NCBI RefSeq assembly: GCF_052425735.1
Contig: NW_027558036.1
Coordinates: 1,922,001 to 1,986,000, forward strand
Reading direction: 5' to 3'
DNA length: 64,000 nt
Origin: Oculina patagonica
Taxonomy: Eukaryota
In this document: one piece after another, positions 1 through 64,000 of the stretch
How the letters are laid out: every line of letters begins with the position of its first letter
Position numbering within the stretch: position 1 is the first letter of the stretch
Program-made: the position numbers and the translations under genes
Notes under the pieces: generated by a model
What the model saw: the letters and a program-made list of their open reading frames with translations, nothing else
What the model was told of the DNA's origin: nothing
Databases searched by the model: none

Positions 1-1049
1 GAGAAAAAGCTAGAAAAGTAGAAACCGTAGCTCACTAACTGCTGTCAGTGAAATGGCACATCAGTAAGATCTGACGAAGGTGTAATCGAAGGATAGTTAA
101 TCGAGGGTACAGGAATAAGAAATTTAATCGCCACCGTGGAATAACCGCTAATCGCGGGTTGTTTCAATTGGCTGGGCAGCTGATTTTAAAATAATTATGT
201 TCACGTTGTAGTTAGAACAAAAATGTTGAACTCTTTATGAAATTTAAACGCAGTAAGTTAACTAATCTTGACTAGATAGATCAACTTTTTTTATCTTTTT
301 TGCCCAAAAAAGTTTTCGTTGTAGCGCCTTTAATATATCCTTGTTTTTCGTTTTGCAAACAGAACGTCAGGAACCAGACATTAACGTCAACTTCAAGACA
401 TTACTTGACAAATGGAATTCGTAATGATGTAAAACAAAACAAACAGTAATTTTCCCTAAAAATTAGAATGAAGAGCAGCTGTAAGGCATTGCAACTGGAC
501 TTCTCTGTGTGGAATATTTCGTATTTCCTCCCAGTTAAGTGGTTACGTTCCAACATTACAAGACAAGGAAAAGTTGCCATCTTCAGGTAATTTCAACTAC
601 AGTTCTCTTTTTTTGAATAAGAGTTTACTTTCAATTTATATAGGAAAACTAGACCGACAAAACCGTTTAAAACAAATGCAAGGCTGGTCAAACAGCTAGC
701 CCTGATGAAGCTAGATTGGAGTCAGTTGTCTTATCGAAATAATCAGATGGAATAAAGGGGTTGCGAATAAGGTATCAGCCTTACATAATTTCTTTTGAAG
801 TTTCATTTTTAATCCTAATCTTTGCAAGGATTCCGGCAACAATTTCAGTGATGCTGTTTGTTCAATTAGCCCTTCGTTGCATAGCAGAAGCGTAAACTTT
901 ATCCAAACATTCAATAGATAACGCATTTTCAACATTTTTAATTTATCTACCGCGCACAATACCGTCGCAACCGAATTTTTTCCACACTCAATCAAGAGAA
1001 ACTTTGAAAACGAGCAAAGAAAAATTCAAAAGGAGAAAGAACTGAGGTT

Positions 1050-4000
1050 TGCCAGTTCAACACATTCGCCCCTTTTAAGTCGAAATGGCTGATCATGACA
1101 TACCTCAATACACAAAGGAAGAACCACTCCTTTCGCCCTTTAAAGCATTCAAATTTTGTTTTTGCGAGATTGAAGGTGGCAAGTTATGAGTCTGTAAAAA
1201 TGCTTCACTGTTAGACAAGCGGTGAGCTAGTTATACAATGAATGTGGGCATTCTGTCGATTCATAACAGCGTTTAGCATTAGTTTAGTACCTGTTAAAAT
1301 TCAACATGGTTTTGCTCAAAACAACCTGTGATATAACGGAACAAAATGTGAAAATGGTACTTTTGGAAAATAAAATTAAACAAAAGGAAGACTTTCGAGT
1401 AAAGGGCTAATTAAAGGAACACAAGAAACAGATGTTGAAATTTTAAAACCTAGAGCGGGCTAGTCAACACTTTAAATTTGAATAATAAGATCGCGAATAA
1501 GGTCATTCTGACAAATTAAGCATTTTCACCTCTCATATGCACCTTCCGGTATTTGCGAAATATAAATTCAAACAATGCTTTATGCTTGCAAAGCCTGCAG
1601 TAAAACAAGAAACACTGACCTTCGCCAAAGAGTAGGAAGAAGAAAATCGAAAAGGCGCACATTTAAATTTTTGTTCCGAAAAGGACACCAACGAAAGTCC
1701 TCGGTAATTTTTTAAAACCATTCCTTAGATATGCGAAAACAAAAAATTAATCACTAGCTGGCCAGGCTCATGACTGCGACACAATAAAATGAGCTAAAAT
1801 GAAACTCAAGAAATTAACACCGATAGAAACAGCAACACCGGTACCTGCTCTTTCACGAAATCTAACTATATTTTCTAAGGTTCATTCCAACAGCTTAATC
1901 TTAACTCGAGAAACTGTTTGTAGCACAGACTACATCTTTTCTTTGTCCGAACATATTTTTTTAAGTATTCAGCCTCATCACACTCTCTCATAGCCGTACA
2001 GCTGGTACAGGCAAAGGGAAAGTGTTTCTTTCTTGCTTTCTTTTAACGATTTGCAAACCAGGCTACTTGCAGCAGCTATTAACTGCGGATAGTTCTGAAT
2101 TTATAATCATTGCATTCAGAAAAGACTCGACAATTAAGAAAGTCGTTCTAGGCCGGAAAGGAAATAGACGCAAAACAGAGTATAATTTGCGGTTGGAAGG
2201 CATGTGTTGTTTATAGTGACAGCCAGAATTTATGCTAGTTGCATGTTCCCTAACATTATTGGTCTAGCAAAATGTGGGTTTAAAATATAAGTGTTTATTG
2301 ACAAAGAGACTGCGACAACAGATGTCTAACACTTAATGGATGCTAATTTACCCCACAAAACAATGATCGCACCGGCGGGGGGTGGCCGAAAAAAAACAAA
2401 AAAAAACAAAAAAAAAAAACAATAAAAAACCAATAAGTTTTCTCAAGAATTCGGACTTTTTTCAATTTTATTTTTGGCTCCAAATGAAATATTGAATTAT
2501 CGAATGATTGTAAAAGAAAAACAATGCATTTTGTATAAAGACTGCAGGCGCGAAAAAATGTCGCGATTAACTCGAGTAGGTCGCTTGTTTATTTAAACAG
2601 ATGTTAAACAAATTCTCCAAATTCACAACATTTGTCGTAAAAGATGACAAAAAAGTGTGGAAATTACGTGTTGTGAAAATCGCAAAATTAAGTTGTCAGC
2701 TTTTTCCTCAGATCCTACGCACGAGCAAATCAACGGTTGAGAAAGAAAGAGGAAGTTCTTGAGGTTTGCGTTTCACCGCCTTGCTATCAATTTGTCGCCG
2801 CTTTGCTTTCTTGCACCACATGAAATATACTGTTCGTAGCTTGGAATTAGAAGTTAAAAGGCTGTAATCTAATGCAATCTTCAACAAAAGCGTGGGCGCT
2901 TTTCCCGTGAAGTAGTTTGTCGTGAATTTTCAACGTCATTATATTGCAATGGCTGAAATTCAATCCATCTCTAATGGACAATTTTACAAAACGTCCGGTA
3001 CAAAAGCAATCATTTTTTAAACTCTCCAAACATTTTCAAAATCCTACAAGACATGCAGATCAAGGTTTTTTTTAAAAGACATCGTCCGAGGTGCTTATAA
3101 TTCTTTCTCTCTGTGGCCCAATTCTTGTACGTATGCCATGTATAACGTCACAAACAAAACAAACATGCCAATCGGACATGAACGTCCAAGGCATTGACTG
3201 ACAAGTTAATTTATATGTAAAATGGAACGCATATGGTAAACTTCCCTAAACTTACTAAACTTACACTATTGCATAATGACCGGCAGCCGAACAAGATCTC
3301 AAAAACACTAAATTACCGGCAGTACGATCACGACGATGTTTTTTAATTCTTGTAAATCAAAAGAATTTAGCCAATCTAAAGTATGTCGATTCAAACGAAG
3401 AGCCTACTCTAGCTTTTTTTTATTCGAAGTGATTTATCATCCTCCGAAGATACTCCGAATGCACTCCGAAGATATTCCGAAGATTTTTCGAAAATTGTCC
3501 GAACTCCGAATATACTCTGAGAGATGGTTCTCCGACGATTGCAGAAAGAAAATCCAAAGATCCCCGAAGAACACTCGAACCTGAAAGTGAAAGAAGAACA
3601 CCCGAGGGATGCCGAAGAAAGTCGGGCACTTGAGAAGATTAGGGAAGGCTTTCAAGGATTCGTCTGAACATTTTGTTCGTGGGAACATTATTTCCTTTAG
3701 CTTCACTAAAAAGGAAGGGTTGGAGGATTCGGGAATGGTGACGTGCCATGAATTCGAAGTTTCGGATGCATAACATTTTTTTATGTCGCTTCGTTGTTAA
3801 GTTTTTATTCACAATGAAAGAAAAGCTGTTACGGAGAATTTCCCGTATTTAAGTCATTTCTATATTAAACCGTACTTAGCATGTTTATCATTTAAAAAAC
3901 ACTTAAAAAGCCAACAGCACCTAATTAGCCAAAAATAACCCGTTGATCTATTATTTTGGTCGTTTTATATAAAAAGGCGTGAGTTAAAATAATTAATTGT

Positions 4001-5575
4001 TCCTTTTTAGTTCCGAAGTTTTTGTGTTATTTATTTTTAGTAATAGCGGTTGTTTTGATTGAATACCGTACTAATTACTTAAGAGTTCCGCGCTTGTCGC
4101 ATTTCTAAAAAGTGTTACATTTTCTCAGTATTTAATTTAGTTTTCTGATTACTTTGCTAATTGAGTCTCGTGCCGATCTCGCCTCTGCTATTCACTTCAA
4201 TAGGATTAATTAACAACCTGTTGGTCGCTGACTCATCTTGTTTTAACTCTGAATACATTTGCTGACACATCTAGCTTCTTTAATTAATGTTTGGTTACTT
4301 AATTTACCAGAGGTGCGAGCGGTCGGCAAGAAACCGCTCGTTAACACTTTCTATCTATTCACTAGTTTTAATTTCGTTCGGTAGTTTTAATTTAGTGTTA
4401 TTTTAGTTGTAACTTTCACCGCCAAGCAACGAACACTTTTGACAATAAACTCGGAAAGTTGAGTTAGAATTTTTATTAGGTTGCGCTATCCTCAAAGGAC
4501 TTTATATTACTTTTCACATCTTGGTGTTAGCGCACTTATTATACTCGGTTAACAATAGACGCATGTACAAATCGTATATACCGTATTTACTCGAATAAGC
4601 GCCGCGGCGCTTATTTAATTTTTGGCGCCTCAGGTGCGGCGCTTATTCGAGGGCGGCGCTTATTTGAGGGCGGCGCTTATTAAAAATTTCGACGCCACCA
4701 AGAATCTAATCCTTTACATTAATTGAAATAACGTTTTTTGATTGTCACTATTCGCCTCTTGCTGAAGAAAGAAGTGGTGCTAGCTGTCCTAGCAAAGTTC
4801 ACGGCCTTCACAACATTTACAGAACTACGTATTGTAAGAATGTTGGACAGAAAAACTAATGGGCGAGCGGTAAAACAATCACTTTGAACTGCAAAACATC
4901 GCTTTTGATGGAAAGAAATATCCAAGTTTTGTTTTAGAGTTGCTTTGTAGTGCTGTTTTTAGTAAAAACGGATTTCCTTGAATAAGCGCCGCATCCGGAC
5001 TGCGGCGCTTATTCGGGAGCGGCGCATATTAACTTTTTTGTCCGAAATGCGGCGCTTATTCGAGGGCGGCGCTTATTCGGGGGCGGCGCTTATTCGAGTA
5101 AATACGGTAAGCAACCGCACTTGTTATGCTTTTTCGATTACATCTCTTGATTACATCTCTTGATTACATTTCTGATTACGGTTCGCTTACGAATAAACTG
5201 CTGTTGGAACCAAGCTGAGTTGTTGCTGTTGCTGTCCGTCCAGCTCGTGGTTAGATCCCGGTACCCAAGAGTGTAACGGCTCTTCCTTGCAAAGCGAGTG
5301 CCCCGTTTGAGTCTAATCTTCCCCGCAATTATCGTCACAGTTGTCTCGTTATCTCAAGTTCAGAGTTCGCCCGTTTCCCCGTACGCACACAAGGAAAAAC
5401 CCACCGTTACAAAGCAATCATCACTAGTCTTTGGGTGCACTTTGCAGTAAGAGATCCGATTGTCTTAGGTGAACTTTAGCCGGACTTAGCTGTCTCGCCC
5501 TGCTCCTAACAGGCGTAAGTCAACCAAGCGCGGTATTTATCTGAGCCGCGAGAAACTGACACGAGACTCGGAAAG
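1050..5575. repeat. Diverged long repeat block, paralogous to ~23720-27015
   Basis: Colinear similar segments read by eye: 1111-1300 vs 23765-23960, 1480-1580 vs 24140-24240, 1993-2340 vs 24958-25310, 2975-3250 vs 26365-26830, 5415-5575 vs 26860-27015. Boundaries approximate. Confidence 0.7.
4581..5107. mobile_element. MITE, Tc1/mariner (pogo-like), TA TSD
   Basis: TIR CCGTATTTACTCGAATAAGCGCCGC ... GCGGCGCTTATTCGAGTAAATACGG, flanked by TA at 4579-80 and 5108-09; repeated GCGGCGCTTATT subterminal motifs. Confidence 0.85.
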
Positions 5576-6311
5576 GTAAGAGGAACAGTGCTCACTGTTT
5601 GGAGCAGTCAGGGAGGTGAACATTGCAAGCATTAGCCCGTCGATCACTCGTGATCACTTAACAAACAAAATCTTCACAATGCCTTAGTTCTTTTTTTCTT
5701 CAGGTCATCATCGGCAGTCCTCAGTAGTCCTCAGTAGTCTTTGATTCTTCCTTGGGAATCTTCGGTTGATTTGGGTAAATAAAGAATAAAATTAATTTGG
5801 TTGAATTCTTCTCTAACATTTTCGCTCAGTATTTTGGCAAACTTGCTGCACATACACTGAATTAATTTTGGAAGCTTCTGTAAACAATTTCAGGCGGAAA
5901 AAGTCGACCATCAAGTATCTTTTTAAACCGCGCTGTGTTCTCTTCGGGAAGTGAAAGTTCTTCTCGGAGCTTCGGAGTTTGTTTTGAAATTTGTCAATTA
6001 AACAGCCGAATTCTGCCAGACGTCTTTATATAAGGCCTTCGCCGCCCTTTGTTTTAAAAAATGTTCTTCAGAGATGCAATTTTATAGCGACAAAAGAAGT
6101 CTCGAGAACGGATTTCGGGAGCCCGAGAACTCAAAAGCTTTCGCTCCCATCGCTTCGCAATTTGACACGCAAGTGTTGACAACGTGTTGACATCTTGCTG
6201 TCAACGCTCCAAGCGATAGCTAATCATATTTTTGCGTTTTGAGAGCAACGCATATTTCAAACGCTGTGGCTTGGCCGGTAGTCCCAATTTTTTTTTCGCT
6301 TCTCGCCTCAT

Positions 6312-6585
6312 TCTCGTCCCCATAGCCCTTTCGTTTCTCTTAGCCGGCTGGGCCTTGGCACGAGAAAACGAAGGGCTCTGGGGATACAGGATTGCCAGTC
6401 CTAGATTCTAGGACTTCCGGTCTTCATGTATGCAGTCATGACGTTTCAAAAGAATGTATGAGAGAGTAGTTACGTTTTCGACTTCCGTTAAGGAATTCTT
6501 TGTTCCAAAACAGCCAATCAAAAAAATGCGAATTTATAATTCAAGAATCATATGTCCCCTAATCCCTTCGTTTTCTCGTGCCAAC
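6312..6585. repeat. Short palindromic MITE-like repeat (related copy at ~50148-50225)
   Basis: CCCCATAGCCCTTTCGTTTCTC...GAGAAAACGAAGGGCTCTGGGG inverted arms; a similar unit recurs near 50150. Confidence 0.5.
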
Positions 6586-8095
6586 AAAAGTTCGAAATAA
6601 GTTCGAAATAACAACAAAAGTTCGAAATAAGTTCGCGGTCTAATATTTGTCGTTTTGTTTCGGATTCTAAGCAAAACCCTGGGCTGCACATGGCTTGAAA
6701 TACGGCGGGTCGCCAAACATTTTAAACCTCGGACTCCTCAAGAAAGCTCCGGTATCCAGACGAGTGTACACATTTTCTTTAGGATTTTGGTGAGTCATTG
6801 AAGAATATCGAAAATAAACACGCCAAAATGTTTTGCCTTTGTAAGCATACATGTACGTTGTGAAAAAAATGCGTAACAATGATTTTTCGGGCCGGTTTCT
6901 TTATTTTTTTCTGGTGAAATAACCATACGTGATCACTATACATACCTGAAACGCATCAATAAAAACGTGTTATTCTCAGTCGACTTTAATAGTAGTTTTT
7001 TTTGGACTTAGTAGGAGTAGATTTTTGCATTTTAGAAAAAAAAAATTGTATTCAAATAATTCAGACAGACTGAAGCGGCTAATTCGATTAAAAATAAAAC
7101 ATCAGTTGGCTCCACGCAAAGGATTTTAATACATAAGTGAAGCGGACAGTAAATGTTCAACACAATCTTCAGTGAACAAGATCATCACAATGTTCCCCAA
7201 GTCATGAAGGAAAATAAGGCTATTAATTCTGTAAATTTAGTGAAATCTAATGGAATTCCTTCTGCAGCGTCGAACGACATGAAATTTAATCTCGGGAAGA
7301 AATTTATCACGTGCTAGGCAACTACGACGAAGGTCCAACTGATAGAACAAATATTCACGCTTTCGCTTCATTTTACAAGCTTTTACGCCTTCCGCATTAA
7401 TTTATATAAAGCTGAGATTATTGGAGGCGATTTTTATTTATTTATCAAGTATTCTCAAATATAATGGTTTATTACAAAGAAGAAACATATCATAGCATTG
7501 GAATTCAATACCGGTAGTCTCCGTCTTTTTAATTAATTTGTCAACATTTCAACGATTTGCCTTAGCACAACGAAGGTATTTTGTGAAGTAAAAAAAAAAA
7601 TAACAAGCGAAGGAATAATAGTAAATAAAAATTGCTTAAAGGATATGTGTCCGGACAAGGTGTCTGAAGTTGAAGTTTGACTTGTCAAGTCCCCATATAA
7701 ACGCTGCTGTTATTTCAAAGCCGGTCTTCGTGCTCTACTAAAGATCCGCAAGGAGACAGAGTTAGCATTTTTCGTTTGCTTTCACAAAAGTGAAAAGAAC
7801 GTACCTTGACAGCGTCTGGAAAAGAACATACCTTGACAGCGTCTGAAAACTAGTTTCGATATCTTTTTTTTTATTTTTTTTTTTTTTATTGCAATTACAA
7901 AAAAGAACATTAATTACACAGTAAAGTTACATACAATTTAGGAATAGGAAAAAAAGAGAAAAAAAAAATAATAATAAAGTTAATTAATAAATATGATATA
8001 ATTACAATTCACTATTACAATTCTCAAGTTATTACACACACAAAGATAGCCTTAAGGATAGTAACATTTGAAATAATAACAATAATACATTTTTA

Positions 8096-11000
8096 TTATA
8101 TAGGTTTAATTATCCATTTTTTATTAAAATATTCTTTTTTTGTGATTTTACTTTCTATTTCATACTTAATTTTAATTTTGGCTTTAAACCCCTCAATTTT
8201 AGGAAGGGTTTGACTTCTTCTGCAGTCCCACAAGAACAATTTTTCAATAATTATGAAGTAATTTAATAGATCAAGTAAAGGGCATTTTTCCGTAAATATT
8301 CCAAATAAAACATCTTTTAGGGAGAGGTGGATTTTCTGTTTTGATAGTAGGTGCCAGTATGATGCAAAATCTGTCCAGAATTGTCTAGTGTGGGAACAGT
8401 TATAAAAGAAATGATTTGAGGTTTCTGACTCAGTTTTACAAAACGTACACAAATCATTGCTTCTGTAACCAATTTTAAGTAATTAAGTATTCGTATAAAA
8501 AATAGAGTTTATAACTTTATATTGGAAAGCTTTAACATAAGATTCAAGTGCAACAGAATGTGGTAATAAGAAGATTTGATTGATTTGGTCGATTGTGAAA
8601 TCAAAATCCCTCTGCAATTTGAAGGTGATATTGGGAGGTTGAGCCTTTCTGGAAACAAGTAGAGAATAGTAATCTTTTGATCTTTTTTGTTTAATATCGA
8701 ATATGTTATTCTCAAATGTAAAAGAGGGAGATAGGGTTGATAATGGTACATTCGCAATCCTTAGCTGTGAGGGTATAGAGTGTCGGAGGCCTGCCCACTG
8801 AAGAAAATTGGTTTTGTTAATCTTGTTCGAGAAGTGAGTGAAGGCAACGTTAATATCCCGGTCAAAAAGAAGATCATGCGTGTACGTGATTCCTGCCTCG
8901 CGATAATTTTTGAAATAAACCGGTTTTTTATCGATTTTTATGTCTTTATTATTCCAAATAATGTTTTGATAATCCTTTTCTTCAGCAAAGGTATCGCGAA
9001 ATTCTGACCACCATTGCAGAAGTTCGTAGTAAAATTGAGAGGATAAATTGAAATCTTTCACATCATAGTTACAACTGAGAAAGAAGATCCCCCCAACGTG
9101 CTCTAACAGATAAAGAAAATATCTCTTCCATGTAGCAGTTGAATCATTAAATACTCTCTGTAGCCATCCTAACCTCAAAGATCTAATCATGCAATCAACA
9201 TCTATCATTTTTAAACCGCCCCTCTCATATTCGTTTATTACAGACACACGAGTTACTTTATCTACACCTTTCCACAGAAACTTGAAAAGCAATCGATTCA
9301 GTTCACTTACTACTTCTGTTGGTGTTGGTAATATCGAGCAAACATAAACAAACTTCGAGATCAAGAAGGATTTGATTATTGTTATTTTACCATAAAGAGA
9401 TAGGCCTCTCGAGGACCAGATATTAATAAGCTTTTTGATGCTGTCAAGTCTTTCGATAAAATTCTTCTCCTTTAGAAGTTTCGGATCGTATGTGAAATAA
9501 ACTCCTAAAGCTTTGATCGAGGTTTTAGGCCACTTAATGCCGAATGGTTCTTCCATTTTTCCTCTAAATGAACCAATCCACATACCTTCCGTTTTTGAGG
9601 AATTGATATTGAGGCCAGAAATGTTTTGAAAAAGCTCCATCAGTTTAAAGAGTGATTTTGCTGAATCGACATCGGCTAATGTTGCAGTTGTATCATCAGC
9701 ATATTGCAGGACTTTTGTTTCCTCTTGTCCAATAACAATACCTTTGATATCAGGGTTCTGTCGAATGGCGATTGCCAGCGTTTCTACCGCAATTACAAAA
9801 AGGTATGGAGATAGAGGATCTCCCTGTCGAACGCCACGTTCAAGTGGGAAGAAGTTTGAAGTTGATCCATTGTTTATGATACAGCTTTTTATGTCTTTGT
9901 AGAAAACTCTAACCCAGCGAATGAAGTCTGGACCGAAATTGAATTCTTCAAGACATTTTAAGAGAAATTCCCATTCAACACTATCAAAGGCCTTCTGAAA
10001 ATCGATAAAAACCATTAAACCGGGAATATTTTCCTTTGCAGTGATATCCATAATATCGTAGATAGATCGTATTATTTCGCCTATAAAACGATCTTTTACA
10101 TATCCAGTCTGATTTTGATGAATTATATCAGGAAGAACATTTTTTATCCTCCATGCAATTGCTTTAGTCATAATTTTTGTATCTACATTTACAAGAGAGA
10201 TAGGGCGCCAATTTTCTAGAAGCGAACGATCTTTCCCTTTTTTTTCAATAAGAGTGATGACAGCTTGTTTTTGAGAGTTAGACATCTCACCTTTTTCAAA
10301 ACATTCATTGACACATCTAATAAAGCTATCCTTAAGTACCGCCCAGAAGGTTTTATAGAATTCGATGGGGATACCATCATTTCCTGGGGTTTTATTAAGA
10401 TCAAAGCTGTTTAGAAGGCGAAAACATTCCTCTGATGAAATGGACCCTTCGCATTGCTTTTGCTGTTCTTCAGATAATTTTGGAATAGTTAGATCGTTTA
10501 AGAACGCAGAGATTTTTTGTGTAATTTCTGGATCGATGTTTTTACTCTTATAGAGGTCTCGATAAAAGCGTTCCTGCTCCTTTAATATACAAAACGGATC
10601 TGTCTTAATTACGCCACTAATAAAAAGTTTTCGTATATGTTTCTTTACGTGATTTCTTTTCTCCAGATTTAGAAAATATTTCGTGCTTTTTTCCCCGTAT
10701 TCATGCCAGCGGGCACGCGCTCGTATAATAATTCCTTTGGTTTTTTCTTCGTAGAAGGTTTCCAATTTTTCCTGAACAGCCTGATATCGTGATGCGTTTG
10801 AGTCACTTGGTGTCGTTTCAAGTTCTTTCTTTGCCTTACTTAATTCTTCTTGTAGAGTTTTTTCCTTCTCATTCCTTTCCTTTGATTTTCTCTTGGAGAA
10901 ATTTATTGCGTGAGCCCTTATATTGTATTTAATCCAATCCCAGACACTCCGATGGTCTGAAAGTTCCTTTCTTCCCTCTGCAGCCCAAACTGGCAGCAGT

Positions 11001-11819
11001 TCTGTTACACTGTTTACATACGCATCATCCGCTAACAACGAGCAGTTTAATTTCCAATATCCAGGACCCTTTAGCTCATTTTCTAGCTTTCCAATTTCTA
11101 GCGAAATTGCGTCATGGTCTGTCCTAATAGCGGGAATTATCTCAGTCGATCTCACCATGTCAAATAAATTGTTAGATATCAGATAATAATCAAGTCGACA
11201 AAATATTCTTGGAGATTTTTGACTCCAGGTGAAACTCTTTGTATCTGGGTTTTTGATTCGCCATATGTCTACCAAATCAAGTTGACTTTGTAAGCATTCA
11301 ATACAATTAGTAACTGATTTTCTTTGGAGCAGCACGCCCCCTTTTTTGTCAAGTTCAGGATTTAATGGACAGTTGAAATCGCCTCCTATGATGATATTTT
11401 CTTCTGATTCTAGGTTTTCTTTTTGTAAGATTGCAAATAGATTTTTGAAGAAGGTTATAAGATCTTTATCTTTGTTTGGAGCGTATATGTTAATTAACAC
11501 ATACGTTCTATCTTTGATGACAGCTTTTACAATGATATAGCGCCCCATAGGGTCAAGAATCTGCTGATGAATAGAACAATCAAATCCAGCTTTAATCATG
11601 ATTGCGACTCCACGTGCGTTAGAGCTTCCGTGGGATGTTATGATCTCTGCACCCCATTCATTCTTCCATTGTGTTTCTGTTTTAACTGTGGAGTGTGTTT
11701 CTTGCAAAAATATTATGTCTGCTTTGCGTTTTCTGCACCAAGTGAACATTTGTTCTTCTTTTTTGAAAATTGCTAATGCCCTTTACATTGAGCGATACTA
11801 ATTTAAAAACATCCGCCAT
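8096..11819 (-). pseudogene. LINE ORF2: AP endonuclease + reverse transcriptase + C-terminal zinc-binding region, disrupted
   Basis: Motifs SLNVKG, LQETH, GGDFN, RLDY, TDH (APE); PGNDG, WRPISL, IDFQKAFD, QGDPLSP, YADD (RT); CTFC..E..H..C. Probable true start ATG GCG GAT at 11819 with a +1 frameshift near 11750; in-frame TAA at 8483-8485 (YTNT*LLKIGY). Confidence 0.92.
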
Positions 11820-12155
11820 TTAGCATATCTGATTTGATCTGAAGTTGGAAACTGCAGAAGAAGCCAAAAAGAGAGAGAGAAAAAAAACCTATGGTGACGA
11901 AAAAACATCTTAAGAGTAAGAGAATAAATTATCTTCGAAATCAAAGTAATATAAAGAAAAACTGTTAAAGAATGTGCGCATTGAAAATAACTGAGATTTG
12001 CAGGCGTTGATTGGGGCCTATCAGTAGTAAAATCGAATTTATAATTAATTACCGCGTCGCCGTATACAAGAAAATAATTTATACAAACTACAAATAACGT
12101 AAATACACAAAATGTTTCTCTACCGTGCATTTGAGCTCATCAGCCCTCAGTCTGC

Positions 12156-12954
12156 CTAAACTGTGCTATTCATAATAAGTCCATAGTAAGGAAGATTATC
12201 GGTCTCCGCACCCCTATATACTTGTCCATTAATAATTAGCTTGTCAACTTTGAAAAAAAAAACTGACTGTTTCCCTTGTTTGGCTTTCTTTAGTACTGGG
12301 TACAGTTTCTGATGAATTGCATCAATCTCTTTGGGATAGTCGTGAGAAATTCCTATTCCGGTACCCTTCAATTTTTTAACCTTTGACATTACGTACTCTT
12401 TATCCTGATAGAAACTAAATTTGGCGATTATCGGCCTAGGCTTAGTACGTGTTTGCGAGTTTCGCCGAGTTGGTAGGCGATGCACCCGGTCAAAGCGAAT
12501 TTCATTCATATCTTCTCTTATTATTCCCAGTTTCTCTTCCATCATATTTCTCACTAAATCTTCAGTTTCTCGCGGTGTCTCACCTTCTGTTTCGTCGAGA
12601 TTAAATATCTTTACGCTTTCCCTTCTCGTATAGGCCTCTAGTTTGATGTTTCGGCACTTTATCTGCTCCATCTCCTTTCTAAGTTTTCGCACCTCTTCGC
12701 TGTCTTGTGCTTGTTGCGTGCATAAACTCGCCACGCTGGGTTTTAGTTCTTGTAGTTCTTTCTTCGTGTTTTCTGCCGCCTTCTTTAATTCTTTGTTTTC
12801 ATCTTCAATGGTTTTTAGACGATCCTTCAGAGTAGCAATTTCGGAAAACAAGTCCAGCAGTTTATCCATCTTGGCCTCCAAATTAGCCAGCCTTCCAGAA
12901 GCTTCGCACCAATGGTCGCCATCACACTCTTCATCCGTTTGAGAACCGGTAGAT
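12156..12954 (-). CDS. LINE ORF1 body (coiled coil + RRM + CTD, L1 ORF1/Transposase_22-like); N-terminus displaced to 21176-21246
   Basis: Coiled-coil region followed by EAYTRRESVKIFNL, RVHRL, PRPIIAKF, GIGISHDYP, DKLIING. Confidence 0.85.
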
Positions 12955-13031
12955 TTTGCCTTCACTACACAATCAAACACACAACACCGCTATAAGGCAT
13001 GGGCGCGTTGGTCAGCCAAGCCCAAGATAGA
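12953..13031 (-). repeat. Split direct repeat B2 (79 bp)
   Basis: Same sequence as 13431-13509. Confidence 0.95.
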
Positions 13032-13257
13032 CATTTATTGACACATCAATAAGATACAGGAGTCATAATTAGAAGATATAACTGTTAGCTTACATGCACC
13101 ACAGCCGGACACGTAAACCCTAAAAAACCCGCTACGGGAAAAAATAGGGACCGTGTACCCCCAACCAATGCTATGGCGCGACCTTTGGGGTTTTAAGGTT
13201 TACAACAATTTTGCAAAAGAAGCAAGGTAACAAATAAATAAACAGATGAAATAATCT

Positions 13258-13509
13258 AAACAACGTAGTGTGAAGCCGAGGAAGGCTGACCGTAGAATGT
13301 CACAACTTTCTCAACGGACACTTTTCAAACCGCCTAACCGTGAGGCCTCACGCACTACCCTCGCCCCAGTTTTCTGATACGTGTCGGCAAAATATTAATT
13401 TATGTTAATCAGGACCAACACAAATTACATATTTTGCCTTCACTACACAATCAAACACACAACACCGCTATAAGGCATGGGCGCGTTGGTCAGCCAAGCC
13501 CAAGATAGA
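13258..13509 (-). repeat. Internal B1-A2 junction of the split direct repeats
   Basis: 13258-13430 equals 21004-21176 (173 bp); 13431-13509 equals 12953-13031. Confidence 0.95.
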
Positions 13510-13531
13510 AAGTAAAAGAAAGGGCTTGAGC

Positions 13532-14535
13532 TCATAGAGATAATGATTTAGATACTTCAAGCCTACTGGCGAGAGAATCTTTAACATAAATGTTCTTTGC
13601 TGTGGCAGTAGCCCATCGACCATGGCGCTGAAGGTTCCTTTCTGAGACACCGGAACTAGCTGCCGAAGTAGCGCCCCCTGACCTAGTGGAATGCGTACTA
13701 AACTTAGAGATATCAGGCACAATGCTCGCAAAAGAGTTCTTAAAAGACTGTCTATAAGTTGAATAGCTGATAGGCTTATTTACAGAAATAAGACGCTTAC
13801 GATTACCAGAAGAGGAAATAGGTCTAAACAAATATTCGTCTGAATTATCAGCAATAAGAGCTTTCTGCATATACAATTTGAGCAAGGTGCAAGGACACGT
13901 ATCCGTACGCGTTTCTGCGATAACAACAGATCTCCCCTCTCTTAGTTGGTCAGTCTTGCTTTTCTCAATATTAATGGTCATGAAACCCTCACTAAAGAGA
14001 ACATCCTTGCTACGAATAACGCATAACTCAGAACTTCTAAGAAAACCAGAAAATGCAAGAATGAACATAACTAAATTTCTCAATTGCAAAAGATCTTCTA
14101 AGTTAAAATCTGCAACAAGAAGCTTTAGGTGGCTCACATCCAGGGGTTCCTTCCTGTTGGTTGAAGGCTGGCTAGCAAGGCGAAGAGCTCCTTCTTTAAC
14201 AGCGATAACAGTGGGGTGTGTAGTAGGCGAATCGACTCCGGCAAGGTGGTGAGCCCATCTAAAAGCATAGAACGCACAGTTAATGGCGGAGGCAGACTTG
14301 GACGACTCAAGAAGGTGCTGCAAATAAAGGGCACAGTCGATCGGTCTAACGGGAAAGTCCTTGGAGTCCAAGACTTCTCTGGCGAAAGCTCTCCATTTGT
14401 TGAAAGCCCTGAGGTAGACTTCGGATGTCCCGGCTGCTTTAGAAGCTAACACTGTTGATTTAAGGTTCTCTTTCAATAGGGACACAGTGGCAGTGTTCTG
14501 GGTCTCTGAAGACCAGAAACCGGAAACGAAGATAT
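13532..14535 (-). CDS. Tyrosine recombinase (YR) of the PAT-like element; probable terminal exon
   Basis: Catalytic residues FLRSSE (R), KSKTD (K), HSTRSGG (HxxR), RHGRW, NIYVKD (Y). Start placed at the splice acceptor TTTTTTTTCCATAG; no in-frame ATG before the catalytic domain. Confidence 0.88.
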
Positions 14536-14990
14536 CTATGGAAAAAAAACAAATGAGAGATACGAAATATGAGAGATAACGAAAAACAGCATATAAGGTC
14601 CGCCGGCGGAAATTTAATGTGGATTCAAACAAAAACAATATTCTCTCTAAGGAATATCGATATTCGAGGTCCGTACATATCCGCAAACATAAATACCCCT
14701 CAAGGGTGAAAACGCATAGAGAAAAAGGTACAAGCGAAAAATCAGTGCCCTACAGGCAAAAAACAACGTCAATAACATCAAACTCTCATAGCCCTCAAGG
14801 CATACCCCTCTAAGGTTTAAATACATGGTAAACAAAATACCCCTCTAGGGCAAAATAGCTGATAAGGAAGACACTACTACACAACTCGGAGCGAATAAAT
14901 AAGGCGCGTAAAAGAACGACTTAACAACTAGTATTCTAAGCATACATAACCCCTCCAGGGTATGAAGCCATAACAGGTACGAGCAGCAGC

Positions 14991-15347
14991 TCAAATACCA
15001 GGGACACGAAACGACTCGCGTGAAAAATCAGAATCTAGTCTGGGGACGATGCCAAAGTCAATACGCAGAGCTAATGAAACAAAAGGGATTGGCCTACTGC
15101 CAAAAATAGAGTTCTTGGCTTTTCCTCTAATGAACAAATTAGGAAAATTAGGCAGGATAACCCAGTCATGAATAAATGTACTCCAGTGTAAACCATCTGA
15201 ACACAGGATGGGCCAGAAGTGGGCTGATCTCCAAAGGGGAACAATTAGAGTTCCTTTTGCACTGCAAAGCTTCATGTGATTGATAACTTTACAAGTTAAA
15301 TAGACAGGAGGGCACAGCCAATTATTGTGATGAGACCAATCCTGAGA
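14991..15347 (-). CDS. pol C-terminal segment (methyltransferase-like domain)
   Basis: Reads SQDWSHHNNWLCPPVYL...GTLIVPLWRSAHFWP, continuous with GVNAF at 18547 once the insertion and one TSD copy are removed. Confidence 0.85.
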   Translation of the reverse strand, partial: SQDWSHHNNWLCPPVYLTCKVINHMKLCSAKGTLIVPLWRSAHFWPILCSDGLHWSTFIHDWVILPNFPNLFIRGKAKNSIFGSRPIPFVSLALRIDFGIVPRLDSDFSRESFRVPGI

Positions 15348-15876
15348 AAATGTGACCTTGCACGGGAAAACGTACTTTAACGCTTTTTCGTTTAACGACT
15401 TAAATCGTTAGTTAGTCGTTAGATTACCGTTAGGACGACTTAGAAAATCGTTAGAAGCGTTAGAATGGTCGTTAGAAAAATTTTCTTTGTCGTTAGAAGC
15501 GTCAGAAAAATCGTTAAAAAAGATCATGCACGTCGTTAGATGTATCAAGAAAATTCGTTCAAATCGTTAGTGAAAATCGTTAGAATCTCCGTACAAGTCG
15601 TTAGTTAAAATCGTTAGAATCTCCGTTTAAGTCGTTTGAAACGTTAGAAAATCAGTTAGAATTACCTTTCAAGTAATAATGTGAACGCTAAAGGAAGTAA
15701 TACTTGTTGGATTATCGCTCTGTTATCGTTTAAATCGTTATGTTAGTCCAATTGTTTTATAAACGCACCTGATGATCATCGGTGTATTCGACTCGTGTTT
15801 AGGAGAAATGCGAACACGAAGGCAAGCAAGCAAACAAAACAGTTTATCTATACCTTAACGAATTTTTAATAAAATT

Positions 15877-16188
15877 ATGCATACATTGAAACTCGACTGG
15901 ACTTCGTTCCTTAGTCAATTCTTTAAGAAGTTGCCAAACATCAAGAAGTATCATCACTTCCGTTTCTCCAAGGAAAACCCTGGAATGATCTACTTCAAGG
16001 AATTCGTGTCTTCTCCAGAACAATCGTTCCAGTTGTTAAAGAACAATGTTATTCTTCCGCCTGCTTCAACCCTTCCTCGCGAAATCAAACCCGATGGACT
16101 GACCGAGGAACGCAAGAACTATCTTTACCGCGAAATAAGGCAGTTTTGTAAACCAGGAACCGAGCACCTCGTAGCTCCAGCGCCATGA
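15877..16188 (+). pseudogene. C-terminal remnant of a putative Sola-type transposase
   Basis: DWTSFL..IKKYHHFRF..PG..GLTEERKNYLYREIRQFC..AP resembles the C-terminus of Sola-associated proteins as I recall them; no DDD core is present. Confidence 0.55.
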
Positions 16189-16258
16189 ATTTCCGAAACG
16201 GCTCTTTTAGAGTCAATGCGCCCTGCTTTCGTCGTTTTGGACGTTTGTAGGTCGCTTA

Positions 16259-16284
16259 AAACGGCTCTTTTAGGAGCCACCAAA
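16259..16284 (+). terminator. Histone-mRNA-like 3' stem-loop
   Basis: AAAC-GGCTCT-TTTA-GGAGCC-ACCAAA, with the stem starting 74 nt after the remnant's stop codon; degenerate copy at 16200-16214. Confidence 0.6.
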
Positions 16285-18546
16285 TCTATGAAAGTCATGA
16301 TCAACATTGAGTTATCTGAGTACTTTAATAATTGCGGAATAAAGTCTATTCTTTTTATTAAATTAAGAGCTGTAAACTGCGAGAACCTTCACCTCCATAT
16401 ACGCTCCACATGGTATCCGGTCGGATCATAAGCCTTCCTTAGATTAGCCCCAACCCAAAGTCGAGTAGTCCTCAACCCAAAGTTTATTTTCCCCAGTTTA
16501 AAAGACTCTTTAGACGCCGTACTTTTCAAAAATAATTTTCCTAAATTGACAAAAAGACGCCTCTTGATTCAGACGCCAAACTTTTTGGCCGTTCCTAATA
16601 CAGTTCCAAAAAAACCAGTCAAATTACATTATAATAATCTATGAATTAGATCGGCACATTAAAAGTACGGCGTCTGAATCAAAGGCGTACTAATTTAATT
16701 CAGACGCCGATCTTTTCATGCACAGTAAAAACCCGCGTGTAAGAACCTAGGGATTTAAGAATCTTCTGGCAGAAATTTGCTTTTTTAATACCCCAAAACA
16801 TAAGAACCTGTTTAGCCAAATAAATTCCAAAGTCATTGAAGTATGGAAAAGTTGCCGCCAGATTGGACCTTTAAAGTTAAGGTTTTATAGGTTTTGTGAT
16901 TGTTGTTTGACCAAAGGAAAATTTCCATGTAAGAAAACTGAACTTCGGTCAATATTATTTTATATAAATATATTTTTATCGAACGACTATTTGGACTAAG
17001 TCTCGTTTAATTATTTCAGTATTTAGGTTGCGCGCGCGAATGGCATCGTTTCATGTTTGCTTTAACCCATTTTTGTTTTTGTTTTACAAAATTCTGTCCT
17101 TAAGTCCGTCTGAATTCCGTCAATAATTATAAACACGCACCAGTTCTTGAATAAGCCTTCTTTGTCCATAAAATCACAAGTATAAACAATTGAAAAGTTT
17201 TAAGATAAAAAGGGAAAAAGATCACACGTTCCTTGCGCGGGCCACTAATGAACTGGTATTGTTAATAAGGCCAAACTGTAAACAACTAAGTTTTGAAATT
17301 TGTAGTAAACCTTGCCGCGAATGTGTGACATTCCAATAATTAAAAATATTTTTTGTTGGTCCATGTTCGCACGCGCGGGAAAGTCACAAGTTTCATTGAG
17401 TATAAACAATAGAGAAGTTGACAAATTCACATTTACCTCAGGCGGGCCACTGACAAACTGATATTGTAAAGGAAATCTTTACTACAGAAAGTTGCTCCTT
17501 GTTCCGTTCGCACGCGGCCAAAATTTAATTAATTTTGCGCGTGTGACGAAATAATCCAAAATTATGGTGCGTCACTAAGTGAAAGACACTAGTCTGCGCG
17601 CTGTTATTTATTAAGAATTTGCTTATATAAGAAGTTTTAAAAGCGCATTAAAGAAATTTTTATCAATAAAGAACTGAGAGAAAAACTTGTTATTTTAATC
17701 TTAACAGCGAACATCTTACACTTAAATTACTTTTTTTCTCTTCGGTCGATGAAGAGAGTGGATATAGCGGGACCTGGGGCCAAGCAATCGGTTGCTATGA
17801 CAATGTTAAACCGGTTGTGTCCTGGGCACAAAGTTGCTTCGCTCATCCTTAGACGTTGCCCAAACGTTTTTGCCGAAATAATTTTACACTTAAAGACTTT
17901 TTAACGCTAAAGTTAAGGAGAAAAACACTAAAGAAACTTCCTCGCACTGCTCATTTTAATCTGATGTGGTCGAAGAGTCGAAAATATGCGACAGTTATTT
18001 TACATCTGCAGCGAATTCTGCTTTCGATGTCCGAAAGCACTGTTTTATACCATTATAAACACTGAACTTTCGGTAAGTAATAAAGATTTTATCATTTGGA
18101 AATGATTTGGCGTCCTTCTAATAAGCTAGACTAGTTCTTAGACTAGCTGTGTATCACTTCTCGTTCAATTTCTTGCTCAAAGCACATGTTTCAGTCGTAA
18201 TGTCTTCTCGATCTCGGCGCGAAATGATAACTTATGATTTTAAGCTTACTTGGCAAAGTAAGTCCGCTCGTTTATGTTTATGTCGTTAGCCAATTCGTTA
18301 GTCCGCTCGTTTATGTTTATGTCGTTAGCCAATTCGTTAGTCCGCTCGTTAGAGTCGTTTGAAAAAGTCGTTAGGCACTTCGTTAGAATGTTCTCGCAAG
18401 TCGTTAGATATTTTTGCTTGAGCGTTCAACTCGTTAATAAAGTCGTTAGAGCGTTATGAAAAGTCGTTAGTTACTCGTTAGTTAGACGTTAGTTTTTGCC
18501 CGTTTAACGAAATATCGTTAAAGTACGTTTTCCCGTGCAAGGTCAC

Positions 18547-20277
18547 AAATGCGTTGACCCCACTGGAACCAGGCTGATAGAATCTGGAATTGAACAAGGG
18601 GATCTTGGCGTTGTAAGAACAAGCAAACCTATCGCAGGAATGTGGGCCCCATAACTCGTCAAGGGCATGGAAGACTTCATCATTGATAGTGTAATCATCG
18701 TAGTCGATAAATTTACTGACATCATCAGCCGCACTATTAAGGTCTCTTGGGATCCATTGAACATCAATGTTAATGGCATTAAGCAAACAACTTTGATAAA
18801 TATCCATGGCAAGATCCTGCAACAAATGAACTTTGGAACCAGAGTTAACAATCCGAACGACGTTCTGGTTGTCAGTAAACCAGGTGACTGTCTGTGCTTT
18901 CAAAGATTCGTTAAACGCCTTCAAGGACAAAGAAACAGCTAACAACTCTCTGTACGTAGAACTCTGAGCTTTCTCGAAATCCGACCAGTTTTGATGGAAG
19001 ATCTTGCCCTCGAAGTCAATAAAACTAGCACAAGCAGAGCCAGAGGCATCCGAATAGACAATCTTGGAAGGTTTACTGCTAACAGGCCACATAGGAATCC
19101 CATTTAAGCTTGCCACATTGGATGACCAGAAATTGAGCTCAGCCAAGGCGTCTGAAGAGAGGTATACGGAAGCATTCCAAGACGGCGCAGAGTTGATGAC
19201 AGCAAACAGATTCCTGGACATAAGTCTGGAGACATTGCCGACGCAGTTGCCAAGAGAAATAATCTTCCCGCAAACACTAGCAAGCTTACGAACTGGAAGA
19301 CAAATTGAAGAAGTAGCCAAAAGAGACGACAAATCTTGTTGTAAAGAAGTAACACGCTTCTCAGTAGCAGAAATTTCAGACGTTGCCGTGTTTAAAACGG
19401 TCCCGAGCCACGTAATAATCTGCGTTGGCTCCCAAACACATTTAGCTTCGTTAGGGAGAAAGCCAGATTTAAACAAATCAGCATGAACTTGTAAACTTGC
19501 AATTTTCGCTTTGCTCTCGTCAGCAGCAGCCCCGAGGCCATCATCCAAAAACACAATAATCGCTTTCGACTCTGACCTCCATTTCTTGACTAAAGGCTTA
19601 AGCAACTTGGTAAACAGAAAGGGAGCAGAACTGAGACCGAACGGTAAAACAGTAAACTCAAAATATCTTGTGCATCCTGAAGAAAAAGTCCAAGCAAAAG
19701 ATAGAAATTGCCTGTGTTCGGGAAAAATCTCGACGTGATGATACCCTGATTTAAGGTCAAAAGAAAACATGAAATCGCCTGGATTCAGCACTTCTTTCGC
19801 GACAGTCAAATCTTCACACCTGAACTTGATTTTGTAAAGAAACTGGTTAACGTGACGAAGATCTAAAATAAGCCGTTTTTTGCCTGATTTTTGAATGGAA
19901 ACAGACAAAGGATTGATAATCACAGGTGCTTGAAATACTTCAGCGACACAACCTTGCGAGATAAGCTCATTAATAGCGGATTCAACAAAAGGTGATTCAT
20001 CCAAAGCCGAAGAATTGTTCTTAGCCACAAAGGGCGTCGGAATTTGTAAAAGTGGTAGCTTGTAACCAAACTCAATCACGTCCAGAATAAATTTAGGTGC
20101 GCGGATGTCCTTCCAGAAATTTAAAGCTCTACGGAGTCTTCCCTTGACAGATACGCAATCAACACCAGATTTCAGCAAACAGGACGCTCCATTAACGCGA
20201 AGAAAAATCAGATCATCAAAAGTTGAGTTCTCCTCTTCAAGCACAAGGTCCAAATCCAGTTCGGAATCCGAAATTAG
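18547..20277 (-). CDS. pol: pol (RT + RNase H + start of MT-like domain), interrupted at 18546
   Basis: KKRLILDLR, FDLKSGYHHV, LPFGLSSAP, FLDDG (RT); YSDAS, SSTYREL, TDNQN, WIPRDLNSAAD (RNase H); DRFA (MT-like). Frame is open from immediately after the gag TGA. Confidence 0.92.
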
Positions 20278-20973
20278 TCACTTAGATTGTTGAGCGGCCT
20301 TCGAGGTGCTGGCAAACTGTAGGGTAGGGCAACAAGCCCTCCAATGACCCGGTTGACCGCAAGCAAAACATACACCAGAGCTAGATCTCTGGGACAAACT
20401 CTGAGGACGCACACGCGAAAATAAATTAGGCAACTGTGAGGCGGAAAGTTGCGGTGTCGCAGCGGTGACAGGCGTTACAAATCTTCTTTGCTGAGCTGAG
20501 CGAGAAGCGAACCGCTTGGTAGATCTAGCTGCTCTAGACTCTGCCCTGTAGATCTTTTTCTCGTCCTCTTCATCGTCCGCAAGATCATGATGCTTGTACT
20601 CAACCACAGTTTTCCAACCGTAAGGCGATTTGTCTGCCAACAAAATTAACTTCTGGCGTTCCTTCAATAAGTCCATACCTTTGTCGAGCGCCTCCTTGGT
20701 CTTTTGCAAATCTTTGTTATCAAGGGCAGTCTGCGCGTCCTCGACGGCATCCTTAATAGCCTTGTTAGCGTTGAATTGTTCCTCGTTACTCTTTTTATTG
20801 AAATGATGGACGGGATCCCGCTTCAACCTTTTGATTTCCGACATTTGGTGCGATGCAATGGTCTCATTAGAACGCTTGAGATCCGATATAGAGGATTTAA
20901 CAAGATCCTGAATCTGAACGAGAAGACCTTGATTGTTATCCGCGATGACTTTTCGAACGCTCTCTTCATCCAT
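20278..20973 (-). CDS. gag: gag-like protein with CCHC zinc knuckle
   Basis: ATG at 20973 (MDEESVRK); RQKLILLADKSPYGWKTVVEY motif of DIRS-group gag; CFACGQPGHWRACC. Confidence 0.88.
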   Translation of the reverse strand: MDEESVRKVIADNNQGLLVQIQDLVKSSISDLKRSNETIASHQMSEIKRLKRDPVHHFNKKSNEEQFNANKAIKDAVEDAQTALDNKDLQKTKEALDKGMDLLKERQKLILLADKSPYGWKTVVEYKHHDLADDEEDEKKIYRAESRAARSTKRFASRSAQQRRFVTPVTAATPQLSASQLPNLFSRVRPQSLSQRSSSGVCFACGQPGHWRACCPTLQFASTSKAAQQSK

Positions 20974-21003
20974 AACGGGAAAAATAGGGAAAAGGACAAA
21001 TAC

Positions 21004-21176
21004 AAACAACGTAGTGTGAAGCCGAGGAAGGCTGACCGTAGAATGTCACAACTTTCTCAACGGACACTTTTCAAACCGCCTAACCGTGAGGCCTCACGCA
21101 CTACCCTCGCCCCAGTTTTCTGATACGTGTCGGCAAAATATTAATTTATGTTAATCAGGACCAACACAAATTACAT
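21004..21176 (-). repeat. Split direct repeat A1 (173 bp), 5' end of the PAT-like element
   Basis: Same sequence as 13258-13430. Confidence 0.95.
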
Positions 21177-21246
21177 TTTGTCGCAGTCGCTTGCGTGAGG
21201 TAGTCTTCGAATCGGTTGGGACCTCTTCCGTTTCAAGTTTTTCCAT
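21176..21246 (-). CDS. N-terminus of LINE ORF1 (MEKLETEEVPTDSKTTSRKRLRQ)
   Basis: ATG at 21246, ~110 nt from the LINE 5' end; can be joined in frame to KSTGSQ at 12954. Confidence 0.7.
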
Positions 21247-21516
21247 TTTTTGCAGACAGAGCGCTGATTAAATTGAGATTCACATACTTTTTTAAAGATT
21301 TCTTCAGGAGAGATCAAATACACGTCTGTCTTCTACCTGTGCTACCGCGCCTTCCCCACTAGTTTCGATATCGGTCCGTGTAAAATTTTACCGGCCAACA
21401 GTTGTCGAAGCTTCTTTTGAAAACAAAAACTTTAACTCTGTTTCCCTGCAGATCTACGGTCCCTTTCTGCTTGCAACACAGAAACAAGAATAATTACTAG
21501 ACTGTAAACTCGTTAA

Positions 21517-22094
21517 CCCTATTCAGACCGGGCTTTTTTGGACCTTCTCAGACCGGGGGGGGGCTTCGGAAGCCCCCCCTATCTAACTTCCAGAATATTT
21601 AAGCAATCACAATGAAACTTATAGGATGTATTGTATGTCCGAAAATCTTTCTTTTGGTATATGTCACGTGATATGGTGACGTCACATCACGTGACAATTA
21701 CATCATGATGTCAAAACAGCCGCCATCTTGGATCCGCCATCTTGGATTTCAAAATTCTTCCAAAATGCCCGAAAACCACCCAAAATTATTGCAAAGTACT
21801 CAAAATCAATAAAAATGTGCTTTAAACCCGTAAAAATGTAAAAATAATTCCATTTAAGTTGATTTTTATTGACAGAAACACGCAAAATTACAAATTTGGG
21901 AAAACATGCCTGTCAAAATGACGTTGCCATGGTGATGTCAAGTTCATGACACATCATCCAACCCTACCAAATTGTTGCCAGATAAATTTTAGGAAAACTC
22001 AGAAAGTTTGGGAGCGTTTGATGTAATCTTAAAAAAGTTATAAAAGTTCAAAGTCAGCGCGGGCCTCAAAAGCCCCCCCCCGGTCTGAATAGGG
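21517..22094. mobile_element. piggyBac-type MITE
   Basis: TIR CCCTATTCAGACCGGG ... CCCGGTCTGAATAGGG with TTAA on both sides; second copy at 46021-46590, partial copy at ~27025-27232. Confidence 0.88.
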
Positions 22095-25000
22095 TTAAGA
22101 ATTCCTTAATCTCGAAAATTTGGAAGGAAAGCGGTCTATTTCCCCGTTTAACAAACAAAAACTTCAGAACTCGCGTAATTTTCACTCTATTCCCCTTGTA
22201 ACACGAAAGTTGTTTATCCTAAAACGCCTCGTTTTCATGTCTCGTACCAGTTTTTTTCCGCGCGTCCGCCATTTGTGAAATCGGTGTATCGGGGACGAGA
22301 ATGTTCTCGCCTCGCCCCGCCTCGTCCCCATTTTTCGCGCGGTCATTCATTTTTTGGCTTCAAGCTCGACGGACTCTGCGAAAAAATAGGGACAGCTCGT
22401 AGTCTAACCGCACGTGGTAAGCAATTCCAAAGGGTGATAGCGCTATATCGTGCGTTGTCCAGAGGCCGATTTATAACCTGGGATATTGAAACTGTTCTTC
22501 TTTCTCGTGTTACGGTCATGCACAACAGAACGTGTTACAAACTGATCACACAAATAATTGGGCGCTAGTCCCTTGACACATTTAAACGCAAGAATGCCTA
22601 CCGTATACGTCAAATAATTAACTACTCATGTTATATGGTCGCACGGCATGCTTTGCAAGCGTTTGTTTTTACTTTGCTTCTGTCGCTAAAGGAAGGCGTT
22701 TGAAAATCGAAAATATTTGGGGCATTTGGTGGTCTAAAAAAATAATATTTACTGGAAGTAAAAAAACACAAGATTAACATATATTTTTTGACAAACATGA
22801 TCGTAACGTTATGTCGCGCACCGCCATAATTCTGAAATTAAAAATGCGCTGGTTTCCGAACGAAGGGCGCTATTGAGTTGAAGTTTCGAACAGACATAAT
22901 TTTAATACCTCTTATGCCTGGTGCGGATAAACACGTTAGGGACTCCTTAGTTTTGTATATTATATAGTATATTATACTATTAGTACGCAAAAACGATCTA
23001 TTGAATGAATTTCACGCCGTATGTTATGAACGACAATTCAGTCCAAAAGTAACCATTTTAAACTCTGCCATGCAATACTTCAGAATTGACGAGATAGATC
23101 AAAGTTTTTTTTTTCTGAGGAAAGCATCTGCTGGCTGAGGTGAATTTAATCTTTCATTGTTCTTTTAGCCAATAACAAGCCATAAACCAGACATGAACGA
23201 GGGTCTGAAGGGGGTTTAGTGTTTAGTGTTATTCGGCACATAATTTTTTAGTGTTTGCTGTTAAATTGGCCAATTTTTTAATGCTTACTAGTACTGTTTC
23301 GGGAGAAAATGCCGTTAAGTATTTAGAGGGTATTTCGTAAAAAATCCATAGTCTTTACACTGCAAACATATATCTTTCGCATGTAAATATAACGACGACA
23401 ATATGGTGGAAATTTTTCGTATTTTTCCTCGGAAATATTCGGTAGTCTTCGGACATCTTTTGTAGTCTTCGGAAATATTCGGTAGTCTTCTGGAATCTTT
23501 GGTAGTCTTCGGTAATCTTCCAAAATGATCGGGAATCGTCGGAAAATGACCGAATACTTCCATGAGCGTCATTGCTGATCCAGATCTAAACAAGGACGTC
23601 AACCCGAATACAATTTGCTGTTGTTTTTGTGACTGGCCCTTGCCCGCCTAAATATTATATATAAAGGCTTAAACATTCCCCAGACATGAAACATTTTACG
23701 CTTTTTGAACCTTTCCTTATATTTCGCGCCTCTTGCCCGCGCTCAGTACCAGTGCAATAATGAACACAAAGGAAGAACCAGTTCTCTCGTTTTTACCGAA
23801 GTACTGAAATTTTGTTTCTGTGAGATTGAAGGTGAGAAATTACGAGTCAGAAACAAATGCTTAAAACCGGTAGACAAGCGCGCGGTGAATTTTGCAATAA
23901 ATGTCGGCATTCTTTCGATTCTTAAAAGCGTTTAGCATTATCTTAGTAACTGTTAAAGTTCAAATTGTTCGTCTCAGTGAAGTCTATTATATAATTGTGA
24001 AGTTGGTATTTTTGGAAAATAAAAGTTTAAGGAGCGAAATTTATTTCCCTTTCGTGTGTAAAAGTGGAGAAAAACGAAAGACTAGAAACAGATCTTGGAG
24101 ATTAAAATTAAAACCTGCGAGCTAGTCAATACTTTAAATTTGAATAATTAGATCATGAATAAAGTCACTCTGACAAATTAAACATTTCCACCTTTAATAC
24201 ATATTTTCTTATATTTGCGAAATAAACATTCAAACAATATCTTTAGCCTGGTATAATGTTACAAAAACATTGCCCCTATCACTGTTTTAAACTGAAACCG
24301 AATACAACTCAGCAATAACCAACTTCGTCAATGTATGATTTGTCAATCCCTTATGGAAATGTGCCAGCGCATCCTACAGAAATGTTAATGTTCTCAGAGA
24401 ATTAGAAAAGCAAAAACACAAAGGATTCGCGTTCCCTAGCTTATATGAAAAGTCAGCGGCATGGCAAAAGTTTCGGATTCTTCAGATCTTCATCACTGTG
24501 ATAAAAATACCTACACGCGTATTAAATAAGTCAGTGTTTAGTATAATAGCAGTTTTGAGGGAGTATTGGGGCTTGCCGTGTTGCCATTTTTTTTTATGCG
24601 GTGTTACGGTGAATAAAACCCCATCTCGCGGTGTTGCGGTGATCTCAAACCCTTGTGTTTTTAAACCGACTGTGTTTGGTGAAACGAAATTATTAGCGGT
24701 GTTACGGAACTAAATTCGTAGCACATACACATATTTATATTATTATTGTTATCCTCTTAATGGAGCGCGGAGTATGTTAAAAAAGCGCGTCCGCTACGGG
24801 GACTTTATTTTTACCGTAATACTCCAAAATGTTTAGACGACGTTTTTCTACGGACGAAAAATATTCAAACACTCTTTTTGTCCGACAGTTTTATCATCCG
24901 AACATTTATTCATCCTCATCGCTAATAAAGCGCCTGCTTTGCACGCACTCTAAGGTAACCGTACAGCTGCCACTGGCAAATAGAAAGTCTTTTTCTCTGT

Positions 25001-25789
25001 AGCTGTCATTTTTACTCGGTTTCTCACGATTTATAAACCAGGTTACTCACAGCAGCCTTTAACTGCTGATAGTACTAAAATTATAATCTTTATATTCAGA
25101 GAAGACTCGACAATAAGAGAAGTCGTTCTAGGGGAGGAAATAGGCGCAAGCCGGAAAAAATAATTGCAGAAGTTCGAAGACATTTCTTGTTAATAGTGAC
25201 AGCTAGAATTTATTCTAGTTGCTCCTAAACATTATTGGTCTAGCAAAATGTGGGTTTAATAAACAGCAGTGTTTATTGACAAAGTGACTAGGACTGCAGA
25301 TGTCTTTAAAATATATATATATATTTCCACAAAAATAAGGACTTTTTCTATTTTCTTTTCGGCACAAAATGTAAAAACCAAAAAAATTCTCAAACCAGTT
25401 GTTCCCAATAATTGTAAAAGGAAAACAATGCATTTTATATAATGATTACAGGTCGTTACATGAAATTTTCGCGCCTTTTAATTTTCAAAACAGCGAAAAA
25501 TGTAGCGAATAATTCGAGGTCGCTTATCTATTTGAACAAATTTGAAAAAATATATATCCAAATTCACAACACATATGTCGAAAAATGACAAAAAGCGCGA
25601 AATTATGTGTCGGGAAATAGCGCTCTTCAAACATCGCAAAATTAGTTGTCAGCTTTTTACCTCAGTCTCCTACGCACGAGCAAATAAACGGAACATAGTA
25701 AAAAAGACAGAGGAAGCTCTCGAGGATCACGTTTCGCCGCTTTTCTCTCAATTTTCCGCTGTTTCGCGTTCTTAGCGCCACATGAAATA

Positions 25790-26280
25790 CAGTCGAAGCT
25801 CTCGTAAGCGGGCACCCTCGAGACGCGAAAAAAGTGTCCATAACTGGAGCTGGCCGCTTACGAGAATGGTTTTCGTAAGCGGCCACTAGAGGTGTAGGGG
25901 ATAGATGGCCGCTTACAGGAGCTTGCCCAGCAAACAATAACCGGACGGACGTGGATGAGGACAAAACAAGCACTGAAATGTGGTACTCTAATTATTGTAA
26001 AATCATTGTCACGAAAGGCGATGTGAAGTTGGTTGATAAAAACAAGATACAGAGGTTGTTAGTAGGATTTTCTTTGGGGTGTTCGCTTACGGGAGCTCAA
26101 AAACAAAGAAAAAGTCCAAATCGTAATCCCTGCAAGTGTCCGCGGCCGCTTACGGGAATGTCCGCTAACGAGAATGTAAAACTACAGAGTTTGTATGGGA
26201 GTTAAAACGGGGTTTCAAATAAGGTGGCCGTAAGTAGAGCTGTCCGCTTACGAGAGTGTCCGTTAAGAGAGCTTCAACTG
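25790..26280. mobile_element. Tc1/mariner-type MITE (CAGT..ACTG, TA TSD)
   Basis: CAGTCGAAGCTCTCGTAAGCGG ... CCGTTAAGAGAGCTTCAACTG, TA flanks; GGCCGCTTAC internal motifs; empty site near 2821-2830. Confidence 0.8.
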
Positions 26281-26633
26281 TATACTCAAAGTTTCGTATT
26301 CTGATTAACATGTCCAGTTTAAAATTAAAATTAAGTAAAAGAGTATAATTCATGTCATCTGCTATGGACAATTATACAAAGCGTCCAGTACAAAAGCAAT
26401 CATGTTTTTAAACTCTCTAAACATTTTTAAAATCCTACAAGACATGCAGATCAAAGTTTTTTTTAAGACATCGTCTGAGGTGCTTATAATTATTTTTCTT
26501 TGTGACCCAATTCTTGTACGTATGTCATGTATAACGTCAGAAACAAAACAAACATGCTAACAAAACATCATAAATCAGACATGAATGTCCAAGGCATTGA
26601 TTGACAAATTAATTTATATGTAAAATGGAACGC

Positions 26634-26800
26634 ATTGCTGGTTTGCAACCACGTGACAAAGCGGCCATGTTGGGGGTCAAAACAATAAAATAAATTTTCG
26701 CAAAATTTGCATGATAAAAACGTTAAATTCCCAGTGGAGGGAAACGCTTTGTTCTTGTCTCCCGGCATGGCCACCGTGACGTCAGTTGCAAGCCAGCAAT
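26634..26800. mobile_element. Short MITE
   Basis: ATTGCTGGTTTGCAAC ... GTTGCAAGCCAGCAAT; absent from the paralogous site at ~3230. Confidence 0.7.
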
Positions 26801-28600
26801 ACGGTTAACTTCCTTAGTGTCTCTCTGTTGTTAAGGTTTTATTCACAATTAAAGAAAGCAAACATCACTAGTCTTTGGGTGCACTTTGGCAGCAAGAGAT
26901 CAATGACTTAGGTGAACTTTAGCCGGACTTAGCTGTCTCGCCCTGCTTCTAACAGGCGTAAGTCAACCAAGCGTGATATTTATCTGAGCGCAAGAAACTG
27001 GCACGAGACTCGGAAACACGAAAAAAACAAATTTGGGAAAACATGCTTATCAAAATTCCGTTGCCATGGCAATGTCAAGTTCCTGACACAACATTCTGTG
27101 CCACTAAATTTATTCCAGATAAATTTTAGATAAACTCACAAAGTTTGGCAGGGTTTGGTTGAATCGTGGAAAAGTTATAAGCGTTTAAAGTCAGGGCGGG
27201 TCTCAAAAGCCCCACCCCCCGGTCTGAATAGGAGGTATTCCGCCTATTGACGTTTTCGATAAAGAAAACAATTAAAACAATTGCGATAAAAACCATTTGC
27301 GGCACTGACTTAAACTGAGATACCTTAGAAAGAAGCCTTTCGGGCCATTTGTGACCCTGATTACGCCAGCATTACCCGCTGTCTAGTCAATGCCAATAAA
27401 AGTCCCTCCTAATTCACATGTTACGCATTTGCTGATAATGAAGCGCTTTTGATTTTCAGTAAGATCGTATCATAGGTAAAGGTAAAGGTAAACTTTATTT
27501 ATGCAGGGTGGCCCATTCAGCACAGTGGCTGGTATCCGGAGGGGCCCTGCTAAATACAATTTATAAAAATATAATATATCTAAAATTTAAAAATAGTTAT
27601 AAAAATAGAGTTAAAACTTATGTCTAATACTTGAAATAGTTATATAAAAGAGAGTTTAAAAACTGAAACGGATTACAAGCAAGTAATCAAAAGAGTCGGA
27701 AGTAATCAAAGGAGTCGGAAATCAAAAGAGTCGTAAGGTCCTCGGAAATACTCTGATACGTTTTCGACCACAAAACGTTTTCAATCCTTAATGAAATGTT
27801 TGAGAAAAACAGACGACCCCTGGCCAAAAACCACACCTGAACATTCTAAAACACATGGAAACCAACAAGAAACCGATTAACCAAATGCAAGGCTGATTGT
27901 CCGAACAGCCTTGCATTTGATTATCGTTTTACTCTATATTGCTGATCCTGATCTACGCCAAGATCCGGCTTCACTTTGCTTCTGTTTAATTTGTACAAGT
28001 GGGCCTTGCATTATTTTGGTACCGTTAACAAGAAACCACTCAGACGTTCTTTCACTGGGCAACATAGTGGCGCATTTTCTTAGGTGTAAAGTTCTACTTC
28101 TTTAGGTTATTTTATATAACTGGTCTCTTGTAACCCTTCCTCTATTGACTCTATCGCTTATAACTGACTTTCTTTATGCACATCTTATACGTATGCGCTT
28201 GGACGTGCTTTCGACCTTTACGGACCTCTTCCAGATTTGGCAGTGGTAGTCGTATGGTCGCTGTATAATGTTCTTTAGAATGTTCCAGATTTCCTGTAAG
28301 AGATCCGAAGCACTCGAATGCTCTTCGTAAACAATCGCGCGAGATCGACAGATAGTCCACACTAACAAAAAAAATGTAAAATTAAGGTGAGGTAAAACTA
28401 ACTACTTTCTGTCAAAATTTGAACCGAAAGCTGAGAAATAGGTAAGATGTTATACGAAAGTTAAGAAATGGCTGAGATCTTAACTGATAACTAATATCCA
28501 GCACCCCACCCTACCCTTAAGTTGAATTTTTACCTGGCACATAAATTAAAAAAAATGTCGTTTCTTTCTTTTAGCAAAGTTTGAAAAGAACTTGTTAACG

Positions 28601-28661
28601 ATGTGCAAGTGGATCTATTTATCGCTGCTAGCGATTCTCTTATCAGTATGGAAATTAAAAG
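28601..28661 (+). CDS. Host gene exon: signal peptide MCKWIYLSLLAILLSVWKLK
   Basis: Acceptor TTTCTTTCTTTTAG at 28574, ATG at 28601, hydrophobic core, donor G|GTAAGA; phase 1 matches the next exon. Confidence 0.75.
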
Positions 28662-29552
28662 GTAAGATGTTAGATGATAAAATCATTTGAGACGAAAACA
28701 TTCCTGCGGCATGAAATACTTATAATTGTCATGACATGTATAAACATGGAAATATTTTGTTTACAGTAAAAGGTAGATACAGTAGGTAAAAATCGGACGA
28801 ACGTCGTAAAATGCCGGTTATACCTTTCTGGGCTTAGAATTTTGTCAGGGGTTTTGGCTTGGCTGTTTACAGTTGAGTTTATTTCTGAGCGGGCTTATCA
28901 GTAACGTCATATAAAAACCGTTTCGCTAACATGCAGCGTTTTAAAGTATCTCATGAGCGATGTATTGCAAAAGCCACTCAGATGAAAAGATGTATATAAT
29001 TGATGTGTACTTTGTTTGCAAACTTGTTTATTGTCCATTTTACATTGAACTGCAATGTTCTATGAGGACGTTACTGGGTTGACATGGACATTTTGAATGG
29101 AAGGGAGATTATATCCAGGGGGACTAATAATCGGAATAGGACGGGTATAACCGACATTGACGGATTAAACATTTAAAAGTCGGTTTTATAAATTAGATAG
29201 GGCTTTCATATGTCTAGCAGTAAGAGAAATTGTCTACTTGGCGCCGAGTTTGGATTTTTTTCCGCTGCGAAAAAAAAAAAACATAAAAACATTGCAATTT
29301 TGATTGGACCAACGACCTTGCTTACAAAACATAAAAAAAACATCACATGTACAAGGAGTAATCTGGAACAATTAAACTTCTACTTCTTAACAAACTGTTC
29401 GTTATTTTTGTTTTCGAGTTATTTGCCTTTTGCAACAGCCTAAACAATATCACGTTTCTCATAACAGTTTGATTTCTTTTATCTTACAAGTGTTGCTATT
29501 TCTTTTTTTAATTATAACGACATATCTGACATTATCGCATTCTATTTAACAG

Positions 29553-29942
29553 TTGTGTATTGCACACAATGCGACTTTGACTTAGACTTAGACGCCAGAA
29601 GGACCATTCACTTCGATTCATTGGGGAAGGATCGGCGGTTCTGTGCAAGAAGACCGTATTGCAGCTGTGTTATCACGGCCTTACCGGAACATCATATCCG
29701 GTTAAAATTTGTGATTTTCAATCTGGCGAACTATTATAACATTTACGGTGATTTGACACAAGACTGGCTTTACGTATATAATGGTAATTCATCACACCTG
29801 AATACGTTATTGGGGAGTTTTACCGGAACAAAGCAATCATTCGCAGTGCAGTCAAGTGGCCGTTTTATGATGATCCAGTTGAAAAGGGATGGCTGGTCTC
29901 GCACTATCTTCAAAGCCTCTTACAATTACAGCACAACAAAAG
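29553..29942 (+). CDS. Host gene exon: CUB domain
   Basis: TAACAG acceptor, AAG|GTAAGC donor, phase 1-1; C..VITA....IRLKF..FNL...DWLYVYNG...LLGSFTG......SSGRFM....FKASY. Confidence 0.85.
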
Positions 29943-30342
29943 GTAAGCAGTGTTTATCGTCGTACAGAGGGTTTATTTCAGAGGTTGAAACTGTTACATT
30001 CCTACACTTATCAATTTAACTGTCAGACGGACGTTTGAACATCTTTGAGAGAAGCTTTAGTTGACGAACCTTATATTTTACACAGTTGCTTTTTTATCCT
30101 TTAAAAAACGCTTTGCACAAGGATCGGTAGAAGAGACGGAAATTTCTAAGAATAAGTGAGGTAAAGTTGCAGACAATTTGGATAGTTTTATGTGATAGGG
30201 AGGGAGAATAAATTATTTTTTGTTACTTTGAACTTGATTTATTTCCTGTTATCTTCATTGAAGTCATCGGCTTCTTAGTAAAATTCTGCTAGTATACTAA
30301 TGCAAATGCTGTAATCTGATTGGCTCGGCTACTGTACAGTAA

Positions 30343-30599
30343 AGGGGCGGATCCAGGGGGGAGTGTATTGTGTGGCTAGCCATTCTCGATCCAGCAAAAA
30401 CTAAAATAAATACAATGAAAAGGAAGTAAGGATAATGACACTTAGTAACGTGTAAAATTGTTGATATTGTTAGCTCAGACAAGGTTAAAATATTTGCTAA
30501 CATCCACTCCTTCCATAACAAGCCTGGGGCTAAAATAAAATAATCAACAAAATATTTGTAAACAGCCACCCCCTTCGAAAAATTCTGGATCCGCCCCTG
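30343..30599. mobile_element. MITE (hAT-like termini)
   Basis: AGGGGCGGATCCAG ... CTGGATCCGCCCCTG; no clear TSD. Confidence 0.55.
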
Positions 30600-30924
30600 T
30601 ACTATCAGCCATTGGTTTGCAGTGGCTGAAAGTCGTCAAGAGAATGGCGAAATTTTCTTGTTTCTCGTAAGTTTTGATAGAACGCCTAGAAATATAATTG
30701 GAAAAGACTAAAAGAAGGAAATTTACAGTCAAAACGTCAAAATTTACCGAAGGAACGGATTAGTTTCAAACCACAATTCAGTCCGCGAACGATTTCATAA
30801 AGCGCGAAGTTCAATGTTACTTCAAATGTGAAAAATAACTGCATGTGTCATTAGAAATTGTTATCTAGAGGGAAATGAGTTAGAAACAATAAGATTATTT
30901 TCTCTTGATTCTATTTAAACAATA

Positions 30925-32078
30925 GAGTGTATCTGTCGAGGAACTGTCGGCTGATAGTTGCCCCGCAGAAAATTGATGTTCTTAAAACAAATATTAGCCC
31001 GAGAAGCGTAGCTTCGAGGGCTAATATGCTAGTTTTAAGAACATCAAATTCCCAAGGGGCAACTATCAGACCGATAGTTCCGAGACAGAAACACTCTATT
31101 GTCTTTATTGTTTACCACTAACTTTTTTTCCGAGCGCCCATACAAAAACGAGCATCGTGAATTAGTTTTTACTTTTTAGGATAAAAATCTCAATTGAAAG
31201 CCGAAATTTAACACACGAAACAAAACCAGACAAGAAACCCACTAAATGTAGTGAATTTGGTTGGGTTTTTTTGTCTGCAGGCTCGCTTGTTTACAAAAAA
31301 AAGTCACGAGCGGGCACTATCGATCCGGGCATTTTTCTTCTGCGGGCACCATTTTAACAATAGTGTTTCTGTCGAGGAAACACTATTGTTGATGTTCTTA
31401 ACACTATTGTTGATGTTCTTAAAACAAATATTAGCCCGAGAAGGGAAGCTACGAGGGCAAATATGCTAGTTTTAAGAACATCAAATTTCCAAGGGGCAAC
31501 TATCAGACCGATAGTTCCGAGACAGAAACACTCTATTGTCTTTATTGTTCACCACTAAATTTTCTTCCGCGCACACATACAAAAACGAGCATCGTAAATT
31601 ATTTTTACTTTTCAGGATAAAAAAACTCAATTGAAAGCCGAAATTTAACAAACGAAACAAAACCAGACAAGAAACCCACTAAATGCAGTGAATTTGGTTG
31701 GGTTTTTTGTCTGCAGGCAGCTTGTTTACAAAAAAAAAGGCACGGGCGGGCACTATCGATCCGGGCATTTTTCTTCGGCGGGGCACTATGGGCTGATAGT
31801 GCCCTCCGGCGGACGGGCACTATCGCGTCACGTGATCAATTTAAACCAATCAGAATCGGAGAAAATTTAGTGGTGAACTATAAGGGCTGAAAGTGCCCTC
31901 CGGTGGACGAACACTATCGCGTCACGTGATCAATTAAAACCAATCAAAATCGGAGAAAATTTAGTGGTGAATTATAAGGGCTGATAGTGCCCTCCGGTGT
32001 ACGAACACCCCCCTATCGCGTCACGTGATCAATTTAAACCAATCTGAATCGGAGAAAATTTCAGTGGTGAACTATAAG
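30925..32078. repeat. Composite tandem repeat: two ~430-bp units then three ~93-bp units
   Basis: GTCGAGGAA...GATGTTCTTAAAACAAATATTAGCCCGAGAAG... occurs twice; CTATCGCGTCACGTGATCAATTTAAACCAATCAGAATCGGAGAAAATTTAGTGGTGAA occurs three times. Confidence 0.8.
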
Positions 32079-32491
32079 AGGTGATAGCTGATTCGGCCAT
32101 CGGCCTCAACTATACATCACCTCATAGAAATCTCGAGCTCATCTAATTGTTAAATAATATACGAAACAGACTTTTATAATTAAGAAGCTGGCTGTGTAAG
32201 ATCGGACCAGTCAATTTTTAGCGGAAAATGAAAATCTTTTATTTTCTTTACGAAAGTTAAACATCCCGTGCCACACACAATTTAACAAATCGTTAACGTC
32301 ACATCGTGCATTATTGAGTTAAGGATGAACGCGGGAGGTTGCTAGACAAGAAAGAACTAAGAGTCGCTCGAGGCGACTCTATATTGTTAAGTGTTTGACA
32401 AACCTCCCAAGTGCATCCAGTTTGTTTCCCATCAAGGGGAACATCGAAGGGAAACAAACTCACTGTTTCCCGCGGGACAGTCATTAAATGT

Positions 32492-32954
32492 TTTGTTATA
32501 CCCCCTAACTGAAATTAAACGCTTTGTTGTCTTCATTTGTTCATCACTAAATTTTCCTTCGGTGAAAACTACATAAATTTATTCACTGAAATTGTTAACA
32601 CTGCGCGATACTTCAAGCTTTCCAATTTGCATTGAGATGTTTTCTTCTTTGAGCCAAATGAAATTTTTGTATGTACAAAACATTTATATCTTAACTGTTG
32701 ACTCCCGAGTACGAAAAAACACGATGACTAAAAGTTTACCATTTATCCACAACTTTGAATGGCTTTGCGTTGATTCCAGGACTTGATACCGTGGTTTCCT
32801 GATCACATGCAAGATCAAAGGTTCAACCTGTTGTCGCCCTAGGGAGTTAGTGAGTTTTCTTCGCCCTAGGGAGTTATACAGTTTTGACGCGCGTCACGTG
32901 ATATGCTCTCTTCCATGCAGTAGAAAACTGCATTTCAGTTGGGGGTATAACAAA
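32492..32954. mobile_element. MITE-like element
   Basis: TTTGTTATACCCCCTAACTGAAAT ... ATTTCAGTTGGGGGTATAACAAA inverted pair. Confidence 0.55.
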
Positions 32955-33843
32955 TCTTGATAGTTCACGCTGTGGCGTTTACCTTTTTTTGTAGCACAAT
33001 TTTATGCGCTTTACTGCAGTTTCTCTGTATTAAAACTGCGCGGGCAAAAGTTACTCTCTCAATTCAGAATTGAACTTTGAATTGGATTCTGAATTCTGAA
33101 TTTTTGAATTTAAAGTAACATGTGTAGTACTCACCAAAAAAGAGGTAAATCTTTTTAATAGGTGATTTTTTTTTCTGTCTATATCTTTCTCAGGTCGTTT
33201 TCTTCTGGTCAGATTTTTCTCATTTTTCTTTCTTCGCTTGCATCACTTCCTTGATCTTCTTCCTCCATCTTTCCTTTTGCAGGATAATTCTTTATATTTT
33301 TTGTATCCTTTTTGGGGGTAAATGATTCGTTAATCCACCAAGACAGAACAGAGATGCTTGAAGAGTTCGCGGAGCAATAATAAATTTGAGGTTCGAAACG
33401 CGCTCAAAGCGGAGGAAAAAAACCGTTGATAAAACAAAGTGTTGTACAAAGTTGTCTTGTGTGGAAAAATAATTAAAAAATGTTGATCAAAAACATAAAA
33501 TGCTAAAAGTCGAGAAAAACCAGAATGTCAATCAAGAAAGACAAGAATAAAATGTTGAACCAAAAATAATGTTTTGTCGTCTTTGCGCGTTCGAATCACA
33601 AATCTTCAAACTTTTTGAAAATAGGTCAAATAAAAAAAAAATAGAAAAAAGGTGACCAAAAAAAAGAAAAACATAAAAATGAGGTCTGCTGAAAATAAAA
33701 GATGTGGACTGAAAATAAAAGATGTGGAAAAGGTGCTAATGTCAACGTCTCTGAAGAAGAAAAATAACAGAAGATTGAAATTAAAAAAAACAAACAAACA
33801 AACAAAACCAATAACAAAGAAGGGACGACGCGGTAAGGGACAT

Positions 33844-33960
33844 GAAGCAGTGGTGGCGCAGTGGCGAGAATGCTCGCCTCCCACCGATATCTCCTGGGTT
33901 CGATTCCCAGACGCGGCGTCATATGTGTGTTGAGTTTGTTGTTGGTTCTCGTCATTGCTT
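33844..33960 (+). mobile_element. tRNA-derived SINE head (truncated)
   Basis: A box TGGCGCAGTGG and B box GGTTCGATTCC, followed by a non-tRNA body; the cloverleaf is degraded. Confidence 0.7.
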
Positions 33961-34560
33961 CCCGTTATCCTGATTCTGGAAGCCGGTGCACCAAGAGTGT
34001 TTAGAGAAGTGGAAGAAAACGAACTAAGAAAAGCACGAAAAAGGATCCGTTTTGTCCCCAACGCTGCAACCCGTTCGAAGGTGCACGTGGGACATGCCTT
34101 TCTGTTGTTTTTTTGTATTTGAGGCGGTTCGAGGGCCGTAGTGCAATGGACCCCCTTCCATTCACTACAGAAAAGAAAACAACAGAAACAAACGGGAATG
34201 AACCGCCAAAGGTGAGAGGGCACCCTCATACGAGGCCGGCCCGCCAACTTCGCCAGGGAGTCGAACCCCGCCTCACCTACAGGATAAAAAGACTGGATAA
34301 AAGACGCGAGAGGAAAAGCAATACGAAAGACCAAAAGAGAAAAGAGAACATGGTTAAAAACTCAATTCCAATTTGGCTAAAAATGCGACAAACAATTTCA
34401 AAAGACAAAAAGAAAGAAGAATTGGGTTAAAAATATCAATTTCGTAATTTGGCTAAAAAAGTAACAAACAATTTCAATTTCGTAATTTGACTAGAAAAGT
34501 AACAAACATTTCCCAATGCAGAATGCAACCTTATTTAGGTTTCCGCACAGATCATCTCAC

Positions 34561-35130
34561 AACGTCCGCTAAGACCAACCAATTAACATCCAAATAAGGA
34601 CCGAAACCACACAGTGGAGCCCACGAGAAGGAATAGCTTGAATAACTTAAAAAAGATACAAGAAAAAAGTGTCCAGACGGGAAAAAACCGAATACGAGTG
34701 ACAAAGGACCTGGGAAATGTTTAGAGACATGGAGATGCTAAAAGGAAAGTCCCAAAGGCCTCCCATGCAGGATGCAACGATGTTCAGGCTTCCCTACTGA
34801 TCTTCCGACAACGTCCACGAGGACCAACCAATTAAACGTCCCAATTAAGGCGACCGAGAGCACCCACCAATTCATAAGCAAACGGAAGAAACAGCTTAAA
34901 TAACCTGAAAAAGAGGCAAGAAAAAAGTTCCGAAAGCAAGTGACAAAGAACCAGGAAGATGTTTAGAGACATAGAGATGCTTAAAGGAAAGTTCCAAAGG
35001 TCTCCATGCAGGATGCGACAACGTTTAGGATTCCCTACTGAACTTCCGACAACGTCCACGAGGACCAACCAATTAACCGTCCGAAAAGGACCCAACACGC
35101 ACAGTACATCCAATTAAGGCGACCGCGCGA
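34561..35130. repeat. ~245-bp tandem repeat in the Tx1 3' UTR (~2.3 units)
   Basis: AACGTCC...GACCAACCAATTAA at 34561, 34810 and 35051, with colinear intervening sequence. Confidence 0.8.
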
Positions 35131-35183
35131 ACCAACCAATTTACAACCAATTATTCAACCAATTAAAACGTGTGAGTAAAAAA

Positions 35184-38100
35184 CTAAAAAGACAAAGAGA
35201 CTAAAAGGCGAGGGAAAAAAACCCCATCTGAAACAGTTCCAATGGCACCGTTCGCACCCCATTGGCGATTGAAATAACGACGACGACGCTCAGAGATGAA
35301 ACGCTTGAAGAGCAAGGGAAGATAAAAACGGACTCTAGACTTCAAACATGCCAGGAGCCGAAGGGCGCCCGGTCGCTCCGAGCGAAAGCGGAAATCATTC
35401 CGCTGACACCAAATGAGAAACTTACAGACATTTAAAAGATAAGCAAAGACCCTGGGCACGCAGCGGAATTCGTCCCTGCCAAAACCAAAGAGCACATGAC
35501 GCACCTCAATGGACGGAGCCAAAGGAGATGCTCGTGTTAAAAGTGACTGGATCCAAGAGATGCCACTCTGGGCAAGCGGGCAGTCGAAGAAAAGGTGCCT
35601 AAGACTCTCGGTGTGATGACCACAAAAACAAGCCAGGGGAAAGTCGTAGCCGAAGGAAACTAAACGCTCGGCGGTGTACAGGACCCCGTGAGCAATCTTC
35701 CAACTAAGATCAATGACTTGCCTATCAAGAGGCAAGAGAAAAAGGGAGCTCCAGGTGGAAAGCCAGTCAATGTTAGGAAAAAACGGGCGAAATTTGACAA
35801 CACAATGCGGAGTGCACGGGTTGAAAGACAGAAGGAGCTGGTAACACTGCTTGCAGGTGATAACATTGACCGGAATAGGACTAGCAGAAGAAGATGCAAT
35901 GACAAGACCATTCGGAGATCCAGAGCCGTCAAGCGCGCGCCAAGCTTTCAACAAGGCCGCGTAAAAGGGGGGCAAAACATCCGGGTCAAAACTAAACGGG
36001 TCCGAAAAAACCTGCATAGGCGAAGCATTAAAATGGGAATAAAACCAAAAAGACATCAGGCCAACCCAACCACTCGGGGAGGACGCAAAACGCTTGCTCC
36101 ATTGGACCAAGAGGGACTGCACTTTAAAACCGGTAGAGACGACGGAAAAGCCACCATTCTCTCTAGCATGGATGACCACATTCCGAGCAACCAAATCCCT
36201 CTTTCCACTCCAGAAAAACTTGAAGACAAGCGAAGCAAGCTCAGACTGGGCCCAGGGGGGCATGTGGACCAAGGAGGCCACATACCACACCCTAGACAGA
36301 GCTAAAGCGTTGGAAACCAGAGCCTTGCCACCAAAAGAAAGGGATCTCGAACGCCAGGAGCTCAAACACTTTTCAACCGCCTCAATACGAGGAAGCCAAT
36401 TTGAGTCGTCCAAGAGGCCATTGCCAATGAAGACACCCAACACCTTGATTTTAACAGAGGTCCACTGAATGGCAACGGGCGCATCGGTGCGACCGCGCCA
36501 CGCCCCCAGCCACAAACCTTCACACTTGGAGAGATTCAACTTCGAACCAGTGCCTTTCTCAAAACGGTCGTAGGTGAAGAAGACTGCACCAGTGGCATCG
36601 TCAGACAAGGAAATGACGGATGTGTCGTCGGCATATAGAGAAAGCACAGGAAGAGGCTCAGGGACCCAAGGGAGCCTGAGACCAACAATGGAGGGATGCG
36701 CACGCAAATTCGCGGCCAACACCTCCATGGTAACAACATAAAGCAAAGGCGACAAGGGGCAACCCTGGCGCACACCACGCGATTGCCAGAAAGGTCTACT
36801 AGTGTAGCCGTTAATGAGGACAGCGCTTCGAACATTAGTGTGCAAAAGCCGAACCCAAGATACAAAAGACGGTCCAAAACCCATGTGTCTAAGTGTAGAA
36901 AGGAGAAAACCCCAGTCGACTCTGTCTAAGGCCTTTTCCTGGTCAAGGGCAAGAATTGCGGCCGGTACATTAAATTCATTGGCATAATGGGCGACGTCAC
37001 TGAGTAAGGCAACATTTTCACCGATGTAACGGCCCCTAACACCACAAGTTTGATCGGGATGGATAACCAAATGCAACACTTTCAAAAGGCGACCAGCCAG
37101 CGCACGGGCACACAGTTTGTAATCTACGTTTAACAAGCTGATGGGCCGCCAGTTTTTATGGAGAAGTCTATCTCCCTTCTTGAAGATGAGTGATATTAAA
37201 GCAACTCTCTGAGAGGAAGGTAAAAGACCAGCATCAAAGGAAGCATTCATGACCTCAACAAGGTCAGAACCAAGAATATCCCAAAAAGCAACGTAAAATT
37301 CCATCGGCAGGCCGTCCGAACCAGGCGACTTGCCTCTCGCCATACCACCAAGGGCAACACGGACCTCACTAACCGAAAGGTGACCCTCACAGACAGGCAC
37401 TTGATCAGCGGGCAAAGACAATGTGACTTTCGACAAAAGGTCTGCTTGAATTTCGGAGTCCGTATCACAAGCAGAAAAGAGAGAAGAGTAGAAAGTCCTC
37501 CAGGAATCACAAATCCCATCCAAATCAGAAACAGTTGAACCATCCGGGTTCTTCATTGCCCCGATCCAGTCCAGGGCACCCCTCTTCTTTTCCAGCCTGA
37601 GAAAGTATCTCGATGAGGACTCTCCTTCCTCAGCCCACTTAACTCTGGACCTAACTTTGGCCCCCTGGGCGGCAGAAAGATCCAAGTCAGCAATTTTAGA
37701 CAACACATTATGGTAGATAGGCAGAAGGGACACAGTTCCATAATCAATTTTCATTTTGAGATGGTCGGCTAAAGCGACAAGGACAGACCTAGAAACATTT
37801 TGGTTTTTGGCTCTCTTCTTTGAGAAATCAATAGCAATACCCTTTATTCGCTCCTTACCACGATCCCACCAAGAGAGGAGGGAGTCAAAGGAGTTCTTCC
37901 TGAGCTTCCAACCGCACCAGAAAGTCTTAACAGAGTCCACAAAGTCCGCATCAGAAAGGATGGAAGTATTGAGCTTCCACCTACCAGGCCCACGAGGGAT
38001 CGGATCCGGAATAACACACTCAAGAGCAACAGCCGAGTGGTCCGAGTAAGGACAAGACAAGATGTCACAGGACTCGACTAAATGAAGCCAAGTGAGCGGA

Positions 38101-38741
38101 CAACCAAAAAGATCAATGCGCGAGGAAAGCGAACCATCAGGCTTGAGCCAAGTGAAGGCCACAAATGAGGGATGTAAATGACGCCACACATCAGCAACAC
38201 AACAATTGTTGAAGAAAGACGCAAGAGCAACGGAGCTCTCGCGAGAAATGTCAGACACATTTGAACCACGCCGATCCAAAGCCCGATCAAAAACAGCGTT
38301 AAAGTCACCCCCAATTAAAGTAGGAACGGAAAGATCAATTTTAGATGCATAAAAATCATAAAACACATCCCTCTCGGGGTTACGGTTCGGCGCGTAAACA
38401 CAAGCGACACCAAAGGAAGAACCATTATGTTTGAAATGGGCCAAAACAAACCTTCCATCGGTATCAAAAGAAAAACTCGAGATCGTAAACACCGACCTGT
38501 ACAAGATGACCGACCCACAAGAACGGGTGGTTCCAGGGGAGGACACAGTCAGGAAACCATAGGGGGAAAACCAGGAGTCACACTCGCTGCAAGTGGAGAC
38601 ATGAGTCTCTTGCAGTAAAACAAAATCAACATTAAGGTGGCTAAGCCACTGCAACAGAGACATCCGCTTGTTCGGGTCACGTAACCCGTTCACATTTAGA
38701 GTCAAAAACTTGAACGTAAGAGCAGGATGAAATAAATACAA
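35184..38741 (-). CDS. Tx1 ORF2: APE endonuclease + RT + zinc-binding C-terminus (open frame, no AUG at start)
   Basis: TLNVNG, LQETH, GGDFN, SRID, SDH; PGSDG, WRPISL, LDQEKALD (usually KAFD), QGCPLSP, YADD; CFCGHHTESLRHLFFDC. Confidence 0.92.
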   Translation of the reverse strand: MYLFHPALTFKFLTLNVNGLRDPNKRMSLLQWLSHLNVDFVLLQETHVSTCSECDSWFSPYGFLTVSSPGTTRSCGSVILYRSVFTISSFSFDTDGRFVLAHFKHNGSSFGVACVYAPNRNPERDVFYDFYASKIDLSVPTLIGGDFNAVFDRALDRRGSNVSDISRESSVALASFFNNCCVADVWRHLHPSFVAFTWLKPDGSLSSRIDLFGCPLTWLHLVESCDILSCPYSDHSAVALECVIPDPIPRGPGRWKLNTSILSDADFVDSVKTFWCGWKLRKNSFDSLLSWWDRGKERIKGIAIDFSKKRAKNQNVSRSVLVALADHLKMKIDYGTVSLLPIYHNVLSKIADLDLSAAQGAKVRSRVKWAEEGESSSRYFLRLEKKRGALDWIGAMKNPDGSTVSDLDGICDSWRTFYSSLFSACDTDSEIQADLLSKVTLSLPADQVPVCEGHLSVSEVRVALGGMARGKSPGSDGLPMEFYVAFWDILGSDLVEVMNASFDAGLLPSSQRVALISLIFKKGDRLLHKNWRPISLLNVDYKLCARALAGRLLKVLHLVIHPDQTCGVRGRYIGENVALLSDVAHYANEFNVPAAILALDQEKALDRVDWGFLLSTLRHMGFGPSFVSWVRLLHTNVRSAVLINGYTSRPFWQSRGVRQGCPLSPLLYVVTMEVLAANLRAHPSIVGLRLPWVPEPLPVLSLYADDTSVISLSDDATGAVFFTYDRFEKGTGSKLNLSKCEGLWLGAWRGRTDAPVAIQWTSVKIKVLGVFIGNGLLDDSNWLPRIEAVEKCLSSWRSRSLSFGGKALVSNALALSRVWYVASLVHMPPWAQSELASLVFKFFWSGKRDLVARNVVIHARENGGFSVVSTGFKVQSLLVQWSKRFASSPSGWVGLMSFWFYSHFNASPMQVFSDPFSFDPDVLPPFYAALLKAWRALDGSGSPNGLVIASSSASPIPVNVITCKQCYQLLLSFNPCTPHCVVKFRPFFPNIDWLSTWSSLFLLPLDRQVIDLSWKIAHGVLYTAERLVSFGYDFPLACFCGHHTESLRHLFFDCPLAQSGISWIQSLLTRASPLAPSIEVRHVLFGFGRDEFRCVPRVFAYLLNVCKFLIWCQRNDFRFRSERPGALRLLACLKSRVRFYLPLLFKRFISERRRRYFNRQWGANGAIGTVSDGVFFPRLLVSLSF

Positions 38742-38746
38742 AGGAA

Positions 38747-40113
38747 CTACTTGCGTCTGACGGGTGGCCTAGAGTTCGCCACAGCCGGCAAAGACACATG
38801 AACACCAGGCTTATGCGAAGACTTGCTAACACCAGCTTGAGAGGCTGGCCTTCTTCGAAGTAACCTGTCAACAACACTCGATTTTTCAACAATTCTAGGG
38901 TCCCTAGGACCCTGATCAATGTCAGAAGACTCCAAACCAATTCGGGGGTCCCTAGGACCGTGATCAATGTCAGGAGACTCCAAAGACTCCAGGCTATCGA
39001 TATCGTTATATCATTATCGACTTCAACGATCTCAGGACGTAAAATACTTTGACTATTTTGGCTTGAAGGATCAGAACCATTCTCCAAAGAAACACCACCA
39101 GAGGACTCCGTGGAGTCGACTCGCTGCCCACAAGTTAAGTGGTACGCCTCCTCAGCAGTAGAAAGCGGGGGGGGAGAGTCCTGAACGGAGGAAACAACAT
39201 CACGGGACGGGGGAACAGAAGCAACACCCTCAGCATTTCCCTGGGAACCAGGCTGAGGGGACACGACCATAGAAACACCATCATCCGAAGGCATACTAGC
39301 ATCATCAACAACACGGGGAACAGTGTCATTCCCATCGGGGAAAAGGCTGACACCGGAAACACCAACAGCGTCCGAGGATGCAACAGAACCCCCGGACGCA
39401 GCAGATCGGGAAGACATGATCAACCAACCCTCGGCTCTATCAGCCCTATCACGCTCACGCTCCTCTGCGTTAATTTCTGGGGGATCATTTTCATCCGCAT
39501 CACCAGAACCAGATGCACGAGAATTAGAACCCCAAGGGTTTTTACACTGGCGGGCAAAGTGCCCCGATTGCCCACATTTACGACACTTGTCTTTATTCGG
39601 GCAGTTGGCAGATTTATGACCTTGAACGGCACACAAGTTACAGACGAGCGGCTGCCCGCGGTACCAAATGCGACACGCATAACCATTAATAGTGACAAAG
39701 CGAGGTAAGGTTTCCGAAAGGACAACGCTTACAAGACGGGTACCAGTATACACATTGGGGTTGCCGACGTAAGACTGGCACCTCACGTTTCGAACTTCAC
39801 CAAAATCACTAAAAACCTCCTTAATGGCGTCATGATCCTCCTCATAAGGGTAATCAAAGAGGTGAACCAAGGTGGAGGGAGGTCCACCACCAAGAACAGC
39901 ACAGTACATGCCAAAGAGATGAACACCGGAGTTCCTCTTTGCAGCGTCAAAATTGTCTGGGTTATCAAAAGTAACCCTAATGATATCATATCCAATTTGG
40001 CACGCAACAACACCGCGCGAAAAGACCCTCACAACCTCCTGCATAATTTCATCTTTAGATTTATCAGTCAGTTTCCTGCCCATCTGGACATTTAAGGTCT
40101 TGGGAAGCCGCAT
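38747..40113 (-). CDS. Tx1 ORF1 (RRM-like region + two CCHC knuckles + low-complexity tail), probable frameshift near 39000
   Basis: TGTRLV, IWYRGQP, CNLCAVQGHKSANC, CRKCGQSGHFARQC. The hydrophilic/basic tail ending at 38747 is in another frame, just upstream of ORF2. Confidence 0.8.
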
Positions 40114-41299
40114 ATTAAGGGCTTCCTTCTTAAATACAACAAGATATTTGTTTCAAACTAAATTAAATTCCTTTCTTCAATAGTTATTGTTTCTTAGATA
40201 CTATTCACAAAATATTTCAAAGTTTATTTTCTTTCCTAAATAATATTTCCTTAAATAGTTTTTCAAACAAAACAACAGATTGTTTTTCAAATTAGATACA
40301 CTTAAACTAAATTCCTTCTTTAAGTAATACTGAAAACTAGTTATTGTTTCTTAGGTAATATTCAAACTAAGTTAATTTTTCTTTCCTAAATAATATCTCC
40401 TTAGGTAATTTTGTTTCCTAAGGCAATATTTCACTAAGTATTTCAAACTAAATACACTTAATTAATTTTCTTTTAAAGTAATATTTCTTCAATACAATTA
40501 AACGTTTATTAAAGCAATTTTCACTAGTTATTTCTCTACAATTAATTTTCTTCAATTAGTTATTACTAAAGTAATTTCCTTATATATTTCACTCAAACAA
40601 TTCTTAGCTAACAATTGAGAGAGAAAAAAGCAAGCAAATAGAAAAAAGAAGGAAAAACGACCAAAGGCCCAAGAAAGCGGTCAAAAAGACCAGCCAAAAA
40701 CACACAAGCAAAAACCGGCCCCGAAAGTGACTGCAAAAACACGCCAAAAAAAGCGGCCAAAAAGACCGGCAAAAAACACACAAGCAAAAATCGGTCCCGA
40801 AAGTGACCGCAAAAAGCGAAAAAAGAAGGCCAAAAAGCCTCCCGAAAAACACGAGGGAAAAAACGGTCTAAAAAGCAGACCGTAAAAAGCTTGCCGCAAA
40901 AAACAGCCAGAAAAAAACACACAGAATCAACAAAAAGCTGGGTAACAGCAACCCAACCAAGAGTGCAAAAGGCAAAAAGCCGGATGGGCAATGGAGCCCA
41001 ACCGCACGGAAGAAAGACGAAAAAGGGTTCAAAGAACCCAAAAGACTGGCTTACCCCAAGTTACGGCAAAGAACGCCGAGCATGTGTCCTTGGGAGGGTC
41101 ACCAGTAGAAATTTGGACAAGAAATCAGGACGTAATTATACTTTACCAAATCCTGACCACAAACGACTTGAACTCTTGTACAGCACGTCTTCTAGGAAAC
41201 AGCGGCACACCACAAGGCTCCGGGAGAAAGAAGAACACAACTAGTAACCATATGGGTTTTTCGTCCTGTCTGGCACTACCCGAACGGATCGGAGAATGT

Positions 41300-41700
41300 T
41301 TCGGCCTCATTCAGGACTCAGATTCGCGTAGACGCCATTGGTATAGGAAGGACGAAGACAAAAATACCAAGATAACATGTTTGTTGTTACGATCCCATAC
41401 AAATATTTTGTAATATTAAACGTTAAACATTATTAGCTTTAAACGGCAGAGGAAGTCGAGCGACACCTTTCCTTCTGGGTAGAAGAAGGAGAAGGCCGGT
41501 TCCGAGATATCTACAATATTGAAACCAGTGGAACAGAAACTGTCTATCTAGGATACTATCAAAAAGACGATGTACTGGAGTACGGATGGTTTAAGAGAGC
41601 TGTTAAAAAAGCCATTTATATCTGAACTCACAAAACTTTCCTAAATGCGCACAGAGGCAGATATTAATTACCGCCCGTATGTAACAGCGTTCTGGAAAGC
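41300..41700 (+). pseudogene. Decayed Penelope-like RT/GIY-YIG relic
   Basis: HWYRKDEDKNTKI resembles WxRYVDD; WFKRAVKKAIYI...GRY*LPPVCNSVL resembles the Penelope C-terminus; a GSVLSPTL fragment lies on the other side of the Tx1 at ~34042. Confidence 0.4.
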
Positions 41701-42303
41701 GGACCGAATCGAATTGAGCGGTGAACTGAGTCGAACTAAAAAAAATCAGACCGGCTTGATAGATTTGCTCTGCAGGTAGGGTTTAAAATCAGCCCTAGCA
41801 AGACAGAAGGTTTGCTTGTGAACATCACAGCACCATTGCCAATCAAGATTGGACAGTTGCACCTTGCGATGACTAAATGCTTCACCTATTTGGAAATTAC
41901 ACACTGCAGTAGAGAGGGAACCGACCTGGAAAACCGACTGATGATTAGTAAAGCTGAGGAGCCTCCACAAAATTGCGACCTTTGTGGAGGAGCTTTAAGT
42001 CAAGCCCAAGGCACAAGCAGAAAGATCTACCAAGCTTGTGAACTCTCCGCGCTACTGTCTTTGGATCTGATTGTTGAAAAACGATTATGTACGATCTAAA
42101 AAAGCTTAAGGTTAAACAGAAAACCATCGCCATATTAAACAAATAAATATGAACGTAAATTGTAAACGAAACTTTATCCCGCCTGAGCTCTCGGTACAAG
42201 ATTATAAATGTTTCTCCGCGAGGGAAGGAGGGCTACATTCCTATACCTTTGATATCTGTTTAATGGTCCTTCGTTTCTTTCATATGTCACGATTTGCTTG
42301 CAG

Positions 42304-42537
42304 AAAGACCAAAAACAATTGTTCCATCGCCAGTTGTGAGGACAGTACCAGGTCATTTCCTGTGGTGTTCTGCTGAGGGGTTTCCACCCATTAACATGAC
42401 GTTGCTTCGGCACTATACATCTTTGGCTAATGGAGTTGGAATGGTAATGGAAAAAGCAGACAAGGAAGACAACTACACCTGTTTTGCTAGGAATGGGGCT
42501 GGCACTGACTCTAAAGAGTTCCCAGTAACATTTGTGG
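42304..42537 (+). CDS. Host gene exon: immunoglobulin-like domain
   Basis: TTGCAG acceptor, G|GTGAGT donor, phase 1-1; LWCSAEGFPPINMTL...DEDNYTCFARNGAGTDS. Confidence 0.85.
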
Positions 42538-42629
42538 GTGAGTCTCTCCTGTTGTTTTTTTTAGAAGCCATACCTAAAATTTACAGAAGTGAGCTCCTTC
42601 CTTTGATGATACAAATTTATAAATAGTGT

Positions 42630-43250
42630 GCTATTGTGCACTGTACGGTAGGGTGCGGTTAGTGTGATGCAGTATAGTGTGTTGATCGGTGTGATGCGGT
42701 GTGCTGTAGAGTGCTGCACGTGTGCGGTGAGATGCGGTACGGTGTGGTGTGGTGTGGTGCAGTTTGGGGTAGTGTGGCTTGGTGTAGTGTGGCTCGGTGT
42801 GGTGTGGTGTGCTTCGGTGTGGTGTGATGTGATGAGTATGGTTTTTTGTGTTGCGGGGTGGTGCGGTGCGGTGCGGTGCGGTGCGGTGCGGTGTGCCATG
42901 AGTTGTGGTGCGGTGCGGTACGGTGAGTGTCGTGCATGTGGAATGGTGTGTATGGTTGTTGTGGTTTGGTGTGCTGCGGAACTTTGTGGGGCAGTGTGGT
43001 GTGGTGAGTTGTGTTGTGGTGTGATGTGGTGTACTGTGCGTCGCAACGGGTGTGGTGAGGTGCGGCAGGTAAAGGCGTAGTTGAGTGTGGTGCGGTGTGG
43101 AATTGTTTGCTGCGGTACGGTGCAGTGTGGTGAGTGTGTGCGTGTGGGGTTGGGTGCGATGTCGTTCAATATGGTTCGGCTCGGCAGTTTGTGGTTTAGC
43201 GTGTTGTAACGCAGTGTGGTGTGGTGAGGTGTGGTGTGGTGTGCGGTAGT
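42630..43250. repeat. Degenerate (GGTGT/GGTGC)n pentanucleotide satellite
   Basis: Directly visible; explains the His/Thr-rich spurious ORFs. Confidence 0.9.
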
Positions 43251-43478
43251 TTCTATGAAGGAATTTAAAAATATGCCAAGTGTGCACAATGGCTTATAAT
43301 GTTGTAATCAGTAATGCATGCGACTGAAACAAACTGATATATTTTTGTTACACAGGCTCAATATCATCTGTTTTAACATTGCCTTGTTTTTATAAGGCGA
43401 TAGTAACCCTCATAATTTTTAAGTAGAGAATCTACTTTAATCCGAATGCTAGCGCTGTTATACATGGATATTTTTCAG

Positions 43479-43609
43479 GTTGCGAGAATGTTTGCTCTGG
43501 CGATGGCAGAGTTGATGAAAAAGACCAAGTTAACAATGACTATAAGTTGCACGAATATCGGTTCAACGATTGACCTATTCAAATGCCTTCCGACAACAGC
43601 GACAAAGTT
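43479..43609 (+). CDS. Host gene exon: LRR N-terminal cap, with apparent 1-nt frameshift
   Basis: TTTTTCAG acceptor, TT|GTAAGA donor; GCENVCS... in the entering frame and SCTNIG...CLPTTATKL in the exiting frame; 131 nt where 130 or 133 would keep the frame. Confidence 0.7.
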
Positions 43610-43653
43610 GTAAGATTTTGCTATTCTTTATAATATAATTTCCTCTGTTTTGG

Positions 43654-43700
<47 letters not shown>
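43654..43700. repeat. (GTCT)n microsatellite
   Basis: Directly visible. Confidence 0.95.
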
Positions 43701-43706
<6 letters not shown>

Positions 43707-44264
43707 TTGTCTCTGTCTACAAAAACTTCTTTTAAAGCCAGTTTAAATAAACAATTTTTATGTGACAAATTTATGCTCGTGTAGACGAGGGAAGTTGGCC
43801 AATTTTTATGTGACAAATATATTTGCTGAGAAGCTGGCGTGTTAGCTTTAAAGTGACAAATAAAAGCAGTCACATACAAAAAATTGCTCGTGTACACGAC
43901 TCGTCACATAAAATGTAGCAAATATTGCGTTAGCACATATTTGGTGAAAACTAACCGCAAGAAAACCGGAGTAAAGGTTAATCGCAAGCAATCCGGAGAG
44001 AAAGTTTGAGTCCCGAGCTCGAGACCTGAGCTCGAGTCCTGGCTCGGCATTTAGGCATCCTCTTTTATTAGAAATTTATACGAACTTACACTAACGTTTC
44101 TGAAAAGAAGGGGCCATTATTTGACTCAAAGGGGGGGGGATTAATTTTAAAAAACGGTTGATTATTAATGGAAATACGGTTAAAATAGTATATGATTGTA
44201 AATGTGAATTAAGCATAGGATACTAAATTTTATCTCTCTCATGCACATTTTCAAATGGAAACAG

Positions 44265-44336
44265 GTCTTTACAAAGGAATAAGATCAGCAACCTTCCCAC
44301 GGGTGCATTTCGTCATATGGCTGCGCTTAGAGTCCT
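44265..44336 (+). CDS. Host gene LRR exon 1 (SLQRNKISNLPTGAFRHMAALRVL)
   Basis: 72 nt, phase 2-2, AG/GTAAG, LRR consensus. Confidence 0.88.
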
Positions 44337-46020
44337 GTAAGTTTATATAGATTAAGTCATAGAAAGAGCAACGTATGGAAAACGCGCAGCGAACGAGTGA
44401 CGAATTTTTGCAGCGAGGGAATGAAACTTATTTTAATTATACATAACAAAAAAAAAAACATTGTAAAATCTTTAAGCGTTTTTCAATTTACAATCTGTCA
44501 TACAAGGCAGCGCGAACAAAACAAAGCTGAAAAATGCACGTTGATTTTCTTTACATAACATCGCTTTTCCGGAAAAACCGCTAGAAATCGAAACTGAGCA
44601 GGAAAAAATAGTGGCATGAAACTCTCCTAGATAGAAGATTTATTTAAATAAACACACTGATGCGTTACAAGGAAACTTTGCCACAAGCGAATCAAATAAA
44701 TACGCTGGCGACTACTTTTGAACAAAACTATGTTATTACGACGACATAACTCAAACACATTCAAATATGCAATTTATCTTACCATGGCGCTCGAATATCC
44801 TTTGAAAGCTTGCGGATGGGTTGTAAATTCCGAAGAACTAAAAATGAACGAGCGAACTTAAAATATCAGTGAAATCTACACAAATTAGCTAACCAAAATG
44901 ACACAAAGAATACAAAGTATCTGAATATGCCTGCAAAATGTCTACAATTTATTGCAATAAATCATCGTAAAGTGTTCACATTTTCTTTGTAAAATCAACA
45001 TGTAAAAACAAAAGTGTGTAGAGATCATAGCTCATAAATTCAAATAACCTCTACAAAAAGCGAAAAAATAAGTGCTTAATGTACATAACTATTGTGCATG
45101 CTTTAAATATCTGTAAAATATAACGCAACTAAAATCGTGACAGGGTAAGTGGGAGGTACTCAAACCCACCGTTATCTTGATTGTATGTATTTTGTAGTTT
45201 TATTTTAAAGTAATAAATAAAGTTTAAGCTGAGTTGAAGTTGTGACAAGAACAAAGCACGCAAATAACAATGTGGCTTGATGAGGGGGGGGGGGGGGGGA
45301 GGGGGCAGCAATGTGGCAGGTTAAGCAAGATTTTAAGTAATGTACGCAAAATACCTCACTTATTCCTCCCAATAATGTTGGAGTAAAATAAAAATATTGT
45401 AAGATTTTTCCTTACTGGCTGGATCGGACAAGATTAAGGCAAGAGTATATCATGAGATGGCAGCAAGACCGACACAACAAACGCTAAAAACTTAAGGGAA
45501 GTCGCTACGCAGACTTAACCGAACCACAAGGAGCTTACAAAGTTAATGATGTATACCTAATTGTCACTGCCCTTCACCAATGGAGGGAGGGTGGGTAAAA
45601 CTAGATTATTACAATTTTAACTCTTTCGTGCAAAAGCTGCCAGAACAATACCCTGGGATATTTTTCTGCTGCTTTTGCAGCAGGACAATGCCTCAAAGTT
45701 CAGCCAAAAGATAAAGTTGTATTATAAACGAATCAAAGTGGCTATGAGCCGCTGAACTCTGAAAGTGACTATGAAACGAGAATATAAAACCGAGAACTTT
45801 GAAACATAAAGTTTGCCTAAAACAAGTCAAGTTTTGAACCGATAAGTTCAATCCCGGTATCTTAAAAACTATCTTTGTACTGATATGTATAACATCAACT
45901 TTTGTAACGGAAGCTCCAGCTTAATTTCCACACTTTTGCATTCGAGGTAAACTTCGACTACCAGCCTAATATATTTAAACTGTCATTAACTTAATTCAAC
46001 CCGAAATCAAATCACTTTAA

Positions 46021-46458
46021 CCCTATTCGGACCGGGCTTTTTTGGACCTTCTCTGACCGGGGGGGGGGGGGGTAACTTCCAGAATATTTAAGTAATCACA
46101 ATGAAACTTATAGGATATATAGTATGTCTGAAAATCTTTCCTTTGGTATACGTCACGTAGGGTGATGACGTCACATCACGTGACAATTACATCATGACGT
46201 CAAAACAGGCGCCATCTTGGATCCGCCACCTTGGATTTCAAACTTTTTCCAAAATGCTAAAAAACCAAACAAAATTAGTACAAAGTAATTAAAATAAAAA
46301 AAAAATTTTAATAAAAAAAAAAAAAAAAAAAAAAATTTATAATAAAATTTTTTTTTTTATAAAAAAAAAAAAAAAAAAAAAAATTTGAAAAAAAAACTCT
46401 CCCAATAACCCTCCCCGGGGTTGTCTCCTCACTCCCACCCACCACCACCAAAACAAAA

Positions 46459-46489
<31 letters not shown>

Positions 46490-46590
46490 GAAAAAAAAGG
46501 GCAATAAAAAAAAAAAAAAAGTTATAAGAGTTCAAAGTCAGCGCGGGCCTCAAAAGCCCCCTCCCCCCCCCCCCCCGGGTCTGAATAGGG
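46021..46590. mobile_element. piggyBac-type MITE, second copy (centre is low-quality sequence)
   Basis: Same TIRs and TTAA flanks as 21517-22094. Confidence 0.85.
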
Positions 46591-47689
46591 TTAACACTCC
46601 TGCGAAAGTTTGCCACGACTTCGGTACTGGCAGAACTCACTTAAGCCTGCTATGGTGCTGTTCATAACTGATTATCACCAAACAATTATGTTGTCGCGAT
46701 GTAGTGTGATGGATGAGCTTCTGGACTTGTAATTCAAAATAGAAAGGGAAGTTGTGGGTTCGAATCGTTATCGGGAAACTTTTTTCTCCTTCATTTTTTT
46801 GTCCTCTTCTCTCTTTCTTTTTCTGTTTGTTTCGCTACGAATATACCATTTATTGTACCGTTGTCTGCATTTTAGAAACCATTTACTGAGACGCAAGCAT
46901 TACCGAAGTCGTTGTTTGATCTTTTTGAATTTTGGACGATACAATCTTATCAATATTCTTGACATGAAGAACTTAACGTTTACTTTTTATTTACGTCACG
47001 TGACTCAGAAACGAATGTTACCGGTTGGGGACTTCGGATATAGGGTACAGAAAGTAAAGTTCAATTGATCATTTCTGTGTGTAGTTCTCTTAGTTTCTAA
47101 GAGTTCTTCAAGAAATATAATTGTATTTATGTACTCGTTGAATGAGAATCGCTTAAGTAAACGAATAGGTCGCGTGTCATAATAAATAATTTAATACCTT
47201 CTAATGCAAAATAAAAAGAAAACAAGTGGCAGCTTACAAGGCAGACATACAGTGCTATTATGCAGTTCGACAGTTAAACAATATTTGTTTAAATTTTTGC
47301 TGAATAACCTTACCCCATTTCAAAAACGTATTAAGTGACGTCACAGACAAAGGTTGGACCAATAAAAATTATATATGTTTGATTTCCTATTAAACTAGTG
47401 AAACAGAGGTCAGGTTAATTTTGAAGACTGACTAATGCTGTGTTCACACTAGGCCGAAAAAAAAGTAGTGTGATCGCGATGAAAACATGTTTCGCTATGA
47501 AAAGTGTTCACATCAGACTGCACATTGCGCGAATCATGATCGAAACATGTTAATTCTAGTCTGAGCATGACTAAACAACAACACGAGGTAGTTTCAATCA
47601 TGATCAGACGAAACGCGTTAGACAGAATGACGGACATGCGGAGAGGAGGCAAACCGATTAGTTGATTTTTTTTTTTGCCTTAAGTTGAT

Positions 47690-48190
47690 TTTCTATTGCC
47701 TTTGAGTTAATTTGCCATAACGCAGATATTCTCTTTTGCAATAACGCAGATTTTCCTTTGTCGTCAATCAGTGATTTTATATTGCCGTGCGTTGAGTTGC
47801 CTTTGCTGTGAATTAGTTTTCGTTTGTTGTGAGGTGATTTTCTTTTGCCGTGAGTTGATTTGCTTTTCTTACAGTGAGTAATTCTCTTTTGCCGTGAGTT
47901 GATTTTCTCTTACTGTAAGCTGAGTTTGTTTTACCCTGAGATGATTTTCTTTCGTCATAAGTTGATTTCCTTCATTTGCCGTAAATTGATTCTCTTTTGC
48001 GTTGAGTAAATTTTCTTTTGCCGAAATTTTATTTCTTTTTGGAGCGGGTTTATTGTCTTTTGCTCGGTTCATGAGCTGATTTTTTGGCGTGAGTTTTATA
48101 TATAAGTTTATTTTCTTTTGCCGTGATTGATTTTCTTTTGCGGTGAGTTAATATTCTTTTACCATGAATTGAATACCTTTTTTTCCGTTA
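47690..48190. repeat. Degenerate ~21-bp minisatellite (TTTTCTTTTGCCGTGAGTTGA)
   Basis: Directly visible tandem units. Confidence 0.75.
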
Positions 48191-48816
48191 GTCGGTATTC
48201 AATTTATTCTATGGGCCACCGTACTTTAAATATTTTGTACGCTTAGTTACCACAGTAAATATATTATTGTAAATTCCTGTAAATAATGAATAACTGGGAA
48301 GCTCCGATTTTAGGCTTGATTAAATCTGTACCGATTTAAATTTTTTTGCGAGTTGTTTTCTTTTGCCGTAAATCAATTTTGTTCTGCTTTAAGATAATTG
48401 TCCCGTGAGCAAATTTTGCTGTGCTGTAAGACAATACCATAATTTTTATGTCGCTTAAAAACCAGAATGGAAAGTTAACACTATTAAAGTTAACACGTAA
48501 ATTCTACAATAATAAAAATATAATTAAGTGGGGTGCTTCGCTATTGGGCTTGCATTATTCTAAATACTACTCTTACGCCATACTTACGCTATTCGAAATA
48601 CTTGAAATAATGGAAATACTGCGCAAAAATTAATTTAACTTAATTAACTATAACGTTCATGATTTAATTAGTCCTGAATCCGAATCTTATGTACTTTAGT
48701 GACATAAAAAACAACCGAATTTAAGGCATCCGCTACAATAAGTTTATTTTAGAAGATTTGTTTTTGCTGCGACTCATTCCGATTTATTCATTGTTTTTTT
48801 CTCTATTTTTTAACAG

Positions 48817-48888
48817 AGATCTACAGCTGAATGAAATCAGTAGTATATCTTTAGACGCCTTTGCTGACGTGAAGGGACTTAATACGCT
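48817..48888 (+). CDS. Host gene LRR exon 2 (DLQLNEISSISLDAFADVKGLNTL)
   Basis: 72 nt, phase 2-2, polypyrimidine-CAG / GTATGT. Confidence 0.88.
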
Positions 48889-49331
48889 GTATGTTAATTT
48901 ATAAATGTAACTACATCAATCGCAAGTCCCTAATGTCGCCTTTCACCAAGATTAACGCTTAAAGTTTAGCCTTCATAAACGCTTTAAGTTTTCTCCCCCA
49001 AGCAAATTATGCTAAGTAATTGGTTGCATTTGCCATTTAGATACAACAAAATCAAGAAATTTGTACGCCCTATTTAAGTACATCCTTACTCCCTGATTCG
49101 TGAAGGAATCCACAGTATCACAATAAAACAAATACGGTAAACAGGAACAAAGGTTGCTTTTCCTGGAATGACCAAGAGTATTAAGTAATTTTAAATAACT
49201 CAGTTTTCTTTCACTTTCTTATTATTAGGTCTGGATAAGGCAGGTGTTATTAATATAAGTGAACGTGGACAATTAACAAAAAGAATAACATCTGGATGAT
49301 TTTGTTGTTCGTATTTTGTTTTTTCTCCTAG

Positions 49332-49403
49332 AAACTTACAAAACAACCGTATTCAGAATTTAACAGCAGATATTTTCTCACCTCTCCTGGCCTTGCAAAT
49401 GCT
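49332..49403 (+). CDS. Host gene LRR exon 3 (NLQNNRIQNLTADIFSPLLALQML)
   Basis: 72 nt, phase 2-2, TAG/GTAAGT. Confidence 0.88.
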
Positions 49404-49607
49404 GTAAGTACGTCAAAATTAACAATCGCTTTTAACGAAGAAGCCAGCCAACTTCAAAGAAGTCAGCAAATTTTGATAACTCAGTTTTCTTTCACTTTCT
49501 TATTTATTAGGACTAGGATTAGGCAGGGATCAGTAAGTAAACGTGGAAAGTAAACAGAAATAACATCTGGATGGTTTTTGATTGTTTGAATGTTTGTTTT
49601 CTCCTAG

Positions 49608-49679
49608 AAACGTAAAAGACAATCAAATTCAGAATTTAACAGCCGAAATTTTCTCTTCTCTCATGGGTTTGCGAGTGCT
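49608..49679 (+). CDS. Host gene LRR exon 4 (NVKDNQIQNLTAEIFSSLMGLRVL)
   Basis: 72 nt, phase 2-2, TAG/GTAAGT; tandem duplicate of exon 3. Confidence 0.85.
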
Positions 49680-50816
49680 GTAAGTACATCAAAAATCGTT
49701 TTGAACGTAGAAGCCAGCCAATTTCAAATTATTGATTTTCTTTTCCTGTAAATAAAAAGTTTAATAGTTCCTCCCCGAATTATTGCACATTGATTAAAAT
49801 AAATCGGATCAAGGTGTAATGATTTGCACGGTAATTTGTTAAAAAGCCTGAGATGATAACGTTTAATTGCCATCCAAAGCTTTACGTGAAAGTGCTAAAA
49901 TTGGGTATCTTCAGAAGCTTACAATGTATCTTGGTATGTCGGATGCACAGATACAATTAGCGCGAACATCCTTAATATGTTGTTAGTCAATTGTGATTTT
50001 GTGCTTTTAATGTAATGTATAAAAATGAAAAGAAAAAGATGCACGCACCGTTAAATATCAGTGACAAGTTAGGGGTCGCATTTCACATCTGCCGAATTTA
50101 ATACCCGAATTTGAAGAGTCGCAGTTAATTCATGAGCGAGTTTCATTCTCGTTACCATAGTCCTTTTCGCGTCTCTTAGCCGGTGGGTCTTGGCACGAGT
50201 AACGAAGGGCTCTGAAGACAAAGGGAATTCAAATAGTTTCAAAGTTTTTGATTGGCTGTTTAAAAACAAGGCTTGAACAGAAGTCAAAATGTTCGCGCCC
50301 ATTGCGTACACGAAATTATAAACAGCCGTATTTTCGAAATGGAAGACATGAAGAATTTCGGAGAATATTCTCCCAAACTAATAGCGTTCAACCTGTTACT
50401 ACTTTCTCCATCCTGGAGTCTCGTTTTTTTTTTCAAAACCCAAGCCCTTGATGCAGAATGGAAAAGCGCGTTTTAAACATGTGTATTTGAGAAAAACAAG
50501 AAAAACAATCGCACCCGATTCCGCCATTTTGTTTCTGCCGATCCGCTCATAGCATTTAGGAAAAAATGAAGAATTGTGAGTTAAACATAATTTAAATCAT
50601 TTTGTTTAATTTATGCATTCGATTCGACACATGTCAAGTTCGTCGTATAAAGCGACTGTCGAACCTCTGTCAAATATTCGACTTGCCCAGTCGACGATGC
50701 AACAGAAGTTGCATTTAATCGATTGAAACGTCGAAATTTGCAACATTTAATTCCTGAATTAGATTCGGCAAACGCGAAATTCGACGTATAAACCGAGCCT
50801 AAACTCAGGCGGACTA

Positions 50817-51015
50817 CTGCCTCGTCCCCAGGCGTCCTTCTCCTTGGTCGTGCACGGTTCGCTGGGCGTTGTGGGACTGATGTGCACGGTTCGCTTGGCG
50901 TTGTGGAACTAATGCGGACGGGAAAAAGGACACAACCTAGCCATCAACCCTCGCGCTACCTGCTTTCCCGCCTTACCTTAACCATCCGGCCGATCAGCGC
51001 CTGGGGACGAGGCAG
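50817..51015. mobile_element. Short MITE
   Basis: 18-bp TIR CTGCCTCGTCCCCAGGCG ... CGCCTGGGGACGAGGCAG. Confidence 0.65.
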
Positions 51016-51506
51016 GGCGGGATATATACTCGCTGTTACGTGACAAGCATCACGTCAATATGTTTTTGACAACTTTGATTCAGAATTAGCTTTCTTCATA
51101 TTCAACATGGGTCAACATGAACAGTTCGTTTGCTCAGTTGTAACTGAGAATCCTAATTTTTTCGCGGAAAGGTCTGTACAAAAATATTACTCACACATGT
51201 GTGAGTGTGGTAAAGTGGTAAAGGGTTTTATTATGATCGATGAAAGGCCCTTTTTCCGTAAATTGTGTAATTTTTTTGTCGTTAAACGTGATTTGGTTAC
51301 ACTGTTGTGAACTGTGAAACGACTTTTCTATGAGAATTGCGAAATGACCGTTGTTAATTCTCGTTTACTGTGACTGTAAATCGTGCTTTTTTTTTCTTTC
51401 CAGAAGATTCCCCAGTAAACGTTTGAAAACAGGACTACGTGTGGTAAAGTGCGTGACTAGGGACTGATCGCCTGGCATAAATTTTAATCGAACTTTATCG
51501 AACTTA

Positions 51507-54500
51507 CCTGCCATACGGAGGTAGATCCCGCAATATGAGCGGCGGGCAAAACTGAGTTTTCCTACGTCATCGCTACAAACATGAAGTGACACTTCACTGT
51601 CGACTTAATAAAGTATATTTCGATTTCCCATTGTTTTTCTCCACCAAGGCTCGAAAGTCGTGTATTTTTCCGAAGTTAATAAAAATAAAGCCCAACACAA
51701 ACCTATTTCCTGCCATCTTGGAACTAATCTCACTGATACTGAGTTTCATTTGAAGAATTGCATCCCAAAACGTTAAAGAACTTGTTTGGTAAGCGCGTCG
51801 TCGGCTACCCGGTAGCTCAATTTTGCCGTCACTGATTTTTTATTTTGTAATTTTTGTTTGTGTTTTGGACTTCAAATGTGAAATTTGCCATTCGATCTGT
51901 AAGGTATGTGTTCACCTGACGGGGGTTCCTCCAACTTAAGGACGACAGAAGTGAACATCAACAAAAGAGATTGTTGCAAACTGACGAGAAGTGGCTAGTA
52001 TCTCGACTGAAAAGAATGGCGAGGCTTTCTTTACAGTCTTTAGCATAAATCAATTGTCAATTTTCAGCCGCTGCTCGTCCACTTGAAATCACGAAAATGC
52101 CCATCCCCGGAGATATCAATCTACAAATAAACGACTTATAACGATGTACAAATTCGGCGTGACTAAAAAAAAGCAGTTACAATAATTCTATATGGCAAGC
52201 AGGACAACAGAAAAAGTTTTGGGGAAAAATTTTGGCAGAAAAAACTGGCCCTAATCAGAAACTCTTAAGGTAGGAGAATAAAATATAGACCTAAAAAAGC
52301 GGCTGTTTTGTATCAAAACACATTAATACAAAATATTAATGTAAATGCTGTTTTGAGACGTATTAAGAAATACCTATCGAGGGATTCTTTAATTACTTTG
52401 GTTCATGCTTTTATAACCAGCCGTCTTGACTATTGTAATGGTTTATTGTTTGGCTTACCAAAGGCGCAGATTGCTAAATTACAACGTGTACCAAATGCAG
52501 CAGCAAGACTTATTCTTGGCATCGGAAAGTTTTCTCACATTACACCGGCGCTTTACGAGCTGCACTGGCTGCCGGTTTCTTTGCGTATTGATTATAAGAT
52601 TTTACTTTTGACTTTTAAATGTATTTATGGCCTGGCGCCAACTTATCTTAGCGATCTAATTAGGATAAAATCGAATTCATTATACAATCTTAGGTCTACT
52701 GGCATGCCCTTATTGGACCATCCCAAGGGAAAGATGCTGTCAACATTGGGAGCTAGATCATTTTCAGTGGCAGCTCCGAAACTTTGGAATGTTCTACCTG
52801 TGGAGCTTCGTCAAGCCACATCACTTGACTGTTTCAAATCTCAACTTAAAACTTATCTTTTTAAGAAGTATTTTTATAATCTATAACTTTATTTTTATTT
52901 TCATAAGATGAAAAGCGCTATTGATCAGAACATGAAAATATGCGCTATATAAATTAGCAAATTATTATTATTATTATTATTATTATTAAAAAATAAAATT
53001 TATGGCGTACTATCAAGGGACCAGTGATCAACAGTGTTTAACTGTTTTGTAACAGTGCTAATCAGTTACAACTCCAAAATATTGCACCTGTTTCTGATGA
53101 AGTAGCACTGAAGTGTTTATAATCTAGAAACTAAGAAAACCACCAAAATATTGGCACATTAAATCTCAGAATCAAGCACTGTTAACAGATCTTCACATGA
53201 GGGTTTCTAAACTCTTTGAGTAGCCATTTTTTCAACTTACAGGACTACAAATTCTGAAATCATTAAGCCTTTTTGCAAATGGATTACATCCTTTACAAGG
53301 ATAATGGCAAGGCTGTTCTTATTTTAAAAATTGGATTTACACACGGGCATTATCCAATTAAGATGGAAAATATGTTGTTTTGTATTAGGGACTTAATTAA
53401 CAAGCCTGAAAATCTAATCCTAAAAATAGAAACCAACAAAACAAAACTTGAAATACAAAATTTAAATTATTATAGTCAACCTTTGTATTAAAATTGAAGT
53501 GATATTTATTTTGTACTTTAATTAAACAGTCCCTTAATAAGGGCTTCCTAGTATTTACTGAGAAAGAATCTTTATAAACCTAAACGAAATTAAAAGCTCT
53601 TGCCAAATGAAATGAGACAAAAAGGACATAGCAGTTCACAGCAAAATTATTACAATTCTTAAACTGGAGAAGCCTGACTCTATCGATCTAGAACTTTGAA
53701 ATTCAACAATTGAAAAGTTGATTTAAAAAGTTTAGTTTAGTAAATCTCACTCGAAAAGATTTATCTTTTCCTAAAGTAAGGATTTCAATTGTACTAAGAA
53801 ATTTACATGCAGGCACAAAAACAAAACAGAAGATATCATCTTTAAAAATCAAACAAAACAAAGTTTCTACTCTACAGTTTCTACCTGACAAATGCTACAA
53901 CTGTTTGAAAGGCATCCATATCCAGAATTCATCATGTCCTTTTACTATTCATGACTTCAGAACTATAGCTGCGAATTGAACAATCTTCACAGGAACATCC
54001 CAGTAGTACTCTACCCAACGCTAGTTAAAGCGGCGAACATAACAGCGATCAAACTTTTAAATGTGGTGAAGAAGAAAGCGAATTTCTCGTTAAAATGTAC
54101 TTTGGTCTGGGAGGCAGTTTAACGAACTTCCTCGATGTCGAGTCCAACCATGGATAGTACTATCCATGGTCAACCGACCAGAGCGTCGGAGTCTTCAAAT
54201 GCAGCATGAATCTCGCCCAGCGATCGCCATTCCAGCAAGTCAGACACGAACAGCATCGCACAGGAAATCAAAATCAGTCGCTGCACTTTGTTGAAAAAGA
54301 CTGTTAACTCAGTGGGACGACATCAGAAACCAGCGATTCGACTTCGAGCCATGTTGAACATTTTCCGCACCTTACTTCATGTAATTTCTCTGTTTTTACC
54401 TCGTTAACCACAACCAATCAGAGAGCACAAAACCTAAGTGACGTAGGAAAACTCAGTTTTTCCCCGAAGCCGGGCTCTGATTGGCTAATTTAAATTTTGA

Positions 54501-54521
54501 TGGCGCGGACCGTATGGCAGG
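51507..54521. mobile_element. ~3-kb non-autonomous TIR element, TA-flanked
   Basis: TA-CCTGCCATACGG ... CCGTATGGCAGG-TA, plus a second inverted pair AAAACTGAGTTTTCCTACGTCA (~51548) / TGACGTAGGAAAACTCAGTTTT (~54439). Confidence 0.65.
52353..52988 (+). mobile_element. 5'-truncated CR1/L2-group LINE (ORF2 C-terminus + (ATT)n tail)
   Basis: LVHAFITSRLDYCNGLLFGLP...LQRV.NAAARL...LHWLPV..RIDYK...FSVAAPKLWN.LP, stop at 52886, (ATT)n at 52961-52987. Confidence 0.88.
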
Positions 54522-54929
54522 TATACCTTGGATTGAGTTCGATTGAGTTCGACAATCGAACAAAATCGAACACGCGCAAACACAAAAAGTTGCAAAATGG
54601 TCCATTTTCATTAAAAATTGCTATATTAAAGCAACGAAATTAACAAGCATTTTTGGCTGCGGATGGCTAGGATGGAAATGGATTGCAATTGAAAAATTTA
54701 GTAAGGCTAAACTTTTCAAAGTTTTCAGTTCCGCTTGTCGTAAAAGATTGATATTTGTACCGAAGTTTGATTATGATTATCTACAAATTAAGGCTGTATC
54801 TCCCATTAGATCGATGTTCAAAAAATGTTTTTCATGGGTTTGGTCGCTATCACTAATTAATTCCGGAACAGTTTAGTTCAAAAATCTGCAAAATTCTCGT
54901 GACGTAGCTCCTTTAAAAAGTGTCCTCAA

Positions 54930-55870
54930 GATCTATCGACGGGAGCAGTTTATAAAACTAACTGCAGAGACTGTGAGAGAGTTTATATAAGACAAACATT
55001 ACGAGTGTTAATATCTAGAACAAGAGAGCACAAAAGAGCTGTTTTTACTGTTGACAAGCTAGAACTCTCTATTGGTGCAAGAACTCTGATCTCAGTCTGT
55101 TGCATGCAAAACAATCGAAAATTCGATTTCGATGACGTAAAGATTATAGCCGTTGTTCTTTTGATCAGACTGTTTTCAAAAGCGTGGCATTCTATTCGAA
55201 GCCGAATTCGACTACCTTATTCTTACTAATTTTCGCGAGTACTAATTTTCGCGGTTTTCGCGATATACAAAAAAATGCGAAATTTAAAACGCGCGAAAAA
55301 AACATTGCGCGAAATTTAAACACGCGAAAATTGATACCATATATATCAAAACAATAAAAATATTAAATGTTTGGAACTGCATCTATCTACCCTTATAAAT
55401 ATCTTTCCGTCTTGTTTTCGACTAGCATCCTTCCTCTATAAGTGTTTTCTTAAGCTAATAAATTGGCCAAAACCTCTTCATTACAGTCACCAGTTTTCGT
55501 TTGCAGGTTTCCTGTAGTTACATTGAACCAGACCTTTGTATATTCCCAGTAGTCTTTGACAAACTGATCCATAAAACACTGACAAAATCGAGAAATTTAA
55601 TACACTTTTGATCTAATTTTTCTTACAATCGCGAAAATTAATACTCGCAAAATTCGGCTCCTGAATTTTCGCGAAATTAAGTACGCGCGAAAATTAGTAA
55701 GAATAAGGTAAGAAACACATGAACACTCCCGACATGTACAGAATCCTGTTCTGAATCACTAGTGGGTTATCGCCTTTTTTTAATAAAGAAAAATATTTAC
55801 ATCTGGACGCCCTTTTCAATTTGTGCTGAAGAAGGTTACAGCATTTTTAACCGAAAAGCCAGATATTTTT
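54930..55870 (+). pseudogene. Decayed Penelope 3' end (GIY-YIG relic + degenerate hammerhead), split by a MITE
   Basis: YIRQT..ISRTREHKRAV and RLFSKAWHS fragments; CTGAAGA-GGTTA..TAACC-GAAA at 55826-55856. Confidence 0.55.
55215..55708. mobile_element. MITE, TA TSD
   Basis: CCTTATTCTTACTAATTTTCGCG ... CGCGAAAATTAGTAAGAATAAGG with TA flanks; CGCGAAA subterminal motifs. Confidence 0.85.
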
Positions 55871-56437
55871 TTACAGTTTTAGTCAGTGAGAACAATTATT
55901 TTTAGTTTTTATGCATAAAACGTGAAATAGCCAATTTATGTTTTGGGTGAAACGTGATTTAGATCACCTCTTTTACCAACCACTTCTACCACCCTCATGC
56001 GTGTCGCATTGCAAAATACAAGTTTGTCTTGAAAAACATTTAGGCCGTATTTTACTTGTTCTTTTTAACTTGATCAATCAAGTAACTCGATCGATCGTTT
56101 GGATATTCACCATTTAACTGAATTAATATTTTTCAAATTTGACAACAGCGGCGAACTTTCGTCTTTGCCAGCGCAAGCCCCATTTGCCCAGATTTTTTAT
56201 TTAATATTTTGATAGCATCTGGTCATTTTGACTTGACGTCCAACACACCAAGATGCATTTTTCGCACAAAACTTGGGATGGTTATTATTGAAAGAGTGTT
56301 GTTCAATTACAGCAGATTTTTTAAAGTACCATTGCTAGAAAGAGGAACAGCAGCGCTCTCATTAACATGTGCAGTTAACGTCTCTTTTAATTTTTTATCG
56401 CCCTGTACTGACGATAATTTGTCTCCTTTTATTTCAG

Positions 56438-56509
56438 GGACTTGTCATCCAATAAAATTCCATATCTACCTACAGGGTTATTCACGAAGCAAACGAGCTT
56501 GAGACGGTT
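56438..56509 (+). CDS. Host gene LRR exon 5 (DLSSNKIPYLPTGLFTKQTSLRRL)
   Basis: 72 nt, phase 2-2, TTTCAG/GTACGT. Confidence 0.88.
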
Positions 56510-56779
56510 GTACGTTTGTCAGCATTTTTCGTTCTTTTCGTCGATCTTATTGTAGTATAAATTCAAAGGACCAGTGTCACGGCTTGGTTAAGTTTTGCCA
56601 AATACTCGCTATGAAACTCAAAATTTTGGCAAAGAACCATACCGCAATCCGTTAGGTGGCTTATTTTATGTTTTACTTAATTCTGTGGCCATTTTTTCAT
56701 GTTTAAATTTGGCTTAAATTCATGACACAGTTCCCTTAAGAAAAGCCGTCGACTCATACAGAAGGTACAATCAATAACC

Positions 56780-57245
56780 AAATGTTGGCGCAGTTGCTGT
56801 TTTTCTTACAGCTTGTTATAAAAGTTAAGTAATTTCCCCGCTCCCCCTTTGCAATGTTGCGTAGCATGCAAAAAAATAATGCCTGCAATTGCTGCTTACT
56901 TTTGCTCATGAAACACACTGCACGGGGAGTCTGGGCACATTGTACTGTCCAACATTGAAATGGGGGGAGGGGGTGGGTGGGCCAACGACTTTTGTCAATG
57001 ATTGCAATCAGTGACAAAATGTTGGCGCAGTTGCTGTTTTTCTTACTTGTAACATATAAAAGTTAAGTATTCCCCTCTCCCCCTTCGCAATGTTGCGTAG
57101 CATACAAAAAATAATGCCTGCAATTGCTGCTTACTCTTGCTCACAAACTGAGACGCAGTGCACGGGGAGCTTAGGCACATTGTACTATCCAACATTGAAA
57201 CGGGGGGAGGGAGTGGATGGGCCAACGACTTTTGTCAATTATTGT
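56780..57245. repeat. Two-copy tandem repeat, ~237-bp period
   Basis: AAATGTTGGCGCAGTTGCTGTTTTTCTTAC at 56780 and 57017. Confidence 0.85.
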
Positions 57246-58549
57246 AGGCCGCTTTTGTACGCGCGCTTTTCGTAGGTTCTTGGCATTAAAAAAATAAAAA
57301 TCTTCTCGCAGGAAAATTTTTCAAGGAATTAAATTTGGAGCTAATCCTTGTTGTTTTTGTCTTATGATATATTAGGCGTCTTTTTTTCCCAGAAAACATG
57401 TCAGAGTTTGTTATTTGGGCGATCAGTGTTTATCATGTCAGCTTAAAAACTTGTTAAAAGTGTTCTAAAAATGTAAAATAATCTTATTAACAATTTTAAG
57501 AAACTAAATATTTGGCAAACGTTCTCTTGCCTTCGTCAGACGTAGTTTGAAACAGTGTAACTGCATGCATAATCGGATCTTATTTGCTGCTAGTCTCCAA
57601 TGATGCAGACAAAGGTAACTAAACATTTATAAATGTAAATGTTTAGAAGCGAGAGAATAAAGTAAGCACTTGCAAACCTGCGGCACAAAATAGAATCATG
57701 TAAAATAGAATCATTCTGTAAATGTTCGTTTACGGAGTTTTGGTGTCGAATGGAATGCAAAACCTCTAGAAATAGGCGTTCTAGTCATTCAGGTTTCTTT
57801 CTAGAATTTCAACGTAGTCTTGTTTAATGTCGTAATCTGTTGCTCCCTCAGAGATTGGCCAAAAATCATGTCAAGAAAAAGAAAACTAAACAATAAAAAT
57901 ATTAATGGATATAAGCAAAGCAAGCCAATAGTACTGAGCTTAACATTGGCGACAAATTATTAAGTAATGAAATCCAAGACCAACTGGAGGAAGGAATCGT
58001 GGATAGAGTTAATGATTAGCCTCAGGAAGAAAGGGAGTTTGGATCTTCTTTACAACTAGGGTCATACAGGGATATTTTTGTGATGCGTGTTTAGCAGATT
58101 TGATTTTCCGTGAAACTTGCTTATTTTCGTCATGGTTCAAAACCTTTTCAAAGCTAGCTGTTGCGCTTTGTGGCGATTTTTAGCAGTCAGTCTTGCAGGT
58201 ACACACAGGTTTTAGGCTTTGATATTCACTAGTCCGTTGATCGATTCAACACAGTCACTGTTTTTTCTTGGTGGAACTCTAAAGCAACAGCTAGAAAACT
58301 TGAAAGCCAAATATCACGAAGATTTTGAGGATCGTTAGTGGAAGAATTACCCTTGCCCAGGGCGCAATTTATAATTTGAAAAGGTTACAGTCTTAGTATA
58401 TTGACAAGCGGAGTTTAAACTACATACATGCCACTCTTATGTGGTGAGATAGAAATCTCTAAAGAAATTTCGTGCGACTGTGTAGCGCATACAACTAGTG
58501 AAATAAAATGTAAATGAAAAGGAAAAATGCGCCAGATGGTGGTAAAAAG

Positions 58550-58592
58550 TTTCCATACGTTTCGGGGCTACTGCCCCTTCTTCAGTGGAAAA
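58550..58592 (-). ncRNA. Minimal type I hammerhead ribozyme (3' pLTR)
   Basis: UUUCCA-CUGAAGA-A-GGGGC-AGUA-GCCCC-GAAACGUA-UGGAAA: conserved core, stem II, palindromic ACGU stem III, GUA cleavage site. Confidence 0.88.
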
Positions 58593-58708
58593 TGTAAAAT
58601 GCTATCTAACGGAAATCAGCACGTGCGCGTGATCAAAGTATTTGAAAGTTTACAAATCAAAAACGTACGCCACAAGCGCGCGCGCTTGTTAGAGTGAACA
58701 TGAGAAGA

Positions 58709-61498
58709 TCAAATAAAGCTGAAGTCCACATTCAATCCACGAGGTCGCAGGGTCTGGTGCCGGAAAATCAGCTTTGCCTCAAAACGCTTCCTTTCCATGG
58801 TGTCAGTTAGTCCGGCACGGAGCACTGACAGAAGCATGTCGTTTGTGCTATGTCCTGGCAGATTAAAATGTATAGCGACTGGAGCATCGCTTTGTATGGC
58901 GATAGATCGTAAATGCTCTCTGAATCTATCAGCCAGGCGCCGGCCAGTTTCCCCGATGTAACACTTGGCGCACGCGCGGCATTGAATTATATATACCGCA
59001 TGCGTTGTGGTGCAGCTGTATCTTTGGCGAACATGGATTGATCCACCAGGTGTGTTGATAACAGGAGTCGCGTTGGTGTAATCGCATGTCTTACAACGGG
59101 GTCTCGCACAAGGGGATGTTCCAAAATCTGCGCGGTCGACAACAGTTCTTCCGTCTCCTAATGTGCTCCGAACCAAGGCATCGCGTAAGTTCGAGTCGCG
59201 GCGATATGCACCCAGAATTCGGACAGGCTGGAATATTTCACCTGTTTGAGGGTCGTCCTTCAGCAAGCCCAGATTCTTTGTCAAGATGTTTTTGACCCGT
59301 GCATTCGAGGGGTGATACGTGAGTACAAGCGGGATTGTTGGTTGTCCAGATGCTCTTTGTGTTGTTGTCTCTTGTAGCAAATCGTCCCGAGAGATGGATG
59401 CGACTTTATTGAAGGCCTGGTTGACAACATGTGGTGGATACTTGCGATCCAAGAAATAACTGACCATCTCCTTGCTTCTCTCATTGAAGTCATCGGCTTC
59501 ACTGCAAATGCGCTTCAACCTGAGCAGCTGTCTGTAAGGGATCGATTGTTTGCAGCGGACAAGGTGAGAGGAGAAATAATTCAAGTATGAGTGAGTGTCA
59601 GTTTCCTTGTAATGGATGGTTGTTGTCAGCCGATGCCCGGAAGGTTTGATACAAAGGTCTAAGAACGACACCGCTTCTTCGGAAATGGACCACGTGAATT
59701 TCAAATTCGGATGGAAATTGTTCACAAATGATGCAAAATCTTCAATCTCTCTCTTGCTGCATGAGGCTGCTCCCATGATGTCGTCAATGTACCTTTTGAA
59801 TAGGTCTGGCGTTCTGCCCGGATACTGTTCGAAGATCTGTTCCTCTATATGACCCATAAACAAGCAGGCATAGTTTGGACCAAGTCTACTGCCCATAGCT
59901 ACCCCTCCGACCTGTTCGTAATAGTTGCCATTGAACCCAAATGTGTTCAGAGTCAATACAAGTTCAGCTAGGCGCAGCAGAGTATGCGTGGGAGGTTGAA
60001 GGACAGAACGCTTGTTCAGGAAGTGTTCAAGAGCAAGGAGACCATCCCGGTTGGGTATCACGGTGTAGAGGGATTTTACATCCATCGTAAACACGTAGTT
60101 GGTGAGTTCCGGGAAGCGAAATGACTCGGCAATTTGAAGCATGTGATTTGTGTCCTTTACAAAGCTGGGAAGATTGTGAACCAAAGGTGTAGTAATTTGG
60201 TCCAAATAAGTTGCAATCAGCTCCGTTGGACAATTACAAGCGGATACGATCGGCCTACCAGGATTACCAGGTTTATGGATCTTGGGCAGTAGGTAAAACT
60301 TGGATGTACGTGACTGGCCTACAATAAGATAAGATGCCGATGCGGGGAGTTCACCAGATTGGATCGCTTCCTTAACCACCACCTGAACTCTTTCGTTGTA
60401 TTCGTTGGTATGGTCATGGCTAAGTTGTCTGTAGAAATTTGCATCGGAGAGATGTCTTTCTGCCTCCTGTACATATAGCTGGCGTGCCCACACAACAACT
60501 GCACCACCCTTGTCCGCCGGTTTGATAACAATGTCATCACGACGCCGCAGGGATGCGAGGGCGGCAATTTCTTCTTTTGTTAGGTTTGTCTTGTTGAGTC
60601 TCTCTTTAAAATTGATGCTGTTTACTTCACGACGACATTTGCTTATGTAGTAATCCAAAGCAGCAAACCTGCCAGGTGGTGGAGTCCAGTTTGAGGGTTT
60701 GTGCTTAAGAGACTCAAAGGATTTATCTTCAGACTCGTCAACTGAAGCCGGCTGGAAATCACCGCTACTAGGCTCCGAGGGATTGGCATCGAAATGTGCC
60801 GTGAGACGGAGACGGCGATAGAAGCGCTCACAGTCCGCCTTAGTATCGTATTCATCCGTCCTAGGTTTCACTGGGATGTATGAAAGTCCTTTGCTGAGAA
60901 CGGATCGTTCTGGGTCTGTAAGTTGCAGGTCGTCTGGAATAGTAACGACCAATTTGGATGTTGTCGCTTCAGGTACAGAGTCAATGTCATTCTCGGAGCT
61001 AAGTGATGTCGAATTTATTAAAGCGTTAAGCTTTTCACTTTTCCCTGCTTTGAGGAAGTTGTACAGGTCCGAATTCAGATTGTGAATGATGGAACTGATC
61101 TGTCGATATCGCTCGACGCTGCATTCATTTTTTAGCTCATCACGAAAACGGTTGATTTCTGTCGTTAATGTTTGGCAGCGTCTTTGCATGGATTGTATGG
61201 TGACGAGCATTAGACGACTCGACGACCTCCTTAGAACAGCATTCACTTGATTTCGGTATCCTGTGGAGTGGTTCTGTTCGTGTTTCATAGCGTGAAAACC
61301 GAACAAGAAACCATTGGGAATGACGTTACGGCGGAGACACTTGCTCAGAAAACCAATGTGACTTGTGAACCGGGTCTTTGCGAATGTCTTGTCGGCAAGA
61401 TGTAAGCCAATTGTCCTGCTTGGTTGATCTCGGTACACGGATAGTCCTCTGTTCAAATCCCTATACAAGTTCCTTTCGAAACCGCTAAGGTTTGGCAT
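58709..61498 (-). CDS. Penelope RT + GIY-YIG endonuclease (929 aa)
   Basis: ADKGGAVV, LPKIHK, GRPIVS, MDVKSLYT, GVAMGS, RYIDD; CARPRCKTC linker; AVYIIQC..C..CYIGETGRRLADRFREH..GLN. Confidence 0.95.
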   Translation of the reverse strand: MPNLSGFERNLYRDLNRGLSVYRDQPSRTIGLHLADKTFAKTRFTSHIGFLSKCLRRNVIPNGFLFGFHAMKHEQNHSTGYRNQVNAVLRRSSSRLMLVTIQSMQRRCQTLTTEINRFRDELKNECSVERYRQISSIIHNLNSDLYNFLKAGKSEKLNALINSTSLSSENDIDSVPEATTSKLVVTIPDDLQLTDPERSVLSKGLSYIPVKPRTDEYDTKADCERFYRRLRLTAHFDANPSEPSSGDFQPASVDESEDKSFESLKHKPSNWTPPPGRFAALDYYISKCRREVNSINFKERLNKTNLTKEEIAALASLRRRDDIVIKPADKGGAVVVWARQLYVQEAERHLSDANFYRQLSHDHTNEYNERVQVVVKEAIQSGELPASASYLIVGQSRTSKFYLLPKIHKPGNPGRPIVSACNCPTELIATYLDQITTPLVHNLPSFVKDTNHMLQIAESFRFPELTNYVFTMDVKSLYTVIPNRDGLLALEHFLNKRSVLQPPTHTLLRLAELVLTLNTFGFNGNYYEQVGGVAMGSRLGPNYACLFMGHIEEQIFEQYPGRTPDLFKRYIDDIMGAASCSKREIEDFASFVNNFHPNLKFTWSISEEAVSFLDLCIKPSGHRLTTTIHYKETDTHSYLNYFSSHLVRCKQSIPYRQLLRLKRICSEADDFNERSKEMVSYFLDRKYPPHVVNQAFNKVASISRDDLLQETTTQRASGQPTIPLVLTYHPSNARVKNILTKNLGLLKDDPQTGEIFQPVRILGAYRRDSNLRDALVRSTLGDGRTVVDRADFGTSPCARPRCKTCDYTNATPVINTPGGSIHVRQRYSCTTTHAVYIIQCRACAKCYIGETGRRLADRFREHLRSIAIQSDAPVAIHFNLPGHSTNDMLLSVLRAGLTDTMERKRFEAKLIFRHQTLRPRGLNVDFSFI

Positions 61499-61642
61499 GT
61501 TAAGATGTTGAAATCACAGTCCATAAAATATCATAGTAACATAGAAATCTCTAAAGAAATTTCGTGCGACTGTGTAGCGCATACAACTAGTGAAATAAAA
61601 TGTAAATGAAAATGAAAAATGCGCCAGATGGTGGTAAAAAGG

Positions 61643-61683
61643 TTCCATACGTTTCGGGGCTACTGCCCCTTCTTCAGTGGAAA
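61643..61683 (-). ncRNA. Minimal type I hammerhead ribozyme (5' pLTR)
   Basis: Same core as 58550-58592. Confidence 0.88.
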
Positions 61684-62864
61684 ATGTAAAATGCTATCTA
61701 ACTGAAATCAGCACGTGCCCGTGATCAAAGTATTTGAAAGTTTACAAATCAAAAACGTACGCCACAAGCGCGCGCGCTTGTTAGAGTGAACACCACTCTT
61801 ATGTGGTGGTGGCTAACGCTGAATAGAGAGACGAAGGGAAAATATATGACAAGGAAAACTTGTGCGTGAAATCAAAAAAACAGAGTTAACAAGACTTCCT
61901 TGGAGCAAGCAAAAAGATACCATGGTCGCGATATTTACTTAAGGTTCTGTGGAAACTAGTAAGAGAGAAATTCTGACTAGTTAGGCATTTGTATTTGACC
62001 CTCTTGGAGTGGCAAGCTTTCTAGCCCACAGCCTGAGTAAGGAGGCTAGAGGGCTTTTGCTTCTTAGAAGTGGCAAGTCCAACAGCTTGGGTAACACGAT
62101 CTATACTACAAATCGACTCGCAGAGAGGTTTGCGAGCAACACCTACCTCGGGATTCGGTGCTAGAAACAGAGAAACTGGTAAAACAGTGTTGCATGTTCA
62201 AGGAATACCTATTTTATAAAGTACGACTTTCCTGCAGTCTAGCTACAGCCAAAGAACCAGTCCATTTTTTGTTTACATGCCTTCGGTGATACTAGTGGCA
62301 CAGTAACTGCGACGGTAGTATACGGATTATTCTTTAAGAGTCGGGCGCAAACCTCGAACTGGTACCAAATTTAACGGATAAGCAGTTCATCAGTATCCGC
62401 ACATTTTGCATCGCAAAGGAGCAAAGTCCAAAATGACCAACGCTAATAATGGTAGAAATTTTACAGGTACAGCAAACTTTGCTGTACCTGTAACAGATAC
62501 AGTAAGGTGATAATCCCAACTTCACTTTGACGGCATTTTGCCAAAATACGCAATCAGTAACTATACAAGGAAATTTTCAAATACATCAGAGTTTTGACAG
62601 TTCGTACCATATTTCAGGTTCCGCCATGCAGTTAATATACAACACAGTTAACAGCACGATTCACTTTAACCCTAAACAATACAAAGAAGTTCAAAGATAG
62701 GAGTCCTTTCATCACTCTTGTTTCTGACGCAAGAGGGACTGGGTACACAGGCATCCCAGCGAAAATAACAACACTTACTCTTAGGGATGTGGGTGGGGAT
62801 AACTATACAGGAGGTTATTACGAAAAGGGGATGCCTTTGTCAGACTGGAGGTATCTCACTCTGT

Positions 62865-63045
62865 ATGTCTGCTTGCCTGTTTTTCTGTCCAAATCCCTAC
62901 CTGCTGCATGCCTGTTTGCCTGCCTGTCTGCCTGTCTGTCTGTCTAGTCTGTTTGTCAGTCTGTCAGTATGTGTGTCTGTCTGTCTGTCTGTCTGTCTGG
63001 CTGTCTGCCTGTTTGTCCGACTGTCTGTGTGTGTGTCTGTCAGTC
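62865..63045. repeat. Degenerate (GTCT/GCCT)n microsatellite
   Basis: Directly visible. Confidence 0.85.
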
Positions 63046-63416
63046 AAAATGTTGCTAAAAAACTTCTTAAAAGTGGCTCATATAAAATATTTTAAGTTTT
63101 AACTGTCGTGGGCCACATTATAATTGCAATTGGTGGCTTGACTCAAATACGACAATTTATCACTGTATATAATTTCCTTATCCAGCTTACGCTCGATTAC
63201 TGTGATAAAATGCGGATTAATTTAAAGGCAAACGACCGTAAAGTTTTGAAAGTAACAACCATTGTTACTGTCACATTTAACAGTGGTTTCCTTTCATTAC
63301 TTCTGGTGGGTAGCTTCGTTCGAGGGGTCGATACTTTTAATCATCTTAAAGGTGTGGCATATAAGGGTCGATCTGTCTTACTGTAATCGTACAATATGTG
63401 ATTTTGTTTTTCGCAG

Positions 63417-63488
63417 GTACCTTGGCCACAATAAAATAGAAGTGCTGCCTGAAGGAATATTTGAGAACCTATCAAGTCTATATTGGTT
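63417..63488 (+). CDS. Host gene LRR exon 6 (YLGHNKIEVLPEGIFENLSSLYWL); gene continues beyond the window
   Basis: 72 nt, phase 2-2, TTTTTCGCAG/GTAAGT. Confidence 0.9.
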
Positions 63489-64000
63489 GTAAGTACATGC
63501 ATCTGACAAGTATTTAATTAAGGAGGCTATCAACGGTTTCCAGCACTTTCCATCTCTTATACCTTGATGGATCAGTACTGCAAACCTTTTACAGTTGCTC
63601 CTACAATAATGATACCAAACAAATGCCCAATCATTGGTAACAACAGTTTAACCTGTTAAGAACTGCTACAAACTGGATAATGATCAAAATATTAAAATAC
63701 AACTTTTTGCAAAACTAAAAGGGCAGACTATAACTGAATATTAAGCTTGAGCTCTAACCTTTATGCCGAATATAAAACCGACTGACTTTTTGACTTGAAC
63801 GTACCAAATCTCGTTCCATAAACTAAACTAATTAACTGAAGGTTTATGCTTTGTTTACTGGTATTTTATGTTGTTCTTGTTAACCCGTCTTGTCTGTTTC
63901 TCTGGCTGGCTGAATTGTTTTTGAATTACAAAATGGCAAAAATTGTTATAATGAGAATATTTAAAACTAGCTCATATCAAATAAATTAGTTTTAATCGCC

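What the first reader, a model, noticed from the sequence alone, without database searches (positions are those of the whole stretch)
16186..16345. Histone-mRNA-type 3' stem-loop downstream of a DNA transposase gene
Seen: AAAAC-GGCTCT-TTTA-GGAGCC-ACCAAA (stem-loop 16263-16278), 74 nt after the stop codon and on the same strand, followed by purine-rich ATGAAAG. A degenerate copy lies at 16200-16214 and an AATAAA at 16338. Established: replication-dependent histone mRNAs end in GGYYYU-UUUN-ARRRCC-ACCA, bound by SLBP and cut with U7 snRNP; here the loop-closing pair is U-G rather than U-A. No histone ORF is present. Inference: the parent transposon may use histone 3' processing to tie transposase expression to S phase or oocytes, when cut-and-paste elements gain copies.
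Basis: partly seen in the sequence, partly recalled or inferred. Interest (0 to 1): 0.75.

Follow-up and report, generated by a model that had tools for sequence, protein, structure and literature searches.

The report
Coral transposon ending in histone-mRNA signal
A dead copy of a cut-and-paste jumping gene in a stony-coral genome still carries, after the stump of its enzyme gene, a complete copy of the RNA-end signal that the coral's own histone genes use. Related copies and several other coral transposon families carry it too, so these elements have probably tied their expression to DNA replication.

Summary
GGCTCT-TTTA-GGAGCC lies at 16263-16278, 74 nt after the stop codon, and is the only Rfam hit in the window (RF00032, 34.2 bits, cut-off 34).

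ACCA and a downstream element at 16291-16305 match coral histone genes in sequence and spacing. The U-G top pair is the coral's normal spelling.

The signal lies in a 3.2-kb internally deleted DNA transposon (15351-18547, 47-nt inverted ends, probably a 4-bp target duplication). This element interrupts a DIRS-like retroelement. Only the last 103 codons of its DUF7869 (Sola-like, RNase-H-type fold) transposase remain, so here the signal is a relic.

A near-full-length relative and a third copy carry the signal at the same place. It is invariant (0 of 48 columns) while the rest of the 3' UTR varies (26 of 159). Relatives at 55-81% protein identity lack it.

In coral metagenome contigs the same signal follows Tc1/mariner-like, pogo-like and other DUF7869 transposase genes, and a probably Merlin-like one. 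This scan had already reported it for a Merlin element in this genome (other DNA).

RNA contigs show that a sister copy is transcribed. They read through to the AATAAA region, so cleavage at the hairpin is not shown. S-phase coupling is plausible but untested.

The parts
16263..16278 (+). SL2: histone-type hairpin with a 6-bp stem (GGCTCT/GGAGCC, U-G top pair) and the loop TTTA.
   Evidence: RF00032, 34.2 bits. The identical 16-mer follows real coral H2A, H2B, H3 and H1 genes.
16258..16305 (+). Complete processing signal: AAAAC flank, SL2, ACCA (16279-16282), an 8-nt spacer and the downstream element.
   Evidence: 0 of 48 alignment columns vary among window, L017 and L007, against 26 of 159 in the rest of the 3' UTR. 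Very deep DNA and RNA contigs share only about 16259-16304.
16291..16305 (+). Histone downstream element AAAGTCATGATCAAC, the presumed U7 snRNA pairing site.
   Evidence: It scores 20.6 bits on a weight matrix built only from 22 coral histone genes (their median is 18.8, shuffled 99th percentile 10.6). Its offset of 12 nt after the stem is within the histone range of 12-14.
16196..16219 (+). SL1: decayed upstream copy of the hairpin (one G lost, C>T) with no downstream element.
   Evidence: SL1 is perfect in L017 and decayed differently in the L007 group; 5 of 25 columns vary. Its downstream-element score is -15.
16218..16255 (+). Middle hairpin between SL1 and SL2 (GCGCCCTGC ... GTAGGTCGC).
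   Evidence: Predicted by folding and by the consensus fold of seven cassettes; 3 of the 19 predicted pairs of the whole cassette show a compensatory change.
16338..16343 (+). AATAAA poly(A) signal, about 55 nt after SL2.
   Evidence: Conserved in window, L017, L007 and L054. An RNA contig runs 16258-16389 and RNA depth is 0 from 16410.
15877..16188 (+). 103-codon ORF: the C-terminal remnant of a DUF7869 (Sola-like) transposase. Homology to relatives begins at about 15894.
   Evidence: The query end coincides with the C-terminus of the 595-643-aa proteins P0014 and P0017.
15351..18547 (+). Internally deleted, non-autonomous DNA transposon with TCGTTAG-type subterminal repeats.
   Evidence: Removing 3199 bp restores the interrupted retroelement pol frame. 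Compared with the L007 copy it lacks L007:437-2817.
15351..15397 (+). Left terminal inverted repeat.
   Evidence: 47 nt, 94% complementary to 18501-18547. A similar terminus is at L007:394-436.
18501..18547 (-). Right terminal inverted repeat.
15348..15351 (.). Probable target-site duplication AAAT, repeated at 18547-18550. The alternative reading is a 2-bp AA duplication with termini TGTG...CACA.
   Evidence: The joint in X1 contigs fits with 5 shared letters. The L007 copy is flanked by AATT.
16421..17160 (.). Insertion relative to the L007 copy, holding high-copy MITE-like inverted repeats (about 16509-16850).
13532..21009 (-). DIRS/PAT-like retroelement (gag, RT/RNase H, tyrosine recombinase) that received the transposon.

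Best explanation
Shown: positions 16258-16305 are a complete, host-type replication-dependent histone pre-mRNA 3'-processing signal. They hold the stem-loop, ACCA and a downstream element at the correct spacing.

Shown: the signal belongs to the 3' UTR of one lineage of a Sola-like (DUF7869) cut-and-paste transposon. The window copy is an internally deleted, dead derivative, so here the signal is a relic behind a 103-codon gene stump.

Inferred: in working members of the lineage the transposase pre-mRNA is bound by SLBP at the hairpin and by U7 snRNP at the downstream element. It is then cut a few nucleotides after the stem. The resulting non-polyadenylated mRNA would be stable and translated only while SLBP is present, that is in S phase and perhaps in oocytes or early embryos.

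Inferred: transcripts that escape this cut run on to a conserved AATAAA about 55 nt further and are polyadenylated.

Inferred: coupling transposase supply to replication would favour copy gain for a cut-and-paste element. The excised donor site can be repaired from the sister chromatid, or the element can jump from replicated to unreplicated DNA.

Shown: the same signal follows the transposase genes of several other coral transposon families, so this looks like a general strategy in stony corals.
For: - Rfam RF00032 scores 34.2 bits, inside the 33.1-38.9 range of real coral histone genes.
- The downstream element scores 20.6 bits on a matrix built from histone genes alone, at the histone offset.
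- The identical 16-nt hairpin follows coral H2A, H2B, H3 and H1 genes.
- Very deep DNA and RNA contigs share only about 16259-16304 with the window and diverge on both sides, as histone 3' ends would.
- A near-full-length copy has the terminal repeat, an ORF matching P0014 residues 75-641 with a frameshift, then the stop, 74 nt and SL2. A third copy (L017) has the same layout.
- Among the three copies 0 of 48 columns vary in SL2 plus the downstream element, against 26 of 159 in the rest of the UTR (Fisher p = 6e-4). SL1, which has no downstream element, decayed in two of three copies.
- An exact-pattern scan of coral metagenomes gave 134 hairpins. 22 follow histone ORFs. Others follow DDE_3 (Tc1/mariner-like), DDE_1 (pogo-like), weak IS1595/Merlin-like and other DUF7869 ORFs, with downstream elements as good as those of histones.
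- A sister copy is transcribed. RNA contigs cover 15907-16389, while RNA depth is 0 over DNA-deep neighbouring parts of the element.
- In the cnidarian Hydractinia, histone genes with the stem-loop are expressed in S phase and paralogues without it are not (PMC5011920).
Against: - No RNA 3' end at the hairpin is shown. The runs are kept as contigs, which break at the shared 31-mers anyway.
- One RNA contig (16258-16389) reads through the hairpin past AATAAA.
- None of the three recovered copies has an intact ORF: the window copy is truncated, L007 is frameshifted and L017 has a 2-nt deletion near the ORF end.
- Relatives at 55-81% protein identity have a different 3' UTR without a hairpin. The family therefore does not need the signal.
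- The hairpin is 74 nt from the stop, against 22-36 nt in histone genes.
- SLBP binding, U7 pairing and cell-cycle dependence were not testable here.
Confidence: 0.6

Rival explanations
1. Passenger cassette. The hairpin block was picked up from another transposon or a histone gene by recombination or template switching. It persists only because these copies are young. The family's mRNAs are made by ordinary cleavage and polyadenylation at AATAAA, and the hairpin does nothing.
For: The same double-hairpin cassette follows unrelated ORFs (L068 Tc1-like, L054), so it does move between elements. Relatives at 55-81% identity lack it. RNA contigs read through to about 16389. All three copies have broken ORFs.
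Against: SL2 plus the downstream element shows 0 of 48 variable columns, against 16% in the flanks, while SL1 without a downstream element decays. Dozens of transposase genes of different superfamilies keep the hairpin and a histone-grade downstream element at histone spacing, mostly 22-34 nt after the stop. A neutral passenger would not keep that.
Confidence: 0.2
2. The signal is functional but not for cell-cycle coupling. Corals use the SLBP/U7 pathway as a general 3'-end route for intronless genes. Transposons would use it for efficient, splicing-independent 3'-end formation, export or translation, or for maternal storage in oocytes, and not to restrict expression to S phase.
For: The signal also follows ORFs with chromodomain, HIRAN and kinase domains. 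A poly(A) signal follows the downstream element in 17 of 31 transposase-linked cases and 5 of 22 histone-linked cases, which suggests two output forms.
Against: In all animals studied, and in the cnidarian Hydractinia (PMC5011920), the stem-loop goes with S-phase expression because SLBP itself is cell-cycle regulated (established knowledge). Nothing here shows that corals differ.
Confidence: 0.15
3. The hairpin is a chance hairpin, or the remnant of a host histone gene or pseudogene that happens to lie near a transposase fragment.
For: The Rfam score is only 0.2 bits above the cut-off.
Against: E = 4e-06 for the window, and the exact match is expected 0.00 times. A separate downstream element is present at the right spacing. 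No histone ORF is nearby. The same arrangement sits at the same distance from the stop in independent copies from other samples.
Confidence: 0.02

Closest known systems
Replication-dependent histone mRNA 3' end (stem-loop plus histone downstream element; SLBP and U7 snRNP; Rfam RF00032)
   Same: It has a 6-bp stem with GG at the base, a 4-nt U-rich loop, an A-rich 5' flank, ACCA on the 3' side, and a downstream element 12 nt after the stem. Hairpin and element are spelled as in the coral's own H2A, H2B, H3, H4 and H1 genes.
   Different: It follows a transposase ORF and not a histone ORF. It lies 74 nt from the stop, against 22-36 nt. It is preceded by a second (decaying) hairpin and a middle hairpin, and followed by a conserved AATAAA. 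Processing is not demonstrated.
Merlin transposon of the same coral genome with histone-type 3' ends
   Same: A cut-and-paste transposon whose gene or genes end in the host histone hairpin and downstream element. The proposed logic is the same.
   Different: It belongs to a different superfamily (Merlin/IS1595-like against Sola-like DUF7869), has two genes and lies on different DNA. I did not see those sequences. I only found weak IS1595-like ORFs before the signal in metagenome contigs (L044, L025, L059).
Histone genes with a back-up poly(A) site after the downstream element (Drosophila histone genes in SLBP or U7 mutants; mammalian H2AX with two mRNA forms). This is from my own knowledge and the text quoted.
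   Same: A hairpin and downstream element are followed by a poly(A) signal that is used when the histone-type cut fails.
   Different: Those are histone genes. Here the arrangement is carried by mobile elements and appears to move between them as a cassette.
Replication-coupled transposition by other means (IS10/Tn10 and Dam hemimethylation; maize Ac/Ds). This is from my own knowledge.
   Same: The functional logic is the same: transposase supply or activity is timed to DNA replication so that a cut-and-paste element gains copies.
   Different: Those systems sense the methylation state of DNA. Here the proposed lever is an mRNA 3'-end pathway borrowed from histone genes.

Membership tests
Histone 3' UTR stem-loop / replication-dependent histone 3'-processing signal (RF00032) | A 6-bp stem with two G-C pairs at its base and a 4-nt U-rich loop | tested here: met
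   GGCTCT-TTTA-GGAGCC at 16263-16278. The top pair is U-G, as in real coral histone genes.
Histone 3' UTR stem-loop / replication-dependent histone 3'-processing signal (RF00032) | Conserved flanks: A-rich on the 5' side, ACCA on the 3' side | tested here: met
   AAAAC before the stem and ACCAAAT after it. The covariance-model alignment covers model positions 1-46.
Histone 3' UTR stem-loop / replication-dependent histone 3'-processing signal (RF00032) | Covariance-model score at or above Rfam's gathering score | tested here: met
   34.2 against 34 bits. Bona fide coral histone genes score 33.1-38.9.
Histone 3' UTR stem-loop / replication-dependent histone 3'-processing signal (RF00032) | Histone downstream element at a fixed short distance after the stem | tested here: met
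   AAAGTCATGATCAAC at 16291-16305 scores 20.6 bits on a matrix built from histone genes only, at offset 12. The shuffled 99th percentile is 10.6.
Histone 3' UTR stem-loop / replication-dependent histone 3'-processing signal (RF00032) | Lies just after a replication-dependent histone ORF | tested here: not met
   The upstream ORF is a DUF7869 transposase remnant and no histone ORF is present.
Histone 3' UTR stem-loop / replication-dependent histone 3'-processing signal (RF00032) | Transcripts end a few nt after the stem and carry no poly(A) tail | tested here: inconclusive
   Only contigs were available. One RNA contig ends at 16285, but that is also where shared 31-mers break the assembly. Another reads through to 16389.
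Histone 3' UTR stem-loop / replication-dependent histone 3'-processing signal (RF00032) | SLBP binds the hairpin, U7 snRNA pairs with the downstream element, and expression is S-phase dependent | not testable with these tools
   This needs a binding assay, the coral U7 sequence and cell-cycle experiments.
Cut-and-paste DNA transposon of the DUF7869 (Sola-like) kind | Terminal inverted repeats bounding a discrete insertion | tested here: met
   The inverted repeats are 47 nt and 94% complementary. Deleting 3199 bp restores the host retroelement's pol frame. Contigs without the insertion exist.
Cut-and-paste DNA transposon of the DUF7869 (Sola-like) kind | 4-bp target-site duplication (Sola superfamily, from my own knowledge of Bao et al. 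2009) | tested here: inconclusive
   AAAT flanks both ends if the termini are GTG...CAC. A 2-bp AA duplication with termini TGTG...CACA fits equally.
Cut-and-paste DNA transposon of the DUF7869 (Sola-like) kind | Encodes a DDE-type (RNase-H-fold) transposase | tested here: inconclusive
   Full-length relatives hit only Pfam DUF7869. The AlphaFold model of P0014 (pLDDT 73.6) has a strand-strand-strand-helix-strand-helix-strand core at 365-506. Its best PDB matches are TnsB, IstA, retroviral integrases, Mos1 and Hermes, but weakly (best E = 7e-4, TM about 0.2). Catalytic residues were not mapped.
Cut-and-paste DNA transposon of the DUF7869 (Sola-like) kind | Autonomous copy with an intact transposase ORF | tested here: not met
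   The window copy keeps 103 codons only. L007 is frameshifted. L017 has a 2-nt deletion near the ORF end.

The most novel reading that the evidence does not exclude
Stony corals harbour a large set of non-histone genes that use the SLBP/U7 histone 3'-end pathway. The set is dominated by transposases of at least four DNA-transposon superfamilies: Sola-like DUF7869, Tc1/mariner-like, pogo-like and Merlin-like. Transposons have repeatedly taken over a complete hairpin-plus-downstream-element cassette and trade it among themselves. The effect would be to confine transposase synthesis to replicating cells.
Probability: 0.45. Interest if true: 0.85.

Novelty: new variant of a known kind. Interest (0 to 1): 0.7.

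Why it matters
Histone mRNAs are taught as essentially the only users of the stem-loop/U7 3'-end pathway. If coral transposons really use it, two things follow. The pathway has a second, large class of clients. Mobile elements also have a previously undescribed way to time their enzyme to DNA replication, which is when a cut-and-paste element can gain copies.

The idea is directly testable. Coral or sea-anemone RNA can be mapped for hairpin-terminated transposase transcripts, and replication blocks should remove them. I found no paper describing this in four searches. This scan had already noted it for a Merlin element in the same genome. The present case adds a second superfamily, evidence of sequence constraint, and evidence that the cassette is shared between families.

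Tried and rejected
- **Chance hairpin:** rejected.
- **Histone pseudogene or captured host fragment:** rejected. No histone ORF is present, and the same layout occurs in independent copies.
- **Filler DNA created when this copy lost its interior:** rejected, because the near-full-length L007 copy has the same 3' UTR.
- **Ancestral feature of the whole DUF7869 family:** rejected. Relatives at 55-81% identity (L001, L003-L006, L138-L147) have another 3' UTR with no hairpin.
- **SL1 as a second working signal:** rejected. It has no downstream element and it decays.

Dead ends:
- The search of earlier findings by sequence returned nothing.
- The exact 103-aa ORF is not in the protein collection.
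- A PDB sequence search with P0014 gave nothing meaningful.
- The terminal repeat was not found in the other short contigs.

Limits and steps not taken:
- Contigs cannot show RNA ends, so the reads tool could not settle where transcripts stop.
- I did not type a histone protein from memory to fetch host histone loci. I obtained them through an exact DNA-pattern scan instead.
Full report
**1.

The + strand reads TGA (16186-16188), then 74 nt, then AAAAC-GGCTCT-TTTA-GGAGCC-ACCAAAT with the hairpin at 16263-16278. A degenerate copy lies at 16200-16214 and AATAAA at 16338-16343. Rfam's Histone3 model (RF00032) matches 16258-16302 at 34.2 bits, against a gathering score of 34, with E = 4e-06. It is the only family above threshold in the 64-kb window. 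The 19-mer occurs once, against 0.00 expected. The window holds no N.

**2. Where it sits**

The ORF at 15877-16188 has 103 codons with nothing coding in frame upstream. It is the C-terminal end of a large family: 1301 cluster representatives match at E <= 0.001, and the end of the query coincides with the C-terminus of the longest members, P0014 (643 aa) and P0017 (595 aa). Those proteins carry Pfam DUF7869.

The stump lies inside a discrete element, 15351-18547. The element has 47-nt terminal inverted repeats (94% complementary) and TCGTTAG-type subterminal repeats. It interrupts the pol gene of a DIRS/PAT-like retroelement on the - strand. Deleting 3199 bp restores one continuous pol frame, and contigs with exactly that joint exist in a coral metagenome.

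The duplicated target is AAAT if the termini are GTG...CAC, or AA if they are TGTG...CACA. An AlphaFold model of P0014 (pLDDT 73.6) has an RNase-H-like strand/helix core. Its best, though weak, PDB matches are TnsB, IstA, retroviral integrases, Mos1 and Hermes.

The possible 4-bp duplication is compatible with that, but I did not prove the superfamily.

**3. The signal is complete and spelled as in the host**

An exact-pattern scan of metagenome contigs for the hairpin plus ACCA gave 120 stretches with 134 hairpins, nearly all from coral metagenomes.
- Twenty-two follow ORFs ending as H4, H3, H2A, H2B or H1, at 22-36 nt after the stop.
- Six of those 22 use the window's exact 16-mer with the U-G top pair. 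The rest have C-G. The 'non-canonical' pair is therefore the coral norm, as earlier notes said (s1-286766, s1-294208).

A weight matrix built only from the downstream regions of those 22 histone genes scores the window at 20.6 bits, for AAAGTCATGATCAAC at 16291-16305, offset 12. The histone median is 18.8 at offsets 12-14, and the shuffled 99th percentile is 10.6.

Real coral histone genes score 33.1-38.9 bits on RF00032, so 34.2 is ordinary for this host.

In two DNA runs and two coral metatranscriptomes, very deep contigs match only about 16259-16304 and diverge on both sides. Word depth at 16285 reaches about 74,600 in X15 DNA and about 7,200 in X19 RNA. I read these contigs as the host's histone 3' ends sharing the module. 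That reading is inference.

**4. It belongs to the transposon lineage**

The closest relatives found by the word search are P0155 (92% identity) and P0160 (95%).

P0155 comes from one locus, seen in several coral metagenome assemblies (L007-L016). It holds a similar left terminus and an ORF matching P0014 residues 75-641 with a frameshift. The stop follows, then 74 nt, then the identical hairpin and downstream element. The window copy is therefore an internal-deletion derivative. It lacks L007:437-2817 and has gained 740 bp at 16421-17160.

L017, a JGI coral metagenome contig, carries two perfect hairpins 64 nt apart.

Among these three independent copies:

| Region | Variable alignment columns |
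|---|---|
| 16258-16305 (SL2 plus downstream element) | 0 of 48 |
| Rest of the 3' UTR | 26 of 159 |
| SL1 (no downstream element) | 5 of 25 |

The first two rows differ at Fisher one-sided p = 6e-4. SL1 has decayed in two different ways in two of the copies. This is the pattern expected if SL2 plus its downstream element was under selection in the propagating lineage.

**5. It is not a feature of the whole family**

Relatives at 75-81% identity (L003-L006, L138-L147) share a different 3' UTR that diverges about 11 nt after the stop and has no hairpin. A 55% relative (L001) has only a poly(A) signal.

More distant DUF7869 ORFs carry the signal again, at 66 and 124 nt after the stop (L062, L123). 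Gain, or exchange, has therefore happened more than once.

**6. It is not limited to this family**

In the metagenome loci the same hairpin and a histone-grade downstream element follow several kinds of ORF:
- DDE_3 (Tc1/mariner-like) ORFs: 13 cases, mostly 22-34 nt after the stop, including an apparently intact transposase in L068.
- DDE_1 (pogo-like) ORFs: 6 cases.
- Weak IS1595/Merlin-like ORFs.
- A two-gene element.
- ORFs with chromodomain, HIRAN or kinase domains.

The whole double-hairpin cassette of the window consists of SL1, a middle hairpin, SL2, the downstream element, and an AATAA or AATAAA motif some 20-35 nt further on. It recurs after the Tc1-like ORF of L068 and after an unrelated ORF in L054. 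The cassette appears to be traded between elements.

This scan had already reported histone-type ends for a Merlin transposon in this genome, on other DNA (s1-293918, s1-293958, s1-293919).

**7. RNA**

In the two metatranscriptomes, contigs about 95-97% identical to the window cover 15907-16285, 15916-16210, 16249-16320 and 16258-16389. RNA depth is 0 over 15522-15854 and 17742-18407, where DNA depth is high. This is therefore transcription of a sister copy and not DNA carry-over. The variants in these contigs match L017.

One contig passes the hairpin and AATAAA, and coverage is 0 from 16410, so a read-through form exists that is presumably polyadenylated.

Whether hairpin-terminated molecules exist cannot be read from contigs, which break at the shared 31-mers. 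The fall in RNA depth between 16285 and 16287 is 6- to 9-fold, against 1.4- to 2.2-fold in DNA. This suggests that the abundant histone-type RNAs end there, but it is only suggestive.

**8. How it most likely works**

Shown: a complete host-type signal, conserved in the lineage, downstream of the transposase stop and followed by a conserved poly(A) signal.

Inferred from the established pathway: SLBP on the hairpin and U7 snRNP on the downstream element direct a cut just after ACCA. The resulting mRNA depends on SLBP, which is itself limited to S phase. Transcripts that escape the cut are polyadenylated further on.

In the cnidarian Hydractinia, presence of the stem-loop goes with S-phase expression (PMC5011920).

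The benefit to a cut-and-paste element would be copy gain through sister-chromatid repair, or through jumping ahead of the replication fork. This is established reasoning for P, Ac and IS10, and I cite it from my own knowledge.

In this window the gene is a stump, so the signal is a fossil.

**9. Literature**

Four full-text searches found no description of transposons with histone-type 3' ends. A 2026 preprint on the evolution of the pathway does not mention transposons or non-histone genes.

**10. Verdict**

The best explanation carries 0.6 confidence. I class the finding as a new variant of a known kind: a known signal with a new class of users. This instance is one of several in the genome, and it is a dead one.

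Noticed in passing
window 16196-16343; L068:2500-2690 (-); L054:1660-1835 (-); L123:9184-9400; L062:6090-6252 (-): The whole double-hairpin 3' cassette (SL1, middle hairpin, SL2, downstream element, AATAA or AATAAA) is shared by unrelated genes. These include an apparently intact Tc1/mariner-like transposase (L068) and an unknown ORF (L054). The cassette seems to move between coral transposon families.
   Followed up: partly
L091:650-1381, L075:1708-2394, L111:701-1402 (chromodomain); L092:5726-6094 (HIRAN); L133:260-967 (protein kinase): The coral histone hairpin and downstream element also follow ORFs with chromatin, replication-fork and kinase domains. These may be host S-phase genes or further mobile elements.
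   Followed up: partly
metagenome loci L018-L137: AATAAA or ATTAAA lies within 60 nt after the hairpin in 17 of 31 transposase-linked signals but in only 5 of 22 histone-linked ones.
   Followed up: partly
L066, L093 (coral histone clusters): Some real coral histone genes score below Rfam's gathering score for RF00032 (33.1-33.4 bits against 34). Default Rfam annotation will therefore miss some coral histone 3' ends.
   Followed up: yes
window 13532-15350 and 18548-21009 (- strand): A DIRS/PAT-like retroelement has its pol ORF split by the transposon insertion. Removing 3199 bp restores one frame through '...PGSSGVNAFSQDW...'.
   Followed up: yes
window 16509-16850: Very high-copy MITE-like inverted repeats are nested in the transposon. 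DNA word depth reaches about 29,000. They give weak matches to plant and animal miRNA-precursor models, which are probably just long hairpins.
   Followed up: no
window 16285-16287: Summed RNA contig depth of the histone-like module falls 6- to 9-fold here, against 1.4- to 2.2-fold in DNA. This hints that mature coral histone-type RNAs end about 7 nt after the stem.
   Followed up: no
window 15347/18547: Coral metagenome run X1 holds contigs that join 15347 to 18547. These are copies or alleles of the retroelement without the transposon, so the insertion may be polymorphic or specific to one retroelement copy.
   Followed up: no

Follow-up and report, generated by a model that had tools for sequence, protein, structure and literature searches.

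The gag and pol genes of a tyrosine-recombinase retrotransposon in the coral Oculina patagonica lie in one reading frame and are separated by a single in-frame TGA which, together with the C that follows, has been retained across a deep clade of related elements. It is probable, with a likelihood that we put at roughly 0.78, that the family of this element makes Gag-Pol by programmed readthrough of the UGA stop codon. The in-frame anatomy, the deep conservation of UGA-C, the coding constraint past the stop and the lack, in most lineages examined, of an AUG close by are all found in the sequences themselves; readthrough as such, at whatever rate, is inferred from them. Pol, composed of RT, RNase H and an MT-like domain, has no start codon of its own in this family. 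The majority of ribosomes would halt at the UGA and yield Gag, while a minority would decode UGA as sense and produce Gag-Pol, with the leakiness of the stop setting the Gag:Pol ratio as in gammaretroviruses. The stop and the bases adjoining it on the 3' side (UGA-C, in most cases UGA-CUA(G)) would make up the signal, with no contribution of a downstream RNA structure. UGA-CUAG is a context that favours readthrough (bioRxiv 10.1101/2021.04.18.440353).

The element is located on the minus strand of the analysed stretch of DNA, hereafter the window (64,000 nucleotides), where it spans 21179 to 12953, about 8.2 kb in its present state (Table 1). This tyrosine-recombinase retrotransposon of a scleractinian coral belongs to the PAT type, as its repeats are split direct repeats (A1 ... 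B1-A2-B2) and not inverted terminal repeats with an internal complementary region; B1 and B2 show 100% identity, and about 200 nt separate A2 from B2. Counted from an upstream TTG at 21009, the gag ORF extends over 21009..20278 and comprises 243 codons. Its zinc knuckle displays the C-x2-C-x4-H-x4-C motif and reaches 19.9 bits with Pfam zf-CCHC, slightly under the cut-off. In pol, Pfam assigns RVT_1 to codons 164-293 (E = 1.2e-13) and RNase H to codons 421-522 (RVT_3, E = 2.4e-5), and the same search gave no match to rve (DDE integrase) or to a protease. The Dam family PF05869 matches the intact relative P0002 with E = 0.0036, under the cut-off, and has precomputed matches on the relatives P0031, P0092, P0098 and P0113; in the window copy this domain is split by an insertion.

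Table 1. Features of the retrotransposon and of the element inserted into it (positions in the window)
Feature	Position	Strand	Remarks
5' direct repeat A1	20982..21179	-	198 nt; 94% identity with A2; repeat search
gag ORF	20281..20973	-	231 codons from ATG at 20973; CCHC zinc knuckle near C-terminus
TGA between gag and pol, in frame	20278..20280	-	proposed leaky stop
CTA, 3' context codon	20275..20277	-	adjoins TGA
TTCGG-ATT-CCGAA inverted repeat	20260..20272	-	5 nt 3' of TGA
pol frame up to insertion	18548..20277	-	42-codon linker, RT 19788-19399, RNase H 19017-18712, N-terminal part of MT-like domain
Foreign element with 47-nt terminal inverted repeats	15351..18547	.	3.2 kb; inside MT-like domain; repeat search
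C-terminal remainder of MT-like domain, end of pol	14991..15350	-	ORF 15275..14991 colinear with C-terminus of intact relative P0002
Tyrosine recombinase ORF	13532..14686	-	Pfam Phage_integrase, E = 1.8e-12
3' repeat block, split direct repeats	12953..13509	-	B1 13509-13431, A2 13433-13236, B2 13031-12953

The pol frame is the gag frame and has 599 open codons past the TGA. A preliminary description of this DNA had the frame running through RT, RNase H and MT, which is borne out for RT and RNase H but not for MT, where the frame enters the insertion and stops at 18478. Because the 3.2-kb TIR transposon interrupts the MT-like domain, the window copy is dead and a full Pol cannot be made from it. 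The top database match, annotated as a hypothetical Oculina patagonica protein, terminates in the insertion-derived residues of the window copy, which places the genome in that coral or a very close relative. Gene predictors mishandle loci of this kind: the intron in the NCBI model deletes the zinc knuckle together with the stop, and prokaryote-style callers begin pol at GTG or TTG.

The minus-strand sequence given earlier for the junction, AAG TGA CTA ATT TCG GAT TCC GAA CTG GAT TTG GAC, was confirmed, with the TGA at 20280-20278. Besides the window copy, the window family comprises two junction-bearing copies, C11 (98%) and C12 (84%), both of which read TGA CTAG; the C6 copy is 100% identical and, since its flanking DNA is shared with the window, represents the same locus assembled twice. 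For relatives, the genome was searched with the pol protein and each upstream junction was inspected, while further loci were obtained from seven ENA assemblies and 80 metagenome contigs (coral-type); all counts are by lineage and not by independent event. Gag with its CCHC motif and pol share one frame in L012 (TGA CTAGCC), in L013 (TGA CTAAAG) and in the L017 family, where six of seven copies carry TGA CTAGAT and CGA replaces TGA in the oldest copy (88% identical). The TGA is followed by CTA or CTAG in L040-42, L046, L062-67, L069-79, L088-89, L097, L125 and L138, by CTC in L038, L039 and L082, by CTG in L045, by CCC or CCT in L061, L066, L091 and L132-135, and by CAA in L084-87. Altogether CTA occurs in 17 junction types and CTAG in at least 11. 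Because CTC, CTG, CCC, CCT and CAA also occur after the TGA, the claim of a leaky context is one that, on this comparison, rests on UGA-C and not on the canonical hexamer, with CTA as the majority state and not a strict requirement; of the UGA-CUA(G) context proposed before, UGA-C thus stands and an obligatory CTA does not.

A query-anchored pol alignment analysed with FastTree places all in-frame relatives except L017 into one clade. This clade contains 25 lineages (support 0.98; 5.7 amino acid substitutions per site summed), and the gag/pol boundary is TGA-C in 24 of the 25 and TGG in the remaining one. The TGA-C lineages reach down to approximately 47% pol identity and derive from several assemblies and metagenomes, and many of them possess long intact ORFs with 670-720 codons past the stop. 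Outside the clade (n = 28 lineages), on the other hand, gag is mostly in another frame and usually overlaps pol. Exceptions are the in-frame L017 family, L119 and L103, whose gag stop shares the phase of pol although it precedes the pol match by 171 or 492 nt, and a single copy from the brittle star Amphiura (L044), which shows TAA and an intron-like GT...AG at the same place without the frames joining. The 28 outside lineages terminate gag with TGA (14), TAA (9) or TAG (5); TGA-C occurs in no more than three of them, among which is the L017 family. A single amphioxus copy (L043) was also inspected, and the conclusions apply to the coral-type clade. Comparison of TGA-C within and outside the clade gives a Fisher p of ~1e-10, which serves as an illustration as lineages share ancestry and the phylogeny is uncorrected. 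When 11 lineages are aligned on the stop, all of them share TGA-CT and nothing else, the sequence on either side being scrambled.

These distributions bear on the alternative that a random or inactivating mutation in a dead copy created the stop, with a context that is coincidental. The window copy is indeed dead through its TIR insertion, and CpG decay can turn CGA into TGA, with CGA being present in one old copy of the L017 family. Yet the same TGA-C recurs in 24 lineages of such divergence, many with intact ORFs, which makes a chance origin highly improbable. As far as the comparison of copies and lineages goes, the TGA between gag and pol is no private nonsense mutation. The preliminary description had counted such a mutation, and a frame or context that is not conserved, among the findings that would speak against its reading; the first is rejected by the C11 and C12 copies and the clade as a whole, the second by the preservation of the frame and of the TGA and next C, which stay invariant while synonymous sites have reached saturation.

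The codons past the stop carry the signature of a translated sequence. In the 45 codons directly 3' of the stop, dN/dS amounts to 0.12-0.29 among the window, L038 and L039, with dS about 1 or saturated; the gag tail has 0.08-0.14 in comparison, and RT has 0.07. For these 45 codons in the group of L013, L045 and L037 the dN/dS is 0.47-0.62; dS in the post-stop comparisons ranges from 0.7 to 1.3. As they are under purifying selection, the post-stop codons are presumably translated in the gag frame, and the region would then be read by ribosomes that get past the stop, whether by decoding it or by a route around it. That pol has no usable AUG, as noted previously, is upheld: the first in-frame ATG of the window pol is codon 170 (19770-19768), within RT, and most lineages have no in-frame ATG over 168-268 codons past the stop, the exceptions being L017 and L046 at codon 20 or 61.

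One lineage of the clade lacks the stop. L037 (proteins P0053, P0056 and P0057), which is nested in the clade, reads TGG CTC at the junction and encodes an uninterrupted 963-aa Gag-Pol. Because several intact fused ORFs of this lineage are present, a Gag-Pol fusion protein appears to be viable. TGG (Trp) is one step from TGA and tryptophan is a common insertion at UGA; the lineage fits UGA readthrough, and it evidently tolerates a permanently fused Gag-Pol.

Both the constraint and the fused lineage weigh on the possibility that translation of Pol has a start of its own just past the gag stop, be it reinitiation, internal initiation or initiation at a non-AUG codon. CUG and UUG codons are available within 10 codons of the stop, and L017 and L046 have the downstream in-frame AUG mentioned above. 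Eukaryotic ribosomes, however, reinitiate inefficiently once they have translated an ORF of 230 codons, and most lineages are AUG-free over the whole distance given. In addition, purifying selection acts from the first post-stop codon on, and the TGG lineage indicates that Pol works as a fusion to Gag. Independent initiation is consequently regarded as quite improbable.

A somewhat less improbable, although still unlikely, route to Pol is splicing, by which the stop would be excised between a gag donor and a pol acceptor, with the UGA being an ordinary Gag terminator. The NCBI model of the window copy (P0001) joins gag and pol in this manner by a 231-nt in-frame GT-AG intron, 20373 to 20143, and a real intron exists near the junction in sister lineages. 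The donor GT of the NCBI model is, though, the Val codon of the G-V-C that precedes the knuckle, and L039, L011, L041, L042, L045 and L046 lack it, while the intron of the sister lineages starts past the stop and does not excise it. Moreover, splicing would leave the identity of the stop and the C after it free to change, whereas neither of them varies. The NCBI intron looks like the predictor's route round the stop. No sequencing run recorded as RNA was found to contain the stretch, and in four runs compared with it, among them contig sets of presumed RNA and one poly(A) raw-read run, depth over 20047-20319 was zero. The sole joint in a read contig, 20400 to 19674 (725 nt), was considered as a splice and rejected, as it matches a genomic deletion derivative (L005 on C9); together with the unconserved GT of the NCBI model, this leaves the access to pol through splicing, which the preliminary description had listed as a refuting outcome, unsupported.

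The intron of the sister lineages merits attention in its own right. Six lineages (L011 with L062-64 and L086; L040/41; L042; L065; L067) contain a T-rich segment of 76-218 nt with stops in all frames, which begins 7-9 codons past the TGA with AAG|GTGTAGT (CAG|GTGTATT in L067) and ends with a pyrimidine tract and YAG. Removal of the segment restores the pol frame, which characterizes it as a phase-1 intron. Without the segment, the stop and the S-V-K/R-G-R-L motif of L041 are 42 residues apart, the same as in the intron-less window. On the tree the intron lineages form a grade in which the intron-less group (window, L038, L039, L061, L066, L091 and L132) is nested with support 0.999. One precise loss of the intron would be the simplest history. 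The removal in the window lineage was probably precise, given that the linker between stop and RT measures 42 aa in both forms, and a precise loss is expected if, as proposed, spliced RNA was reverse-transcribed.

As the intron begins downstream of the stop and leaves it in place, Gag-Pol in the intron-bearing lineages would need both splicing and readthrough. A tentative extension of the readthrough model, which we hold to be possible rather than probable, is that Gag-Pol was ancestrally gated twice, by splicing and by the leaky UGA. Intron-retaining RNA would have provided Gag alone and the genomic template, and the window lineage would descend from a retrotransposed spliced mRNA, with readthrough as the sole gate left. 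If true, spliced and unspliced RNA would have separate tasks in a tyrosine-recombinase retrotransposon, much as they do in retroviruses.

With respect to additional RNA signals, the preliminary description had pointed to a hairpin, TTCGG-ATT-CCGAA, 5 nt past the stop. The inverted repeat is present, but neither stability nor conservation could be substantiated: the 111-nt region, and with it the 100 nt downstream of the stop, folds no better than shuffled sequences (z = 0.02), and no lineage beyond the window's own near-identical family has the hairpin. A role of the hairpin is thus not supported by the sequence comparison. Recoding of the UGA as selenocysteine was also considered, as recoding of an in-frame UGA is reported for another class of retroelements (Penelope-like). 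The search of the whole element (12800-21400) gave no match to SECIS or another relevant Rfam family at E up to 1. The site is situated in a poorly conserved linker and is occupied by Trp in a relative, and selenocysteine ranks as the least probable of the alternatives, with hardly any likelihood attached to it.

The expression of Pol in DIRS-order retrotransposons is essentially unstudied, with reviews describing overlapping ORFs and leaving the mechanism open. A search of the open-access literature found no account in which DIRS, PAT-like or Ngaro elements are linked to readthrough or to a leaky stop in frame. The mechanism and the motif are already known; what is new, as far as can be told, is that the tyrosine-recombinase class uses them, how deeply the junction is conserved, and the intron next to it. 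The earlier proposal that programmed readthrough produces Gag-Pol in a YR retrotransposon gains support from the comparison, with the readthrough event itself being deduced from sequence. If it is correct, readthrough-based Gag-Pol synthesis would extend from retroviruses to tyrosine-recombinase elements, and a deep coral clade with an invariant in-frame UGA-C provides a concrete and testable hypothesis. Furthermore, the natural series of 3' contexts (CUAG, CUA-N, CUC, CUG, CCC, CCU and CAA) in one homologous background could help to define the minimal eukaryotic leaky stop.

Within the DIRS order (DIRS1-like, PAT-like and Ngaro elements), the window element shares gag, RT/RNase H, a putative MT-like domain and the tyrosine recombinase, and has split repeats as PAT-like and Ngaro elements do. 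A Dam methyltransferase-like domain past RNase H separates DIRS and PAT elements from Ngaro. The published descriptions of the order that were consulted stress overlapping ORFs in different frames and make no mention of an in-frame leaky stop, whereas the clade of the window has an in-frame stop; the overlapping gag/pol layout, which the preliminary description had also given as usual for the group, is encountered in more distant families of the Oculina patagonica genome as well. Split direct repeats are characteristic of PAT-like and Ngaro elements (PMC3266345).

Among systems with established recoding, MuLV, which makes Gag-Pol through readthrough of an in-frame stop codon (PMC5009743), comes close in layout, as in both cases a single stop interrupts the frame that gag shares with pol, and Pol lacks its own start. 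A Gag:Pol ratio determined by leaky termination is known for MuLV and proposed for the coral element. MuLV, however, combines UAG with an essential downstream pseudoknot, while the coral element has UGA, with the adjacent nucleotides apparently the sole signal, a downstream region that folds like its shuffles (z = 0.02) and downstream sequence that is not conserved. The coral element furthermore differs in using a tyrosine recombinase for integration and in having no protease or DDE integrase. In LTR retrotransposons, translational recoding at the gag-pol boundary equally sets the Gag:Pol ratio (PMC5009743), mostly by -1 or +1 frameshifting and in another class of elements with another integration enzyme, in contrast to the in-frame stop of the coral element.

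With regard to the signal, the UGA-CUAG motif of animal genes (bioRxiv 10.1101/2021.04.18.440353) is comparable, as most coral lineages have the same stop and the same nucleotides at +4 to +7, and no long-range structure is needed. The leaky stop of alphaviruses is UGA-C(UA). Compared with the animal and alphavirus motif, the coral stop lies at the gag-pol boundary of a retrotransposon, and some lineages have moved to CUC, CUG, CCC, CCU or CAA with UGA-C kept.

Sister lineages of the window's PAT-type element (L011, L040-L042 and L062-L067) carry a conserved phase-1 GT-AG intron of 76-218 nt, located 7-9 codons 3' of the leaky TGA that separates gag and pol, and the sequence comparison indicates that this intron has been precisely lost in the lineage of the window copy. 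A donor-like sequence, GGTGTAGT, is retained as coding G-V-V in the intron-less lineages L012, L013 and L045 and, as the diverged form GGTGTTGT, in L037. In L037, a nested lineage (ENA ERZ25067889 ctg48613), TGG takes the place of the TGA; the fused and intact Gag-Pol of 963 amino acids is seen in three protein clusters (P0053, P0056 and P0057).

A different intron is proposed in the public gene model of the window copy, Oculina patagonica ACROYT_G021206 (P0001), where 231 nt (window 20143-20373, minus strand) are removed in-frame together with the zinc knuckle and the TGA; this intron is probably an annotation artefact.

The window's family also includes a non-autonomous deletion derivative, L005, in which three stretches, given in window-equivalent positions as 21176-20400, 19676-18864 and 13671-13173, directly follow one another in this order; the first junction (20400/19676) is found as well in contigs of public runs. 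The window copy itself is interrupted within its methyltransferase-like domain by a 3.2-kb element, inside which the Rfam model of the histone 3' stem-loop finds a match (16258-16302, plus strand; 34.2 bits versus a gathering score of 34). The coiled-coil ORF adjoining the B2 repeat displays only weak coiled-coil matches in Pfam and is possibly part of another mobile element. On the other flank, a repeat of about 590 nt (window ~21513-22100) occurs in at least 40 genome copies at 93-99% identity. A degenerate tandem array of TCTTCGG-like units with a 10-nt period (window 23426-23552) is overlapped by short minus-strand ORFs.

Coordinates of the element-related features
Feature	Location	Strand	Remark
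L011, intron-bearing sister lineage	G000 (own genome) C9:3924329-3928150		
L005, deletion derivative	G000 C9:18377396-18380476		non-autonomous, window element's family
3.2-kb element	window 15351-18547		47-nt terminal inverted repeats (94% complementary); inside MT-like domain
274-aa coiled-coil ORF	window 12156-12980	minus	immediately 3' of B2 repeat

Related elements in deuterostomes, each examined as a single copy, end gag with TAA in Amphiura filiformis (L044, CM076859.1) and with TGA-CAC in the amphioxus Branchiostoma (L043, CM033049.1); both possess a GT...AG intron-like segment within a few codons 3' of the gag stop, and joining the frames did not succeed in either single copy.

A second, phylogenetically separate DIRS-type family in the own genome (L017, L019, L021, L024, L033 and L047-L053) has CCHC-gag, TGA CTAG and pol all in-frame, with 673 open codons. 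The stop is TGA in six of seven copies and CGA in the oldest one (C7, 88% identical). Either this in-frame gag-TGA-pol organization evolved convergently or its origin lies further back.
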